A stretch of DNA of 64,000 nucleotides, taken from contig JANHCV010000013.1 of the NCBI GenBank assembly GCA_025594325.1, positions 372,001-436,000 of the forward strand, given 5' to 3'. Source of the stretch: Blastocladiella emersonii ATCC 22665 (Eukaryota; Fungi; Blastocladiomycota). The notes under the pieces were generated by a model. That model was not told the DNA's origin, did not search any database, and worked only from the letters and a program-made list of their open reading frames with translations. Within the stretch, counting starts at the first letter, position 1; every line of letters starts with the position of its first letter. Shown here in pieces: positions 1 through 64,000 of this stretch. The position numbers were made by a program, and so were the translations under genes.

Positions 1-1584
1 AGGGCAGGTGCACGGGACCGCACCGCACACGCGCATCGCTCATGCGGAAAGGAAAAACGTGCGACCACCGCATACCCTGTACACCGCACAGTACGTCGGG
101 CGCGTCGGCCTTCTCCACTGGGCGCTGATGCGGAGCCGTATAGCCGAGCCTACTCTAAATTGTTCTTGACCACTTGCGAGCCGGGCCACGACCGGCGCTT
201 GGTTTGTCGCCGTGTCTCCTGGGCTAGCGAGTCCGAACTCCAAAGCGTGATGTAGGCCGCCTACACGTGAACCGGCACCGATTGCGGACTGATGCGCTGA
301 TCAGGTCGCGCCTGGCGTACATACTCAAAGGGCTGCGTTTCGCGGCGCTTGGCTTCGTCGCGCGAGCACGCACGACCAGGGATCCCAACGTCAAACGAAG
401 CTCTGCACGCACCTGTAACGGAGACGCCGCAAGTAATATGCTCCTTGTGACGCATACTCCACCCGGTTTGGCTGAAAACCTTGCCTTGCTCCTCCGCGTT
501 GGCTATCCTCAGTGACCGCACGTGATGCGGCGGCGGCGCTTGTTCGACGTCGCCGCCGTTCCGACGCGAGCGTCAGGCTCCTCTGCACTCCTCCCCCCGT
601 GCCCCTGAGCTTGAACCACAGTCTATGCAATGAAGCCTTCTACGATGGAACAGCCGCCCGCAACCTTGAACCCGGCACCGGCGATTCGCGTCGTGCCCGC
701 CCGCGCTCCGCCGTACCGGGCCGCGGCCGACCTCGGCGGGCTGGTGTGGGATCCGCGAGGTACTTGCAGCCTTTCGTCTGCGTGGCTTCGTCTCCGCTCT
801 TCGAGTATACATGAGCACGGATCGCGCCATGCACCATCATCCTGCTTCTTACCCCCGCACCGACTCCCTCTCCCCCGACCGTGCCCCCATCACACGAGGA
901 ACTGCGCCTCGGTGTTTGGACGGCTCTGCCGTTGACATCAGCCCACGCGCCCGCTGCATCACATCGCCGAGGATGCGCGGCTGACCCCTAAACCTCGATT
1001 CGGCGCGGCGGCGGACACACACAACCCTCCCTCACCCACTCCCGCCTCGTCCTCCGAACCGCCACCAACCCCCACCAGCCGTCCTGACCCTCCGCAGCAC
1101 ATGGCGCGTCCCGGGCACCCTGATCGGGACGGTCCGGCGCGACCGCGGCAAGGCCGGGAAAGGCGCCGCGGCCGCCGCTGGCGAGATGGGCGACGGCATG
1201 CTCCCGGACGGCGGGCTCCCGCTGTACCTCGGACCGGCGGAGGTCGTGTACCTGCTCAGTCAAGGTGCGTGTTCTTCGCTCTCAGCGTCGCGTGATGTAC
1301 TGACTCGTTTGGCGGTGTAGGCGCGATCACGCTCGCGTGGCACGACGGCACGACCGAGATCTCCTCGCCCGCCTCTCTCCTCGCCGCGCTCGCGCTCCCC
1401 CAAAACTCGCGCAACTTCTTCGCACCCTCGTTCCGCGCCGAAGTCGCAGTCCTCTCGTCGCTGCACGGCGAACCCTTGCGGGAGATGTACACGGCGCACC
1501 CGGGCGGGTACGGGTGTACGATGCTCGCGTACCAAGGTCCGTCCATGCTCCCCGCGCGCCCTCGCACCAAACACCCCGACTCAC

Positions 1585-1760
1585 GCCGAACGTGTAGACG
1601 ACCCCATGACGTGCCACGCGGCCGCGACGGTGCACGCGGTGGCGGAACCGAGCGTCGACCTGCGCGAGTGGGTGGCGGCAGCGCGGGTCGGGTCGGCGAC
1701 GCAGAAGCGGGTCGTGTACGGTGCTCCCGCTGGCGGCGATGGCGAGGTGGGAGACTGTGA
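1585..1760 (-). pseudogene. Degenerate RCC1-like repeat fragment
   Basis: Minus strand reads AQVDARFRHRVHRRGRVARHGVVYTFG followed by a GTGAGT donor. This resembles the RCC1 repeat pattern (VQVAAGxxHS...GxVYTFG). No complete ORF. Confidence 0.25.
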
Positions 1761-2136
1761 GTGGTTGGGGGCGATTGGGAAGAACAAGGCGAGGATGTGG
1801 ACGGCAGCGTGGACGGGGTGGTAGGGTAATACATTACGCGGTGGTTCGTCAGCTGATAGTGGGGGGGGGGCGACTGAGAGAGGCGCGACGCTGCCTTGGG
1901 GTGCTGTTGGCGACGCGAGGGTCTCAGCTCTCCGCCACGTAGACGTTGACCTCTATATGAGCATGGACCATGAATCTTACTCCTCGGTGACCTGATGCAA
2001 CTTGTTTATGAGCGACTATCAGAGAGTTTGACGCAGCGGAGTGAAGCATTGCGCGACGATTCGTGGTCGGCCCAAGAGACTGCGTCGCACTTGAGCGCGA
2101 GGCGCGCAACGTCATCGCGGGACCCGATCGGGTCAG

Positions 2137-3325
2137 CTACACAACCACGAACAGGTCGCGCTCCCACAGGTACGCCATGAGTGTGGCCGACACTGCGCAG
2201 GGGAAAGGGTGGAGCAACCAGTCCCAGTACTCGCTGTTGAGCAGCGTGTTCGCGGCGCCCCCGTGCGCCTGCGCCGCGGGCCTGTCGTAGTTGGGCACGA
2301 AGTGGATAATGACGGCGTAGTGGCGACCGAATCCCATACCCGGATCCGCTGGATGCAGGGTGAGCGCCTGCACGGGAATGTCCTTGTGCATCATGGTGCT
2401 GCCCGGCGCGTCGTTCTGGATGCGGAGCTGCTTGGCGATGGCCACGTCGTGCACTCTGCAGTTGTTTGCGGAGTTCAGCGCGGTGGCCAGCTTCCCAACG
2501 CGGTACTTCTTGTCCGACGTGAGATACTACCGCACGCGCGAAAGCAGAGGTTAGCGACCAAATGATTTGGGCGTGAGCTCAGCAAACAGCGTACCATGAC
2601 CCAGTCCGCGTGCGGCTTGCCGCGGGTCGGGAACTGACACTTGCTCGTGAGCTGCTCGTTGCGGAAGCCACCGAGTTCCACGGGAGGCGCGGCTGGGCAG
2701 CGATGACGACTGGACTTGAATGGCGCGACGAGGAGCACGCACAGTGAAAAAGGGGCCCCGGTAAACAGCCAGGTAAACAGGTGATGAACAGGGTTTCCAG
2801 GCTGTAAACAGCCCTGTTTACATCGGCCAAATAAACAGCAGTTTAACGGGCTGTTTACCGCGGTTTACCACCTGTTTACCGGGGAGAGGTTAGGTTGAGA
2901 ATTCGGGCCTCAAATCAGCACTAAGCCCTGTCGAATTCAGCACCTAACTCGGCGGGTAAACCAGCTTTCCCTGGGCGGTAAACTGAGTTTACCGGCCGGT
3001 AAACAGGCTTTACAAAGGGCGGTAAAGCTGGTTTACCGACGGGAAACTCGGTTTACAGGTGGCGGAAACGCTGTTTACCGGGCGGAATTTAGAGCAATAA
3101 AAAAACCGAACCAGGGCCGGTTTTCGGCCCCGATCCTGTTCGGTTCTCACAGCACGCGCCGCTCGCGACCTGGCGCCCGTCCGGGTCGTAGGTGCAGAGC
3201 AGGCGGCGCACACGGTCGGGCGGGATGAGGGAAATGAGGTTGCATTGGTGGCAGCGAGGGTGAGGGGAGGAGGCGCGGCAGAGCGCCAAGGCAACGACGG
3301 GACGGTGGTGGCGATGAGCGAGTGC
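2137..3325 (-). pseudogene. Glycosyltransferase-like gene (GT34/GT8-like), interrupted by a MITE-like insertion
   Basis: Segments read LISLIPPDRVRRLLCTYDPDGRQVASG / VLLVAPFK...GGFRNEQ...DWVM, then intron 2527-2594 (GTACGC...GCTAAC...TAG), then YLTSDKKY...YAVIIHFVPNYD...WERDLFVVV*. The D..SGVLL, EQ and IIHF motifs resemble GT34/GT8. Split by the insertion at about 2741-3150. Confidence 0.35.
2741..3150. mobile_element. About 410-bp non-autonomous (MITE-like) element with GTAAAC/GTTTAC arrays
   Basis: Flanked by direct repeat AGCACGC (2734-2740 and 3151-3157). Two dense clusters of GTAAAC(AG)/(CT)GTTTAC motifs (about 2760-2885 and 2955-3080). Ends only weakly inverted (CAGTGAAAA vs CTGTGAGAA). 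Interrupts a coding frame. Exact termini ambiguous by 1-6 bp. Confidence 0.6.
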
Positions 3326-3564
3326 TACGGGCGACGGTGACCCGTCAGTGCATGGTCGCGGTCGCTGGATGGAAGGGGACGCGTACCACAAGCGCGGAAC
3401 GGGCTTGATGCGCGGTGCGGCGCCCAGACACGCACTCATTGCGGTCGAGTGAGTCGCGTTGCGCGCCGAGGCGCGCGAGCAGACGGCGTACCGTGTTGCC
3501 GCGTGGCGAGGCGGCGGGACCCGCGGCACGGCGGGTGCGGGGCGCTCGAGGTGCTATACGACAA

Positions 3565-4534
3565 GAGGCGAGTCGGAGACGCGCTGGCCGCGGGACCGAG
3601 CCGAGCGAGCGTACCCGCGACACGCGGACTCGAGCCGTGTGGCGGCTGCAGACGGGCGGCTCGAACCAGACCACCACCGCTCTCTACAGTCGGGCGCGGT
3701 GAGACCGAGGCTCGCGGAACTGACGCGCAGCCAGCAACGTACAGTGTGGCGCGCGGCCAGGTCGATGATCGGGTACTCGTGAGTCAAAGGGCTTGAGACC
3801 ACGGACTCGGACGCGCGCGCGGCCAGCTACACGAGCGCCGCTCCGTCGTTAGTCCCATTGGTTCATGCGCGCGCGGCTGTCGACGCGGCGGGTGCGTCTC
3901 CTCGCGCTGCGCCGTGCCCTGTCGCCGCAAGGCAGAGTCCAGGCGGGGCCAGCTCACAACAGCGCGTCGCGCGCACGTGAGACATGCGCACGCACGGCGG
4001 CGACATGATGGCGGCAAGACAGCACCCACGGCGCGATGACGGCAGGACAGCTCGCGCGGTACAGCGCGGTGGCGAGCGTGGCCGGCGGCAGCGTGCCGGG
4101 CTCTCGCCGTAACGTTCGTTGCGACTGGAGCCAAGCGCGGCGACGGCGAGCGCGGCGCAGCGAGGAGGCAGCGAGGCGCGCGGGGCGTACCCAGTGGCGG
4201 TGGACGACGAGGCTGCAGCGCGGCGATGATTAGCGTGATTCGTGGTGGGGCGGATGCATTGACAGAGCGTGGGCGGGGAGCAGCCGCCGCGCGGCGGCAA
4301 GTCCTGAGACCGCCGGCCGACGCGCGCCGAGTCACCAGCCCAGCCACGTCACGTGCCAATGACCCCCACGTGTTTTCTCGACGCGTCTCACAGCTCGTCT
4401 CACGGTCCGCCAAGCTGCAACTCCCCGACGGCGAGGTTGAGCTCGATAGAGCGTGACAAAGGAATCGATATTTACAACAGCGGCGCGGGGAACGAGGAGA
4501 ACGAAATCACGGCAAGGTCAGCCCCGCGGCCTGG
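3565..4534. repeat. Copy 1 of an inverted duplication (partner 60423-61386)
   Basis: 3713-4534 is the near-identical reverse complement of 60423-61244 (822 bp; two substitutions noticed; identical 209-aa and 145-aa ORF-track translations). 3565-3712 is a more diverged extension. Confidence 0.95.
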
Positions 4535-4584
4535 GCCCGCTCAGACGCCTGTCGTAAATATGCAATACATGGATTGAAATCGAT

Positions 4585-5322
4585 TTATTGACACGTTGCT
4601 GGGAGAGAGAGAACACGCGAGCACTTGGGCTTTGGCGGAGGAGAGCGGCCGCGACGCGTCGCCGGCAGCGGGGTGAGGTGGAAATCAAGCCCACGTGAGC
4701 GCGAGATCAGCTGCGAGGTGGGCCCACCCGGCGCATTTTGGCTGCAAACGACAATAAGGACGTCCTCCCCGCGTCGCACACGAGAAACGATCATGTACAG
4801 GAAGCGCGAAGGGAGCGATCCGTGTGTCATTTTGGCCAGGTCAACAATGACCTTGTCCAAGGTCATGCTTTGGGCCTTGTGCGGTGTCAACGCATACATG
4901 AGCTTGAGCGGGAACTGGGCTCAATGGATTGTCCTTGAGATTCTAAACTCCTTCTCCTTGAAGTGGAAAGACGTGATCGCGCAGCGCAGCGGGAAGCAAC
5001 CGTTGGGGAGGCGCAGGAGCATGGGCACGCTAAACCGTCAAAGCGGGTGTGTGGTTGACAAGGGTCGGCCAGTGGGCGGTGACGGAAGCGCTGCGTTGTG
5101 GTCGCGGGACAAGACGCTCCACGCAAAAGATTGGGGTCGAGCTGCTTCGCTGGTCGCAGGGTGCAAGCCGTTGAGGGCTAATACAAGATGTGTCGCGGTC
5201 GTTTTGTGAGCCAGAGGCGAATCCATCAAGGACGGAAGGACGGCGATACTAATGTTGGGTCCAAGCACGCGTTTGAGCTCGGCCAACAACTTCCACTCGG
5301 CGAATTCTGGCATGGAGGACAT
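4585..5322 (-). pseudogene. PIF1/RecD-like (SF1B) helicase C-terminal remnant, possibly Helitron-derived
   Basis: QFPLKLMYALTPHKAQSMTLDKVIVDL...LYMIVSRVR matches helicase motifs V-VI. The same frame upstream has two in-frame TGA stops (HPL*RFS; TIH*AQFP). Motifs I-IV not recognisable. Confidence 0.7.
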
Positions 5323-6833
5323 GCTGAGCTCGACAGGTGTGGCGGAGACAAGAAATGTGGCGGCGGCGAGAAGGGAGAGGTGCCACGGTCCTGGTTTGGT
5401 ATGTGAGCGTGATTGCGAGCCTGAAGCAAGCAGTGAAACTGTAACTTGTGGTGACCCTTCGGGTGCGCCTCGATTACGGCGATGCCGAGAATTGCAACGT
5501 GCAACGCCAAGAATCGAGTCATACGCCTTGATTGCGCGGTATATGGTCGAAATGAGAACAGGACGCGGGAGTACGCAGCGTCCTTGGCAGCAACGCGGTC
5601 AAGCATCGCCATGATGCGATTGGTGAAAGCAAAGTCCAGCCTCATTACCCTCGTAGCGTGCTCGGACGGTCGACGCTAAGAGGCGCGCGGGCGAGGATGA
5701 GCTGTAGCATCAGGTTGACGGCGGTGGCTGGCGTCGCGCCGCCAAGGGCGCCCGCGGCTGACGAGAGTCAAAGGTGTTGGCAAGTTGGCGGTAAATATTG
5801 GGGACGGCAGGTGCGAAGGTAAGGCTGAACCGGTGGGTTGGCAGCAAGCTCGGCGACAAGGCGGGAAAGCTCGCTGGGCTCAGCCGTGGCGGGTCTGCCG
5901 TTCGTCGGTTTGCCAATGAAATATGAGAAAGAAGCACGGAGCGTTCCGCACGGGTTGAACCGATGGCATGAGTGCTCATTTCAAGGTGTAGTTCTGTTGG
6001 CGCGATGAGGTGGAAAGACGGCCCCTCGAGAAATAACCGGTCCCGCCGCCGCTAAACTTTAAGTCCCACCGTTCGGGACAAGAACGGCACTGGTTGGCTC
6101 CCTTGACCAGGACGAATTTATTGCATGTAGTTTCATAGGGTGAATTTCATTGCGATTTGAGCAGTAGGGTGACAATGTTCGGCCGGGCTGGACTTGCGAT
6201 TCGGCTGGGCTCATTCCCGCATCAGCGTGACTGCCTGCCACTCCCATCGCGACGCGTTTCGACGCGTTTTGATCTCCCTGTCACACCTGAATCATCGGCT
6301 TCCTCGATTTTCTCTCACCTAAGGAATATCGGGTACGAAACTCCGTGGGCGAGGCCAAAAGAGACCCCGCACAAGCCGCTGCGGTCAGGACTGCGTCATA
6401 TCGCTTGTCAAGAATTGGAATCGCAGCGATTCGCGATGCATACGTTGGCCGATGCGCGCACGCGCGTACCGGTGGAGAAAGGCCTGGTTCCGCGATGGTT
6501 GCAGTGAACGGGGAGCGTCAGGTCCAGACTGCCGAGCAGGCCGTTGACGTTCGGGCGCTCAATTTTGAGCCCGCGTGGTAGCCGACCTCGCCAAACTGGT
6601 CTAGGGCAAGTGGTCCGGTCTTCCGAGTCGCGGTCGGTGCCTAATGCTGGTCATTTCTCCGCCACCAGTATCTCACAAATACGCTCTGATGCTTCGTTTG
6701 GTGCGCCTGTTCAAAGTCACTGATCCACCTCACTCACGCCGCAACCGGAGTTTTGATGGAAACTTCTTGTAGACACGAAAGCCAACTGAAAACAACAACA
6801 CGCGCAAGTACCCACATTCAAACACGACGCCAT

Positions 6834-9800
6834 CTAGTGGTCGGGGATCAAGTACGCCTCGAGCTCCTTGGTCGCCGCCGCGATCCCGTCCGCGTCGCTC
6901 ATGAGCTTGCTGAGCGCGATCCGCGCCTCGAGCTCGCGGCGCCCGTTCGCGCGCGACCGCCCAAGCGACAGCCGCTGCCGGGCGAGGTTGATACTCTTCT
7001 GGACACCAGCCAACCCGTGCAGCGAGTAGAGCGCGAGCCGCGTGATCGAGCGCTTGTGGTTCGGGCAGTGGTCGAGCGCGACCTTGTAGTCGGCGAGCGC
7101 GCGCTTGCGGAACATGTCGGCGTCGGCAACGCGCAGGTTGAACTCGCGCTCGGCCTCAGACATCTCCTTCCTCTTGGCCCCGTCCCGCACAAGCTTGGCG
7201 CGCTCGAGGATGAGCTCGGCCCGCGCAAAGTGCACGTCAGCGCGCCCGCCGTGGACGCGCGCGAGTTGCTGCGGGTCAAACAGGACCGCGCGGCCCGGAT
7301 GCGTCGTGTCCGCGTACGCGCGCTCGTACAGGCGGAGCGCCTCGTCGAGCTGCTTCTCGCGGAGCGCGAGCTGCTCCTGGACGGTAAGCTTGGGCTTGCC
7401 CTTGACGGCCTTGGCCGCCGCCACGGCGTCGGGCCACCCGCGCGATTCCTTGCCAAGCTGGAAGAACAGCAGGTCGCCGAGCCCCGCGCACGCGTAGTCG
7501 CAGCCCTGCTCTGCCGCCATCGCGTACAGGTGCCACGCAATGTCCCACGACTCGGACTCGGCGAGGTCGACCGCGGGCACCCGCGCGACCGCGCCGTAGT
7601 AGTACAAGTCGGCCGCCGCGACGAGCGCCATGGGCACGCTGCCCGACGCACCCGCACGAAGCAGTTTGAGGACGACTTCGCGGACGTCATAGTCGGGCTG
7701 ATCGAACGGCGTGCGCGAGATCTGGATCGGGCGTAGCGCCGAGTGGTAGAGAAAGGTCGCCTGATCGTGTGAGAGAAACCCGGACTGCTCGCCGACGGCG
7801 CGCTTGAACGTTTCAAGCTGCGTCGCGTCGATGATGGTCGCCGAGTGCGTCGTCACGTCCGTAATCATGTCAAGCTCCTGGCCCGAAAGATCGCTGGCCG
7901 CCGCACCGACCGTGGTCCGCAGTTTGCCAAGCACGAGCTCAAGGACGTTGACGGTATTCGCAATCGAAAGCGCATCGTCGCCGTCACCGGTCGGAACAAG
8001 CGACGCCTTCTCGATCGACTCAACAAGCACACGCAGCGGGTGAATGGGTGTATCGTTGGTCGGATCATCATCCAAGTCGCGCTCAGAGATTTCGTCCGTG
8101 ACGACGTGGTCGCGGATAAGCTTAGCCAGCGCGAGCATGTCGGCCTGCATCTTCTCGAGGAGCGGAAGCGGCTGAGAGTCACCATCGAGGCCCGCAATCG
8201 GAAGCTTGGCCTGCGCGTACCCGAGCCCTGGGTTGCGAGTAAACACGACGCGGTCCGCCGCGAGTCCAACGGGAAGCAGCTCGGACTGCATCAGGTACAG
8301 GGCGCCATGGAGCTCGGCCAAGCCGTTGGAAAGATCAAACAGCGCCTGGACTCGATCAACAAGCGGCAGATCATCAAGTCGAAGGTCGGGCAGAACGCGC
8401 TCAGCGACGATGCCCCAGCTGCCGCCAGTTGCGCCAGAAGGCGGAAGGACGCCGTACACGCGGCGCGAGTGCGAGAAAGTCACGGATGGCATTGAAGCGA
8501 TGGTAAGCGTCGAGAGGACGGCCTCGGCGCGGTCAGCGGGGCACTCGAGCAGCTCCACGTCCTCGGCGCCAAAAAGCAAAGCATGACCCCACGGAGAGCG
8601 ACCGGAGCCGTTCGCCAGCTCAACGTCGGACCAGTCAAAAAAAACCTGGCTGAAGAGTCCCTCGGTGTGTTCCGCGGCGGCCGTGTCAATCAGCTCAAGC
8701 ACGCGCTTCTGGTTCGACATGGCCGCGACCGCGTCAGCGCTCGCCGCAGCAAGCGCCTTCGGACCAAACTTGAGCCCCTTGACAGCATCCTCGGACAAAA
8801 CACCAAGCCCGAGCTTCTTGGCCGCGGCAAGCAGGGAAGCTTGGGCATTGGCCAAGGCGGCCGGGAACGAAGTGCTAAACTTGATCGCGACCTCAGAAAG
8901 CGCATCGGCCTCGCCCTCCTCGCTCCAATCGTTGCCGCGCGCCATCGCCAGCGCCTCGCTCACAGCCTTGGCGGGCAAGTCAAGCGCGTCGAGAAATTTT
9001 TGAAAGCGCGCCGGCGGCTTCCCTGCGGCCGCCCAGCCAAACTTCGGCGCGATCACGCGCGCGTAATCGAGCGTGGTCTCGCCGCGTGGGCCCGTGAGTC
9101 CAAGGTGCTCGAGAAGGCGGGACACGGTGGTCTCGGCGAGCTCGATGGCCTTGTCCGCGGCGCTGCGGCCAATCGTAAGGTCGGAAGCAAGGCGGCGCAG
9201 CGTCGCGCACTTGGTCTCGGCGAACACGACCCAGCCGGCGTACTTCCACACGAGCCAGTCGGGAAGCAAAAGCGTCGCTGGATCAAGGTTGGCATCAAAG
9301 TCGGCCTGCGGGCCGTTGGTCGGGCGCGAGGGAAGCGGGAAAGCCTTGTCTAGCCGAAGCACCGAAACGCGAGCTGACCGGCTGCTGCCCGCCATGCGCG
9401 AGACGCACTCGAGGTCGTCCATCGACACGGCGTCGCTGTGGTGGGAAATGAACCGCTCGATGGCCAAGCAGGCAGCGGTCCGCGCCTCGGCGTTGCTGGC
9501 AAAGAATTCGGCATAAAGCTGGTCAATCGCGCCTGGCAACGAGGCCTCGAACATTTCCAAGTCGAGCAAGTGCGACGCGCCCTGCGGCACAATGTGCTTC
9601 CAGAGCGCCGCGATCTGCGGGTTGGCAATGTCCTTGAGGAACGGCGACACGATTTGAAGCTCCTTGACGGCCGCCTGGATTTCAAGGATGAGCTGAAGCT
9701 GCTGTTTCTGCGACGCCTGGTGCTGCTCGAGAAGTGCCAAAGCACGCGCGGTCTTGTCGGCCTGGCGCTCGAGCGCGTTGAAGTTAGGAGCTGCGACCTT

Positions 9801-10704
9801 CGACGCCTCGCTCGTCTCGCGAGTGACACGGCGCTGGATCGCAATCGAGGCGACCGACGTGTGCGCGTGCAAGTCCTGCAGCATCTCGTCAACGCACTGG
9901 TCCAGGTCCTTGAGGTCGCGCTGGAAGCTGTCGGCAAACCACGCGCGCTTGAAGCCGCCCGTGTCGGCGAAAGCGTCCAAGTCGGCGGTCACCTTCTGCA
10001 TCAGCGACGTCGAGTGCTCGAGTCGCTCAAAGAAGAGGTTGAGGTGGTGCTGCGAAAGCGCGTTGCCCGCGGCGCCCGAAATCCGGTCGTGCAAGTCCTG
10101 CACGATGTTGATGATCGACTGCAGCTTGCTGTACACGACCTGCGTCGTCATGAGGTTCCCAAGCGAGGTCTGCCGGACGCGCTCGAAACTACGCATCGTG
10201 CCCGAGTCCCGAAAGTCAGTTACGTGGCGGTCAAGGCGGCTCCGCTCGTCGTACGTACGCAGTCAAACAATTCCAGATCGGACCCGTGGCCTTGAGCGGC
10301 TTGATAAAGGGCACCATGGCGACCTGGACGGCCGGGTGGGAGAACACATCAAAGACGCGAACCGCGTCGCAGCGGCGCTTGAGGGCGGCCTTGCGCAGCC
10401 GGACCTCGTCGCCGTTGAGGTCCGACTTGAGCGAGGTCAGGCGCGTCGCCATGTCTGGTTCGCACCCGGCCTGCTCAGCCGCACCACCGTGAGCGACGAG
10501 TGCATGCTCGCCGTCGCCGTCGCTGTCGCTGTCGCTGTCCTGGTGGCGGCGCACGGGGGCTGTCGGCGCCGGGCGGTGGACCACGGCGTCGGGGGACTGC
10601 AACATCATCGTGGTTCTGCAGAGGATCGTCGGGGGGAGCGCGGGCGGGGAGCTCGGTCCTCGCGAGTCGGTGCTGCATGGTCCGAGCTGGTTCGAGCTCT
10701 GCAC
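6834..10704 (-). CDS. About 1250-aa protein: N-terminal MLKL-like helical bundle, degenerate pseudokinase, C-terminal Sel1/TPR-like repeats
   Basis: ORF 10231-10704 splices in frame to the 1120-aa ORF through intron 10189-10258 (GTACGT...CTGAC...TAG; NCLT-A-FERV). N-terminus VPFIKPL...GGFKRAWFADSFQRDLKDLDQ resembles MLKL_NTD-type bundles. Middle RVYGV...WGIVAERV...ALFDLSNGLAELH...AKL is kinase-like without VAIK/HRD/DFG. C-terminus AAADLYYYG, YAMAAEQGCDYACAGLG, LALYSLHG are Sel1-like. Start codon uncertain (10704 or 10608). Confidence 0.7.
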
Positions 10705-10952
10705 ACCGCACGGTTGACGCGGTGCCGCTCGCCCTGCACCGCGCTCGCTGGCCGCGGTGCACTCGGCGTTCGCCTCAAGTCACCGCGCCTCGGGCGGGCG
10801 CTTCGGTGCTGACCGACGACGACAAGGCAGACCTGTGTGTCAGCAGTTCGACTGCAGAGGCACTAGCAGCAGTATCCTGAGAGAAGCTGTGTACCCAGTA
10901 CTAACGAATTCTTACACAAATGCGATTCAGAAACACATCATCATCCGGCACA

Positions 10953-11933
10953 TCAACCCAGGAGCTCGTTGACCTTGGCCAGCGCGTTCTTGATCTCGGG
11001 CTCGACATCGACCAGGTCCGAGTCCTCGGCGGAAAATTCGAGGTCGAGGATGACGGACACGAGCTCCGAGGCGATGGACTCAGCAGCGGGGTCGTTGTGG
11101 TCGATGAACATGGCCTCCTGGACCTCGCTGATGACGGCGGCGAGTCCCGACAGCTCGCTCGCGGGCCCGTTCTCCGGGTCGGCGGCGTGGGACTCGGGCT
11201 CGCACATGTACAGCACGTCGAGCTGCGCGCGTAGGTCGGGCAGCGAGATGTACACGTTGCTCGACGAGATGCGCAGCGGGCGGTTGAGGAACATGGGCCG
11301 GTCGCCGCCGAGCTTGGTGTTGGCGCGCGTGTGCCAAATCAGCGCGGCCTGCAGCACGTCGCGCACCCACAGCAGCGCGAGCTTGGGCGTCAGCGGCGTG
11401 GTCGACGGTTTGAGCGAGATGCGCTGCCCGAGCGCCGCAGGACCGGCGGCGCCATCGTCGCACGACATGGTCTTGCCCGTGTTGGCCTTGGTCGCGGGCG
11501 ACAAGGCGCGCTCCTTGCCCGCCTCGTTCCACTGGCGCAGCAGCGACGCGAGCGAGCCGGCGCCTGCGGGCGTCGCGACCAGGAGCGTGTTCTTGTTGGC
11601 GCCGTCGCCGGCGATGCCCGCGATCAGGACGACCTGGCGGTGCGACACGGCGAAGGCGGCGAGCGAGAGGAGGTCGACGAGCAGCTCCGCCTTGGCCTCG
11701 GTGTCGTCGGCGTCGCTCGGCGAGAGGGCGCGCACGACCACGACGGCATCGTCGTTGCCCTTGAAGGCGAGCCACCGCGCGTGGTTCTTGGCCGGCGCGG
11801 GCGCGGGCGCATCGGCAGACGTGACGGGACGGCGTTCGCGGAACGACTCGGCGGGGCACCACATGGCGCCGAGGATCGACTCGTACAGCGCGCCGCTCGC
11901 GACTTCGAGGATTTCGGCTTCGGTGTTGGTCAT
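10953..11933 (-). CDS. Stand-alone 326-aa pseudokinase-like protein
   Basis: Intronless ORF with strong GC3 bias. Kinase-fold order: VVVRAL (VAIK position), ELLVDLLSL, HRQVVLIAG, LLVATPAGAGSLASLL, LLWVRDVLQAALIWH, NRPLRISSSNVYI. Catalytic K, HRD and DFG absent. Confidence 0.6.
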   Translation of the reverse strand: MTNTEAEILEVASGALYESILGAMWCPAESFRERRPVTSADAPAPAPAKNHARWLAFKGNDDAVVVVRALSPSDADDTEAKAELLVDLLSLAAFAVSHRQVVLIAGIAGDGANKNTLLVATPAGAGSLASLLRQWNEAGKERALSPATKANTGKTMSCDDGAAGPAALGQRISLKPSTTPLTPKLALLWVRDVLQAALIWHTRANTKLGGDRPMFLNRPLRISSSNVYISLPDLRAQLDVLYMCEPESHAADPENGPASELSGLAAVISEVQEAMFIDHNDPAAESIASELVSVILDLEFSAEDSDLVDVEPEIKNALAKVNELLG

Positions 11934-12402
11934 TTTGCTTCGTTAAATCGGTGGAGAGTAAAGCAAATGAGAGATACAGGTCGGAAGTCGAGCTGTGTCG
12001 GACTATTCCGTGTGCAGTGGGTGCGGTGTACACCGTGGCACTTCCAGCGGTAGCAACCAGGCCGCGCTGCGGTGCTGGGCAACGCGGCACCTGCGGTGCA
12101 GTGGACCGCGCATCTCATGGGCACCGCAGGCAAGCTCGCATGCCGTGAACGGGATGAAGGGAGGGAGAAAGACGCGTCGCTCATGCACACGCGCTCACGT
12201 GTGCCGCCGCCTTCGACTGCTTTCGCTGCGCGTCGCTGCGCCGCCGACCTCTCAGTCGCCCCTCGGCTTTGACCTTACGCCGCAGTGGATGTGGACGCTG
12301 CGGCCTGCGAGCATCCACTGGCTCACTGTCGGCACGGCTGCGTCCCCCTCCACTTCCACTTGAAATCTCGCTCACACGCATCCGCATCCTACAGGCCTCG
12401 AA

Positions 12403-15310
12403 ATGTTCAACCTCATCTACGCCGTCGTCACGCTGGCCATCACGCTCAGCGTCGACGCGCTCTTCTCGCGCGGCTACTCGCCGCTCGACGTCCTGACCTC
12501 GGTCCCCTTCTTCGTCTCGTTGTTCCTGCCACACGACCAGTTCATGTACATCCCTTCTTTCTGCGCTCGATCCGCCTCATCTCGCGAATGCGCCGCCTAC
12601 TCTCGATCCGCGACGAAGTCGCCGGCGGCACTGACGTGGCCGTGTCGGTCCCTGCGCACACGTACCGGACGCAGCTGATGCTGCTCCTCCTGTCGCTCGC
12701 CGACATCGTGCTCGTGACGACGTGCGCCGTGCACTACACGGAGCTCGCGTTCGGCGAGACTCCGCTGCGCCTGTTCGACGCGCTGTACATGACCGTGGTG
12801 ACCGTGACCACGGTCAGGTACGGCGACGTGACCGTCAAGAACACGGTGGGCCGCGTCGTGATCATGCTCGCCATCCCGCTGTCGCTCGTCACGATCTCCG
12901 CCATCGCCTCGTCGTTCATTGACCAGACTCGCGTGTACCGCGAGGGCGGCGGGTCGTACTCGGCGTTAGGCGGGGTCTCGCACGTCGTCGTCGTCAGACA
13001 CGTGTCGAGCGCGAGCGTTTTCACGTCCATGCTCCACGCCTTCTTCCGCTCGGAAACCGCAATCCCGCTGCGCGTCGTCGTGCTCATCCGCCACGCGCCG
13101 CTGCCCGAGGTCAGCGCGTTCATGGCGACGCCCGCGTTCCGCGGACGCGTCTACAACCTCGTCGGGTCTGCGCTCGGCCGCGCCAACCTGCACCGCGCGC
13201 GTGTTCGGGACGCCCAGGTCGTTTACTCTCTGTCCGAGTCAAGCCGCGAGACCGACGCGCCCACTCTGCAGACCGAGACCGACGACGAGCGCAACATGGT
13301 CCGTTCGTGGTCGGTGGCGCGGTGCGCGCCGCGCGTCGACCTTTACGTGTACGTACAGCAGCCCGAGTACGAGCGGTACCATGCTGCGCGCGCCAGCGAG
13401 GTCGCGTGCGTGCAGAAACTCCAGCACGCGCTGCTTGCGTCGAACCTCGCGTCGCGCGTCGTCGCCGTGCTCTTCATTTACCTCATCAGTAACGCCACCC
13501 CACTCAAAATCGACTCGCGCCCGTGGATCGTCCAGTACGACGACGGGCTCGGCCAGGAGGTGTACAAGATCGGCGTCCCGGTGCCAGTGGTCGGGTTACG
13601 GTTTCATCACGCCGCCGCGTGCCTGTTCGCCGAGTTCGAGACCACCCCGATCGCGCTCCGCGTGCCCTTGCGCGACGCGCGCGGGAAGGTGCGCGGCGGG
13701 CATGTCGTGCTCAACCCGACCGCCGACGGCGCGCTGTACACTGACAACGAGCTCGTTTGCATCGCGCAGTCGCCGCGCGAGGTCGGCCTCGTCGAGGCCC
13801 TCCACCACGACCAGTTTGACGCGTCCAAGGCGCGGTACCCGGTGCTGTTTGCCGAGACCAAGAGCGAGCACTCGATCGCGCCCATCGGCCTGAGCGCCGA
13901 CACGGTGCTCACTCGTTTGGCTGCCTCGCTCGCGCACGGCGACGCAATCCCGGCACCGAGCCGCACCACCTGTTCGTCATCGAACAACCGCCGTCGCCGT
14001 TCACGATCGACCCCCAACAACTTCCCCGACTGCCACCTCGACCCGCGCCCGCCGCGGCGCGTCGAGGAGGTCACCATCGCCTCGTTCGCCGACGCCGATC
14101 CGCGCGGCGCCAGGCACATCGTCGTGCTCGCGTCTAACGCACACCGGTTCCGGTTCCTGTGCACGCGACGGGCCGCGCACCTTGGCGCGGCGGACCTGCA
14201 GTGGGTCGTCGTCGTGATCCCCTCTCTCCCGCACAACGACGACTTCCGGTTCCTCGCGCCGTTCCCGCGCGTCCTGTACATGCAGGGCAACGCGCGGCGC
14301 CGCCGCGACCTGCTCTGCGCCAACCTCCCCGCGGCCGCACGCGTCGTGGTTCTCGCGCACCGGGCGAGCGACAATCCCGTGCTCGTTGACCTCCAGGCGA
14401 TCCTCGTCCGGCACCTAGCGGTCGCGACGGCGGCCCAGTTCGCGGTGCCTGGCCGACCGGCGCCGTATACGGTTGTGGAGCTCAGCGAGTCGGCGAGTAC
14501 CAACGTGCTGGCGCCGGTCAACGACCTGGTCCAACAGCAAGCCGTGGCGCGGTCCCCGCGCATCAAGCTCCGCACGCGGGACTCGCGCGAGACGCTCGTC
14601 AACGAGATCGCCGCGGGCCAGTCGCTCGGTGCGGTCGATGGCGAGCGCCCGCCGCTCCCCGCGTCGCTTGCGGAAGCAGTACACCACCGCCGCCGCCTCG
14701 GCCGCTCTCTCGCTCGCCGAGAAGCTCGAGCTCAAGCTCGCGGCCCGCAGCTCGCCCTCTCCGCCCTCCGAAAACGACGAAATCGACCGCGTCCGAGACG
14801 GCGGCCGCGCGTCGCCCGCGCGCGAGTTCGGCGCCGAGATCGGCTCCCCGGATCCTGGCGCCGCGCCTGCGCGGCTTCTCCGACCCGCACTTTGCGTCGG
14901 GCGAGGCCTTCTGCGGCGACCTACGCAAAACGGTGCTCGCGCAGCACCTCGTCAACCCAACGGTCCTCGACCTCGCGCGCCTGTTCGCGAGCGTCCGCAA
15001 CCGCGCCGACCGCGTTGTCGCCCACGCGGTCGGCGTTTGGCCGGCGTTCCTGTCCACGGTCCCACTGCCCGCGGGCGGAACCGCGACCTGTTCAGGGACC
15101 GGGTGCAGGTGTCGATCAGTTTGTCCCGCGCGCCGAGTGCTGGTTTGGGCAACGTGCACGTTCGTGTACACGGCGCCGTGCATCAACGTGGTCCTGCGCG
15201 ACTCTGACCTCATGTGCGTCGAGGTGCAGGCGGGAGGTGGCGAGGGCGCGGGCGGCGTGACGGAGGGTGCGCGTGCGGATGCGGAGTGCAGGGACGGTGA
15301 GGGAATATAG
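12403..15310 (+). pseudogene. Slo/BK-type (Ca2+/Na+-activated) K+ channel, frameshifted
   Basis: TM segments, pore ALYMTVVTVTTVRYGDVT, RCK1 (HVVV...GSAL...L.RARV.DA; DERN), RCK2 (RHIVV; VVEL; QHLVNP; FVYTAP...DL). Frame changes near 12553, 14700, 14930 and 15090. Filter TVGYGD is changed to TVRYGD. Confidence 0.8.
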
Positions 15311-16206
15311 ACGCGCGATATATACGAGCGAGGGGAGGGTGTTTTGATTGTACACGAGGGTCTATTATCATTGTTTTAAGCGCTTAAGCAGTACAGCAGC
15401 GCAGAAACGCTTGAACGAAAGGTGGCGCACCCACACCGCGGCCTTGTTGAATGAACATTGATGAGCCGACGGACCTGGCTCCAACTCCAAGCCGGACGCC
15501 GTTCGGAGTGAGAGTGAGAGTGAGCGGCGGAAGCCTAGCCGGCGGCGGCGACGCGCCAACGCGCCGACGCGCCGACGCGATCTCGGCTAGCGCGGTGAGG
15601 TCCGGGCTGGCGAGTGTCGTCGCTCCGGGCATCGGGCCGACGCGCTTCCAGTCGAGCATCGCGGCCCGGTTCTCGACAGTCGACGAGCGCCAGCCTCGTC
15701 CGCAGCTCGCACGCGTACCAGTCGCGAGAGGACGTGTTCGTGTCTTTGGCGGATAGCCGCGACGTGGTGGCCATTGCTATTCATGCCAGGCTCGGTTGGT
15801 CAGCCGGGAGGAGCGAGTCAGGAGTCGGTTAGCCGAGGCTCACGGCGGCGTGGCGGCGGGCGATGACGGGCGGCAGCCGCTTTGCGGAGTGCGGGTAGTC
15901 CGAACCAGTTGGCCGCTGTGAGAGGGGAAGACCAAGAAGGTGCGGCCGAGGCGCCATACCGACCTCGTCGACGATCGCGCACAGGAGTGCTACACGCGAG
16001 CACGAGGAGGTGATCGGCGAGAGTCAAGCCACGTCACGCGGACATGACCGTCGCGTGCGGATCAACCCAAACTCACGTCGGTCCATTTACGCAACCCTCT
16101 CCGAAGTCGCAGAGTTTTTACAAACAGAAGACGAGTTAGATTGAAATGCAATAGGCAATAAGGGCCGAGCACGCTCGCAACAACCCAGCGCACACGCATC
16201 CAGCGC

Positions 16207-17543
16207 TCACGCAGCGCCCAACAGCGTCTCGCCGTCGCCGCCGCGCGTCGTCGTTCGCGGGAATCGCTGGCGCGCGATCTTGACGAGCTCGTTGTACGAG
16301 TTGCTGTGCGCGAGAATTTCTGCGGTCGCGAATGTATCCTTGTCGAAACCGGAAGCCTCGTGCAGCGTCGCGGTGCTCGCGTTGAGAGAGGCAGGAAGCA
16401 TCGGACCGTTCTCAAACATCGGTACCTGGCGAATCACGCGTGAAGGAGGCCGAGTCGGAAGCTCGATTAGAGCCAGCGTGGTCGGTTGAAGGAGGTCGAG
16501 CGCCGCAGTATCGTCACACACGTCAAGCTGCGCGTCCGAGCCTGGCGAGGTCGGCACGTAAGCAATTTTGTACATGGAAGAGAGCGCGATGCTATGGACA
16601 GCACCCCAGCCGAGGAAAGCAAGTGCAAGGACGCATAGGAGCATAAACAGCGAGATACCGAGTTCCCAGACTTCCACGGCAATTACCGTCTGCGAAAACA
16701 ATTGAGGACCCCTTTCGAGGTCAAAAGTCTTGATCCGGTTCCCGGTAAGCAAAACCACCCACCAGTCCTTGCCTTATTTTCCGAAAAAGTTGCCCAACCG
16801 TCGCCGTGGATCGGCTCCGAGTCTAAACTGAATTCATGGCGGATTCCCGAAAGCCAGGTGACCCAAGTAGCTGGCTGAGACTTGGACTCGACCGTCTTGT
16901 TTGACATGCAACGAAAAGCCAAGGGCCATGGCTGAGGAGAAGCTTGAACCGCGCCAATGTGGTCTAAGTAACCGCTAACGTCTTCAAGTTCGGTAATGGT
17001 CCCCGCAAAGTATTTGGGGTCCACGTTGGCAGCTGCGAAAACATGGATGCGAGTGCTGCACACCTCAGCGCCGCTTCTGTACCTGAGCAATACTGCTGAG
17101 TTGCCTGTGGTCAGCGAGGAAGACACGTTTTTTGAGTCCTTGAATGGGGGTTCCGTCATGCCCAAAGCTTTGACAGTACACTGTTGGGGAAAGGTACCAG
17201 CTTTCGTACTCAGTATGTTGCCTCGCTGCGGTGGACAGCTAGGCGTGTTTGGCGACCGCGGACCCGATGGCGCTTGGGCAGTTGTCTGAGGTTGGAAATC
17301 TACGGCGGGACCGTTGGTTGAAATAAATCCAGTCGTTCACTGACGCTCCGTGCACGAGGTTTCGAGTTTGTTGGTGAGAACAAGCGAAGCGCCAAAGACG
17401 GACTTTTTTTCTTGCTCGGGAAGCGGAAAGTAGAGGTTGTGAGCTGGAAGCACGCTCGTGCGCTGAATCCCCGACTCTTCGGCAGTTTCCGTGTCAGCGT
17501 GTACCAGACAGAACTCGATCAGCCCGAGGTAGATGAGCGGCAT
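16207..17543 (-). pseudogene. Putative signal-peptide, single-pass membrane protein, disrupted
   Basis: Three collinear ORFs (17337-17543 MPLIYLGLIEFCLVHA; 16683-17165; 16207-16758 with TM LGISLFMLLCVLALAFLGWG) joined by an in-frame stop at about 17337 and a frame change near 16720. Lower GC than the flanks. Unrecognised introns cannot be excluded. Confidence 0.45.
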
Positions 17544-17933
17544 GAGTTCGGAGCAAAGCTTGAGCTTGATGAGAGGTGTTTCGTCAAGTTAAGTTACAGA
17601 GCAGTAATATATGGGCTGGGGAAGAGCGTGGGCCGAGCAACCTCGTCTGCGTCGAAACCTTAACTTCAACCCCATTCACCGTGCTCGTTGTTGGCCACCG
17701 CACGGCCCTGTCAGCGAGCTGCGGTGCACGAAACTAAGGAGGCCGACACCGCATACTAAGTTCCGCAAACACCGCACCTTACCTCTGCCGTCCTCGTGCA
17801 TCCCACCGCGCTTCTAGGCCCTTCCACGAGTCAGGCTCGAGCTCGCGCTCAAGTGTTCCTCGATCTCAGACCGCGACTCTGCTCTCCGCCTGCAGGCATT
17901 CGTGTCTAATCGACGAAAATGCACCGAGCACGC

Positions 17934-19323
17934 ATGAAACGCAACATTCTTTACTTCGGACTCTCGGCCTTGCTCCTGCTCGGACTCTTCTGCTTCGAGG
18001 CAGCATCAGGCGATGTAGTCCCCATCCCGATTGCTGCTGCCCTTCCGCCGCCGGTTCGTTACACTACGCGGTGATCTGCAGTGCTCGCCAAGTGCTAACC
18101 GCCCTTTTTCTGTAAATCCTATCGTATTCAGGCCCGCCAGCGCTGCGTCGCTCTCAAACGTGTCCCGCATTTTGGTCCAGGTACAGAAAAACTGCGTGGC
18201 AATGTGGTGCCTGGGCTTCTCCTTGCGCAGGCGGGTGCTAACGAGTGAGATCCTGCATCTAGCCTTCAGGGGCGCCTTGCTCCCGACCGATCTCACGCTT
18301 TTCGTCGCAGAGTGGTTCGGCGGCAAGTATAACGCGACCAAGCACAAGGAGCACTCGAGAGAGCTCGAAACGGACCAGGACCTATACGCTCTCTTCACGC
18401 GTGAGTCGCTCTTCATGTCCGAGTTCGAGTATTATTCGACCAAGCGCTATGGATGCCCGCTCCCGACTCAGCGGCACTTTGAATACTCGCTCGTGACCGA
18501 CATTCTCGACTTTTACCTTACGAAGAACCACTCGTGCGCAACTGCTGTTTCTCCCGACCGGCGCTCCCCACGACTCGGCGGTTTCCATCGCGGCGGCCTT
18601 TGCGCTCGCCTGCTTGTCGAGCGCGCCGACTCGATTGAATTCGACCTCCTCCGAGACACCAAGTCCACTTGCCCGTCCAACAACACGCTTACTGCCCTAG
18701 ATTACGTCAACTTGCTGCGCGAACTTGCAACCAACGACGCAAACAATACCTTTTGCCCGCGACCCAGCGACTTCAACCCGCTCGAGCTCAAGTGCGGGTT
18801 TGCCACGAAAGCTGGGGCTTGCCTTCAAGGCATCCTTCCGTTGTCGGGCGAAAACAACGTTTCGAACTCCAATGTGTCGGAGTGCACACCAGCCGTTCCC
18901 GATCTGAAGGTGCCTCCACAGTGGAATTGTTCGACTATCCTTCGAGATCATATTGACGCTCGCGAACCTTGGCCGTCTTCGACTAAGAGATGGTCAACTC
19001 TGACTGTCATTTTCGTTGCATTAATTTGCTTGGCCCTCGTGGCTGGCGTGGGCTTCCAGGCCGCCAAGCGATTTCGCCGCAGCAAGGAGACTCCGCTGGA
19101 ACAAGAAGAAGTCCAAGTCCACTTTGAGCACTCTGCGCCTCTCGTCGATGAACCCGGTGCACCGCTTCTTGCCGTGCAACTACCTCCGCTTCCATCGGGG
19201 CTACCTCCCATGCCGCTCGCTCCTCGCCCCGCTTCGCAGCGCAGCAGTTCTCGCGGCTCCGAGGCGTACGAGTACGTGATCCGGCCCGACGGAACCTTGA
19301 CCACCGTCACGCTCAACCGCTGA
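17934..19323 (+). CDS. Putative type I membrane protein (signal peptide, Cys-containing ectodomain, TM, Pro-rich tail)
   Basis: ATG 17934 gives MKRNILYFGLSALLLLGLFCFEAA. A predicted short intron ending ...GCTAAC...TTCAG (about 18070-18130) joins the 430-aa ORF, which has TM LTVIFVALICLALVAGVGF followed by KRFRR. Confidence 0.6.
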
Positions 19324-20839
19324 GGTTATACTTGAAGTTGATTTTGCATATTTCCGCGCTGAATACACTTACGATGTGCGTCCAAATTTCGGCAAACGGC
19401 TCGTTGGCGCTGGTGCGTGCCTGCTAGCAGTAACGTCACTGCACCCTCACTTGCCGTATGCAAGAGCATTGAGTGTCTCCGGTCTCGACGATGAATTAAA
19501 GCGGACGACTTGAACTGAGCGAGTCGGTGCGGGAGAGACGCGTGGCTCATGTGCACGTGATCGCAGCTGTTCTGCGCCCGGGCGCGAGCACGACCTCCTG
19601 CGAGTTTCGAGCGCCGTGTGCTCTCTGACTCCCCGGAGCGCCTGCACTGCAAATGAAACTCTATGTAACTTGCTGCAACGTAACCTATGCGAAGCTGAAC
19701 CTCCGTTCTCTTGCTTTTATTGGCCGCCGCCGGATTCGTAAGGTTGCTTCGAGGGCCTTGTCGGCGCGGCGAGCCATGTTTCATTTGCACGGCGACGCGA
19801 TGTGACCCCGACGGCAGCTTTACACCCCGCACACCACGTCAAGGAGATCGCCCTATACTCGCTTGTTGACGGCTTCGCACGAAACATTGGCCCGTCATCA
19901 TGATCGCACACGACACGCGGCTGACCTGCTTCCAGCGCACGCTGGCCCACTTCTCCGCGTCCGGACTCTATTGGGTCCTCGCGGTCGGCCTGACGCTTAC
20001 ACACCTCGATGACCTTTGGCTCTCTCCACGGCGTTCCAACGCGTGACCGTCGCCATCCCCGCGCATGCCCGCCGTTGACCTGCGCTTGCATGGAGCAATC
20101 GTGCCGGCGAGCTTGCACCCCCAAAGACCTCCATTTCTCGCGCCGCTCCTTTGCGTGCTGGACACGGAGGTCTTTGCTAGACCGCCGCGACGCCAATCCG
20201 CCCTGTTCCGCGGCAACCGCCCGCGGCGTCACGCATCGTGATTCTCGCGCACCAGCGGCGACCCGGCGTTGCCGTTCGGTTCGGATTCGTTGCGAACAAC
20301 ACGATGGCCGTGTACGCGACGTCAGCCGCACAGCGCCCGCGCGCGAGTTTGGCGCCAAGATTGGGTCCGCGGCTCAGCACTCGCGCCCGCACGGCTTCTA
20401 CAACCTGCACTTTGTGTCGGTTTAACAACTCGCGACCTTGGGCAGCTGCTCCGCATCGACCAGACGCTGCGCGTGCGGTCCTTGTTCAAGTCAATGGTCG
20501 AGCTGAGCTGCCTCAGGGCTATGCGGGGCGAAAACACGCCACGGGCGGGCTGGATCGTGAACCATGTCACGCACAAGTATGGCGCGCGCTAGGGTCTGTT
20601 GACACGGCGTCGCGCCTGGGACTCGCGATTCTTCTCACGACATTACTTGGAGACAGTACGTCCCGGACGCCCGCGATGCGTTGCGATGAGGCGCGCGCGC
20701 GCGAGCGCGCGGCCCGGACACCACGGGCACGTTCGCCGACGCGTTGCACACCGCCGCCCTCGGGGCTCCGCGCCACACCTCGTGTTCGCGTCTCGCAGCG
20801 CATACTGTGGAACACAATGAGCAACACATGGATTCTATA

Positions 20840-23728
20840 TCACAAGGTGCGCGCGCCTTGCGCATCCCCCTCACCTTGCCCAACCCCGGCCGCGCCCGCG
20901 AATCTCGTGGCGCCACTCGATCCCGCCACGGCCGCGCCATACTCGCCGCGCGCAAGCGACCCGGGGCGGTTCACACTTGTCGATACCGCTTCGAGGGGTG
21001 CGCCGCCGAGTGAGCTCGATCGGACCGCGGGATGCGGCGCTGGTGCGGGCGCCGGCGGTGCGAGGTACGGGTGGAACCGCGCGGCGGTGGCCGAGGACTC
21101 GCGGTCGCGGCCGCGGTCGCGGCGGCTTGATGAGGCTGCGGACCGAGGTGACGAGAGCGAGGACGTTGGCGAGGTCGGCGCGGTTGCCGCCGCAGCGGTT
21201 CGGCGGGCGGGAGCGTGAACGGGAACAGGCGGAAACGGGAACGGGAACGCGTCGAGTGGGGCTGGTGGCGGCGGCGGCGGCGGTGCCGTGGCGCCGAGCG
21301 GGGCCGCGAGGGAGAGCCACGCGTGAATGGCACCGCCGTCGTTTTGGCTCGGGTCGGCGATGAGACGCGGTGCCGGTGCGGCGGCGGCGGCGGCGGCGGC
21401 GGAGGCAGCGATCGAGGCTGCGTGGACGTTGGCGGGCGCGCTTGGTGGCAACCATGCGGTGAGAGCGGGGCTGAAGGCGCCGTGCGGGAGCGGCGGGAGC
21501 GCAGCGATGTGCAGTGCGTCGAGTCCGCCAGCGAGACTGGTCCCCACACCGTCCGCGGCGGCGGGGTACTACTGCTGTTGCGCGTACGCGCCGAGCGCGA
21601 GCGTGTCGGGCGGGAAGCCGACAAAGTTTGCGTCCAGCGGCGCCGAGTGCGAGCTAGATTGAGCGTGCGAGCGAGGCGGGGCGAGGTCAGCAAGGGAGCG
21701 CACTTGGGACTCGCGGACGCAGCGGCCGGTCCGCCGATCGCAGCGTGCCGCCGCTGGCTCGGCCGCGCGAGATCGGGGTGGCGGTGGAGCGAAGCGGGGC
21801 GGCGGCGGGGCGAACTGGAGTCAGCGCGCGCCCGACTGTGCGCGCCGTGGCTTGCGCGGCCGCGAATACGCTTCCACGCGCTCCGGGTCGCGAACGCGGG
21901 ACCCGCACGCACACGAGTGGCGATGTATCCACCCGACCACGACACACGCGCGGGGAGAAACCGAAGCTACACATACCTCGCGTGCGGATGGAGCGCGGTG
22001 GGCGCCGAACCCGCCGTCGCTCCCGCCGTCGCCACGAACCCGTCCACCGCGGCCGCGTGCGGTACGTGCGGTCCGCCGGTGCGCGCGAGCGTCGCCGACT
22101 CGGCGCGTCGTGGCTGCGGCTGCATGCGCGAGAGCTGCGCAAACGCCGCCAAGATCTCAGCAGCGCCGCGGGCGCGCCCGCTCGGCTCGTGCCACCCACC
22201 AACCGCGCCGTAGTCCGCAGCGGCGGCGTCGGGTGCGGGGTGGGACGGGTACGCGTGATCTGCGAGCGCCGACGCCGGGTCGGACGGGTACTGCGGCGCT
22301 GGGACCACGTACGCCGCGTCCCACAACGACGGCGGCGGCGCCATTGGTAGCCCCACGACCGGACCTGGATCCGGCGCGGGAGCAGCGGGTTCGCTCGGGT
22401 AGTGTGGTGGAGCGCGGCCGCCGCCCGCCGTCGCCATGTACGCGGCGCCGTATTGGTGGTGGTGAGGACGGTGGTGCAGGAGCGGCGCCGCTGCGCCGGC
22501 CAGATGCCCGGGATCGCCCTCGTTGCCGCGGTACGCGATCGGGCCGTACACGTTGTCGGACGCGTGCAGTTGCAGCGGGAGATTGCCGTAGCCGGGCGGC
22601 GGAGGCGGCGGCGGCCACGCGAGCGCCGCCGGCGCGTATGCCGTTGCCGCGCTGGGGATCAGCAGCGTGCTGCTGCCGTTGTCGTTGAACGCGGGCGCAA
22701 ACCCGTGGGCCGCAGTTGACGGCGGCGCGGGCGCCGCGTGGATATCGGCGAGGTCAAACTCGTGCGCGGCCGCGAGCAGCGCGGTCCAGTGGCCGGCGGC
22801 GCCAAAGGCGCCCGATTGCGCGGCCATGGTCATCATGATGTCCACGTCGGGGTCGTTGCGCTGCGAAAGCAGCCGCCACACGCACGACTCCTTGAGCTCG
22901 AGGTGCTTGGCGAAGTGGTCGCTGGAGGGGTTGCGTTCGTGGCTTCGTGAGTTTTCGGTGGATCAGGGACAGTAGAAGAACGGAGCAGCGCGAGCGCGGG
23001 CGGCCGCGGTGCGTGAGATACGCGTCGCGCGGTGCTGTACTGTACTGTTCTTGCACGCGTGAGGGCCGGAACAGTGACAACGACAACGCGCGGGAGACTC
23101 GCGGCAACGCGCCCGGCTCAGTTTTGCGTGGCATGGAAGAGGTGAAGTCCACGAAAGCGAGTGGGAACAACGCACCGTCGGTTCGTACGCATGGTGCACG
23201 GCGCGGGACAGACGAACGGCAGCGCGTCGGGCGCGTGCTTTGTCTGGAAGTGCCGCGCGACGTCGTTGGCCCGCCTGCGCTTGCTACACACGCGCACTAT
23301 GTCGTGAGGGACGATCACGGCGCGCAACAGTGCTGCCGTCCACGTACAAACGCTGGCGGCATCCCGGAAACGGACACTCCATGGGCCGCTCGCCGTCAGC
23401 GCGCGACTCGACGAGCAGGCTGCCGTCGGTTGTCACGTCAAACACCAGGTCCGGGTACGACTCGTGCAGCGCGACGAGGGCGGCGCGGACTGGCGGTCAT
23501 GGTCGGTCGATCCCCGTGCGTGCAGCACGAGCGAGTTGGACGAGTTGGGTGTAGCCGAACAGGGAGCGCGGACGCGACCATGAGCGAGAGGACGTAGAGC
23601 AAGCGAGCAGACCGTCATCAGTCCTGCGCTCAACACAGCGCCCGCGACGAGCAAGGAAACGCACCGCGGCTGAGGCGCTGGGCGCCCTCGGCAGGGAGTC
23701 CCGTGTTGAGCGGGGTCCGGCGCGGCAT
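20840..23728 (-). CDS. C2H2 zinc-finger protein A (multi-exon, long Pro/Ala-rich C-terminus)
   Basis: Spliced model ...VRAALVALHESYPDLVFDVTTDGSLLVE...CPFPGCRQR|F..RANDVARHFQTKHAPDALPFVCPAPC..TNRR|SDHFAKHL, continuing into ORFs 21967-22881 and 20840-21547. Introns have GTGCGT/GTACGT donors. Boundaries partly inferred. Confidence 0.55.
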
Positions 23729-24840
23729 CGCGTGCTGCTCATGGCGATGGCGCGGCGGAGTGGGTCGAGTCGGTCGGCCGCTCGCCGTGGCTGTCGCCGT
23801 CTCTGTGGCTGCGATGGATAGGAGAAGAGGGTCGGTGGCCGCGCCGACGGCGGTGCGATCGCGGCAGGTGGGAGTGCTGCAGACGGCCGGATCGACGAGC
23901 GAGCCGATCGAGGGAGAGCGGACGTCGCGCACGACGAGTCGGGAGAGGGAGAGCGAAGGCGACACGATGTAGTTGCTCCGATCCGCGGTAGCGAGGCGGA
24001 CAGGCGAAACAGTAGATCCGGCCTCTAAGTTGTGCAAGAATGAGCGGGAGAGAAATCCGAAAGCGGGGTTGCGAGAGAAGCAGCGGAGAGCGGCGAGCGA
24101 GCGAGCGGGAGGCGTCGAGGGCTGAGGCGGGGGCGGGCAAGCAAAAGCAGGGCGACCCGAAACCAGGGAACAACCCCTGCCGAATCCGAAACCGAACGCG
24201 GCCGCGCAGCGAATCCCAAGCATCCCGATCGGGGTTTGTCGCCACTCGTTTGCTACTCGGCACCGAGATGCTCGTCGTCACGTTGAGCCAGGATTTATAA
24301 CAGATGTTGGTGGTCCACACCCGCGCCATGAGTGGTGTGACGCGCGCGCCTCAACACACACCGAGTGATGGCTGGCTGGCGGGAGCCGCGAGCAGGAGAC
24401 GTGGCAGGCGGAGAGCGCGTCGACGCGCTCGGCCACACCCAGCAGAGCCGGAGTACGCACGCGCTTTACTGGCGGGGCGCGACGAAGGGATTTGGTTGGG
24501 AGCGGGTGGATGGGCGTGACAGGTCGTGGATCCGGCCCCTGCACCGCATTTGCGGTCCCTGGGCGCGGCTGCTCCATATAAATTCCTGCGTAGGTTTGAC
24601 CGCAGCCTGTGCTTTCTCTCTCTTGATGGACGCAATTTTTTCTCTCGCGCCCTCGGATTTGATCCGGGGCCTGATGCAGCTCACTCGGCGCGCCCATGCC
24701 CATTTTGCAGTGAGCCAGGACCGCAAGCACGGGATCAACTGTAACGGATTCACCGGTGGCGGCGGCCGTGACGGTCACGGCCATGGCCCCTGCTTTACAC
24801 GTGTCATGGACGCGTGGCTCACACGCCATACAGTCGTTTC

Positions 24841-25146
24841 CACTGGACACGTTGCGCAATTCGGGCCTCCCCCGAATCCTGAAAGGCTGGCGCGTCCACG
24901 CGACCTGCGCTGCCGCCAGCTTGCGTGCGCCGCCGCGACCTGCCACGCCTCTCGCCGCTCGCGGAACGCGGCCGACGCGCGGAAGCGAGGGCCGAAAGTT
25001 CGGCCCTCGCTTTGCGGGGAGTCGCGAGTTCGGCGCTCGTCGAGAGGCGTGGCAGGTCGCTTGCGTTGCGGTTCGGCGCAGGTCGCGTGGACGCGCCAGC
25101 CTTTCAGGATTCGGGGGGAGACCCGAATTGCGCAACGTGTCCAGTG
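24841..25146. mobile_element. 306-bp palindromic (foldback) MITE with CACTG...CAGTG ends
   Basis: About 69-bp terminal inverted repeats (CACTGGACACGTTGCGCAATTCGGG...; one substitution and one indel). Further internal inverted pair GCGACCTGCCACGCCTCTCG and central hairpin AAGCGAGGGCCGAA-AG-TTCGGCCCTCGCTT at about 24983-25012. No clean TSD. Confidence 0.85.
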
Positions 25147-26151
25147 GCTGCGTTTCGGTCCCCGGATGTGCCTCAGTTGAGCGTTCTTTTTTTTCGCTCG
25201 CTCGCGCGCTCGAAACGGTCCCCGGTTGCGCTTTTTCGCTGCCCTCTCGCGGCCTCGGCCCGCGGAGCCCCCCGCAACGCATCACGTGCGCTCACACCAC
25301 GCAACCGACGCGTCTCGGGACGCGCTCTTGCAACGGACACGCACGCGTGAGCAGGTGCGCGACGCGCTAACGCGAGACCGGGGGTGCCTGTCGTCGAGTG
25401 GATGCTGGCGCAACGGGAGTGTAGCTCTCAATGAATGTATAAGTCATGCACTTGCACGTTTGACGCGAGCGCGTATCCCACGACGCGCCATGGTCGCAGT
25501 CGTGGTGGCCTTGCGTCTCGAACGCGTGGTGCACACCGCGCGCGGCTTCTGTCAGGCGCGCCGCTGTTGCAGACGCGGTGCCCTTGCGTCTCAAGCGCGT
25601 AGAATGTCCATCGTTGCAGCAGCAGTGGCAGCACGGCGGCCAGCAGCTCCCCAACATGCTGTTGCAGCGGGACAACGGCCAGCTGTACGGCGGCGCCTCG
25701 CGCTTGCAGCAGCAGTATCACCACGGCGGTCAGTCATTAGGCGGCACGCAACACGGCAGGCGGCGGTCAGTCGTTTGGCGGTACGGAACACGGCAGGCTG
25801 CAGCTCAACGGCCAGCGATGCATGAGCGCGTTGACGTGGCGGCAAAGCGATCAGTACTACGGCTGCCAGTGGCACGGCAGTGGGCCGCTCTTAAAGCAGC
25901 CGTAGCAGGTTCCAAACGCTCACCGCCAGCTTGCTCGGCAAAAATTGCCAGCACAACGACGAGCCGTGGCCGGCACTGCTACGCTCTTCCTTTTCGCGCA
26001 GCCGCCAGCAACCCGCACCTGTCCAGAGCGCCACCATGTCTACCCAAACTCCCAACACTGCTCTTCAACTCAAACAAGACACCAAGATCACTGAGCAAAG
26101 CACTGCAACGATATATCACACCCAGGCTTGGTATAACAACCAACAAACCAC

Positions 26152-28021
26152 TCAGTACGGCGCCCAGCGCGTCGCGCCCGTGCCGCTCGGCGACGGGACC
26201 AGCGGGGAGATCGCCGGCGAAGGCAGCCCCGCGATCATCGCTGTCGCCATCTCCGTCGCGGGCACCACGGGACCCATGGACACGGCGATCCCAGCGCCGG
26301 CCGCGAGCGCGAGGAACTGGGCGACGTCCGTCTCCTTGACATACATGGTCTGGAGCATGTCGGACGGCGGCGGCGGCGACGCGGGAGCCGCGGGAACGGA
26401 CGGTGGGAACGAGACCAGGTCGAGCACCGTCAGCGGGTCGCCCGCGCCAGCAGCGGCGTGGTGGGCGAGCGGCGGCGGCGGCGCCGCGCCAAACGGATCC
26501 TCCTCGGCCGGCCACGCCGGGTCCGCCGCGGACTCGTCGGCGCCCCACGGGTACAGGACCCGCGAGTCCCACGCGAGCGGCTGCGGCGGTGCGCCGCCGT
26601 CGTCGAGCGCGGCGAGCGCGGGCGCGGGTGGCGGAGTGGGCGAACGCGACGCGGCGCGCGCCGACGCCTGTCGCGTGCGCGGGCGGGACCGCGACTGCTG
26701 CTGCTGCTGCTGCTTCTCCTGGCGCTGTCCGCGGTGACGGCGGCGGGTCGACGAGCGGCGCGGCGGGCGCAGCGAGGCGGGCGGCGAGACGAGTGGGTCT
26801 ACCGCGTCGCTCGCGGCATCGTCGTTCGTGGCGGGCACAATTCCGAACGCCTCGAGCGAGAGCGGGTGCGTGAGGCCGGCAGGCACGGCGTCGGGCTCGA
26901 GCTTGCGCAGCGCCGCGTCGATCGCGTCGAAGCCGATGTCGCGGACGAGGAGCGGGATCAGAGCGGTACCGGGCGCGGTGGGCGCATCCGGCGCAGCTTG
27001 GTGCGGCAGCAGGGCGGCGGCGGTGGCCATGAGGTCCGGGTCGCGCGCGGCGGGCGACTTGGCCAGCTCGCACAGGAACGCGAGCGCGCACGAGTCCGGG
27101 TTGCGGCGCAGGTGGTCGATGAAGTGGTCGCTAGGTGCGTGGTGGGGGTTGCATCGAGTTGCATCGAGTGGTGAGTTTGGGTTTGGAGAGAGGAGACCGA
27201 GAGAGGGAGCGGGAGAGAGGGAGCGACGGCGACGGCGACGGCGAGAGGAAGGAGAGCGATCAGGGCAAGCAAACACCACGTACCGGCGGTTGGTCCGAGT
27301 CGAGCACGACGCGACGCACACGTACGGCAGCGTGTCGCTCGCGTGCGCCGTCTGGAAGTGCCGCGCCGCGTCGTTGGACCGCTTGCTATCGGCACAGCGA
27401 GAGTGCGAGGGTCAGTTCGGGTCGCGTCACGGCACGGCACCAGCAACGAGCAGCACACGTACAAGAACAGCTGGCACGACGGACACGTGGTCGGGCGCGC
27501 GTCGTCGTCGGCGGTCTCGAGCAGCAGGCTGCCGCCGGCCGTGAGCGTGACGCGCAGGTCCGGGAACGAGGTGCGCAGGCGGTCGAGCGACGCGCGGACT
27601 AGAAGGGGTGGAGTGCAGCGGGCGCGAGGGTCGGTGAGTTTCGGCGTCGGAGAAGAGGCGGACCACGAGGTCTCGAACGGCGATCGAGGGTGGGTGGGGT
27701 TCGGCCGCGCGCGCGCTGGCGGCGATCGAGGGTTGGCCGGTGATGCACCGCCGCCGACCGCCGACCCCGCCGACCGCCGGCTGCCGACCGCCGACCGCCG
27801 ACCGCCAACCACGCGCCGCGCCGAGCCGAGCCGAACGCCTCGCCCGGCAGAGCGGCGGCGGCAGCGCGGCGCTCGCACGAGGCCACATCAAGCAGTGCAC
27901 GGCGCGGCGGCGGTGGTGGGTCACACGCGGGCCCGGTGGCGAGGGCAGCAGGGGGAGACGGTGGCGGCGGAGACGTACCACGCGGGATGGCCATGAAGGC
28001 GGCGAGCTGCTCGGGCGTCAT
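26152..28021 (-). CDS. C2H2 zinc-finger protein B, paralog of A
   Basis: Spliced model VRASLDRLRTSFPDLRVTLTAGGSLLLE...CPSCQLF|FKRSNDAARHFQTAHASDTLPYVCVASCSTRTNRR|SDHFIDHL, continuing to the end of ORF 26152-27321. Introns at the same three positions as in gene A. 5' exon and start uncertain. Confidence 0.6.
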
Positions 28022-30488
28022 TCTCGGGCGCGGGGGGCGGTGCTGCGAGGAGGGCACTGCGAGGAGGGTATTGCTAGTCGGGCGAGGGCCGGGTATCTAG
28101 TGCAGGCGACGGAGAGGTCGAGAGAGGGAGCGCGCGGGCGAGGCGGCCGTTTTGAGGGGCGCTCGGATGCACGGCCGGCGGGCTCCAGCTGCTCTGCGCT
28201 GCCCCTCGGCCGCCGACCCACCCGCCCCGGTTCGCGCGGCTGCGAGCGTCGATCGCATGATGAAACCATCACGCATGTGATCCCACCGCACGCCCGCGGC
28301 CGGCCAAAACGCGCACCGGCCGTGGTCGGTGCGGCCCGGACGGCGCTCATTCGCTGTGCGCGTGCGGGCAGCCGCGGCGTGCGGTGGACGGTGAAACTGC
28401 ACTTGCCCGTTGCGGACGCGGCGCGCGCGTCGGCGCCGGGTCGGCGCGCGCGAACGTGGACGAGAAGGGGCGAGTGCGAGGGTGCGTGCGCGAGGGTGCG
28501 TGCGCGAGGAGGGAGGCGTTGGCCGCGCGTGCGTGCGCATGGGCCCGACGTCAACCCGACGCGCACGACGCGGCGCGGTGGGATGGGGCGGGCGGGCATA
28601 GATCAGCAACTGGGCTCGGCTCGCGCGCGTCGCGGTCGCAGACGGCGACGAAGATCACGGCGACCACGGCGGCGGCTAGACTGTGGGCGGCGGGACGGTG
28701 AAGGGGAGGGTGCGCGCGCGTCAGCGAGGAGGGCGGCGGCAAACACGCGCGTCAGGGCGGCGAGCGCGTTCCGTTCCTTCGAAGCGAGCGACCGCGTGCC
28801 GAGACGCTGGCCGCAGTGCGGTGAAACGCCGCCAAGTGCCGTGGCCGTGGTCGCCTCGCCGCCTTCACCGACGAGCGAGCGACCCTGCGCCGGCCGCGCT
28901 GCGCGTGAGAACGAACCCGACCGGCATCCGCATGTGCTACTCGTGTGACAGTGGCCCATGCCGATCGGATCGCTTGATTGCATGGCGGGGAGACCGGACC
29001 GGACACCCGGCCACGGCGGCGCGGCGGGCTCAGCCTCGTATTTGTACCGCGAGCATCGCGGTGCGTGGTCGCTCGATTCCGCGCGCGAGTCGACCGGCGA
29101 CTTGCATCGCACCGCGCTGCCCTCCACCGCGCCGACCCCGCGACTCGTGAACGGGCGCGCTCACACCGGCCCGCTGCATCCAGCAATGGAAGGTAAGATA
29201 GGGGCGCGGAGCAGGGCCTCGCGAGCTGGGCAAGTCGCGCACCGAACATCTCGTGTTCAGGGGGCGCGTCCGAGTTGCCGCAACTGTCCATCACCAAGCT
29301 CTCTTCGAGTGCGATCAAGCGAAGAACGTCGCGCCGGTGTCTGGCCGTGAGCTGAACGGACTTGGCGCGCGTCTCGCGAGCCGCGCGACACGGCCGCGGG
29401 GAGAGACGCGTCTCGCGCCGGGCACGTGACTGTCTCACACCGCCCTCCGCGCGTCGCGAGCCCGCTTCGCGGCGCTGCCGCGCGCTCGCATAACGTGCCC
29501 TCGTGCACCTGCAAGAGTCGCTCGTGGAAACAAGTCTGAGCGTCCCTTCGTTGCGGGCCGTGCCTCGCCCGCTACGAAGGCGAACGCGACGCGAGCGCAT
29601 CGTGACTTTGATCGCCGTCGCTTCACTTTGCGGTTGCTCCCACTCGGCGAGCACTTGGCGAAAAATGAATGGAACGACCACTGGTACATGTATTCAAGCA
29701 GATCTATTGCTGCGCATTCGCGGCGAGTCGTGCGCGGCGGACGACCGCTGGCCACTGTAGAGGCTTCAATACTGCGCGTGAACGCGGCCGTCGCGCTCGC
29801 GGCGGGGCGAGACCTTGATCTCGACGCGCCAAAGCTCGTTAGAAGCGTCGGCCAACAACAGTCCGAACCTTGTTCGTGTTCGGCGAGCGTGAGCTCGCGC
29901 AGCATGGAGTCCACGATGATGGGCGGGTTTTTACTCTCGTTCCAGCTCGGCCGTCGCGCAACCTGATCGACCGCGTGGGCTCGCGCACGCAGGGGGGAGA
30001 CAACAAAACACGCACGCAACAAGAATCCGGGTATGTACCCCGACGGCGGCCATGCGGACCGACGGGAGCGCGGCGACAGACGACGCTCTGAGACGCGCAG
30101 CGCGAGGGTAGCGTCGCTCGCGTCAAAAGGCAAAAGTAGCAGGGCGGGGGCTGATGGACGAGCCGAGCTTGCAGCGGGTTGGTGCTCGCCGTTGAAAACC
30201 CGCGGGAGGGGATGCGAGGAGCGAAACGCAGCCGGGCGGTGAAAGTTCGAGATTGCTTGGAGTAAGCGTAGCGAGCTGCTCAAGACGCGCCCGCTCCCTT
30301 GGTGGCGGCGGTTGGGCGGCAGAATGCCCACGTTTGAGCGATATCCAAGCCGTGGAGGAGATCGTATGTGTAGGCACAGGGGTTCAGGTTGGTCTCGTGC
30401 CGTGGTTGATGGCATGAAAACCCATTGTCGGACGTGTCGCGCGTGGGAGAGTGCCGCCGCTGGCCGCAGTTCGTGACGAGCAGACGGT

Positions 30489-31000
30489 CTAGCGCGCAGA
30501 GTCCCCCAAATTAACGGCAGCGATGCCGCCGGGATGCATCACGTAAGACCACGCGCAGATACTCACCGGTGCTCGCGTCGCGTCGTCGTCGTCGTCCGTC
30601 GCAGAGTCGGTGAGGTCGTGGAAGATCGCATCGCGGACGTCGACGATGGTCGTCCATTCGCGCAGCGCGCGCGCCGCCAACGAGGGAAGTGATTCGCGGC
30701 GAAGTTGGTGGTGTTCAGCGAATCCTGCGGCCGAGCTGGGCACGTGCAGCACGCTGTTGGCGGCCTTGGTCGCGACCTCGCGCGAGGCGGTGTGGGCGGC
30801 CGACAAGCTGCCGACGAGCTGAAGTCCGCGAACGCGGGGAGGAAGCAAATGAGAGCGGACGCGGGAAGGTCGAGCGTGCAGCGGTGAGCGGTAGTGGACC
30901 CGATGGCGGCCGTTTGCGGAATGGCAAACTTGTCCTCGTGCCAAGACGAGCGTAAGCCCTCGGAGAAAAACTTTTCACAATTCATGGTGTCGATTTGCAC
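30489..31000 (-). pseudogene. PP2C-like phosphatase fragment
   Basis: HEDKFAI and AVNLGDS motifs lie in different frames, followed by a premature stop. Confidence 0.35.
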
Positions 31001-31852
31001 TGAACAAGAGAGCGGTGCGCGTAAATGGGCGGTGCCACAAAAGGGGCCTCACCCGTCGCGGCGAGTGTTGCCGCGGGGGTCGAACGAAGTCGTACCAAGT
31101 CGCACAGCACGTGCGAAAGGTCGTTGCGAGCGAACTGCCTGTCATGTGCTTGCGTCGACGGCCCGGCCCACCCGAAGGCGCTGCAGTTGCGCAACACGGC
31201 AAGCGACATGTCCAACTGGGCCATCGGCACGACGAAGCGTTCCAGGAAGCGAATCAAGTTCAGGCGCATACGCGTGTCGCATGGGTGCGGCGCCACGACC
31301 GGCTCCGCCGCATGAGCGACTGCACGTCGGCCATGTCCGACACGTTACCCGCCTGGTGTTCGCGCTCGGGGAAGGTCACGTCAAGGCCGCCGGGTCCTAG
31401 TTGAGCAGCTGCGCCGCCGAGTCGCCCGTGCGGCCGGCCAACGCGTGGCGAAGCACTGAAGCCGCCGTTGCCGGTGAGCGGGCAAGGCGTAGTGTAGCTC
31501 GACAGTCCATGGTGTTGATGCAGAGGCTTCGTGTGCATGGAGAGGCGCTTTACCAAAGGCATTGGATGAGGGAGAGGGGGCCCGTACTCGAGGACGGGCC
31601 TCGTGACTACCCCAGCAGATTGCTGTGGCAGGCGCTCTGCCGCACACGCGCCCCGCTGCAGCAGCCGTGGCCGCGGCCACCGTCGGCGACCACCTAGCGC
31701 ATCCCGCCGGCTCAAACACACATATGATCAATGTAACGGAATGTATTAAAAGCTTCGAATGAGCGGGACCGCGGCCGCGACCAGCGCGCTCCGTACGGTT
31801 CCTCGCGCGCTGAGAACCGCGCGTGCGCGCAATCCCGCCGCGTCCCAACCCG

Positions 31853-34380
31853 CTAGTAGCGCGCGTTGACGATGGCCTCAACGTTGGTGGGTTCGGCGGT
31901 GCGGGTCTCGAGCGGCGCCGTGTCGTGGAACGTGAAGAGGTCGGCGAATCGGTGGCGGTCGACGATGGTCGCACAGGCGCAGCTGCGCCTTTGCTCGCGG
32001 AACACGTCGGCCTGGACCGTGCGCGGGCGCGCGCGTCGAGCTCGAGCTTGCGCGCGTGGGCGGAGTCGTTGAGAAGCGTACCCGACGCTCGGGGCGGCGG
32101 TGACTGGATCGGCATGGGGGTAACCGGGTCGGTGCGAAGTCGGCGCTCCACTCGGGGTGCGTCTCGGTGTGCCGTGATGGCGCCCGTGCGCGCGCTGCTC
32201 GGCGAGGAGGTCAAAGAACCCGAGCTCACGCCACGCCTGGTACGCGCTGAGCCGCGTCGGGGGTGTCGGAGCGCTCCCGCTGCTGCCGTGAACGGACGCC
32301 GCGTGGTAGACGGCGAGCACGCGGACCTCGTGCTGCAGCGCGAGGTGTCGCGGGTCCTGGACCGTGTCGGCACCGCCGCCGCCCACCGGCTGCTGCTGCT
32401 GGAACAGGTGCGACGCGCCGAGCGCCTAGTCGACGCCCTCGTTGCGCAGGCGGCGGTACACGTCGAGGAACACGTCGAGGAACACGTCGAGGAAGAGCTG
32501 TCCGAGGTCCAAGGTCGACCGGCGCGGGCGGCAGGGTGGACCGACGCCTCGAGGTCGTACGGCGCGGGCTCGGCGCGCCCAATGCACTCGGCGTGGCGCG
32601 GCGGCTGCGCTTTTCGGCGAACTTGGCGCGCTCCTGGCGTCGAAGATGACGAGCGCGAACGACTGCATCGCGAGGTCGCCGCCGGCCACGTGCTGCAGGA
32701 CGTGAATGAACTCGGACACGACCGAGTCGAGCGCAGGGCTCGCGACAAGGCACAGGTGTAGGACGATGAAGGGGAGCGCACGGTGGCGACCTCGTGGTGC
32801 TGGGTCTGCGCGAGCAGCGGGTGCAGGGCGCGGAAGACGGCGACGAGCGCCGAGTCGGCGCAGTGGGCGGCGAGGCGGAGGCAGAACCGGCACGCCCACG
32901 CGAAGAAGGGCACGGCGCCGGGCTGGAACACGGCGGCGGCCGCGTCGGCCTCGGCCACGAGCATGGGCTCGTCGACGCGGTACTCGCTGTCCTGCAGGTG
33001 CCGCACCGTCGACCAGTCAAAGCCGTCGAGCGCGTCGAGGCACGTCTTGGGGTGCAGCTTGAGCAGCCGCTGGATCGCGTGCGCGACGATGGTCTGCGCT
33101 AGATGGGGCGCGCAGGACCAGATCCGGCGCGGGTTGATCTCCTCGCCGCAGCACGGGGATCTCCTGGCGACCACGCTCGGCCTCAGCCGGCCGTCCTTGT
33201 CGGAGACGGCCACCTCGCCGCACATCGCGACGGCCACGGCGCCCGAGAAATCGCCGAAATCGACGGCCCCGAGCTGCCCTGGACACACGGTGGCGCGTAC
33301 GGCGGGCGTCGGGTGGTGCTCTGCGACGTTGACGAGGGCGTCGACCACGACGTGCAGGTCGCGGACCAAGGCGTCGGCCGACAACGCGTGGATCTGCGTG
33401 AGTAGCGCGAGGGCTTCGTCGAGCGAGGCCTCGGCGACGACGAGGTCGGGCGACACGATGCGCGCACACACGCGGGCGAGGCGGTCGTGCAGCGACGGCG
33501 TCGCCGATTTCGCGGCATCGATGCGCGCCTGGAACGGCGCGAGGACCGGGTGCGCGGGCAGGTCGGGCGCGTCCTTGAGGACCTCGGGCGTGGCGCGCGA
33601 GAAGAGGAGGTCGAGGAGCGCCGTGGTGGGAGGGCCGACCTCGAGGACGGCGGGCGTGCGCGCGGCGGAGAGAAGGATCGACAGCCAGAACCGGGCGAAC
33701 GTCTTGTCGTCGGCGACGCGCGCGAGGCTGGTCCAGCACTGCACGGCCTCGGTGGGGAATTCGGCCGCTGCGTTGGCGATGAGAGAGACGACCTGCGACG
33801 CGAGCACGGCGACCTTGCTGCCGGCGCAGGGCACGAGCCAGTCGAGCGTCGCGAGGGCGTCGACCGGGCACGGGCGCAAGGGACCCTACCAGTCGTGCTG
33901 CAGGGCCTCGATGAGGTGCGCGATGAGCAAAAAGTTGGTGGCCGTGATGCGCTTGCTCGACACACGCTGCACCAACAGGAGGCCCTCGGTGTGGCGGTAC
34001 AGGCACAGCTCGACGGCGAGTTTGAGCGAGGTGCACTCCTTGGGCGGCGGTGCCCGGGATCGACTGCAACGGCGCGCAGATCGGGTCGTCCCACGGGCCG
34101 AGCTGCTCGAGCAGGACCCAGGGCGGCACATATCCGATGGGCCCGACAAGGAGCTTGGCGATCTGGGCGCCCGCGAGCTCCTCGAGTACGCGCCGCAGCG
34201 GCGGGTGGCGCATGGCGGCGAGGAGGAGATGTTTGCGGAGCGCGTGCGTGAGGGTCGCGGCGGGACGGCAAGCAGCCCGGGGAGGCACAGCAGCGAAGCA
34301 GCGAGCACGGGTCGAACACGCGGCGGCGGTCGTTGATGTCGATGGGTAGGACGGCGGCGAGGACTGACAGAGTGGCCATG
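31853..34380 (-). pseudogene. ATR: ATR/MEC1-like PIKK internal fragment (UME region to start of FAT), frameshifted, kinase domain absent
   Basis: Across frames: ...CPGQLGAVDFG..., AHAIQRLLK...DWSTVRHLQDSEY, WACRFCLRL...VFRALHP, ALPFIVLHL, LDVYRRLRNEGVD, LALQHE...QAWRELG. Several frameshifts and stops, and a 12-bp tandem duplication (DVFL-DVFL) near 32465-32495. No PI3K-like or FATC domain in the window. Confidence 0.7.
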
Positions 34381-35345
34381 GTGAAGGTGCGACAGAACTC
34401 GGCGAGCGAGGATAGCACCGGTGCCGTAGATTGGTTGTCAAGCGGAAGGTCGGCCCAACCTCAGTCGGTCACGGTGACGGGAAGCGTAGCCGTGCCCTCG
34501 CCGGCGATGGCAGCGACCAATGGGTGGGCGGAAGCGCGAGGAGTCGCGCCAGGCGGTCGGGCGCAGGATCAGCAACGCGGTGGCCGGTGAGCGAGTTGCC
34601 GTGACTCAGATACATGTTTGCTAGCATTTGGGGTATTGGTGGAGTGCGCAGACGAGCGAGCGAGGAGAGGAGCGGTCGCCGACGGTGGCGGTGGCCGCGG
34701 CCACGGCCGCGGAAGCGTCGAGCACGAACGGCAACGCGTCACGGGACCGCGACGCAGACCGCGACGCACCGACGCGTCCCGCGCGCTGTGGCGCCGCTGC
34801 CGCCGACCGCCCGCCCTCGGCCGCTTCACTGCCCCGCCACAACGCCATGGGCGCGCCGCTCGGATCTCTCCGAAGATTATGCAACCACGCCATCCAGCTG
34901 TTCTGTCCCTGCCGGCCCAGCGTTGCCCTGAGGCCGGATCGGCCGAGTCGCCGCACGGCAATGGGCCTCTCCCCGCCGTCCGCGCCACGCCCACGTCGGG
35001 ATCGGACGGCTCCCGCTTCGCGTCGCCAAATCCGAAGACGTGAACCTCCGAGTGCCCTCGAGTCCGCCTCGCCCCGCGCACACGAACGAGCGCTTCCGCG
35101 TTGCCCGGTGCATCGCCGCCCTCGTCAGTGGGCCTACGTGCCGCCTGATATCGGTGCCGCCACGCCGTCGTCATGCTGCTCGTCGAAATGGCAAGGTAAA
35201 CAGTGTGCTCCTCTTGGTCCAGACGCGACGTTCGCTCGTGTACATTCTCCCCCGCTCTCTTGCGCTCGCGCTTGGGGTTGAAAGCTGACACGCTTGCATT
35301 CGCGTAGCCGAATGTGGACCCGTCCGTCAAGGGCGAGGCCGTGCG

Positions 35346-36881
35346 GTGTCTGGCTCGGTGCCTCAGCGAGACGCGCGCGGGACGCTCCCACGACAGCCGT
35401 TCGACTTCCGCAAGGCCGCCGCACGGGTGACGGCGACCGTTCTTGTTGCGTCGGCACTGTGTGCAGTGTTCGAGGACACGCTACCACCGCCCGCCGACGC
35501 TGCTACCGCGAGATGCTCGCCGCACCTCGTCGCGCGCATGAAGGTCCACGAGGCCGTCTGTTTCGGTACCGACGCCGAGCGCGCCGCCGCCAAGGCCATG
35601 CGCGGAGCCACCAAAAGCGGCGGCAGCGTCACGCCGCTCGCGCCACCACCCGCTGCGGCGGCGCGCGCGTCCGTCGCTGGTCCGCTCGCGCGGCCTGCGC
35701 CCGCCAGGGCACGCCCCTCGAGTGTTACGGGACCCGGCGCCGCCGCGGGCGCGAGTCACGCGGCCCGTGGGCACGATGCACCCGCCCATGTCCTCGTTGC
35801 CGACCAGCTCGTCAACGCGGTCGCGCTGCAGATCCGGCTCGCGTTCACGGCCGCCGACACGGCGCCCGTCATGCGCCTGTGCAAGCACCTCCTCCACACG
35901 CTGCTGCAGTTCTTTGACGCGCCGCTGCTCGCGTGCAGTGTCTCCCTCGACACGCTCGGCCAGCTCATGACCGAGCTCCTCACGCGGCTGCTGGACGCGG
36001 ACCTGCCGAACCGGTCGTCGGGCGTGCAGCTCGTCAAGGCGCTCAACATGCTCATGGTCCGCATCCTCGACAAGTCGCCGGCCAACCAGATCTTCGCGGT
36101 CCTGCTGCGCATGCTCGGCGACGCGCTGCCCGTGCTCCAGACGGGCGAGCAGGTCAAGTACGCGGAGCTCACCATGAAGTGCCTGTGGAAGGTGATCCGC
36201 ATGCTGCCGACGTACCTCAAGGAGGACGGCAAGGTCAACGTTGCCGAGCTGCTCCGCGACATCCACTTCTTCCTCGAGCACATCCAGGCCGCCGACTGGC
36301 GCCGCCGCGAGACCCCGCTCGGCGACGTGCCCATCCGCACCATCAAGACCATGCTCTCGGAACTCTCGCTCGCGTACGGCGACGCCATCCTCGACCACTT
36401 CCACCTCGTCGACGACAAGGACGACGCTTACGTGTTCACCTACACCAAGAACCTGCTTGCGTCGCAGGCGCGCAAGCGCGCTGCGGCCGCGGGCGGTACC
36501 ATGGGGTCCGCGTCCAGTCTGCCCGGGTCGCAGTACGGGTCCGCCGCGAGTTTGACTGGTGGCAGCCGGTCGGGCAGCGTCGCCGACGCGTCCGAGGCGC
36601 ACCAGCAGCACCAGTACCAGCAGCAGCACTACGGCGCCGGTGCCGGCGCCGGTCTCGGGTCGCCCGCGATGCAGCGGCCGGGCAGCGCCATGTCCCACCG
36701 CAGCTACGCGTCGAGCGCGGCGTTCGCGGCGGCCGCGGCATCCGCGGGCAGCGGGACCGAGACCGTCATGGCGGCGCTCGCTGCGCGCGAGGCGACGGCG
36801 GCCGGCGACAAGGAAGCGTTTGACGAGCTCACGGCTATCTTCAGCAAACTCGGATGTCCTGTTGCGAACATAAACACTTAG
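35346..36881 (+). pseudogene. STU2: XMAP215/ch-TOG/Stu2 C-terminal-domain fragment, truncated
   Basis: From about 35790: LNMLMVRILDK...KYAELTMKCLWKVIRML...DIHFFL...WRRR...DVPIRTIKTML...ELTAIFSKLG, typical of the XMAP215 C-terminal domain. No N-terminal TOG array. Homology stops at KLG (about 36854), where GC drops abruptly. Confidence 0.8.
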
Positions 36882-37165
36882 TTTCGATCTGAAGACCAAT
36901 CCTACCTTGAGCGGTCGTCCGTGCGCAAGTTTGCACCATACACGCGCTCCGCTGCGAGTCGCGATCGTGGCAATCACAAAGCTGGGTGATGCAACACGTC
37001 ACGTTTGTGGCGCAACGCGTCCCCAAGACATCCCTGACCATTTCTGCCCGAGCTTGTCTCGTTCAGGGAACTGCTACAATGCTCATGAAGCTTCAATAAT
37101 TATACTTGAGGCACCTAGACGCTTCGCGTCTGGTTTTCAATCGAGGGCTAAAGCCCGCGACACGT

Positions 37166-37255
37166 TTCGCGCGTGCCAGCTTCGCGCGTCGCAGCTTTGC
37201 CCGTCGCAGCTTTGCGCGTTGCAGCTTCGCGCGTGGCAGCTTCGCGTGTCGCAGC
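37166..37255. repeat. Six copies of a 15-bp tandem repeat
   Basis: Unit approximately TT(C/T)GCGCGTCGCAGC, six imperfect copies. Confidence 0.9.
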
Positions 37256-37791
37256 CAGCTAATCCAGCCGGGAACTGCGCGGACCCTAATAAAAATTCCG
37301 ATACTACTCTTTCGTCCCGGCGACCTGCTCGGACGGCTTCGAGTGCGTGGTAAGCTGAAGCGCCGCTGGAGCGGTCGTTGATGTTCACGGTTGCTGCTGT
37401 CTCCCACTGCTGCGCCACCCGCCTGAGCCACACACTGCACACTGAGCCACCACTCTCCGACCCCGCCTGTCGCCCCATCGCCTACCACTCCGACCGCTTC
37501 CATGCGACAGTACGACAGCCATACAATCTAGTGGTCCTACCGCCTTTCCAAGCTGGTCCCTGACCGACTGCCATTCGAACCACCTGCTTGCTCCCGTTTC
37601 AATCCGCACAACTTGCCTCCAACTCTGCTTGGAATGGGACGTCCACAAGTCCATCGGCCTGGCAGTTCCTGTCACTTCCACGGGCGCAGCGACGGTTCGC
37701 TGTACGCGAATACATTATGAAGGGGATAAAAAAAACGGAAAACCATGCATCATGTTTGAGCTCTCTTTGAGAGGTCTTGGGGACCAAATGT

Positions 37792-38958
37792 TCAACAAAG
37801 CCACGACACGAAAACTGCTCGCGCAAAGTCGATAAGGAGAGCAATCAAAGCTGATGCAAGCTGCGTGTTGTTCACAAGGGCGATTTGGATTGGGATAGCT
37901 TCCACCGTGATGACTTGGGTCAGACTTGGCCAGACATCTTGCAGAGCTGAAACGAAAAGCGGGAAAACGAGTGCCTCGACCGCGGAAAGCACAATTAGCA
38001 CTCGGAAAAGACGTCGAGACCAGGCCATCAGGTTCGTCCAAGTGGTAGAGCTGCATTGCAAAACCAATATGAAGACGGAACTTATGACGATGAAGGCACA
38101 AATCAGGCAGTTGAGCCCGTATAACAGAATGACCAAGGATCGATTGTAACTGTCAAGCGATTTCCAATGGTCCCGCACGAAGCGAAGCATGTGCCATGCC
38201 AAGACGTTGGTCAATTCAGGTACCATGACCAAACAAGTCACAAACCCATAAACCGCGACTCGGGTCAACCAGTGATACTTCGGTGCAGGGTCAGATTCAG
38301 GGCGGGCCTCAGGCCTGGGGCCGCGGCAGAAAAACGAACTTAGTCTGCGGTTATCTACACAATATTATCGGCGTGTCAGTTACAAGGGAGCTGAAAGTCA
38401 AGGAATACGCCAATCAGTACCATCTTCATTCAAGGTTAAAAGAACATCCATGGGCGATGACTGATTCTCGAGTTCCAGCGAGACTAACTTGACAAAGAAC
38501 ACTATCGCCAAGTTGGTCATGCAATTGATCAAAACAATCGTGAAGTGAACCACGGGCTTATCGCCAAACGGACTGGGGCTCCTCGGCACGACCACGGCGA
38601 GAAGCCAGACAGCTTGTGCGATTTCCAACATCAACGAGACCACAATCAAGATGGTGGTGAACGTTTCGACACGTGGTTGATCCGGGCCGCCGTCGTCCTC
38701 GTCCTCGTTGGCACCAGTTTTGTTGTACATTGGCAAGCACGAGGCACACGGTGAGGACAAAAAGTACGGAAAGAGTCGTTCCTTGATCCGCGGAGTGACA
38801 TAGACCATGAGAAGCTGGAAGAAGAAGCCAAGGATCGCGACAAAAACTCCAGGCCAGCCAAGGATGATGGGATATTGCTGGATGATGGCTTCAATGCTGC
38901 GAGACGACCCGGCCGAGGCCGTAGTGTTTGCCACGAGCTGCTGCAAGTTTGGATTCAT
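37792..38958 (-). CDS. Polytopic membrane protein, in pieces or spliced; function unknown
   Basis: Two collinear lower-GC ORFs (38398-38958, 186 aa; 37792-38268, 158 aa), each with about 3 hydrophobic helices. May be one gene with an intron, or a pseudogene. Confidence 0.45.
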
Positions 38959-40339
38959 GGCTGGTATTCATGTTGTGCGGGGGGGAGCGAGGATCCCGCC
39001 CGGTGACGACCCCTTCTTTTTCTACGCGCCGCTCAACAAGGCACAGCACGGTCGCTTGCGTTGCGCATTTGCGTGCACCGCACTGTGCTGTTTACCGCAC
39101 CGCGACGTGGCACGGTGCGCTCTCTAACATCTGATGAGGTTCGCAGCAAAGCGAGCATCGAACAGCCACCGCGAAGAGCGATGCTTCTGTCAGCGCAGCC
39201 ACGCAACGCGGTGGACCCGGCTTCGCTCTGCTCACTGCGGACAAACGAGCTGAAGATCACGGACAGCCCGTGAGGTTAAGAGACTAATATTTGAGATCAA
39301 AGACGTGACAGGAAAATTAATGAGGTGGCATATGCATGCCCTAGTACATGATGGTGGCGTAGATGGGGGTGTTGAAGATGACGCGGGCGTTGAGGGACTC
39401 GAGCCCAATGACAAAAGCGTACTCGAGGGGGTTGGCCTGGAGGCCACGCGCGAGAGGATCACCTTCGCGGCGGACGAGATGAGTGTGAGCGGTTGGTGCG
39501 TGGCGAGTGGGGAGTACCCACGCGCTCAAGCGCGCCAGAAGGGATACCCAGACAAGTAATTTGTGAGCACGTCATGGACATATGTTCTAGCGCCATTTGT
39601 AGCTCAAGGAAAATGACTTGAGTCGATTAACCAAGTGGCGCTGTGCGACGCGACGCGACGCGATGCGCCACTCACGTGGCACTCTCGCCTGGTTTGACAT
39701 CATTTGCCTTTTCAAGTGATGGGAAGGCCAAAGGAGTAAAATCACTTGTTCAATGTTGTTTCATTCACGTTGGTTGCGGTACGTAGTGGTAAGCAGTGAT
39801 TATTTGTTGTTTGAGGGCGTTTCGCGTCAGGCGCACCATTTGTTGTCAACTTGTTTGGATCATATCTCCTCCTGGCCTAGAAACCCGCGGGCTCGAATGT
39901 ACGACCTCAAAGACGTCAAGTCCCATCAGCATCATTTGGCTCATCAACGACCCGTCAAGGACCCAACCTGGACATCTTTCAGCGGGAAAGCACATCACAG
40001 GGCACAATAACTTCATTTATATCCTTTAAAGCGGAAGAGACCCCCGTTTCCGTCGTGTACAAGGAGTTGGTACTCTACTTCAAACTTTCGGGTAGCTCAT
40101 CACCAAACCGCGCCTGCTGAGGCCCCATGGATCCAGGGTGGATCCACCTCGAGCCTTCCAGCGCTGGATCCAGCATTAATCTAGCGCTGGATCCAGATTT
40201 CGCAGACTGGACCCACCATCATGAAAGGTGGATCCAGCCTTGACTGAGATGAGCTGGAATGAGCTTCGCGGCGACCTGGATCGAGACGTTGATCCATTTT
40301 CTTGAAAGTCGACCCACACCTTGATCCACGCGCCCTGGA

Positions 40340-41145
40340 TCAACTTGTTGTAAATGTAGTTCTAGGCGTCGATCTACGTCTATATCCAACTCTTGCGCAG
40401 GCAGAACCAGGAGCTGATCGACGGTGAACATGGTGGTGAAGGAACTCGTGCGAAAATGCATCGAAATGGTCGCAACGACCCAGAAAAGCATTTGAGGGAG
40501 CCGAACGCAACTCGACGTGTTCGTGCTGCTGCAGGATGAGCTTGAGCCCGTCACCAAACGTCGTGTTCGCGGAAGGATCGCGGTGGTCCACAAAATCGAG
40601 CGAGTTGGCGATCTGCGGCATCATGAGCAGCGTGAGGCTCGCAGCGTCGTCGTACACGTTGATCAGGTACTCGGTGTACCCGCCCTGGTGCGCCGACGAT
40701 GGCCGGTTCCCGTTCGGCGCGACGTGAAGGAAGGCCGAGATGGCCGACAGCGGCACGATGTGGAATTCGCACGTGGCGGGTTGCGTGGGACGGAGAGCAA
40801 CCGTCTGCCCGGCGTTAAGGCCCGGCGGAACGACGTGCGGCACCGACTGGTAGAGGTGGAACCGCTCGACGAGCGTGAGCTCAAGTTCAATGTCGTCCAA
40901 CTTAGGTCAGAGGGCCAGGTGCGCGGATACCGCTTGGCGACGCGCACCCGAGGCCATCAGCAAGCTCGAAGTCTTAACTGAGACTCATAAAGCTTCAAGA
41001 TGCGAAAGCTCTCACGACCGCCGTTACGACTCTTCACGCGAGGGGAGCGCTGCGGCGCGGCTTGCTCGCCGACCAGGTCCGTCTCGGTCCACTTCCAAAG
41101 CTCACGGCACGGCCACACGCTTGCAGCGAGTGATTCATGGATCAT
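40340..41145 (-). pseudogene. Plavaka/CACTA-like transposase C-terminal remnant (unit 1)
   Basis: RVAKR|LDDIELELTLVERFH...HIVPLSAISAFLHVAP...YTEYLINVYDD resembles the C-terminal pattern I recall for fungal Plavaka-type transposases (RVAQV..LA.VEWF...I.R..HL.P...F..N.Y.D). No DDE core seen. Confidence 0.5.
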
Positions 41146-44100
41146 TCATAGAGTGCGACGTCGCGGTACCGTCGCCGGGAGGAGAGAGCGCGGCGCTGCA
41201 GCGAAGCGCGAGCCGCAAAACGCGTCGAAGCCAACGCCACGTGAGCGCGTCGATCGTTTCAGCCGCGTTCGCTTTTCGCGGACTTCGCGCCGCGGCGGCT
41301 CGCACTCTCTCGCCCCACCACCAACAGCGCATCCGCCCAGCGCCGCCACGCGTCCGCGGCACGGTGACCCCACGGTACGCGTCTCTCCCCTTCTCCGAGG
41401 TCTCTCGCTCCTCGCGACGTGCATCCACAGCCATGCCTCGAGACCCGCGATACGCCCTGCACGCTTCGGCGGGTCTTGCGCCTGCTGCGCTTGATGCTCG
41501 CGCCGCGTTCCCACGCCCTCCGCGCCGGCTGTCCGTTCGCTCGCTCGCTGACGCGTCACACGGTCACCTTGCTCTCTTTCGTAGCCTTCGAGATGTACAT
41601 CAAGCTGCAGCAGCGCTCGTGGGGGCCGTCGTGACGCACCCGCGTCGATCCTGACCATGGTCGCGACAAGGTGCGCCGTGTGCGGCTCGGTCTCCTGCTC
41701 CCACGGGCCGAGACTCACATGTTCGCGAACTCCATCGGTAGGACGCCAAGTACGCCAAGCGGCTACGACACGCGCCGCGCCTTCGCCCGCCAGGCCAACT
41801 CGTGTGCGACGCGCTCAAGGCTACACGGTACGGGCCTTCTCCTTCGCGTTCTCGGCGTGATTTGCGCTGATCGTGGGCACGGACAGGCTCCGAGCTCCCG
41901 AGCGACATCGCTCGTGTCGTCGGCCCAGATCCTGGCGACGCGGCCCGTCCGTTCGCGCCATGTGTATACTTCGCCCGATCCCTTGCTCACTTGTCTCCGC
42001 CACGTCACCCATAGCCTCGGTCAACCACGACAAGCCTCAACGGTGCCCCAGAACACGCGGCGAGGTCTCGCTGCTCGGGTCGTCGCTGGTCTCAAGCACG
42101 CGCCTGGCTGCACGTGCGAGTCCGAGTTCGAGGTACGCGACTCGGTCGGCGTGCTCGCGGACCGAGACTGACACGGTCGACTCGAGTAGGTTATCCAATA
42201 CGTCAAGCTGCAGCGGTAAGGGTCGCCTCGTCGTCCGCCCTTGTGGCGCGCGCGAGGTCATGCGGCGTCGATCTCATACACCCGCATCAAGGACTGGAAC
42301 CTCAAGTACAAGCTCGGGATCAAGGATATCGAGGCGTTTGGGAAGGAGGTACGCGGACGCGGTGTGGGTCGCCGCGGTGGCAGTTGCTGATGCCGCTTCC
42401 GTGTCGCTCACCAAGGCCCTGCAGACGATCCGCAAGCCGTTCAAGGAGAAGACGGAGTGGGTCGACCTCGTGCAGGCGGCCGCCGACAACTCGTGCATCA
42501 TCACCAACAAGGTCGGCGAAAAGAAGTCGCTTACCAAGCAGTGGCTGGTCGGCGAGGCGCCCGAGGAGCTCCACCGCGCCACGCTGGCCATGGTCGACGA
42601 GTACGACGACGCCGAGCTCGACATGGATTTCGCCGACACCGACCTCGATGCGGCGATGTCGGTCCGCGCGTGCCGTGGTGCTCACCCGCTGTACGTGTCC
42701 TTCCTCGACCGACTCCTCTTTGGGCAGGCGAACGACATGGCCAACGCTCGAGGCTCGAACCAGTCGTCGCACGGTACGGCTTTGCTCACCAAGTCGCACT
42801 CGATCCCGTTGTGGTGAATGGTCGTGCCGCGTGGCTCAGCGCGAGACGTTTCGAGTCAAGCCACGTCCCACGCGACGCGTTTCCCACCGCGTGACGCGAC
42901 GCCACTCGGACGCGTTCCCCCTCCTCGTCACCGCTGCGTGACGCGTCAACTCGGCCGCGGGCCTCGAACCGAGCCTTCTCTCCGTCTGCTGTTCTACGAA
43001 TCACACGTAACAGTCGATCGGAGCGTCGGTTCGGAGCTCGAGTGCTCACGTCGTTCGCCGCGCAGATTCTGTACTAGACCTCTTGCAGTACCTCTCGGTC
43101 CCCGGTCCCCCAACACCGTCGCTCACGTTCCGCACTGTAGCCAAGCTCATGGCCGGCTACGCGATTGTCAACGACCTCAAGCTGCTCGACATCAAAAAGC
43201 CCTTCCCGATCGACGGGTCAAGTCCGGTGTGGCGCATCATGGCCGCGGTCGCTGTCCTTGTACGTTTTGCTCTTGCAATCTGCCGGGTTCCTCCGTTCGC
43301 CTTCGCCCTCTCTTATTTCACCGCGATGCACGCTCGCCTCTTTCTAGTGTGCATGGCGCATCACTGGGAGCGCGTACCATCAAGGTATCATCGTCGGCCT
43401 GACCAAGGAGGACGCCAAGGTGACGCTCGCCGACTACTACGAAGCCTTCCTCGCCTCGAGCACGGGCACGGTTTCCGTCGCCAAGCGCGTCTACCTGGCC
43501 TCGCAGCTCCGCGCGCTGTTCAACACGCCCGTCCCCGCACCCCAGCCCTCCAATTGGCAGCCAACGAAATGGTGGCTTGACAAGCTCCAACTGGCAGCCA
43601 ACGCTTCTGGTCGACCCTGTCCAATTGGAACCCAACGTCCGGCCAACTCTATTTGTTGAAATGCTGCTCCCCGGGGATATCATAAGTTTGCACAGACCTA
43701 ATAAAAATTCTGGTTCAGTGTCAGGTCGTTCTGGATTCATTTGCGTCGCGAGCTTTCAAGCAGAGTTTGCTGGATGGCTCTCACTGATGGCAACACTGAT
43801 GTGATACCCGTTTCCGCGAGCGCGGCTGCTGCAGCTCGTCCGAGTATACAAAAGGACGTGAGGTAGCATGGCGCGTAGTCCAATGCTGTACGGCACGTGC
43901 GCGTCAAGGGAGCGCGGAGCGGAGAGTTGTTTGCAGCTGAGCTGCGCCTTGGACCTCAAGTTCAGCTTCGGCGATACGCGTACGCCAAACATGCTTTATG
44001 CTCGCAAATGCCGCTCTAAGCGATGCTCGCCGCAGCGGGGAGTGTGAGGCGGAATGCAAAGAGCTCACGCTGGTGGCCGTTAGTGCGATGGAAAGACGCA

Positions 44101-44532
44101 ACAAGCGACGCTTCTAAGACAGTACGACAGCGGCTAGTGTTCCTTGGTACCACCCGAGTTCAAGATGCGATGGGCGAGTACGTTGAGAACATTGGCTCTG
44201 AAGCTTTTGTCAATCTCTTGCTCGCCGAGCGCCTGGAAAGTGTACCTGATGCGCGCCGTCGCGTCGGCGAGCGCCGCGGGGACGAGCGCGCGAAGCGGGA
44301 CACGTAAACGAATCCGCTTGCGTATCCGAAAACTCAACACCGGCTCCGAGGCGCTTAACGCAGCTGAGCGACTCGTTGCGTTGCAGCCAGAACTAAAGTA
44401 ACCGGGTGCGGATCGGCAGCTGGCCAGAGAGCGCACAAAGCTGTAAGCTCATGAGCGACTTCGTAGCAAGCGGCTCGCTAGGGCTGGCGCGGCGCGGTCT
44501 GCCTTGCGGCGCGATGCCGAGTGCTGGAACGC

Positions 44533-44574
44533 CAATAACCGCGGCGCAATAACCGCGGCGCAATAACCGCGGCG
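44533..44574. repeat. Three copies of a 14-bp tandem repeat
   Basis: CAATAACCGCGGCG x3. Confidence 0.9.
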
Positions 44575-46578
44575 CTTGCGTTGTGCAGGAGCGCGCTATA
44601 AACTGCGAGTAGACGCCCAGTAAACGATCCAGCATATCGCACGTCGCCGCCGCCGCGGCACTCATAGTCAGGGTCAAAAAGCGACGCGAGGCAGTACGGT
44701 CCGCACTCCAAGTGTTGCGCGGCGCGCGCGCGTCAACGGAGGAACGCACGGTCGGTCGCTCGCGCCAAATGGCGGCAGGGCAACAACTCATAGGGCCATT
44801 GTCATGCTTCCGCAATCGGGCTGCAGTGTGAGCGCTATACGCGCTCCTGGACGTCGCTCGAGGCGATGGCCGTTGCGGCGAGGAGCCCAAGGCGCGGGTC
44901 GATGCGCTTGTGCAGGTGGCCGTACGTCTGCTTGAGCTACGGAATGAGCGGTGCGTCCACGAGGCAGTTGGCGGTGGGTTTGATGCGGTTTGAGCGGAAG
45001 AGCTGCTCAAAGTGCAAGCCAGCGGTGCTGGTGCGGAGTCCAATTCCAATTTCGTCCTCACAGACGGCCGCAAGGACGTTTCCGATGTGAGTACCTGTGG
45101 CCCCAATCGCCGCGGGGGCGAACGTATGCGATGCGAAGCACGAGTGCGCGTGCGTTTGCGTGTCAGTGACCTTGCTACCAAATTTGAGGCACTCAGCGAC
45201 TTGCAACGGTGCGGCTAGTGCCAGTTTACGCGGCAAAAGGCAAGGAATTAGGCGGAGCTGGTAGTTTGGAAGCGCGTCTCGTGGCGAATGAATCGCGCTT
45301 GGGCGATTGGCGCCTGCCGCCCCGAAATACGATAACGAACGCTGGAACGTTGATGAGCGCGTCGGCGGCGGTCGCGGCCGCAGACAAGGGGAGCACTGAG
45401 TCGTGCCACGCGCCGTGTACGCGGCGAAAGTTGCGTCGTAGCTCCGACTTGAGGTCGCATCCGCGCAAACGCACTGCAAAGAACATTCCCACATCCGTGC
45501 GGATGGCGGCTGCTACGTCTATTGGAAAAAGCACGGCGGTGCCTATTACGGAGAGCCTATCAGCTTTCCAGTTGCTCAACTTCCAAGCATGACCGCGAAT
45601 CTGCATGAAGGCAACCTGGAGTCCGCGTACCACCACAATCTAGCGGCAACGCTCAACTCAAAGGCGCACGTTGCGCAAACTCGCACCTTCTGAGAAAGCG
45701 AAAGCATCTTTACGGCCGAGTCAGCGAAACTTTTGTTCTCGAGCTAGGAGGTGAACCCGACAACGCGCGATTGGACAGTTTGGCCAAGGCGCGACTCATC
45801 CAAACACAGGTTTTGTGCCTGGTTTCTAGCGCCACATTTGAGGCGCTTTGAGTTTTCATGTTGTGTACTTACTTGAGTTGCACGGAGGGTTCGCCGCACG
45901 TTGTCCGGCGACGTAGTCTCGGTGCCAGACCGTGCGGATCCAGCTGGCCAGAGCGGTCGCGTGGGGGTCACGTTTCCGGAGTCACATGACCGCGCCCTGC
46001 ACGGCGCGTCTCTCGTACGGTCTGGTTGCAGTTTGCTCGGCCCAGAAGCGATCTGCGCTCTAAACCTCCTGCTCCCGCACCCCTTACCCGATCGGCTTTA
46101 TATGCATATCAATCGACGCGTCTCTGCAAGGGCTACACGCTCGTATTAATCACAAACCTTGATTCCGCGCCGCTGAGGAGTTAGGCTTGATCGAAGGCCG
46201 CGGCCCTGTGGTAGCCGCTCGAGCGCGGGCCCTCGCGGCGCCGCCCTCACTCCCCGCGACATGAACTTCACAACTAAGGCAATACGTGAGTACAACAAGC
46301 TTCTGGCTTTATTCTGACACCCATGGATGTGAAAAATATGTGGTCGGAGCGATGATTGAGCGGGGAGGAGCCGCGCGGCCTCGCGCCCCACTCTCAAGGC
46401 CCGATCCTTGGGCGGGATAATGAGAATCCGAGCTCCTCCTGATTCATGAGCATTGAATGCGTCGACCTCGGTCAAGGGGACTGGTGTTGGACGAAGTGAT
46501 GCGGGCCAAGTCGCGCGGCGCCCACCGCGTTCGCTCTCTCCAATATAGCTCCACGAATGCACCTCCATGTGAGCTGCT

Positions 46579-49528
46579 ATGCAACCTAACCTATTGCAAC
46601 CGACATTTATGACCAAGAAATCTCGCAGGTCGACGGCGGCCGCCCCTTTGGCAAGCTCGTCTGACGCGGCACCGTCCGCCGGGAGTGGAACGAGCGGTGG
46701 TCGTCCCCCTGACCCTGTACAGTCGATGGGCGACCGGACGCGACTCGACTCGGAGCCTCGTCGATGGTTCTTGCGTCGCATGGTCCAACCGATTCCGCGG
46801 GACCCGCCCTGGAAACCTCTTGATCGTCAGTTGCTCGCGAGGGCCGCCTTGGCGCGTCTCACGCCAGATGACCTTCGCCAGGGCTACATCGACTTGTGTG
46901 CGGATCTGGATCCGACTGGTGCGAATACTAAGCTTGCCGTCCTTCCAAATGCGACCAAGGAGTCGGTTACTCGCGAGTGGGGTGAGCTGCTTGAGTTGAT
47001 CGATACATCCATTGACCGCGATCCAGTCGCCGAGGCCATCCCGCTTCTTCATGCCGAGCTCGAACGATTCAACAAAGCGTCCGCCAACGACCTGAAGCTT
47101 GGCACAAAGCTCGACTTTGAGGCGCTCAACGTGGGCGATATCGCCCAGCGCTGCGCGAACATCTGCCCTCAGCTTTATAGAATACTCAAAGCTATCAGCA
47201 CCCCTCCGCGTAAACAATCAGCGGCTCGCCCTTTGACGCCAGCTTCTGACGAATCGGCTAGTTCCTTCGATTCGGACGAGTCCGACTCGCCGCCCGCGCA
47301 ATCCAAGCGCGCTGGGACATCCACAATCGTAACGCCCGCCATGCTTTCGTACATGTTCATTATCACGACGCTCAACTTCCTCCTGCATGGCCACTCCTCT
47401 GCGCTGCACCTGGCGCTCGGAATGATGCTCGATTACCTCAGTGGGGCTTCACGCGCAGTCATTAAAATCCTCAACAAGCTGAAGGTTACAGCGTCCGACT
47501 GGTCTAACCATCGGAGCCTCAACCTTGCGGCCACGAGCGCCAGGGGCGCGGTGAAGAAGCTCCTCGCTGATCCGAAAGCGCTTGTCGTGATTGCCATGGA
47601 CAATGTCAATGTTTACCAGTCTCCATCTGAATCGACCTCGATTCACGGTTCGGTCATGCACAATTGGACTCTTGTCCTGTCCTTTGAGGTCCCAAAGCCG
47701 TGCGACTTCGCGTTCACGCCCGAGCAGCTCTCGCTTCGAAATGCCCTGCTTCGCGCACACGATACGCCGGCTATGCGAACGCCTGGCTCCCCTACTTACT
47801 CTCTCAAGGCCATTCTGGAGCCTCCGGCAGACCGCTCGGCCCGCCTTCAGCGCGCTCGGCGCGAAATTGCGCATTACATTTCGAGCAATGATGGGCCAGC
47901 GGCCGACCTTGGCCACGCTCGGGTTCTTGGCCACGCTGCCTTTGCGCTTCCCGCCAATACAGCTCCCGCAGTCACACTTCCGGTTGTGATCCGCGTGGTC
48001 GAGATTCTTAACCTGAACGAAGGCGAGCGGTCTGGCATGATCAACGTGTTGGACGAGGTGCTGCGACTCGTTGGTCGCCACCCGACGCAGCCCATCTTTG
48101 GTGATGGCGGAACCTTTCTCATGCAATGGGCCGCAAAGGCCGCTCGACAGTACTGCGGCTTTGGAGGGGATTTGAGCACCATTGTGCCCATCACCTCGGA
48201 CTGGCACACGATGTTCAACTTCGTTGCTGCGATTGTGAACCGCTTCTGGGGTGAGCCCACCGACCAGCTGTCCATCTCGTGGTACAAACAGCTTACTCAG
48301 CGCAAGGAACTCAAACGTGCCAAGATTACGTATCACGCCGGCATGCGGATCATCGACGAGCTGGTACGCCTCCCTGAGCTGCTGAAACTAGGAACAGGTT
48401 GGATCTTGACATGTGCTTGTACGTCCCCGAAAGCTTGAGTGTCATTTGCGTGCGCTCTTCAAGCTTGAGCTTGCCGAGCTCAAGCGTGCTCGAGGTCTGA
48501 CTGACTCGGACCCGTACAAGCTCTCTGTCAACGATGTTGCTGTTGTGATCGACAAGATCATGACCAACTGGGTGTACTATAAAACACCGCACGTCTTGCT
48601 CGCGCATTTCAGCTTTCGTGGAACCCACTAATCAACGTCCCGTCTTTCATTTAGCGCCGATCTCCATTTCTACAGCAATAATCCCCTCGCGTCGAAGCGT
48701 GGTTCCGGCTCCTCGAGCAAGGAAACCATTCCCATGCCCGCGAGTGCCCAGCAACACATTTTTCTTGGCGAGTTCTTGCAGGCCGCGCTCCTCCTCCGCA
48801 ATTTCAGCAAAATGGTGCGCGCTGGCGACGGTCCCGCCCTGGTTCGGCTCCAGCGACCGCTTCTCGCCGCGTTTCTTGGCTCGGACCACAAGATTTACCA
48901 GCGCGCCATCATGAGCGAGCTCCGTGGTCAGGCTGGCGCCTATTTCGAGTACGACCGCCTGCTCTCCACTCACCTCCGCTCTGTGCATCCCGCCAAATCG
49001 GAATCGGGCACCTGTCGCCCGATTGATCACCACGTCGAGGAACACGTCCGTGTTGTCAAGATCGGGGTCAAGAGCGCAGGCGCGAACGTTACCTTTGACA
49101 GCGCGGCCAATTTGGTCCACGCCATGCCCAAGCTTAAGGCCATCGAGTCGACGTTCAACAACGTGTGCGCGATTTCTCCACCGTCCGCTTACCATAAGCG
49201 TGCTCGCGACAAGGCCCGTGCTCCGGCTGTCGACCTGATCTATTCGCGCCTTATCGACCCGAAACCCATGCACGATGGTACCGTCAAGGCGTTCAGCATC
49301 ATTGGGCGGCAGCGAATGGGAGACGCCAGCCTCATGGTAGATCTCTGGGACTACTCGGACGTGACGAAGAAGCATCCCATGCCGGGGTCGAGTCTTGCAT
49401 CTGTTGCTGCGGGGCAAGGCGAGCAGAGTAGCACCAACTCGGACGAGCTCCTCGCTTTCCCTCACCCCGAGGAGGAAATCATTGAAATCGAGTTGTCTGG
49501 GCTCGACAAGGATAGCGACGAATTTTAA
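46579..49528 (+). CDS. Academ/DUF6589-type DDE transposase (three exons)
   Basis: VIAMDNVN (D1), IFGDGGT (D2), ITSDWH (conserved H), RPIDHHVEEHVRVVK (E). Intron 48364-48433 joins IIDEL|LECHLRALF in frame; a second intron (about 48572-48675) leads to ORF 48734-49528. Confidence 0.8.
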
Positions 49529-49733
49529 GAGCAATACATATGAATTTTCCATCGTTCCGCGGACGCGCGCGCCTCGGCGAGTGAAGTGAGAAGTGTCTCG
49601 CAGCAGTCACGTGTTTGATCGACGCGTCTCGCACGCGCACGAACCGAGACACTCGGTCGCAAAAATTAACTCAAACTCGACGAATCAAGAATAAATGATG
49701 ATAGAAGCCTTTTATTTGGGCTAGATGCATGGC

Positions 49734-52683
49734 TCACGCGCCAGGTGGCGCGGGATGGTGGTGCTGGGTTGCTTGGTCCGCGGCAGCGCCGTGCGTAAAC
49801 GGCGGCGCTTGAGCTTGAGTATTGCCGATCGGAGTTTGCTGAGGAGTAGCAACGTTGATCCCGTGCACGACGGACAAGTACCGAGCCATTGCGGGCGAAA
49901 AGTCGATGGCGGGGAAGCGAGGAGTTGGCGGGGGAGACGTCGGATAGCCAGAACTAGCCGAAATATACGGAGCTGGAGCTGAGGCAGGATGGGGAGCTGC
50001 GAATTGTTGAGGATACGGATGGGCGGGAAGCGTGCCTGCATGAGAAGGAATCCAGGTCGCAGAGGGTGCAGCTTGAGGAAGCGGGATGTTCGTGGGAGCA
50101 AAGTGGGGCGCGTATCCTGGAGCTGGAGCGGGGTTTGAGACTGCGGGCGACAGTGACGGCGGCGTGGAGAGTGGAACTGGCACCGATAGTTGCGGCTCAG
50201 GAGCAATCGGATCGTCAACATCCATGCGGTCGACGACCTGGGTCGCTTTAGGCTGGGCTTTGCCTCCCCGCTTGCCCTTGCCCGTTCGCGTGGTCGGCTG
50301 CGTTGTTGCAACCTCGGTTGGCTGTGATGTAGCAGCCTTTTTGGTGGCCTTCTTAGGCACGACCTTGGGCAACGCCCCGGTGTAAGCCAGCCGAATGCGC
50401 TCGAGAAGGCGTCCCACATGGTCAGGTACGAAAAGCGAAGAATCTGGAGTCAAATAGTCGCGGGTCAGGATATCTGCATCAAACGCGGGATTCACGACGG
50501 CCAGGACATGCGCATTGGCGGTTATCCGTTCCAGTTCCTTGTCCGACAAAAAGTCGGCGACATTAAACATGTTGAGACCGTTGCAGTCGGACAACTCAAT
50601 GCCAAGCTCGTTTGTCAGGTCAACGATGCTCGAAAAGAAATGGCGGAGCGATTCCAACCCCTTGAGCTTTCGCCCAGCCACTCGAGAACGAGGAGCCTTT
50701 GGTTTTGGTGCAGGGGCGGATGATGGAGGTGGAGGAAGCGAATCGAACGAGCGATGCAGAGCATCTTCGCTTGCAACATGGAAGTTGTAAATCGGAGATA
50801 TGCGCGGATGGCCATGGGTCGAGCAGCAAATGTTCGGGTCAAGATGATCGCTGGACGGAACTCCATTGATCATTTCAAGCAAGACGGAACGTGCGCAAAC
50901 AGGGGAGCTCTCGCTGGAGTTAGAAGGTTGCTCAAGATCCAGAGGCAGAGCGGGAGCAGAAACCGCAAGATCAGAGGCAACTGCATCCGCGGGCTCAGAG
51001 ACAAGATGCGCGGGCTCAGACTCGAGGTTTGGACGCTTCTTTGGTGGCGGGGCGTCCTCGTTTGGAGCGCCGATGCCATGGCCCTGGAAGAAGGCGTCAA
51101 CAACAAAGTCCATCGGTTTGTTGCTGGTTGAAGTAGAGGAGCTGACCGCTGGCGGGGCTGCACTAGCCGCGCTGCGAGCAGCATAGTACATGATGAACTC
51201 GGCCGGGTTTCCATCGCGGCCTGCGCGGCCCATGATCTGCATCGCCTCCTCCCCGGATGGCGTATTACCGATCGAAACGACACAGCGGACGTTGGGAACA
51301 TGGACACCGGTGCCAAACGCGTGCGTTGAGAAAAGAATTCGCGGTTGAACATGCTCAACGTTGCTTGTCATGTCGTTGTACACCGATTCGTGGTGCGCGG
51401 AATTGAGATCGCCGTGGTAATGCGCGAAAAGCGGGGCCGCGGTCGGGTTCAGCGCACACATGTAGCCGTAGAAGGCAACGACAAGTAACGGTTCGTACAA
51501 GTACACGAGAATGCGCGGTTTGCTGGCCGCGTTCGCAGGGTTGAGAGACATGACGTAGTCGCGCAGCCACTCGTAATGCTACGCGCGACTTAGTGGTCAG
51601 TGAATGAGCGATGCGTTGCGATGTCGCGCAGACGCATACGTAAGAGCCCGGATCCCGAATGGTCGTCGCATGCTTGGAGCGGACGAGACGAATGTAAATC
51701 TCGGGGCGGTCAAGCGGACCGCGAACAAGCACGTAATCGTCACTGCCAAACTGAAGCTGAGTTCGAGTGATGTTGTGCTCCAGCTTTTTCCCAAGAGTGG
51801 CCGACATGATGAGTACAGGCGCATTGGGGAACAGCGAGCGGGCCTTGAACAGTTGCTTGCACTCGGGCCGGAACTGCGAGGTAGAATCGCCCCTAGTGAG
51901 CGAGAAGAACGTTCAGCATCGTGTTCATCGTGCCGATGCGTTCCGAACGACGAGAACGCAGGCTCAGACTGCGTACCAGATCGCGAAGAGGTGCGCCTCA
52001 TCAAGGACGATGAGGCCCACGCGAGTGGCGGGTCGCTCCGAGATCCAAGCGGCGTGGAAACTGTTCACGTAGTACTCGGGCGTCATGAAGGCAATCCGGA
52101 CCTCACCATTAAACAGTCGAGCCAGGGACGTCGCACGGTCGCTCGGTGCAACGTCCGAGTGAAACGATGCAGCCTCGATGCCCTTCGCGCGCGTCTGACT
52201 CAGCTGATCTCGAAGAAGCGAGCGGTAAGGGGACAAGACCACGACGATCTCTCCATCAAGCAGCTGCGCCATCGCGTGGAAGATGAGCGACTTGCCGAAC
52301 CCGGTCCGCGCAGTGAGGACCACGCTACGGCCCTCGAGCAGGTGCGAGAGAACCTGCTCCTGCTCGAGTCGAGGTTCGTCGATACCCAGCGAGAGGACGG
52401 TCTCGACTATCTGGTCATGGTGCGGGAGCAGGCCCTCCGGTCGGGCCTGCGCCGCGGATTCCATTGCATTAGCTGACATGGCAGTGCGATAGAGTGCGTT
52501 TCGACTTTCATGATGCAGTAGGAGAGCGGGAGGAGACGGGCGAAGTGGGCGGGGCAGTCGGGCGAGCATCGACGCAGCGGGCCCGACCCTAGCCGAATTA
52601 TCTCTCGCGACTCCCGCGAGTCCCGCGCGGGACTTGACCCCTTGCAACTGACATGGATCGATAGGTTGCATCGAGTACTCCAT
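49734..52683 (-). CDS. RecQ-like SF2 helicase (three exons) of AcademH
   Basis: ARTGFGKS (I), DEAH (II), IW|GDSTSQFRPEC across intron 51893-51976, MSAT (III), STHAFGTGVH (V), QIMGRAGRDG (VI), CARSVL...CCSTH zinc-binding-like segment. Start codon uncertain. Confidence 0.9.
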
Positions 52684-54299
52684 TTTATTAGTGTACGCCA
52701 AGGGCGATAGGTCAGGCGGTTGGGGAGCTAGAGCGCGATCAGAGCGCGCGGGGGGGGGGGGTTTCGGGCGCGCGAAAGCACAGGCGAGGCGTGGCGCCAC
52801 GCAAACTGCAACCAGACTCCAGCACCGTCGATCCGAACGAGCGCCCGCGGGTCACGCGGCGGCGATTGACTTGACAACGCCTCGAAGGTCACGTTGCCCT
52901 GGAGTCTGGCACCGAGACTACCGGCGACGCGTTCAAGTCGGTGCGAGGCGCGTCGGGAAAAGGCGTGAGGTCACATGACTCAGGTCTCGAGCCTCGCTGC
53001 CGGCTGCACCAGCCCCACCGCCGCCCGCCGCCGCCGTCCTTCGCACCTTCGCCGCCACCGCCTCCAGGAATGAACGACGTCGGCCGCGATGACTGCGCTC
53101 TCTTCATGCATCACTTGCTGCAATCCGAACCATGCCATCAGCAGTCCCATCACGCACGCTGGCGGCGATGGAGCATCACTTCCACTGCACCGCTGACACC
53201 TCGCACCACGGCCAGTCACTCAACGTTCATGATCAAGGCACCATTAACTCAAGGGCGTCCGCTCAAACCGAGTTCCTGTAGCTCCGTGCTCAACCCAGCG
53301 ACCTCGACCTCCTCCGCATCAACAACCCGCCGTTTCCGCCATCAAAGGTACTCTTTCCTTGGTTCATTCCGGCGCTCATGACCAACATTTGTAACTCGTG
53401 GGAGCGCAATCGTCCGACCTAGCTGTGCCCTCGCTCGCCCCTCAACGTGCACCGCCTGACGTTTCGCGGTACGCCATCCTTGCACATACCTTGTTCAGAC
53501 ACGCATTGGACGGCGGCCGCTGACTTCACCCACTCAGACGTCTTGTCTCCGCTTCGCACTGCTATGATGTGAGAGTGGACAAAACGGATCCGCCATGACG
53601 TTCCTGCTACCTACAGCACGCACTTCCAGCAACGACTTTTCTAGCTGTGCTTCCGAGCTCGTCCGTTTCGGTCATGTAGGACGGGCAAGACTCGTCGCAC
53701 CAGACGCACTCGGCGCTCCAAGCGTCTGGACTTCGCGTTTCTGGCGGCGTCCTCCGCGGCTCAACTTGCCCGCTGCACTCTTGCAATATAACAAACATTC
53801 CCGAATGATAACCAGTGTACCGTAGAGGTGAGAAGCTGAGCAATGGGCAAGCGTATATATATTACGGTCCTGAATTAATTGCCGTCGGCTCCCAGTTGGC
53901 CAACCGTTGGGTTCCAATCGAAAAAAAGGACTGTAATTCATGGGCTTCCAGTCGAGGCGGACCGTTGGCTGCCAGTTGGGAGCGGCAAGCCGCCAGTTGG
54001 CTGCCAATTGGAGGGCTGGGGTGCGGGGACGGGCGTGAAGCGTGGGATCCTCAACGTCAGCCTCGCCGAGATCGCCCAGCAGAACACGGGCGTCGAGACG
54101 ACCAAGACCCAGGCGGCTATGACCGTCGACTTTACGAACGACATCTGCCCCGATGAGTAGCTGCGCCATACCACATCTCGGGTGGCGGGGTGTGCAGCGG
54201 GCGGTGCAAGCGCATCAAGGGCTGGTTCCCTTCCTTCATCTCGACCTCTCTGCGCACTCCATGGTCATCGTTGTGGGGCGTACGCGTGCGTATATATTG

Positions 54300-54700
54300 A
54301 GCCGTTCGACCCTTGATTTGCTCGTGGATCTTGAGTGCGCGTGCGTGGATTGCGACGTGGATCAGCGCCTCGACTCAGGCTATAACCAAATGGATCCACG
54401 CCAAGGTCAAGTTGATCGTCAAATTGATCGACGCAAGGATCCATGTTTATCGTGGCCTAGTTCCGTGCCTGGATTGCGATATTACTTTCCTGGATCCAGC
54501 TCGCGATCCATCTTGACCAAAATCTGGATCCATCTGGGCCATCACAAAACCCGGAACGGTGAACTGGGACCATATGAGCTGAAATGGGTGTCGGCCAGCA
54601 CAATTGACTTCATATGAACTGCTCTCATGAATTGGGCCTCATACAGAGCGAACTGAGGGTCAGGGACTCGGGCTGAGCTGGACCCAATTCGGGGCCAATT
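54300..54700. repeat. Internal GGATCC/CAATT array of element A (junction between units)
   Basis: About 54355-54480 resembles the reverse complement of about 40250-40385. About 54478-54700 resembles the reverse complement of about 58380-58600 (shared GATATTACTTT.CTGGATC, GGCCATCACAAAAC.CGG, GAATTGGGCCTCA). Confidence 0.75.
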
Positions 54701-54821
54701 GAGCGACAGGTTCGGCGGCGGGAAGTACTCGATATATGAGAAGCGCGAAATGTGGGATAGCAGTTGAGGGGGCAGATGTGCGCGCGTAGCGCGCTGCGGC
54801 GTGTGAAGCGGCCGCCGCGCG

Positions 54822-55600
54822 CTAGCGGATCGAGTCCAGGAAGCCTGGAAGCTCGCTGATGTGGTACTGGTCGCGGCTCACGCACGGGTTGAGCCAGAAG
54901 CGCGTGAAGTGGCTCTGGCGCGCGGCCGTGGCCCGCGACCCACTGGAGCGGGCGCCTTTCTCGGGACGCACGAACGGCATCTTGAGCTCCTTGAGCACCT
55001 TTTGCGCGCTCGTCGCCGCCGAGAACGCGGGCACGACATGAGCAGCGACCTCGACGGCCGCGGCCGACACAGCAAAGGGCGCGGCGCTTCGGGTGAGCTT
55101 GAGGTAGCCCAGGTCGTCGTGCGGCCCGTTGAGTTGCCGCTGAAGGTGGTAGCCGAACACGACGTTGAAGGCGTACATGGTGCCCTTTCCATCCTTGTAG
55201 TCAAACTCGAGGAAGATGCGCGGCTCGACGACGCGCCGCTGGCCATCGTCAAGGCGTACCTGCAAGCATGCGAGCACCTGTCAGCGACTGCGCACGTGAA
55301 TCGACGCAGCGATGGGCGCGCGTCACACACGCGAAAACGTACGATCATGGTATCCCAGCGAAGCGAGCCGTACAGCGTGACGACGCGCGCGTGTATGACC
55401 TCTTGGACCGTTTCGTCGAGGAGCTCGCTGTGCCGCGCGAGGATCAGCGTCTGGTACACCTTGAGCAACGCGACAACGGGCATCGATGATCGTAGCGCCG
55501 TCGTGCGCCTCTGTTCCCGCCGGCCTCGTCGATGACGTTCATGACGTCCACCATGGCGACCTGCTCGAAGTTATTGAGCGTGTTGAGCTGCTGAGCTGCT
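54822..55600 (-). pseudogene. Plavaka/CACTA-like transposase C-terminal remnant (unit 2)
   Basis: EVIHARVVTLYGSLRWDTMI|VLACLQVRLDDGQRRVVEPRIFLEF...GYLKLTRSAAPFAVSAAAVEVAAHVVPAF...RFWLNPCVSRDQY matches the same recalled C-terminal pattern as the unit-1 remnant. No DDE core. Confidence 0.55.
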
Positions 55601-56591
55601 GGGCGAGGGGGTGCGCGGGTGCCCCAACACGGACGCGCGAGCGGATCAAGGTGGCTCCAAACAAACTGGAAGCAGCAGAAGCGAGAGCGTATCGCTCAGC
55701 CGCGCAGAGCAACTACTCTCAGTCCAGGGCCCCGTTGCACATGTCAACTGACTCGATGGTGGGCAGCAGAAGGCGGCATTCGATGTGCAAGGCGCACTTT
55801 CTCTCACACAGCTTGCGTCAGCACCCGCCCGTGCAGAATACTCTAAGATTGGTCGCCCAATTGTGCAGGTCGACGACGAGAAGGTCCCAGATTGGGTGAA
55901 GAGGCTGCGGTGGGAGGAGGAAGCGCAAACGTCGCCGTTGTCCAAGGCCGACTTGGTGAAGTAGCGGCGGAGCGCAGCTGCACGCAGACCCGTATGCATC
56001 CGGCTATTTTCATGAGTTTGCATCAAGAGAAGGACGTTGCAGAGTGTCGTGGCAGCGAAGATGGGGTCGGCGGGGTCGGCGGGCGGTGGCGGCACTCGTG
56101 GCGCGTCGCGTCCTCCCTCCCTGAACGAGGCGCGACCGGGCCGTCGGCTGATCGCTGGGAACCGGCCGGCCCCGCGCGCGCGCTGGTCAGTGTCTTGGAT
56201 CCATTCCGGCTCAAAGTCGCTGCGTCGCCCGCGCTTCCGCTCCCGCTCCCGCCGCCGACCATTGGCTCCACGTAGCGCCATGCAGCGCCCTCGCTCCTCC
56301 ATCTGCGTCCGTCGACCAACTCTGCGGGCACCGACGCCGCCGTAGCTGAGGTACGGCCCACAACGCCGCGACGCTATCCGCTCGGTCTCACCCTCCGCGT
56401 CTCGCGCTGGCAGCTGTAGTGGCACCTCGGACGGCAACGCTCGCGGTCGCAGTGGCTCAAGCGCTCGCTCGCCACAGTGTCGCTGCTCGAGACACGACCG
56501 CGGCCGGTCCCCGACTGGCCCTGCGAGTCGCGTAGCGGCGGCAGCCACGGCCGCGGCCGTGGAGCTAGCCGCAGTGCAAGCCGTGGTGCCG

Positions 56592-58037
56592 ATGCCGTCG
56601 ACCCTCAAGGCGACCGTGACCCGGCTGGTGGCCGTGGCTCGGGTCAAGGCCAGGTCGAGGTACGCCGTCCTGCTCCCGCCCGCCCATTTTCTCCCTGCTC
56701 CCATTCGCCCCGCCCATCTCCCGCTCGACTCGGTCTCGCATTCTTCTCGCCCATCTCCCGCCCGACTTGGTCTCGCTGCCAACGCGCTGCTGTCGCCGCG
56801 AGCCTGCCTCAACCGGCGCGGCGCAGCGCGATTGTGTGGCGTCCATGTCGCGAGCACCCCCTCCCTGCACCCTTACACTCGAATCTCCCCGCTCAACACG
56901 CTCGTCCACTCACACCTGCCCGCTTTTCTCGCGCCAGGACCACGTTGGCGCCGACGGTCGCCGTGTTCCGTCCCGCCCGCTGCAAGCGCCGCGCGTCCAC
57001 TCACCCTCGTCGTCAACGACGCCGTCGCGCGTCCAGCTCGCCACCCGCACGGTCAAGTCGCCCGGAAAGGCCTTCACGCCGGCGCGCAAGGTGGTCGTCC
57101 TCGTCCGCGGCCCCTACACGCCGTCGGGCGACGAGACGTTTGTCGAGCTGTTCCACAAGCGCCGCTACAAGTTCTCGCACAAGACCAAGCGCGGGAAACG
57201 CGGCGACGAGTCGGTACGTTGCGCGTGGGTCGCCCTCGGGGACCTTTGCTTACCACGGCACGGCCGTGTAGGACTCGATGACCATTGCCGACGCGCGCGG
57301 CCTGCTGGTCACGTCGGTCAAGAGTGCCGCCAGCAACTACGTGCTCCAGCTCCAGATCATGACTATCGCGCCGCCGTCGGATCGCAGCGCGACCCAGGCG
57401 CCCGTGATCATCTCGTACGTGCTGGTCCCGCTGCAGGTCCCCGCGCAAGACGGCTCGCCCGCCGCGCCTGCTTCGCCTGCCGGTCCCAAGACCCTCTCGC
57501 TCTTCATCCGCCTCGTGGCGCACCGCGTCCTCAAACCGCACAAGGGTGGTACGTGCTATGACCCCGCGCGCGATGTGCTCGATTCTGACCCTCCCCCACT
57601 TCGTGCGCACGCTCTGAACAGACGAGCTCATTGAGGACCTCGCGCCCATGATCCAGCTCCTGCACTGCCCGAGCCGCAACAAGGAGCGCGACATGGAGCC
57701 GTGGAAGCGGCCCGACCACGCACCCGCGGTCGCGGCCGACGACGCTGGCACCATCAAGCAGTACGCGGTCGAGATCATTGCGGCCATCGCGGTCCTGGTA
57801 CGCGCTCACTGCCTAGGCGATGCCACACTCGCTGACCGGCGGCGCTCGTACCGCTAGGCGTGCAAGTTCGTCATGGCGCAGGCGCACGAGGGTGCCTACA
57901 AGTCCATGGACAGGGACAAGGCAACGGCGGCCCACAAGGCCGTGGTCGGCGCGCTCTACGCCCAGGATGCCTTCGACGCGCGGGAAGTGGCCAAGGAGCT
58001 GCTCAGCGTGACCATCGGCCCCGAGAAGAAGAAGTAG
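56592..58037 (+). CDS. Multi-exon accessory gene of element A (unit 2), unknown function
   Basis: Exons separated by GTACG...CTGAC-type introns: MPSTLKATV..., ...ARKVVVLVRGPY...ELFHKRRYKFSHKTKRGK..., MTIADARGLL..., ...YAVEIIAAIAVL|ACKFVMAQ...IGPEKKK*. Strong GC3 bias. Confidence 0.6.
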
Positions 58038-58694
58038 CAGCGGCGCGCGTGTGGGTCCTGGCGTCGGGCGAGCGGGCGGGGCGCGGGGCGCGGGGCGAGC
58101 GGACGGATTATGAAGCGATATATCATTATTCAGCATCTCGTGACTCTCGTGACTCCATGACGGTGAAAGCAACTGATCTATTGCGATATGAACATGCGCG
58201 GTCACGCCGGCCGCACGTGACCCAGGCCATCAAACCGTCGAAATGGGCATCAGGATGCACATCATAGGCCTATTTGCGCGTGATACGCGCCCGGCCATCA
58301 CTTGATCCCAGTCGGTACCAAAACAAGTCATACGGGCCCAAACGGGACCAATCGGGGCCGATTGCAATCAATTGAGCCGCCTCGCCCAACTGAGGCCATA
58401 TCAGCCCAATTGAGCCCGAGTTCGACCGTTATGAAAACCCCAATTCGGCCGCCGCTCGTATGAACGCAATTGAGGCCCAATTCGCGCCAATTTGGGTGCT
58501 CCGAGTTTTGTGATGGCCGCCTGAGAGGTCCTCACGGTTTGCGGGTGGATCCAGCTCGCCCAAGCTGGATCCACGCTTGATCCAGAAAAGTAATATCGGG
58601 ATCCACATTCCTCCGAGGTCCATCCAGTCCACGGCTGGATCCAGGGTGGATCCACTTCAAATGGCTGGGGCACGGTTTGGTGATGAAACAGCGT

Positions 58695-58795
58695 TTCCCC
58701 GAGTTGGTAAACAGGAGGTAAACAGCCCGTTAAACCCAGTTTACGCCGATAAAGGCTGTTTACCACCTGTTTACGCTGGGAGACCCTGTTTACCC
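58695..58795. repeat. GTAAAC/GTTTAC array related to the 2741-3150 element
   Basis: Cluster of GTAAACAG/CTGTTTAC motifs. Its reverse complement shares GTTTAACGGGCTGTTTACC with about 2842-2860. Confidence 0.8.
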
Positions 58796-58901
58796 GGACC
58801 AAGGAAATGATGAAGCTAAGCTCCGAATGAGCTCAAAATCAGTGTTCCCATTAGGGAATATGCCCAATCGATGAACGACTACAGAAACTTAATTTATGCA
58901 C

Positions 58902-59844
58902 TCAATCATCGTTCAGATCACCTTCGTCACTCGCATCGTCTTCATCCCTGAGCGCGGCGCGTTCCTCTGGCGGGAGCAGGTTCGGGTCGCCCGTGCCCGC
59001 GAGATCGATTTCGTGCGAGCTGTACGGGATCGGGCTGTGGGCCGCGATCCACACCATCGTTCCGACAGGCACTTTGCCACCCTTGAGCTCGCTCAATGGA
59101 CACGCACAGACGCGGTCGCGGATCGCGCGCACGGGCAAGACGATCACCGGAGCGTCAGAGTTCGCGGCCAAGGAAATGTCGGCGTCCTCGAATCGCTTGC
59201 GCTTGGCCGCCGATAAACTCGATTCGCGCAGGCTCATGAGAGTGAGAGGGCGGAGGATCGCGTACACCATGCCGGCCATGTTGAAGAAGAGAGTCGCGCG
59301 GGCAATCACGGAGAACCATGGAGAGTTGGGTGCGACCGGAGTGAGTGCGCGCTCCAATGGCGCGTGCTTGGAGATGAGACCCTCGGCGAGCGCGCGCGGA
59401 ATGATGGCGCGGAGGAGGGAATGCGAGCGGCTCTGGAGCGGAACGCCGTGAAGCTTTCCAGACTTGAAGACGCAATCGGTCAGGCTGGTGCCCAACTGAA
59501 GCATGTCCTGCTGCAGCTTCCAGTGAAGACCGAGTTGCTGATACCATGCCTGCAGAATCGGGCAGAGGACCACAGCTCTTGTAAAAGCTCGGAAAGCACC
59601 CAGCGCAGGTTCGGCGAGCTTCGAGAGTGAATTTCTTTGTGCTTGAACTCGGGCCGTGAACAAGCGGTTCAGACAAGGAAGCGCGGGCCAGGGGCTTTTC
59701 GAGGCTCGCAAGCAAAGGCTGCTGTTTCACGGCCAAGTCGGTCAGAGTTGTTGATGGCGCTGTTTCGAGCGCTGCGTGGGCCGTTTGCGACGTGGTTGCC
59801 GCCCGCTTATGGAAGACAGCTGACTCAACAAGCAACGAGTCCAA
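58902..59844 (-). CDS. Hypothetical protein or remnant (two overlapping frames)
   Basis: ORFs 59155-59844 and 58902-59711 with an acidic C-terminal tail (DEDDASDEGDLNDD). No family recognised. Confidence 0.3.
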
Positions 59845-60422
59845 GTGAATGCGACTGAACTAGCTCATGGGACGGGCGCATAGTGCGTGGCGCGCGAGCA
59901 GCGAACGCGGCATCACAAGGGCAGCCGACGGTGCTTGTGCAGCGGGCTGGGCGTAGCGCTCAAGTCACGCAAGGAGGCATAAATTAGTCGCAATTCTGCG
60001 AAGTTTCATGTACTAAATCAATTGCATCAAGTATCATCTGACGCGTGCGACAGCCGCGCGCGATAGGCGGAGGGGTGAGTGATCAAGTCGTGGCGGGCGT
60101 GGGACAGGGCGTGGGAACTCGTTCGCTCGACGCCACCACAACGACGTGCCTGTTCGCCCTCGCCACGGCCGCTCTGGGCGGACAAGGGGATACTCCGCAT
60201 CGAGTGCCTCTTGATCGGAGCTTGCGATAACGATTATTTTCTCAGCGTCGGCTCGAGGACTACGTGGCGGGCGACGTCGCGGACGAGGTGCTGTGTGGGA
60301 CGGACCCCAGCGAGTTCAGCAACCGCCGCGACCAGGAGTTGCCCAAGTAGGACAGTAACGCCGAGGCTGACCACTCGTTCTACCCGGGCGACGAGGAGTG
60401 AGTGAGCTCGCGCGCCTGATGT

Positions 60423-61386
60423 CCAGGCCGCGGGGCTGACTTTGCCGTGATTTCGTTCTCCTCGTTCCCCGCGCCGCTGTTGTAAATATCGATTCCTTTG
60501 TCACGCTCTATCGAGCTCAACCTCGCCGTCGGGGAGTTGCAGCTTGGCGGACCGTGAGACGAGCTGTGAGACGCGTCGAGAAAACACGTGGGGGTCATTG
60601 GCACGTGACGTGGCTGGGCTGGTGACTCGGCGCGCGTCGGCCGGCGGTCTCAGGACTTGCCGCCGCGCGGCGGCTGCTCCCCGCCCACGCTCTGTCAATG
60701 CATCCGCCCCACCACGAATCACGCTAATCATCGCCGCGCTGCAGCCTCGTCGTCCACCGCCACTGGGTACGCCCCGCGCGCCTCGCTGCCTCCTCGCTGC
60801 GCCGCGCTCGCCGTCGCCGCGCTTGGCTCCAGTCGCAACGAACGTTACGGCGAGAGCCCGGCACGCTGCCGCCGGCCACGCTCGCCACCGCGCTGTACCG
60901 CGCGAGCTGTCCTGCCGTCATCGCGCCGTGGGTGCTGTCTTGCCGCCATCATGTCGCCGCCGTGCGTGCGCATGTCTCACGTGCGCGCGACGCGCTGTTG
61001 TGAGCTGGCCCCGCCTGGACTCTGCCTTGCGGCGACAGGGCACGGCGCAGCGCGAGGAGACGCACCCGCCGCGTCGACAGCCGCGCGCGCATGAACCAAT
61101 GGGACTAACGACGGAGCGGCGCTCGTGTAGCTGGCCGCGCGCGCGTCCGAGTCCGTGGTCTCAAGCCCTTTGACTCACGAGTACCCGATCATCGACCTGG
61201 CCGCGCGCCACACTGTACGCTGCTGGCTGCGCGTCAGTTCCGCGCGCCTCGGTGTCACAGCGCGCATCTGTACAGTTGGTGAGCTCGCTCAAGCTTCTCG
61301 GTCGCGGCCGCCACGCGGCTCAAGTCCATGTCGCGGGTACGCTCGCTCGACTTGGTCCTGAGGCGAACGCGGCTCTGACTCGCCCT
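60423..61386. repeat. Copy 2 of the inverted duplication (partner 3565-4534)
   Basis: 60423-61244 is the near-identical reverse complement of 3713-4534; diverged extension to about 61386. Confidence 0.95.
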
Positions 61387-61545
61387 CTCATGATTGTGGG
61401 ATACATTTTTCTTTTGGTACAGACTCAAAATTTGCCAACGGCACAACACACATGCCACAATCATGGATGGCTGGCTCATTAAACAATTATAACAAAAAGA
61501 GTTGGCTCTGCGGCCGAGTACTTGGCAAAGCCGACCTTGGCAAAC

Positions 61546-62028
61546 TTAGACGAAAACAAGCGAGGCGCCGTTCCACTTGAACTTCGACTGGCTGGTTCCT
61601 GTTACCATGCGAAGAGCGTTATTGTTGACGCAAGCAGAAATGGTCACCGTGCCTCGGGCAGGAGCAAACTTGGACATCGACTTGGGGCCAACGTCAACGT
61701 GGGTGTTGCGGTTGTTCCAATCCAACACCACGAACGTGACATTCTCGTCGCTGTCGTTGATCAAAGTAAGGTAGTGGATTGGGATGAGGTTGCTGAGTTT
61801 TTCGCCGGCCGCACGCGAATAGTGGATTGACGAATACGAGGTGCAGGAAGGAAACTTGAATTTCATCTTGAGGCCGTTTCCGGGGGCCGCGTTGACCTTG
61901 ACCGTGTCGCCTGGGTGGATGGTGTAGGCCGAGTAGCACGTGGAGTAGATGGTGTCAGCAGCGTTGTAGGACAAGACGGTCACCGTTTCGGGGTGGTCGT
62001 TGTAAACTTTACAGCTGGCGTTGCCCAT
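61546..62028 (-). CDS. 160-aa orphan protein, beta-rich, two internal pseudo-repeats, possible N-myristoylation (MG-)
   Basis: Intronless ORF starting MGNASC. Repeats VYNDHPETVTVLSYN and LINDSDENVTFVVLD. TATA-like element upstream. Confidence 0.7.
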   Translation of the reverse strand: MGNASCKVYNDHPETVTVLSYNAADTIYSTCYSAYTIHPGDTVKVNAAPGNGLKMKFKFPSCTSYSSIHYSRAAGEKLSNLIPIHYLTLINDSDENVTFVVLDWNNRNTHVDVGPKSMSKFAPARGTVTISACVNNNALRMVTGTSQSKFKWNGASLVFV

Positions 62029-62103
62029 GTTGTTGATATCGTGGAAGTCTAGGTTGGTGGCTTACTATTAGGGACCGCGCTTGGAGGGGGGAGGCCACCC
62101 TGA

Positions 62104-62111
62104 TTTTTATA
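62104..62111 (-). promoter_or_regulatory. Putative TATA box for the 160-aa ORF
   Basis: Minus-strand TATAAAAA 76 bp upstream of ATG 62028. Confidence 0.3.
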
Positions 62112-62171
62112 GGCCGAGGGCACAGGTACGTTGGTGCTTCGTTATAGCACTGCACGGTGGCCGCACAAGAT

Positions 62172-62368
62172 CTGCTCTCACCACCGCGCGGTGGACACAG
62201 CTGCTCTCACCACCGCGCGGTGGCCACAGCTGCTCTTACCACCGCGCAGTGGCCGCACAGCAGCTGCCCTTATTACCGCGCGGCGGCCGCACAACGTCTG
62301 CTCTCACCACCGCGCGGTCGCTGCACAACGTCTGCTCTCACCACCGCGCGGTGGCCGCACAGCGTCTG
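62172..62368. repeat. About six tandem 29-33-bp units, each centred on the palindrome CCACCGCGCGGTGG
   Basis: Unit approximately CTGCTCTCACCACCGCGCGGTGGCCGCACA. Perfect palindromes at 62181-62194, 62210-62223 and 62341-62354, with variants between. Confidence 0.9.
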
Positions 62369-62591
62369 CCTACAACAAGTACTTGAACGGCCGCTGCTCG
62401 TCCGCGCTCCTCCGCTCAACATCTCCTCTGCTATTCCACGATCGTTGCAGGCTTCAAGCTCAGCAAAACAAGTTTACATTCCCTTTGGCGTTACTGGCAT
62501 CACTTTCTCGAGTCGTTCCATTGGACGCAACCTTCAAGCCAAGCAAGCTTTACGGTTGTGTGTTTGCTTTGGTGTGTACATTTTCGCCGTC

Positions 62592-63914
62592 ATGAACAAG
62601 GGCGCCGATTCTGCGGTCCCCAACGCGGGCCTTCAACAGGCTTCTGGAGGTGCAGCTGGCCTTCTTGGGCGCCGTTCTCAAGCTGCTTTTCTTTATCGCG
62701 TCATGTCCGTTGACGAGCTTCTTGCACAGCCCGTTCGTGTCGCGGCTGGTCAAGCTCTGTCCCAGGTCTGGTTTTCCGAGTCGCTTAAACACACGCAAAA
62801 GTTTCTTCCCAAACGACTTAGCCAGGTCGCTGCTGGAACCTGGAACCCTGTGAGTGCTGTCCGTTTCACAGTTCCACGCAAGGTGTACCAAGCGATCCGT
62901 GAGCAGGCAATGTCGCAGCGCAACATCTCTCAGTTTCTCGGGCATCAAAATTCTCAGTTCAATTTCGAGCAACTGCTTCAGCTTCCCAAGGACAGCCCGC
63001 TGACCAAACCTGGTGCCCTTCTTGGAAAGGGGCCCAAGGCAAATTTGTACCTTGGCGTTGAGGATGGCAAAAAGCTTACGCAGGCCATTAAGCTCGTTGA
63101 AGTTGCAGGTCCGCTGCCTCTTGGGTCTCCAGTCGATTCCATTAAAAGCAGCTCGTTTCATCACAGGGCCGTTATCAACCCAAACGGTACTGTCGACTTC
63201 AAGCCAGTGAAAAGCCTTCGAAAATTCTTTGCCGATCACCCCAAGTCTCTTAAATGTGTTGGCGCGACCATCGACCTTGTTCTATTTGGTGTGGCGCTTG
63301 GTACAAGCATTGCAACGGGTGACCCACGTCCTGCTGTTGAAACTGCGGTGACTATTGCTGGAGCGGCCGGAGCTGCCACAATCGCTTCCGCTTATGCTCC
63401 CATTGTTGGCGCTGCAGCTGTTGCGGGACCCTTAGCCGCTGCAGTGGGGGTGGCTATGGTGATTTCGCTGGTGTTTGACCTCCTCTGGCCCTGCACGAAC
63501 CCTGTTTATCATGTGCCAGTTGCACCAGGGCCGGGCCCCCCTAACATCATGCGGCAGGCCATTTCTATGAGCAGCTTGCCTGGTATGCAGCAGGCGATCC
63601 GCTTGATCCCGCAAGGGCCTCCTCAGGTCATGACAAGTGTTTTCCCTCTCCGCGGCCAGCCTGTCTTGTTCGAACAAGCTGCTCGGGAGCCCTTGGAATG
63701 TGCAATGGTTCGGGTCGAGTCCTCACAGCTTGAGAAAGGCGAGGTGGTCATTGGAGTCTTTGGAGAGAGCGACGATCCAAACGCCGAAGTGGTTGTTGTC
63801 TCCACTGACGTGGAAACGGCGGAAACTGGATTCATGCTGACTGAAACGGTCGCTGGCACGAAAGACGGCAAGGTCGTGGTCAGGCTCTCAAACCTGATCA
63901 ATGTTGACAAGTAG
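62592..63914 (+). CDS. 440-aa toxin-like protein: ART-like N-terminal domain, hydrophobic Gly/Ala-rich segment, beta-rich C-terminal domain
   Basis: Intronless, lower GC. LYRVMSVDEL...VWFSES...AVRFTVP...FNFE...ANLYLG gives an R-S-E-like layout. Long hydrophobic stretch VGATIDLVLFGVALG...VAMVISLVFDLLW. ATG 62592 is in frame with the 585-aa ORF call, whose extra N-terminus is translated tandem repeat. Confidence 0.55.
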   Translation: MNKGADSAVPNAGLQQASGGAAGLLGRRSQAAFLYRVMSVDELLAQPVRVAAGQALSQVWFSESLKHTQKFLPKRLSQVAAGTWNPVSAVRFTVPRKVYQAIREQAMSQRNISQFLGHQNSQFNFEQLLQLPKDSPLTKPGALLGKGPKANLYLGVEDGKKLTQAIKLVEVAGPLPLGSPVDSIKSSSFHHRAVINPNGTVDFKPVKSLRKFFADHPKSLKCVGATIDLVLFGVALGTSIATGDPRPAVETAVTIAGAAGAATIASAYAPIVGAAAVAGPLAAAVGVAMVISLVFDLLWPCTNPVYHVPVAPGPGPPNIMRQAISMSSLPGMQQAIRLIPQGPPQVMTSVFPLRGQPVLFEQAAREPLECAMVRVESSQLEKGEVVIGVFGESDDPNAEVVVVSTDVETAETGFMLTETVAGTKDGKVVVRLSNLINVDK

Positions 63915-64000
63915 CGCAGAGATTGTGCGGGATTCGTGTTGTTGACAATGAGTTTTGTTTCATTTATTTGAGGTTTGTTTTCATACGACCTCGAGCGCGG

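Follow-up and report, generated by a model that had tools for sequence, protein, structure and literature searches.

Vertebrate MLKL consists of an N-terminal four-helix bundle (Pfam MLKL_N, PF22215), a brace and a pseudokinase. Fungi, too, are known to have HELL domains joined to a kinase or pseudokinase domain (PMC12881547), and proteins of the 'MLKL family' (TCDB 1.A.105) with Sel1 repeats have been reported exclusively from Glomeromycotina (PMC8778642). Here we analysed a window of 64,000 nucleotides from contig C5 of Blastocladiella emersonii ATCC 22665, in which an earlier note had proposed a two-gene, necroptosis-like module without an active kinase. Our best explanation, which we put forward tentatively and at slightly less than even chances, is a tripartite MLKL-like large protein together with a small pseudokinase, encoded by a copy of a three-gene cluster that is confined to Blastocladiomycota and working as an MLKL-analogous switch. 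The features are listed below in window positions, with residues of the large protein counted along its 1120-aa ORF.

6834-10608, minus strand: large 'A-type' gene (NCBI H9P43_008983)
6834-10188, minus strand: large gene exon 2, with 1117 complete codons and the final base of a split one; stop codon 6834-6836
10189-10258, minus strand: large gene intron, 70 nt, GT..AG, split codon joined in frame
10259-10608, minus strand: large gene exon 1, start uncertain (ATG 10608/10605 or 10452)
9660-10187, minus strand: N-terminal helical bundle, exon-2 part, residues 4-179 (AF2 model)
9225-9647, minus strand: EF-hand-like helical subdomain, residues 184-324 (pLDDT 73-87)
8631-9224, minus strand: middle helical region, residues 325-522, joining the bundle module to the kinase-like region
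8028-8630, minus strand: putative degenerate kinase-derived region, residues 523-723 (from position and weak profile matches)
6837-7748, minus strand: C-terminal Sel1/TPR-like repeat region, residues 817-1120
10953-11933, minus strand: small stand-alone pseudokinase gene, 326 aa, single exon
10956-11432, minus strand: kinase C-lobe-like half of the small protein, residues 168-326 (from structural matches)

Both genes are real and intact, as the earlier note had read them: the two co-oriented minus-strand ORFs (6834-10196, 1120 aa; 10953-11933, 326 aa) are open, the former matching NCBI H9P43_008983 (P0001) at 100%, and both coding frames are backed by GC1 > GC2 with high GC3 (GC1/2/3 of 0.69/0.44/0.82 in exon 2; GC3 of 0.93 in the small gene) as well as by matches to paralogues (E 1e-81 to 1e-262). 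The in-frame splice that had been placed at 10189-10258 was likewise recovered, its junction (10258..10189) being present exactly in P0001 and its position being common to the paralogue P0002 and an Allomyces homologue. Exon 1 (GC3 0.83-0.88) lies in an ORF (10231-10704) in frame with the splice, is kept in sequence in P0002, P0008 and P0009, and codes for a basic helix and a hydrophobic segment ahead of the first bundle helix. The length given before (about 1250 aa) varies with the start codon that is chosen and amounts to 1182 aa from ATG 10452, 1234 aa from ATG 10608 and 1209 aa in the NCBI model, the 5' end of which requires an implausible 14-nt intron; the public annotation of this genome is ab initio. 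Because the B. emersonii genome has about 19,000 introns (PMC9730499), the apparent decay of most genes in the region probably reflects introns.

At the N-terminus of the large protein, the predicted helical bundle was found in the AF2 model m431210a5919f (pLDDT 67, exon-1 residues left out) as long antiparallel helices (2-38, 46-72, 86-110 and a long helix 118-176) in a four-helix arrangement. Its likeness to MLKL was borne out in part. Bundle helices 3-4 match bona fide MLKL_N domains encoded elsewhere in this genome, taken from two genes that carry MLKL_N and an active TKL kinase (C15:1434741-1438532 and C15:1555205-1558981), at hhalign E 3.5e-5 (probability 72%), compared with E 0.013-0.48 for eight controls, and MLKL_N clusters occur among the language-model neighbours of the large protein. 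On the other side, Pfam MLKL_N did not match pieces of the N-terminus even with an E-value limit of 10 and, searched against the genome, found four other B. emersonii loci, the A-type family not being among them; Foldseek and VIA-align with this model of pLDDT 67, which starts behind exon 1, returned generic helical bundles only, MLKL lying outside the top 50. Together, the sequence comparisons lend genuine, if modest, support to a link of the bundle to MLKL_N. The adjoining EF-hand-like subdomain superposes on the EF-hand part of the Cbl tyrosine-kinase-binding (TKB) domain (Z 7.3-7.5, rmsd 2.5-2.7 Å, 84-87 residues), and a canonical calcium loop was not seen in it. The middle helical region matched no known family and is homologous to the same region of a C-type subfamily (hhalign E 1.5e-4).

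This C-type subfamily (Allomyces macrogynus KNE55465.1, B. britannica KAI9218733.1 and a B. emersonii gene on C17) is sister to that of the window protein and collinear with it end to end (E 1.6e-27 over 978 columns; N-terminal domain alone, hhalign E 3.9e-16), and the window gene shares its intron position with the Allomyces C-type gene. Unlike the A-type genes, C-type genes are single-copy and not clustered with small genes or with the paralogous B genes described below. The Sel1-like repeats ascribed to the large protein are supported through this homology: although Pfam gave no match on its own C-terminal region, that region aligns with the C-type C-terminus at hhalign E 3.6e-17, and the C-type has Pfam Sel1 at 28.8 bits (just under the cut-off) together with TPR matches and resembles consensus TPR structures. 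The C-type also has, unlike the window protein, a Pfam-recognisable pseudokinase (PK_Tyr_Ser-Thr at 4.9e-16) with HRC for HRD and a retained APE.

Concerning the catalytically dead kinase-like region that had been proposed for the large protein, the loss of motifs is clear and the kinase nature less so. Residues 523-723 are without the catalytic Lys, the HRD Asp and the DFG Asp, and in all paralogues of both proteins GxGxxG, HRD and DFG strings are absent, as is, within the kinase-like region, any VAIK-like lysine motif. The region occupies the place of the Pfam-positive pseudokinase of the C-type, between homologous flanking domains, and gives collinear in-register hhalign matches to kinases and to the C-type over 114-139 columns at E 0.015-0.041, compared with 6-32 columns and E 0.044-0.6 for reversed and other-domain controls, one of which (reversed C-type, 10 columns, E 0.044) comes close to the weakest real value. 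Pfam and PDB sequence searches gave no match to it, and its position and the profile comparisons weakly suggest that it is kinase-derived.

The small protein, described before as a 326-aa kinase fold lacking K/HRD/DFG, kept this description, with the fold in its C-terminal half. All top 50 of 48,161 chains in VIA-align were kinases (Z 8.3-10.2 over 122-150 residues; rmsd mostly 2.9-4 Å, up to 8.4 Å), the Foldseek top 50 were all kinases, but weak (E 0.07-0.2), and its language-model neighbours were all kinases, at 0.95. The structural model places a kinase C-lobe fold in this protein, with the N-lobe poorly modelled and the catalytic motifs absent. Its paralogues are 49% and 41% identical; homologues outside B. 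emersonii were not found, nor was any similarity between the small and the large protein detectable, profile comparisons included. Overall, the architecture proposed earlier (bundle, dead kinase, Sel1-like repeats and a separate pseudokinase) holds in outline, the kinase part of the large protein being its weak element.

The A-type family is limited to Blastocladiomycota (eight matches among 1.84 billion representatives). In the B. emersonii genome, clusters occur at four places, two of which are near-identical inverted duplicates, and each of the three distinct clusters, which are 41-51% identical at the protein level, links a small gene with an A gene and with B, a paralogue of A, the small gene lying 0.2-1.5 kb from A, tail-to-tail on C16 and C11 and head-to-tail in the window. 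A and B form a head-to-head pair at the other clusters, with 242 and 264 bp between their start codons, and also in Catenaria, where a small-gene homologue is absent beside the pair; in the window this pair is broken, B being 9.6 kb away. The locus is one copy of a Blastocladiomycota-specific cluster of small, A and B genes, of which the head-to-head A-B pair, rather than A with the small pseudokinase, is conserved more deeply. The linkage postulated for a two-gene module was therefore found in this genome, with three genes as the recurrent unit; synteny in relatives is seen for A-B, in Catenaria, and linkage of the large and small genes within B. emersonii only.

In the MLKL-analogous reading, the MLKL_N-related bundle and the EF-hand-like module would be the effector end, the helical linker and the strongly reduced dead kinase domain a switch, and the Sel1/TPR-like repeats the end that binds partners or ligands. 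On the model of MLKL, the dead kinase may keep the bundle in check until it is released by a signal sensed via the repeats or partner proteins, upon which the freed bundle could oligomerise or act on a membrane. The short promoter of 242-264 bp shared at the other clusters suggests that A and B act together, and the small pseudokinase might bind the kinase-like region as a regulator. As no active kinase is present in the cluster, RIPK3-style phosphorylation from within it would presumably not be the activator. A cell-death or immune role is something we infer from this analogy only, and the sensor, decoy and necroptosis-like functions proposed in the earlier note are likewise conjectural.

A possible alternative, to which we give appreciable but somewhat lesser credence, is a non-lethal signalling scaffold, in which the N-terminus would be an oligomerisation or adaptor module in the manner of the Cbl TKB domain with its four-helix and EF-hand part, partners would be brought together by the dead kinase and the repeats, e.g., in zoospore or sporulation signalling, and the likeness to MLKL would reflect shared bundle ancestry without killing. 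Sel1-like repeats serve generally as adaptor modules, the structural matches of the N-terminus are generic bundles among which the four-helix plus EF-hand part of Cbl is the only recurring multi-part match, and the bundle appears to be in wide use in signalling proteins here, because the same genome also has MLKL_N on active kinases whose C-termini are long. The Cbl domain (four-helix bundle, EF-hand, SH2) indeed has the same order of bundle and EF-hand, but the orientation of these parts to each other differs (rmsd about 24 Å overall), Z scores of 7-8 lie in the range that VIA-align rates common for helical models, and the window protein has no SH2, RING or sequence similarity to Cbl. Both the Cbl similarity and a scaffold role are conjectural. 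Profile similarity, in contrast, points to MLKL_N in particular, and the combination of an effector at the N-terminus, a switch in the centre and repeats at the C-terminus, present in diverged paralogues, is a pattern of immune and cell-death receptors (PMC12881547) that the window family, with its multiple diverged paralogues, fits.

That the small and large genes are linked merely by block duplication of one ancestral cluster, with no functional tie, we consider unlikely, even though all linked copies are paralogues in one genome, the four places include one near-identical pair of inverted duplicates, no small-gene homologue was found beside the Catenaria pair or in any other species and profile comparisons did not relate the two proteins. 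At 41-51% identity and with order and orientation rearranged, the small gene is still found close to A, which is unlike what linkage by descent alone would predict. Very improbable, and largely refuted, is the view that both genes are decaying or non-functional kinase relics, open merely from the scarcity of stop codons in GC-rich DNA. Overlapping ORFs of 240-336 aa do occur in other frames of the same DNA and the kinase-like parts are extremely degenerate, but an ORF of 1120 aa is much longer than chance would give, the proposed frames stand out by their GC3 and by GC1 > GC2, paralogues with no more than 30-50% identity have many invariant residues in common, and homologues with a conserved intron position are kept across three genera.

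Compared with vertebrate MLKL, the window protein likewise has an N-terminal bundle followed by a putatively kinase-derived dead domain, yet about 400 residues (EF-hand-like module and helical region) take the place of the two-helix brace, the kinase remnant is far more reduced (about 200 residues, no Pfam match), the Sel1-like repeats are an addition and no RIPK3-like active kinase lies in the cluster. The two C15 genes of the same genome also have a bundle and then a kinase domain, but both exceed the Pfam MLKL_N cut-off (58 and 49 bits) and have an intact kinase (GxGxxG, VAIK, HRD, DFG, APE), and their C-termini, which differ from that of the window protein, are long and without Sel1-like repeats. 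The HeLo-like Pfam model PF17111 had no match in the B. emersonii genome, and an amyloid motif or NLR partner, as in fungal HELL/HeLo systems, was not seen here. Sel1-like repeats and paired A-B genes are not described for fungal HELL/HeLo-(pseudo)kinase fusions or plant MLKLs (PMC12881547; bioRxiv 10.1101/681015), with which the window protein nevertheless shares the logic of a putative membrane-effector bundle combined with a (pseudo)kinase outside animals. The Blastocladiomycota family was missed by the survey of Glomeromycotina proteins (PMC8778642), probably because its domains fall below Pfam thresholds; likened by description only, those proteins also combine an MLKL-type kinase region with Sel1 repeats in early-diverging fungi.

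The gene pair is real and intact: the two co-oriented genes recognized in the earlier note are borne out by their ORFs, frame composition and conservation, with the following features.

6834-10196, minus strand: ORF of the large gene, 1120 aa (ORF scan)
10953-11933, minus strand: ORF of the small gene, 326 aa (ORF scan)
10258..10189, minus strand: intron of the large gene, 70 nt, GT..AG, bridging two ORFs via a split codon

Upstream of the 1120-aa ORF lies a further ORF in a different frame, with its end at 10231, and the in-frame splice previously proposed at 10189-10258 is confirmed by the NCBI protein of the large gene (H9P43_008983, here P0001, 1209 aa), which carries exactly this junction, as well as by the recurrence of the intron position in the paralogue P0002 and in the Allomyces homologue. 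The NCBI 5' end of H9P43_008983 (window 10453-10704) is doubtful because it depends on a 14-nt intron; translation from a simple in-frame ATG, either at 10608 (1234 aa) or at 10452 (1182 aa), is more plausible. The exons of the large gene were searched separately, and the database protein P0001 served as full-length sequence in comparisons. Both genes also have long overlapping ORFs in alternative frames, which is unsurprising at 63-66% GC; GC3 values of 0.82 (large gene) and 0.93 (small gene), with GC1 exceeding GC2, point to the proposed frames, in agreement with protein-level conservation.

Pfam searches with both window proteins, all paralogues and single N-terminal pieces yielded zero matches to the window proteins. 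Among 1.84 billion representatives, a family profile made from the large protein plus two of its paralogues retrieved eight proteins, without exception from Blastocladiomycota (B. emersonii, B. britannica, Catenaria anguillulae and Allomyces). The large-protein family is divided into subtypes, of which C is a sister subfamily with a Pfam-visible pseudokinase.

A subtype: window gene, P0002 and Catenaria P0008
B subtype: P0003, P0006, P0007 and P0012, called 'RIPK3' by NCBI
C subtype: Allomyces P0009, B. britannica P0010 and a B. emersonii gene on contig C17

The name 'RIPK3' on the B-type paralogues was discarded as evidence, since these proteins lack a Pfam kinase match and the public annotation of the genome is an ab initio funannotate annotation. 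The A and B types together are collinear with the C-type over 978 columns (hhalign E 1.6e-27), and the single domains compare as follows.

Per-domain comparison of A/B with C-type proteins (hhalign)
N-terminal domain: E 3.9e-16
Middle helical region: E 1.5e-4
Kinase-like region: E 0.041
Repeat region: E 3.6e-17

By the first and last of these values, homology to the C-type counterparts is secure for the N-terminal and Sel1-like parts. This bears on the Sel1-like repeats claimed for the window protein: Sel1 (PF08238) and TPR models found no Pfam match on it, but its C-terminus is homologous to a C-type repeat region that reaches 28.8 bits for Sel1 (cut-off 30.7), has several, likewise sub-threshold, TPR matches and resembles consensus TPR structures, pointing to probable Sel1-like repeats by homology. 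The C-type proteins additionally match PK_Tyr_Ser-Thr in Pfam (E 4.9e-16) and kinases in the structure search, and are also pseudokinases, because HRC replaces HRD and DFG is absent.

Regarding gene structure, the bundle-helix-1 intron (window 10189-10258; also locus L006 and L018:6238-6532) is common to the A-type genes and the Allomyces C-type gene and is missing from the Blastocladiella C-type genes, and a helix-4 intron occurs in P0002 and Catenaria P0008 and is absent from the window gene. In the paralogues, as in the Catenaria, Allomyces and B. britannica genes, the N-domain is split; the lone intact case is the B. emersonii C-type gene (locus L058, C17:1565500-1574500), with the whole N-domain in one exon (L058:4777-5844, minus strand). 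This gene and an intact CaMK-like kinase gene (ORF L058:5862-7268, plus strand) are arranged head-to-head; the ORF of the kinase gene starts 18 bp from the C-type start codon, with the real ATG further downstream; the CaMK-like neighbour is not kept in Allomyces.

The proposed MLKL-like nature of the N-terminal bundle is supported by profile similarity to genuine MLKL_N domains, but the Pfam model did not match, and the structure search returned generic bundles only. The MLKL_N model (PF22215, gathering score 27 bits) matched neither the whole proteins nor N-terminal pieces at E up to 10, and the large protein is formally not a member of this family. A genome-wide search with PF22215 gave four loci, none from the large-protein family, two of them strong and each continuing into an intact TKL kinase.

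C15:1433000-1441000 (L020): MLKL_N gene, 58 bits
C15:1552000-1560500 (L021): MLKL_N gene, 49 bits

When these two Pfam-positive domains were compared with the N-domain alignment of the family, hhalign gave E 3.5e-5 (probability 72%, 64 columns) in an alignment limited to helices 3-4, i.e., half of the domain, with eight reversed or other-domain controls at E 0.013-0.48. A noisier four-sequence MLKL_N set, compared with the whole protein, again placed the stretch of helices 3-4 best (E 0.0046), and Mucoromycota MLKL_N clusters are among the language-model neighbours (score 0.91) of the N-terminal 394 residues. The AF2 model covers the exon-2-encoded portion of the N-terminus (322 aa; exon 1 absent), was computed with 13 family sequences (pLDDT 67) and has four long antiparallel helices (2-38, 46-72, 86-110 and 118-176, model numbering), followed by a better-modelled helical subdomain at 181-321. 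With this exon-1-less model, the best matches from Foldseek and VIA-align had Z 6.7-10.8 (FliT, talin, syntaxin, WeiTsing and an NLR CC domain), which is unspecific for helical models by the scale of the tool, and MLKL was not among the best 50 structural matches. The sole recurring multi-part match was the Cbl TKB domain, on whose EF-hand the second subdomain was placed (Z 7.3-7.5). We rate the sequence evidence as more telling than the structure search for this part of the protein, and we regard a distant relationship of the N-terminus to MLKL_N as somewhat likely; an MLKL relationship of the large protein is plausible.

As to the two MLKL_N genes themselves, they encode MLKL_N, the intact TKL kinase and then a C-terminus of about 700 aa, and their kinase domains have the top two PK_Tyr_Ser-Thr scores genome-wide. 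A further 302-aa ORF at L023:3072-3980, plus strand (C17:599071-599979), has a weak MLKL_N match (18 bits) and a stretch resembling the start of the EF-hand-like module of the family (hhalign E 0.0089); it may be a bridging relative. PF17111, the expected HeLo-like model and now PigL_N, gave nothing in the genome search.

The kinase-like region of the large protein (residues 523-723 of the 1120-aa ORF) was described earlier as catalytically dead, and it does lack the catalytic Lys, the HRD Asp and the DFG Asp and occupies the position of the Pfam-positive pseudokinase of the C-type, but has no significant match of its own. Neither Pfam nor PDB sequence searches matched it, PDB profile searches with the whole family, the small protein or this region alone returned no kinase, TPR or MLKL match, and catalytic motif strings are absent from residues 523-723. 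The hhalign alignments, weak yet long and in register, gave E 0.036 with three true kinases, E 0.017 over 139 columns with 21 true kinases and E 0.015 with the C-type (against 0.041 per domain); these matches are collinear over 114-139 columns, compared with 6-32 columns at E 0.044-0.6 in the controls. Their register orders beta-3, beta-4/5, helix E, the catalytic loop and helix F correctly, placing VELL at VAIK and IAG/PPG at DFG, with the HRD Asp lost and the catalytic-loop Asn retained. From its position and these alignments, a kinase origin of this region is likely.

For the small protein, of which three distinct paralogues were found, all from B. emersonii, the description as a 326-aa kinase-fold protein without K/HRD/DFG agrees with the structure matches of its C-lobe and with the absence of canonical catalytic motifs from all three paralogues. 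Pfam and PDB sequence searches gave nothing significant, no similarity to the large family was detected, and in hhalign comparisons with the large family, the C-type and 3 or 21 true kinases the best E was 0.052, which is not significant and covers 38 columns, from the expected helix C to the hinge region. The ten best family-bearing language-model neighbours are all kinases (0.95). The AF2 model used three sequences and reached a pLDDT of 46 (N-lobe below 50), with the C-lobe alone usable; for residues 154/171-326, the best 50 of 48,161 chains in VIA-align were all kinases (Z 8.3-10.2), including RIPK, IRAK, TGF-beta receptor and MLKL, and the best 50 Foldseek matches were likewise all kinases, with weak E values. 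The model thus predicts a kinase fold for the C-lobe.

Linkage of the small gene with the A gene was found as expected for a two-gene module, but what recurs in the genome is a three-gene cluster, and the conserved core is the A-B pair.

C16:938885-948800: small, A and B genes
C11:2288734-2297361: small, A and B genes, plus an inverted, almost identical second copy at 2377330-2385957
C5 (window, C5:372001-436000): small and A genes, with B outside the window

In the C16 and C11 clusters, A is tail-to-tail with the small gene (1.5 and 0.2 kb apart, respectively) and head-to-head with B (start codons separated by 242 and 264 bp). In the window, the small gene and A share a strand, the small gene being upstream at a distance of 345 bp, and the B partner lies about 9.6 kb downstream of A, beyond the window edge and inside an inverted-repeat arm. 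In Catenaria, P0008 (A-like) forms a head-to-head pair with a B-like gene lacking a gene call, and no homologue of the small gene was found near this pair. The linkage data thus turn the presumed two-gene module into one copy of a three-gene cluster with an ancient A-B core. The uncalled C. anguillulae B-type gene is at L017:4010-7507, minus strand (MCFL01000006.1), head-to-head with the annotated A-like ORZ39117.1.

On C5, an inverted repeat pairs C5:358534-373823 with C5:481539-495000 or beyond (at least 13.5 kb long, 99.97% identity); it reaches inwards as far as window position 1823 (window 1-1823), the spacer of about 108 kb holds the window, and each arm has an identical B-type copy, with a 1.8-kb insertion in the left arm. 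The C11 duplication (C11:2288344-2298543 and 2376148-2386347; L003/L004, L007/L008, L010/L011) is also inverted, with 99.94-100% identity that stops about 1.2 kb beyond the B gene and a spacer of about 78 kb. Of the three distinct clusters, those on C5 and C11 are thus located at large near-perfect palindromes.

MLKL-type bundle-pseudokinase proteins are cell-death executioners in animals and plants, and related bundles act likewise in filamentous fungi. The overall architecture read from the window proved largely right, and the putative cell-death or immune function of the cluster is something we only infer. In its fullest form, a reading that we consider improbable, Blastocladiomycota would possess a kinase-dead, three-component MLKL-type cell-death or immune switch, in which A and B, expressed from one bidirectional promoter and kept as a pair since the Blastocladiella-Catenaria split, would form a hetero-oligomeric sensor and executioner, the stand-alone pseudokinase would be an inhibitor or decoy, and the pseudokinase would take the role of the NOD module of NLRs. 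If the bundle kills or targets membranes, the origin of fungal necroptosis-like effectors becomes directly testable, and the large protein would represent a repeat-sensor/switch/effector receptor with a dead kinase in the place of a NOD ATPase; if it does neither, the family still illustrates clearly how far a pseudokinase can degenerate within a conserved gene pair.

Compared with known systems, a RIPK3-MLKL-type module is not apparent, as no active kinase is encoded within the cluster and catalytic motifs are missing from all three of its genes; possibly, a kinase encoded elsewhere in the genome acts on the module. A 2025 review (PMC12881547) mentions fungal proteins in which a HELL domain is joined to a kinase or pseudokinase domain, and in a survey, MLKL-family proteins with Sel1 repeats occurred solely in Glomeromycotina (PMC8778642). 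The Blastocladiomycota family is alike in overall design, but differs in its EF-hand-like insert, its paired genes, the extra pseudokinase and the scores of all its domains, which do not reach standard Pfam thresholds, probably the reason that surveys overlooked it. The family would extend the MLKL-like design, with Sel1-type repeats, to zoosporic, early-diverging fungi.

Follow-up and report, generated by a model that had tools for sequence, protein, structure and literature searches.

We conclude from sequence comparison that genes A and B, two intronless genes of Blastocladiella emersonii, form a real, co-inherited and divergently transcribed two-gene module that is known so far only from two related G+C-rich eukaryotes. 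The genes lie within the 64,000-nt stretch of DNA analysed here (contig JANHCV010000013.1, positions 372,001 to 436,000 of the forward strand), referred to as the window; all coordinates are positions in this window. Gene A (62592..63914, stop codon included, plus strand) encodes a 440-aa protein and gene B (61546..62028, minus strand) comprises 160 codons. The conclusion follows from the existence of a homologous pair, arranged alike but with no other shared gene around it. This conserved head-to-head pair in a second eukaryote, together with the relative of A that it contains (P0001), is new here.

A phmmer search of 1.84 billion proteins returned P0001 (427 aa) as the sole relative of A, with an E-value of 8.6e-12 and about 29-30% identity in an alignment covering A residues 21-422. 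P0001 is encoded on a eukaryotic contig (L006), head-to-head with a homologue of B (P0002; 34% identity, E 2e-25). The neighbours of the pair on this contig are eukaryotic (LSM, Dpy-30 and Y_phosphatase2). No other gene is shared between the two loci, and the genes on either side map elsewhere in the Blastocladiella genome, on other contigs; in both genomes examined (n = 2), A and B thus lie head-to-head without flanking synteny. The Y_phosphatase2 orthologue is 55-79% identical, versus about 30% for A and 34% for B, and by this measure A and B are fast-evolving. The terms 'conserved' and 'invariant' as applied to A and B below rest on two sequences each, from two genomes.

The original prediction, made from the DNA letters of this locus, held that the two genes are a functional pair. 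Their head-to-head arrangement in a second eukaryote, kept despite about 29-34% identity and without other synteny, bears this out, and the suggested check for co-occurrence found homologues of A and B together on L006. The descriptive part of the prediction was likewise accurate: both open reading frames, all of the quoted motifs, the Gly/Ala-rich segment and the lower G+C content are present where they had been placed. Among the 1.84 billion proteins there was no relative from bacteria, archaea, metagenomes or viruses. Word-index protein searches with A alone or B alone returned nothing, and a profile built from A and P0001 added nothing new. Pattern and tblastn searches with both alignments detected no relative in 185,579 prokaryotic genomes, the JGI metagenomes or IMG/VR (2.9 million viral contigs).

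Gene A is single copy in the genome and consists of 440 uninterrupted codons counted from the first in-frame ATG. The open frame extends 5' to position 62157 across a tandem repeat, with no ATG before that start. The encoded protein carries the motifs FLYRVMSVDE (residues 33-42), WFSES (60-64), VRFTVP (90-95), FNFE (123-126) and NLYLG (151-155). A basic N-terminal domain is followed by two hydrophobic spans, with Kyte-Doolittle peaks at about residues 228-234 and 273-296, and by an acidic C-terminal domain; P0001 shares this layout. The reading of A as toxin-like in organisation is upheld: its globular N-domain leads into a hydrophobic helical hairpin rich in Gly/Ala, and its C-domain is beta-rich. 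An N-terminal signal peptide is absent from both A and B.

The N-terminal globular domain of A (62682..63236, plus strand; residues 31-215) has a net charge of about +14. Its best-conserved block, residues 31-70 (62682..62801, plus strand), reads FLYRxMxVDE ... WxSESLxxH and is 45% identical to P0001, compared with 17-26% in other soluble parts of the protein. An invariant N124-x-E126 (nt 62961-62969) also falls inside this domain. The Gly/Ala-rich hydrophobic helical segment (63237..63497, plus strand; residues 216-302) places its two strong hydrophobic spans on either side of an invariant D-x-RPAVETA-xx-IA. Identity to P0001 in this segment is 41% and is highest at residues 239-255; glycine-zipper-like small-xxx-small-xxx-small motifs number 12 in A and 8 in P0001. 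A proline hinge, VPxxxGPGPP (63498..63545, plus strand; residues 303-318), follows with 50% identity and an invariant G313-P-G-P-P317. The C-terminal domain (63687..63911, plus strand; residues 366-440) is acidic, 22.5% identical to its counterpart and beta-rich, as judged from the strands of a low-confidence model. Residues 361-440 of A carry a net charge of -9, and the corresponding part of P0001 one of -12. This domain matched nothing in the PDB or Pfam, and no relation to protein B was found.

A single-sequence AF2 model of full-length A places helices at residues 217-242, 246-258, 263-275 and 279-302, the sole region of this low-confidence model with pLDDT 50-60. Because the overall pLDDT is 37, the model is unusable for a fold search, and the ADP-ribosyltransferase (ART) fold of the N-domain is a candidate reading.

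Profile libraries were searched with A and B, with their two homologues and with individual domains. Pfam, NCBIfam, PADLOC and PHROGs gave nothing significant, and in Pfam neither A nor its N-domain drew a family at E-values up to 10. The only Pfam match of P0001 was non-significant (DUF6232, E 3.2), and P0002 gave a sub-threshold match to PLipase_C_C (19.6 bits, below the cut-off of 24.4; E 0.0019). Sequence and profile searches of the PDB with whole proteins, N-domain and C-domain alignments and a 46-aa motif block produced chance-level matches only, with no ART among them. The genome contains another ART-like gene (C5:908187-909701), which proved unrelated to A by BLASTP and by hhalign (probability 0.2%).

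Feature comparison with language models gave leads rather than assignments, its scores of 0.78-0.86 being sub-threshold and in a range often reached by shuffled proteins. The nearest named neighbours of A residues 25-215 were TreTu_C, ranked first, Tox-ART-HYD1 and Diphtheria_C/T at 0.78. For the whole of A the best neighbour was Diphtheria C/T at 0.86, with 119 of 256 features shared, below the reliability range of the tool. Glycine-zipper clusters also appeared among the neighbours, with a score of 0.80.

In ARTs of the R-S-E class, strand 1 carries an arginine, an S-x-[ST] motif follows, and the catalytic glutamate comes late, usually as [QE]-x-E; their fold is a split beta-sheet with strand order 4-5-2/1-3-6. 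Invariant between A and P0001 are an aromatic-arginine pair (Y35-R36), S62-E-S64 and N124-x-E126, the last differing from the usual [QE]-x-E. The ordered series aromatic-R, SxS, E arose among invariant columns in 0.015% of column shuffles, for a pattern chosen post hoc on two sequences; chance alone yields an alternative H..Y..E triad in 23%. Residues R36, E42, S62, S64 and H67 are candidate NAD-pocket residues with a putative catalytic role, and the N-domain core formed by aromatic-R36, E42, S62-E-S64, H67 and N124-x-E126 is compatible with a compact NAD+-using pocket of the R-S-E ART type. Of the ART reading advanced originally, the aromatic-Arg, S-x-S and late Glu are invariant in P0001, whereas no ART family emerged in any sequence or profile search. 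The reading is unproven.

In its order of parts, A is analogous to diphtheria toxin and actinobacterial DT-like proteins: an enzyme-like N-domain comes first, a helical middle domain containing a hydrophobic hairpin second and a C-domain rich in beta structure last. This resemblance appears to be architectural. Neither Diphtheria_C nor Diphtheria_T was matched in A by sequence or profile searches of Pfam and the PDB. Diphtheria toxin belongs to the H-Y-E enzymes; in A the pattern that is conserved reads R/SxS/E, and A lacks a signal peptide. The Gly/Ala-rich helices and small-xxx-small repeats of A also recall glycine-zipper proteins and pore-forming hairpins such as those of colicin/pyocin S5 and holins. 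However, the glycine-zipper, pyocin and holin matches were all non-significant and likely compositional: the hydrophobic segment gave weak matches to a holin PHROG at E 1.4, to tape-measure proteins and, at E 0.92, to the pore domain of pyocin S5, and no Pfam Gly-zipper family was matched.

Protein B begins MGNASCK and its homologue P0002 begins MGAANAK, with the MG starts aligned. The N-myristoylation pattern consists of Met followed by G-{EDRKHPFYW}-x-x-[STAGCN]-{P}, and both starts fit it; the conserved MGxxx[CA]K start of B thus predicts N-myristoylation on sequence grounds. The structural model of B (pLDDT 80.5) comprises two tandem small beta-sandwich domains, at about residues 1-80 and 82-160. 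A pattern h-x-h-x-N-[DK]-x4-V...G-x-V repeats in a four-way alignment of these halves, suggesting an internal duplication, although the BLASTP comparison was non-significant. The best Foldseek match of the model was a Vps13 adaptor-binding domain bound to a PxP peptide (E 5.8e-5). Compared with tandem Ig/prealbumin-like modules (the PepT1/2 extracellular domain, Vps13 VAB, SpaA/SdrD B domains and TssJ), B is only 8-14% identical, and most of its structural matches are extracellular whereas B is predicted to be cytosolic and lipid-anchored. At so low an identity, and with a fold class this generic, these matches do not permit a function to be assigned to B. Prediction of an A+B complex gave an ipSAE of 0.00, with controls not run, a value that counts neither for nor against binding.

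The two genes share a divergent intergenic region of 563 bp (62029..62591), a presumed bidirectional promoter; the corresponding region on L006 is 369 bp long. Tandem Repeats Finder detected within it a 34-bp unit that is repeated 6.8 times in a tandem array (62148..62369). Each unit is centred on the palindrome CCACCGCGCGGTGG, with the core CCG-N2-CGG. Five palindrome sites were found at one mismatch or fewer, against 0.06 expected, and the exact palindrome 14-mer occurs five times in the 32.6-Mb genome, three of them in this array. The units are candidate transcription-factor sites that may co-regulate A and B. The GAL1-GAL10 UAS, bound by a Zn2Cys6 factor, is an example of a divergent fungal promoter with CGG-type palindromic sites. 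Like promoters of this type, the A/B intergenic region is shared and contains spaced GC palindromes, 5-6 in number, whose core is CCG/CGG; unlike them, its array has CCG-N2-CGG spacing and is absent from the homologous L006 intergenic region, and its elements are candidate sites only. A scan for bacterial-type promoters and terminators was uninformative, as expected in a eukaryote.

Taken as a whole, the explanation that we favour, tentatively, is a conserved module in which a membrane-inserted A with a possible ART pocket is regulated by a lipid-anchored B. Protein A would probably enter the membrane via its central Gly/Ala-rich helical hairpin, the part of A that is conserved best, with two or three spans, leaving the basic N-domain, and probably also the acidic beta-rich C-domain, on the cytosolic side. 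The conserved residues suggest that the N-domain may act as an NAD+-using enzyme of the ART type. Myristoylation would bring B to the same membrane face as A, where B would most likely bind A and regulate or neutralise it, in a toxin/antidote-like logic. The palindrome array would co-regulate the two genes.

It is also possible, though we lean against it, that A and B constitute a non-toxic, lineage-specific membrane complex. Here A would be a hairpin or multi-span scaffold, or an enzyme without ART chemistry, and B a beta-sandwich adaptor with a lipid anchor. The lack of any ART signal in the profile searches agrees with this, as does the missing signal peptide in both proteins. Furthermore, the strongest conservation is not confined to the N-domain but falls on the membrane segment and on the proline hinge. 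The Foldseek match of B to the Vps13 domain with its PxP peptide points the same way; B might, for example, bind A at the VPxxxGPGPP hinge, as Vps13 VAB repeats bind PxP peptides.

A further proposal, which we consider doubtful, is that of a new eukaryotic poison-antidote module. In this case A would unite a compact NAD+-using domain of the ART type, a glycine-zipper hairpin for membrane insertion and a beta domain in diphtheria-toxin-like order, and would have arisen by invention or domestication among early-diverging fungi. The antidote would be B, a myristoylated protein of two beta-sandwiches that keeps A under control, and the pair might have a role in conflict between self and non-self, for instance allorecognition, meiotic drive or antagonism.

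The surroundings of the locus bear on whether the pair has moved. G+C content is 55.2% in A and 54.4% in B, versus 63.3% in the window, and the lower-G+C island extends over about 61300-64300. Third-position G+C (GC3) is 0.54 in A and 0.76 in B, below the 0.81-0.90 of host genes nearby. The ordinary host genes near the pair include a Trm8-like gene. GC3 of P0001 is also lowered, more mildly, at 0.70 versus 0.77-0.83 for its own genome, and weak codon bias, instead of transfer, may explain the low GC3. The region is transposon-rich, and a unique 2.9-kb island containing the pair begins exactly where a 0.96-kb dispersed repeat ends (61384). Loose ends seen in sequencing run X4 were loxP-like library junctions and not biology.

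These features allow A and B to be read as selfish or viral cargo moved as a unit between related eukaryotes, either a meiotic-drive or allorecognition poison-antidote cassette or an endogenous-virus remnant. The two genes travel together without flanking synteny, neither contains an intron, G+C is lowered and codon bias is weak in both, and their island starts at the edge of the dispersed repeat. Nevertheless, we regard such an origin as improbable: A and B occur once in the genome, the island is not flanked by terminal repeats, inverted or direct, and no transposase or integrase lies inside it. The 2.9 million viral contigs contained no relative, and no PHROG was matched.

The original prediction considered A a horizontally acquired bacterial polymorphic ART toxin of the Rhs type with a translocation segment, and B its immunity protein. 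Its Rhs component drew no support from Pfam or NCBIfam, in which A matched no Rhs family, Rhs/YD repeat, PAAR domain or other delivery module. At the locus, neither PF15633 nor PF24691, the TreTu family (PDB 7ZHL/7ZHM), was found. TreTu is an ART toxin at the C-terminus of an Rhs-main protein of Salmonella; its residues R6/E12 and S25/H31 serve for comparison here (PMC9825190). As in TreTu, an arginine near the start of the candidate domain of A is followed six residues on by a glutamate (R36/E42), and a serine-containing segment is followed by a histidine (S62/S64/H67) (PMC9825190). Unlike TreTu, A is eukaryotic and has no Rhs cage or PAAR, and its candidate domain is N-terminal with the membrane hairpin after it. 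The immunity fold of Tri-Tu is a beta-sheet plus two helices (PMC9825190), which the beta-sandwich B, encoded by a divergent gene, does not resemble. Rhs systems place the immunity gene directly downstream on the same strand, whereas the partner of A is upstream and divergent in both organisms.

A bacterial Rhs origin would account for the order of R, S-x-S and late E motifs, for the Rhs-borne TreTu family among the feature neighbours of A, for the low GC3 of A relative to its host and for the position of the locus beside a dispersed repeat in transposon-rich DNA. Against it, none of the prokaryotic, metagenomic or viral collections searched yielded a detectable relative, the sole relative of A has eukaryotic neighbours, and the GC3 of P0001 is near that of its own genome. 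Since that sole relative is itself eukaryotic, a foreign bacterial origin is without evidence, and we consider it very unlikely. Finally, the notion that A and B are chance or decaying non-functional ORFs, to which the plentiful long spurious ORFs in the window and the nature of the sequencing runs found (four DNA runs of one sample, none of RNA) might lend weight, is effectively refuted by the homologous pair: both frames are intact, show the coding-like pattern of GC1 above GC2 and are homologous at protein level between two organisms, in which starts, lengths and arrangement are conserved, and the model of B is confident, so that the chance ORFs common in G+C-rich DNA are excluded.

A general lesson of this locus is that low G+C together with toxin-like motifs is insufficient to call bacterial transfer. 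The linkage of A and B has been kept while all surrounding synteny has been lost, which marks their products as functionally interdependent. Even without the ART reading, A and B clearly exemplify an orphan two-gene module that evolves fast. Should the ART reading be true, A would represent an ART family invisible to all current profile libraries, and a eukaryotic ART that is joined to a membrane-insertion segment and tied genetically to a partner with a lipid anchor. The module would then offer a compact, testable model for how eukaryotes build and restrain toxin-like enzymes.

The two ORFs of the original prediction, and their head-to-head arrangement, are present. Gene A is a 440-codon ORF on the plus strand (window 62592-63914), counted from the first in-frame ATG; upstream, its frame stays open to 62157 solely through a tandem repeat and without an earlier ATG. 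Gene B is a 160-codon ORF on the minus strand (61546-62028) with the start MGNASCK, 563 bp from A. Each is single copy in its own genome. All quoted motifs of A were located, namely FLYRVMSVDE (residues 33-42), WFSES (60-64), VRFTVP (90-95), FNFE (123-126) and NLYLG (151-155), as was the Gly/Ala-rich hydrophobic segment (216-302). Both genes lie in an island (approximately 61300 to 64300) of lower G+C, as had been claimed for A: G+C is ~55% in each, compared with 63% for the eukaryotic assembly (32.65 Mb, 21 contigs), and GC3 is 0.54 for A and 0.76 for B versus 0.81-0.90 for host genes nearby. Antisense to A runs a 229-codon ORF (62550-63239, minus strand) without independent support, most likely a by-product of the G+C-rich coding sequence.

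Neither protein matched Pfam, NCBIfam or the PDB by sequence, and a word-index protein search was empty for both. When 1.84 billion representative proteins were searched exhaustively with phmmer, a single relative of A emerged: P0001 (427 aa; E 8.6e-12, 29% identity, aligned to A residues 21-422). It is encoded on L006, a 15-kb Logan contig that otherwise carries eukaryotic genes (LSM, Dpy-30 and a split Y_phosphatase2). Directly upstream, and divergent, lies the gene for P0002 (162 aa), a clear homologue of B (34% identity, E 2e-25). The head-to-head arrangement recurs in one second eukaryote; with the family known from two members, "conserved" here denotes one comparison. None of the L006 neighbours is found at the pair locus of B. 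emersonii; in this genome they map to other contigs or are unmatched, and tblastx of L006 against the 28 kb around the pair showed only A and B to be shared. Beyond P0002, a gene at L006:1608-2159 (minus strand) codes for a Cys-rich protein of 183 aa whose start resembles a signal peptide; having no match in B. emersonii, this gene lies outside the conserved module. The two organisms share 55-79% identity in a Y_phosphatase2 orthologue, so the hosts are related yet clearly distinct, and A and B, at 30-34%, diverge far faster than housekeeping genes. Both genes are real and their linkage is conserved; this adjacency, kept without kept surroundings, is the strongest result of the analysis.

Alignment with P0001 defines the domain layout of A. 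A variable tail (residues 1-30; 32% identity over 19 aligned positions) precedes the best-conserved soluble block, FLYRxMxVDE ... WxSESLxxH (31-70; 45%). The remainder of the basic N-domain (71-215; 17-26%) retains invariant VY, R and NxE and is followed by the hydrophobic Gly/Ala segment (41%), with invariant DxRPAVETAxxIA and FxLLW, and by a VPxxxGPGPP hinge (303-318; 50%). A linker with little conserved (319-365) and an acidic, beta-rich C-domain (366-440) each share 22.5% identity with P0001. Both proteins display two strong hydropathy peaks, and their sequences read as being without an N-terminal signal peptide. Net charge is +14 in the N-domain and -9 in the C-domain of A (+10 and -12 in P0001). 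By the positive-inside rule, the N-domain of A should be cytosolic; the hydrophobic part would cross the membrane two or three times. A single-sequence AF2 model of A (mean pLDDT 37) has four helices at 217-302, the sole region with pLDDT >50.

The original prediction cast A as a foreign ADP-ribosyltransferase (ART) toxin with a partner. This interpretation is only partly supported. Y35-R36, S62-E-S64 and N124-x-E126, at the positions it picked out, are invariant in P0001, the only homologue. No ART family or solved ART was recovered in any sequence or profile search of A, even at E = 10. Neither PF24691 nor PF15633 was detected at the locus. An ordered R-S-E-like pattern (Arg, S-x-S, late Glu) arose among invariant columns in 0.015% of column shuffles, a test blind to the fact that conserved residues naturally cluster, and applied to a pattern picked post hoc. 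How weak motif-spotting is can be seen from an H..Y..E triad, which chance alone supplies 23% of the time. In language-model feature space, residues 25-215 had as their closest named clusters TreTu_C toxins, Tox-ART-HYD1 and Diphtheria C/T (each 0.78), and 7 of the 10 best family-bearing matches shared a family or clan with the top one. Whole A gave Diphtheria C/T (0.86) and glycine-zipper proteins (0.80). On the tool's own calibration, such scores count as leads only.

Compact ARTs of ~100 residues are able to hold NAD+, as exemplified by TreTu, in which R6 lies in strand 1, E12 in helix 1, S25 in the next loop and H31 in strand 2 (PMC9825190). R36 and E42 of A share the six-residue spacing of R6 and E12, and S62/S64 and H67 can be set beside S25 and H31; R36, E42, S62/S64 and H67 are all invariant. 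This residue likeness is suggestive of an ART. An ART-type fold for the N-domain is a tentative assignment, rather less probable than an even chance; A may possess ART chemistry and could be toxic. We consider the toxin-like architecture and ART-like motifs a lead of moderate probability.

A second intronless toxin-like gene, of 504 aa, occurs on the same B. emersonii contig (G000:C5:908187-909701; L012:688-2202, minus strand). Its N-terminal two-thirds is Gly/Ala-rich, repetitive and hydrophobic, and its C-terminal domain carries VVYRGD, YVSTSH and EFEVSIL (R-STS-ExE), with a sub-threshold match to Pfam Scabin-like (E 0.0064, 16.8 bits against a cut-off of 27). The combination of Gly/Ala-rich hydrophobic segment and ART-like domain thus recurs in this genome in reversed order; BLASTP and hhalign ruled the gene out as a relative of A.

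An AF2 model of B from the two-sequence alignment is all-beta (pLDDT 80.5, pTM 0.62), predicting a beta-sandwich fold, and a fold search resolved two tandem Ig/prealbumin-like sandwiches. Matches to the Vps13 adaptor-binding domain (Foldseek E 5.8e-5, TM 0.35, both halves covered) and to a SpaA/SdrD-like atlas cluster (TM 0.59) reflect generic folds and carry no function. In both B and P0002 the two halves have h-x-h-x-N-[DK]-x4-V-x-h-V ... G-x-V in common; by BLASTP, the halves showed no significant similarity to each other. The aligned starts of both proteins, MG-x-x-x-[CA]-K, match the N-myristoylation consensus. Judged from these residues, B may be acylated, which would put it on the cytosolic membrane face, and the Cys at position 6 of B might be palmitoylated as well.

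Between the genes lies a tandem array (62148-62369) of 6.8 copies of a 34-bp unit, each centred on CCACCGCGCGGTGG. Five palindrome sites with ≤1 mismatch were found against 0.06 expected. The genome as a whole has just five exact copies of the 14-mer, three of which fall in the array; the array is absent from L006. Its arrangement of CCG/CGG palindromes between two divergent genes has an analogue in the upstream activating sequences that zinc-cluster factors use in fungi, and the array may be such an element. In sequencing run X4, contigs with loose ends at 62515 and 62771 carry loxP-like sequence (…ATAACTTCGTATAGCATAC… and its partner), rejected as a genome feature and attributed to an artefact of library junctions, either mate-pair or Cre-lox.

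The best reading as a whole, if one held slightly short of even confidence, is that A and B form a module of two co-regulated genes whose products act at a membrane. A would insert via its conserved glycine-zipper-like hairpin and present an N-domain that is enzyme-like and possibly ART-type; B, lipid-anchored on the same membrane face as that domain, would bind A and thereby regulate or neutralise it. It is unlikely, though worth weighing, that the pair instead constitutes a membrane complex that is lineage-specific and non-toxic, with B binding the proline hinge of A as VAB repeats bind PxP peptides.

It is improbable that a selfish or viral element, for instance a poison-antidote cassette, carries the pair as cargo. 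On its left side the unique island directly adjoins the right end of a dispersed repeat, at exactly 61384. This ~0.96-kb repeat has two inverted copies in the window (60423-61384, plus strand; 3567-4534, minus strand), 96% identical and ~56 kb apart, among at least eight genomic copies, those on other contigs at 70-95% identity; short high-depth contigs from sequencing runs at 61000-61312 fit a repeat. Against cargo, no terminal repeats flank the island. Searches for A and B among 1.84 billion proteins and prokaryotic, metagenome and viral contigs turned up no relative from bacteria, archaea, metagenomes or viruses. To the right are ordinary host genes, including a Trm8-like tRNA (guanine-N7) methyltransferase (L003:8740-9783, minus strand; 66740-67783 in window coordinates), an uninterrupted ORF with the motif FADIGCGYGGLL and a host-typical GC3 of 0.90.

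The bacterial Rhs-type toxin and immunity pair originally proposed is very improbable: besides lacking a prokaryotic relative, A contains no Rhs repeats or PAAR domain by Pfam scan, and B is divergent from A instead of downstream, leaving bacterial transfer without support. The P0001 gene has a GC3 of 0.70 versus 0.77-0.83 for its neighbours, and that of P0002, at 0.77, is native-like. The low GC3 of A may therefore stem from weak codon bias, as in a gene expressed poorly or only under certain conditions, and not from recent transfer. It is possible that the two genes moved together, as a unit, from one related eukaryote to another. That A and B are chance ORFs is scarcely credible. As a gene pair, the finding stands on firmer ground than the original prediction could know: A and B represent an orphan protein family pair, the products of which are very likely interdependent.
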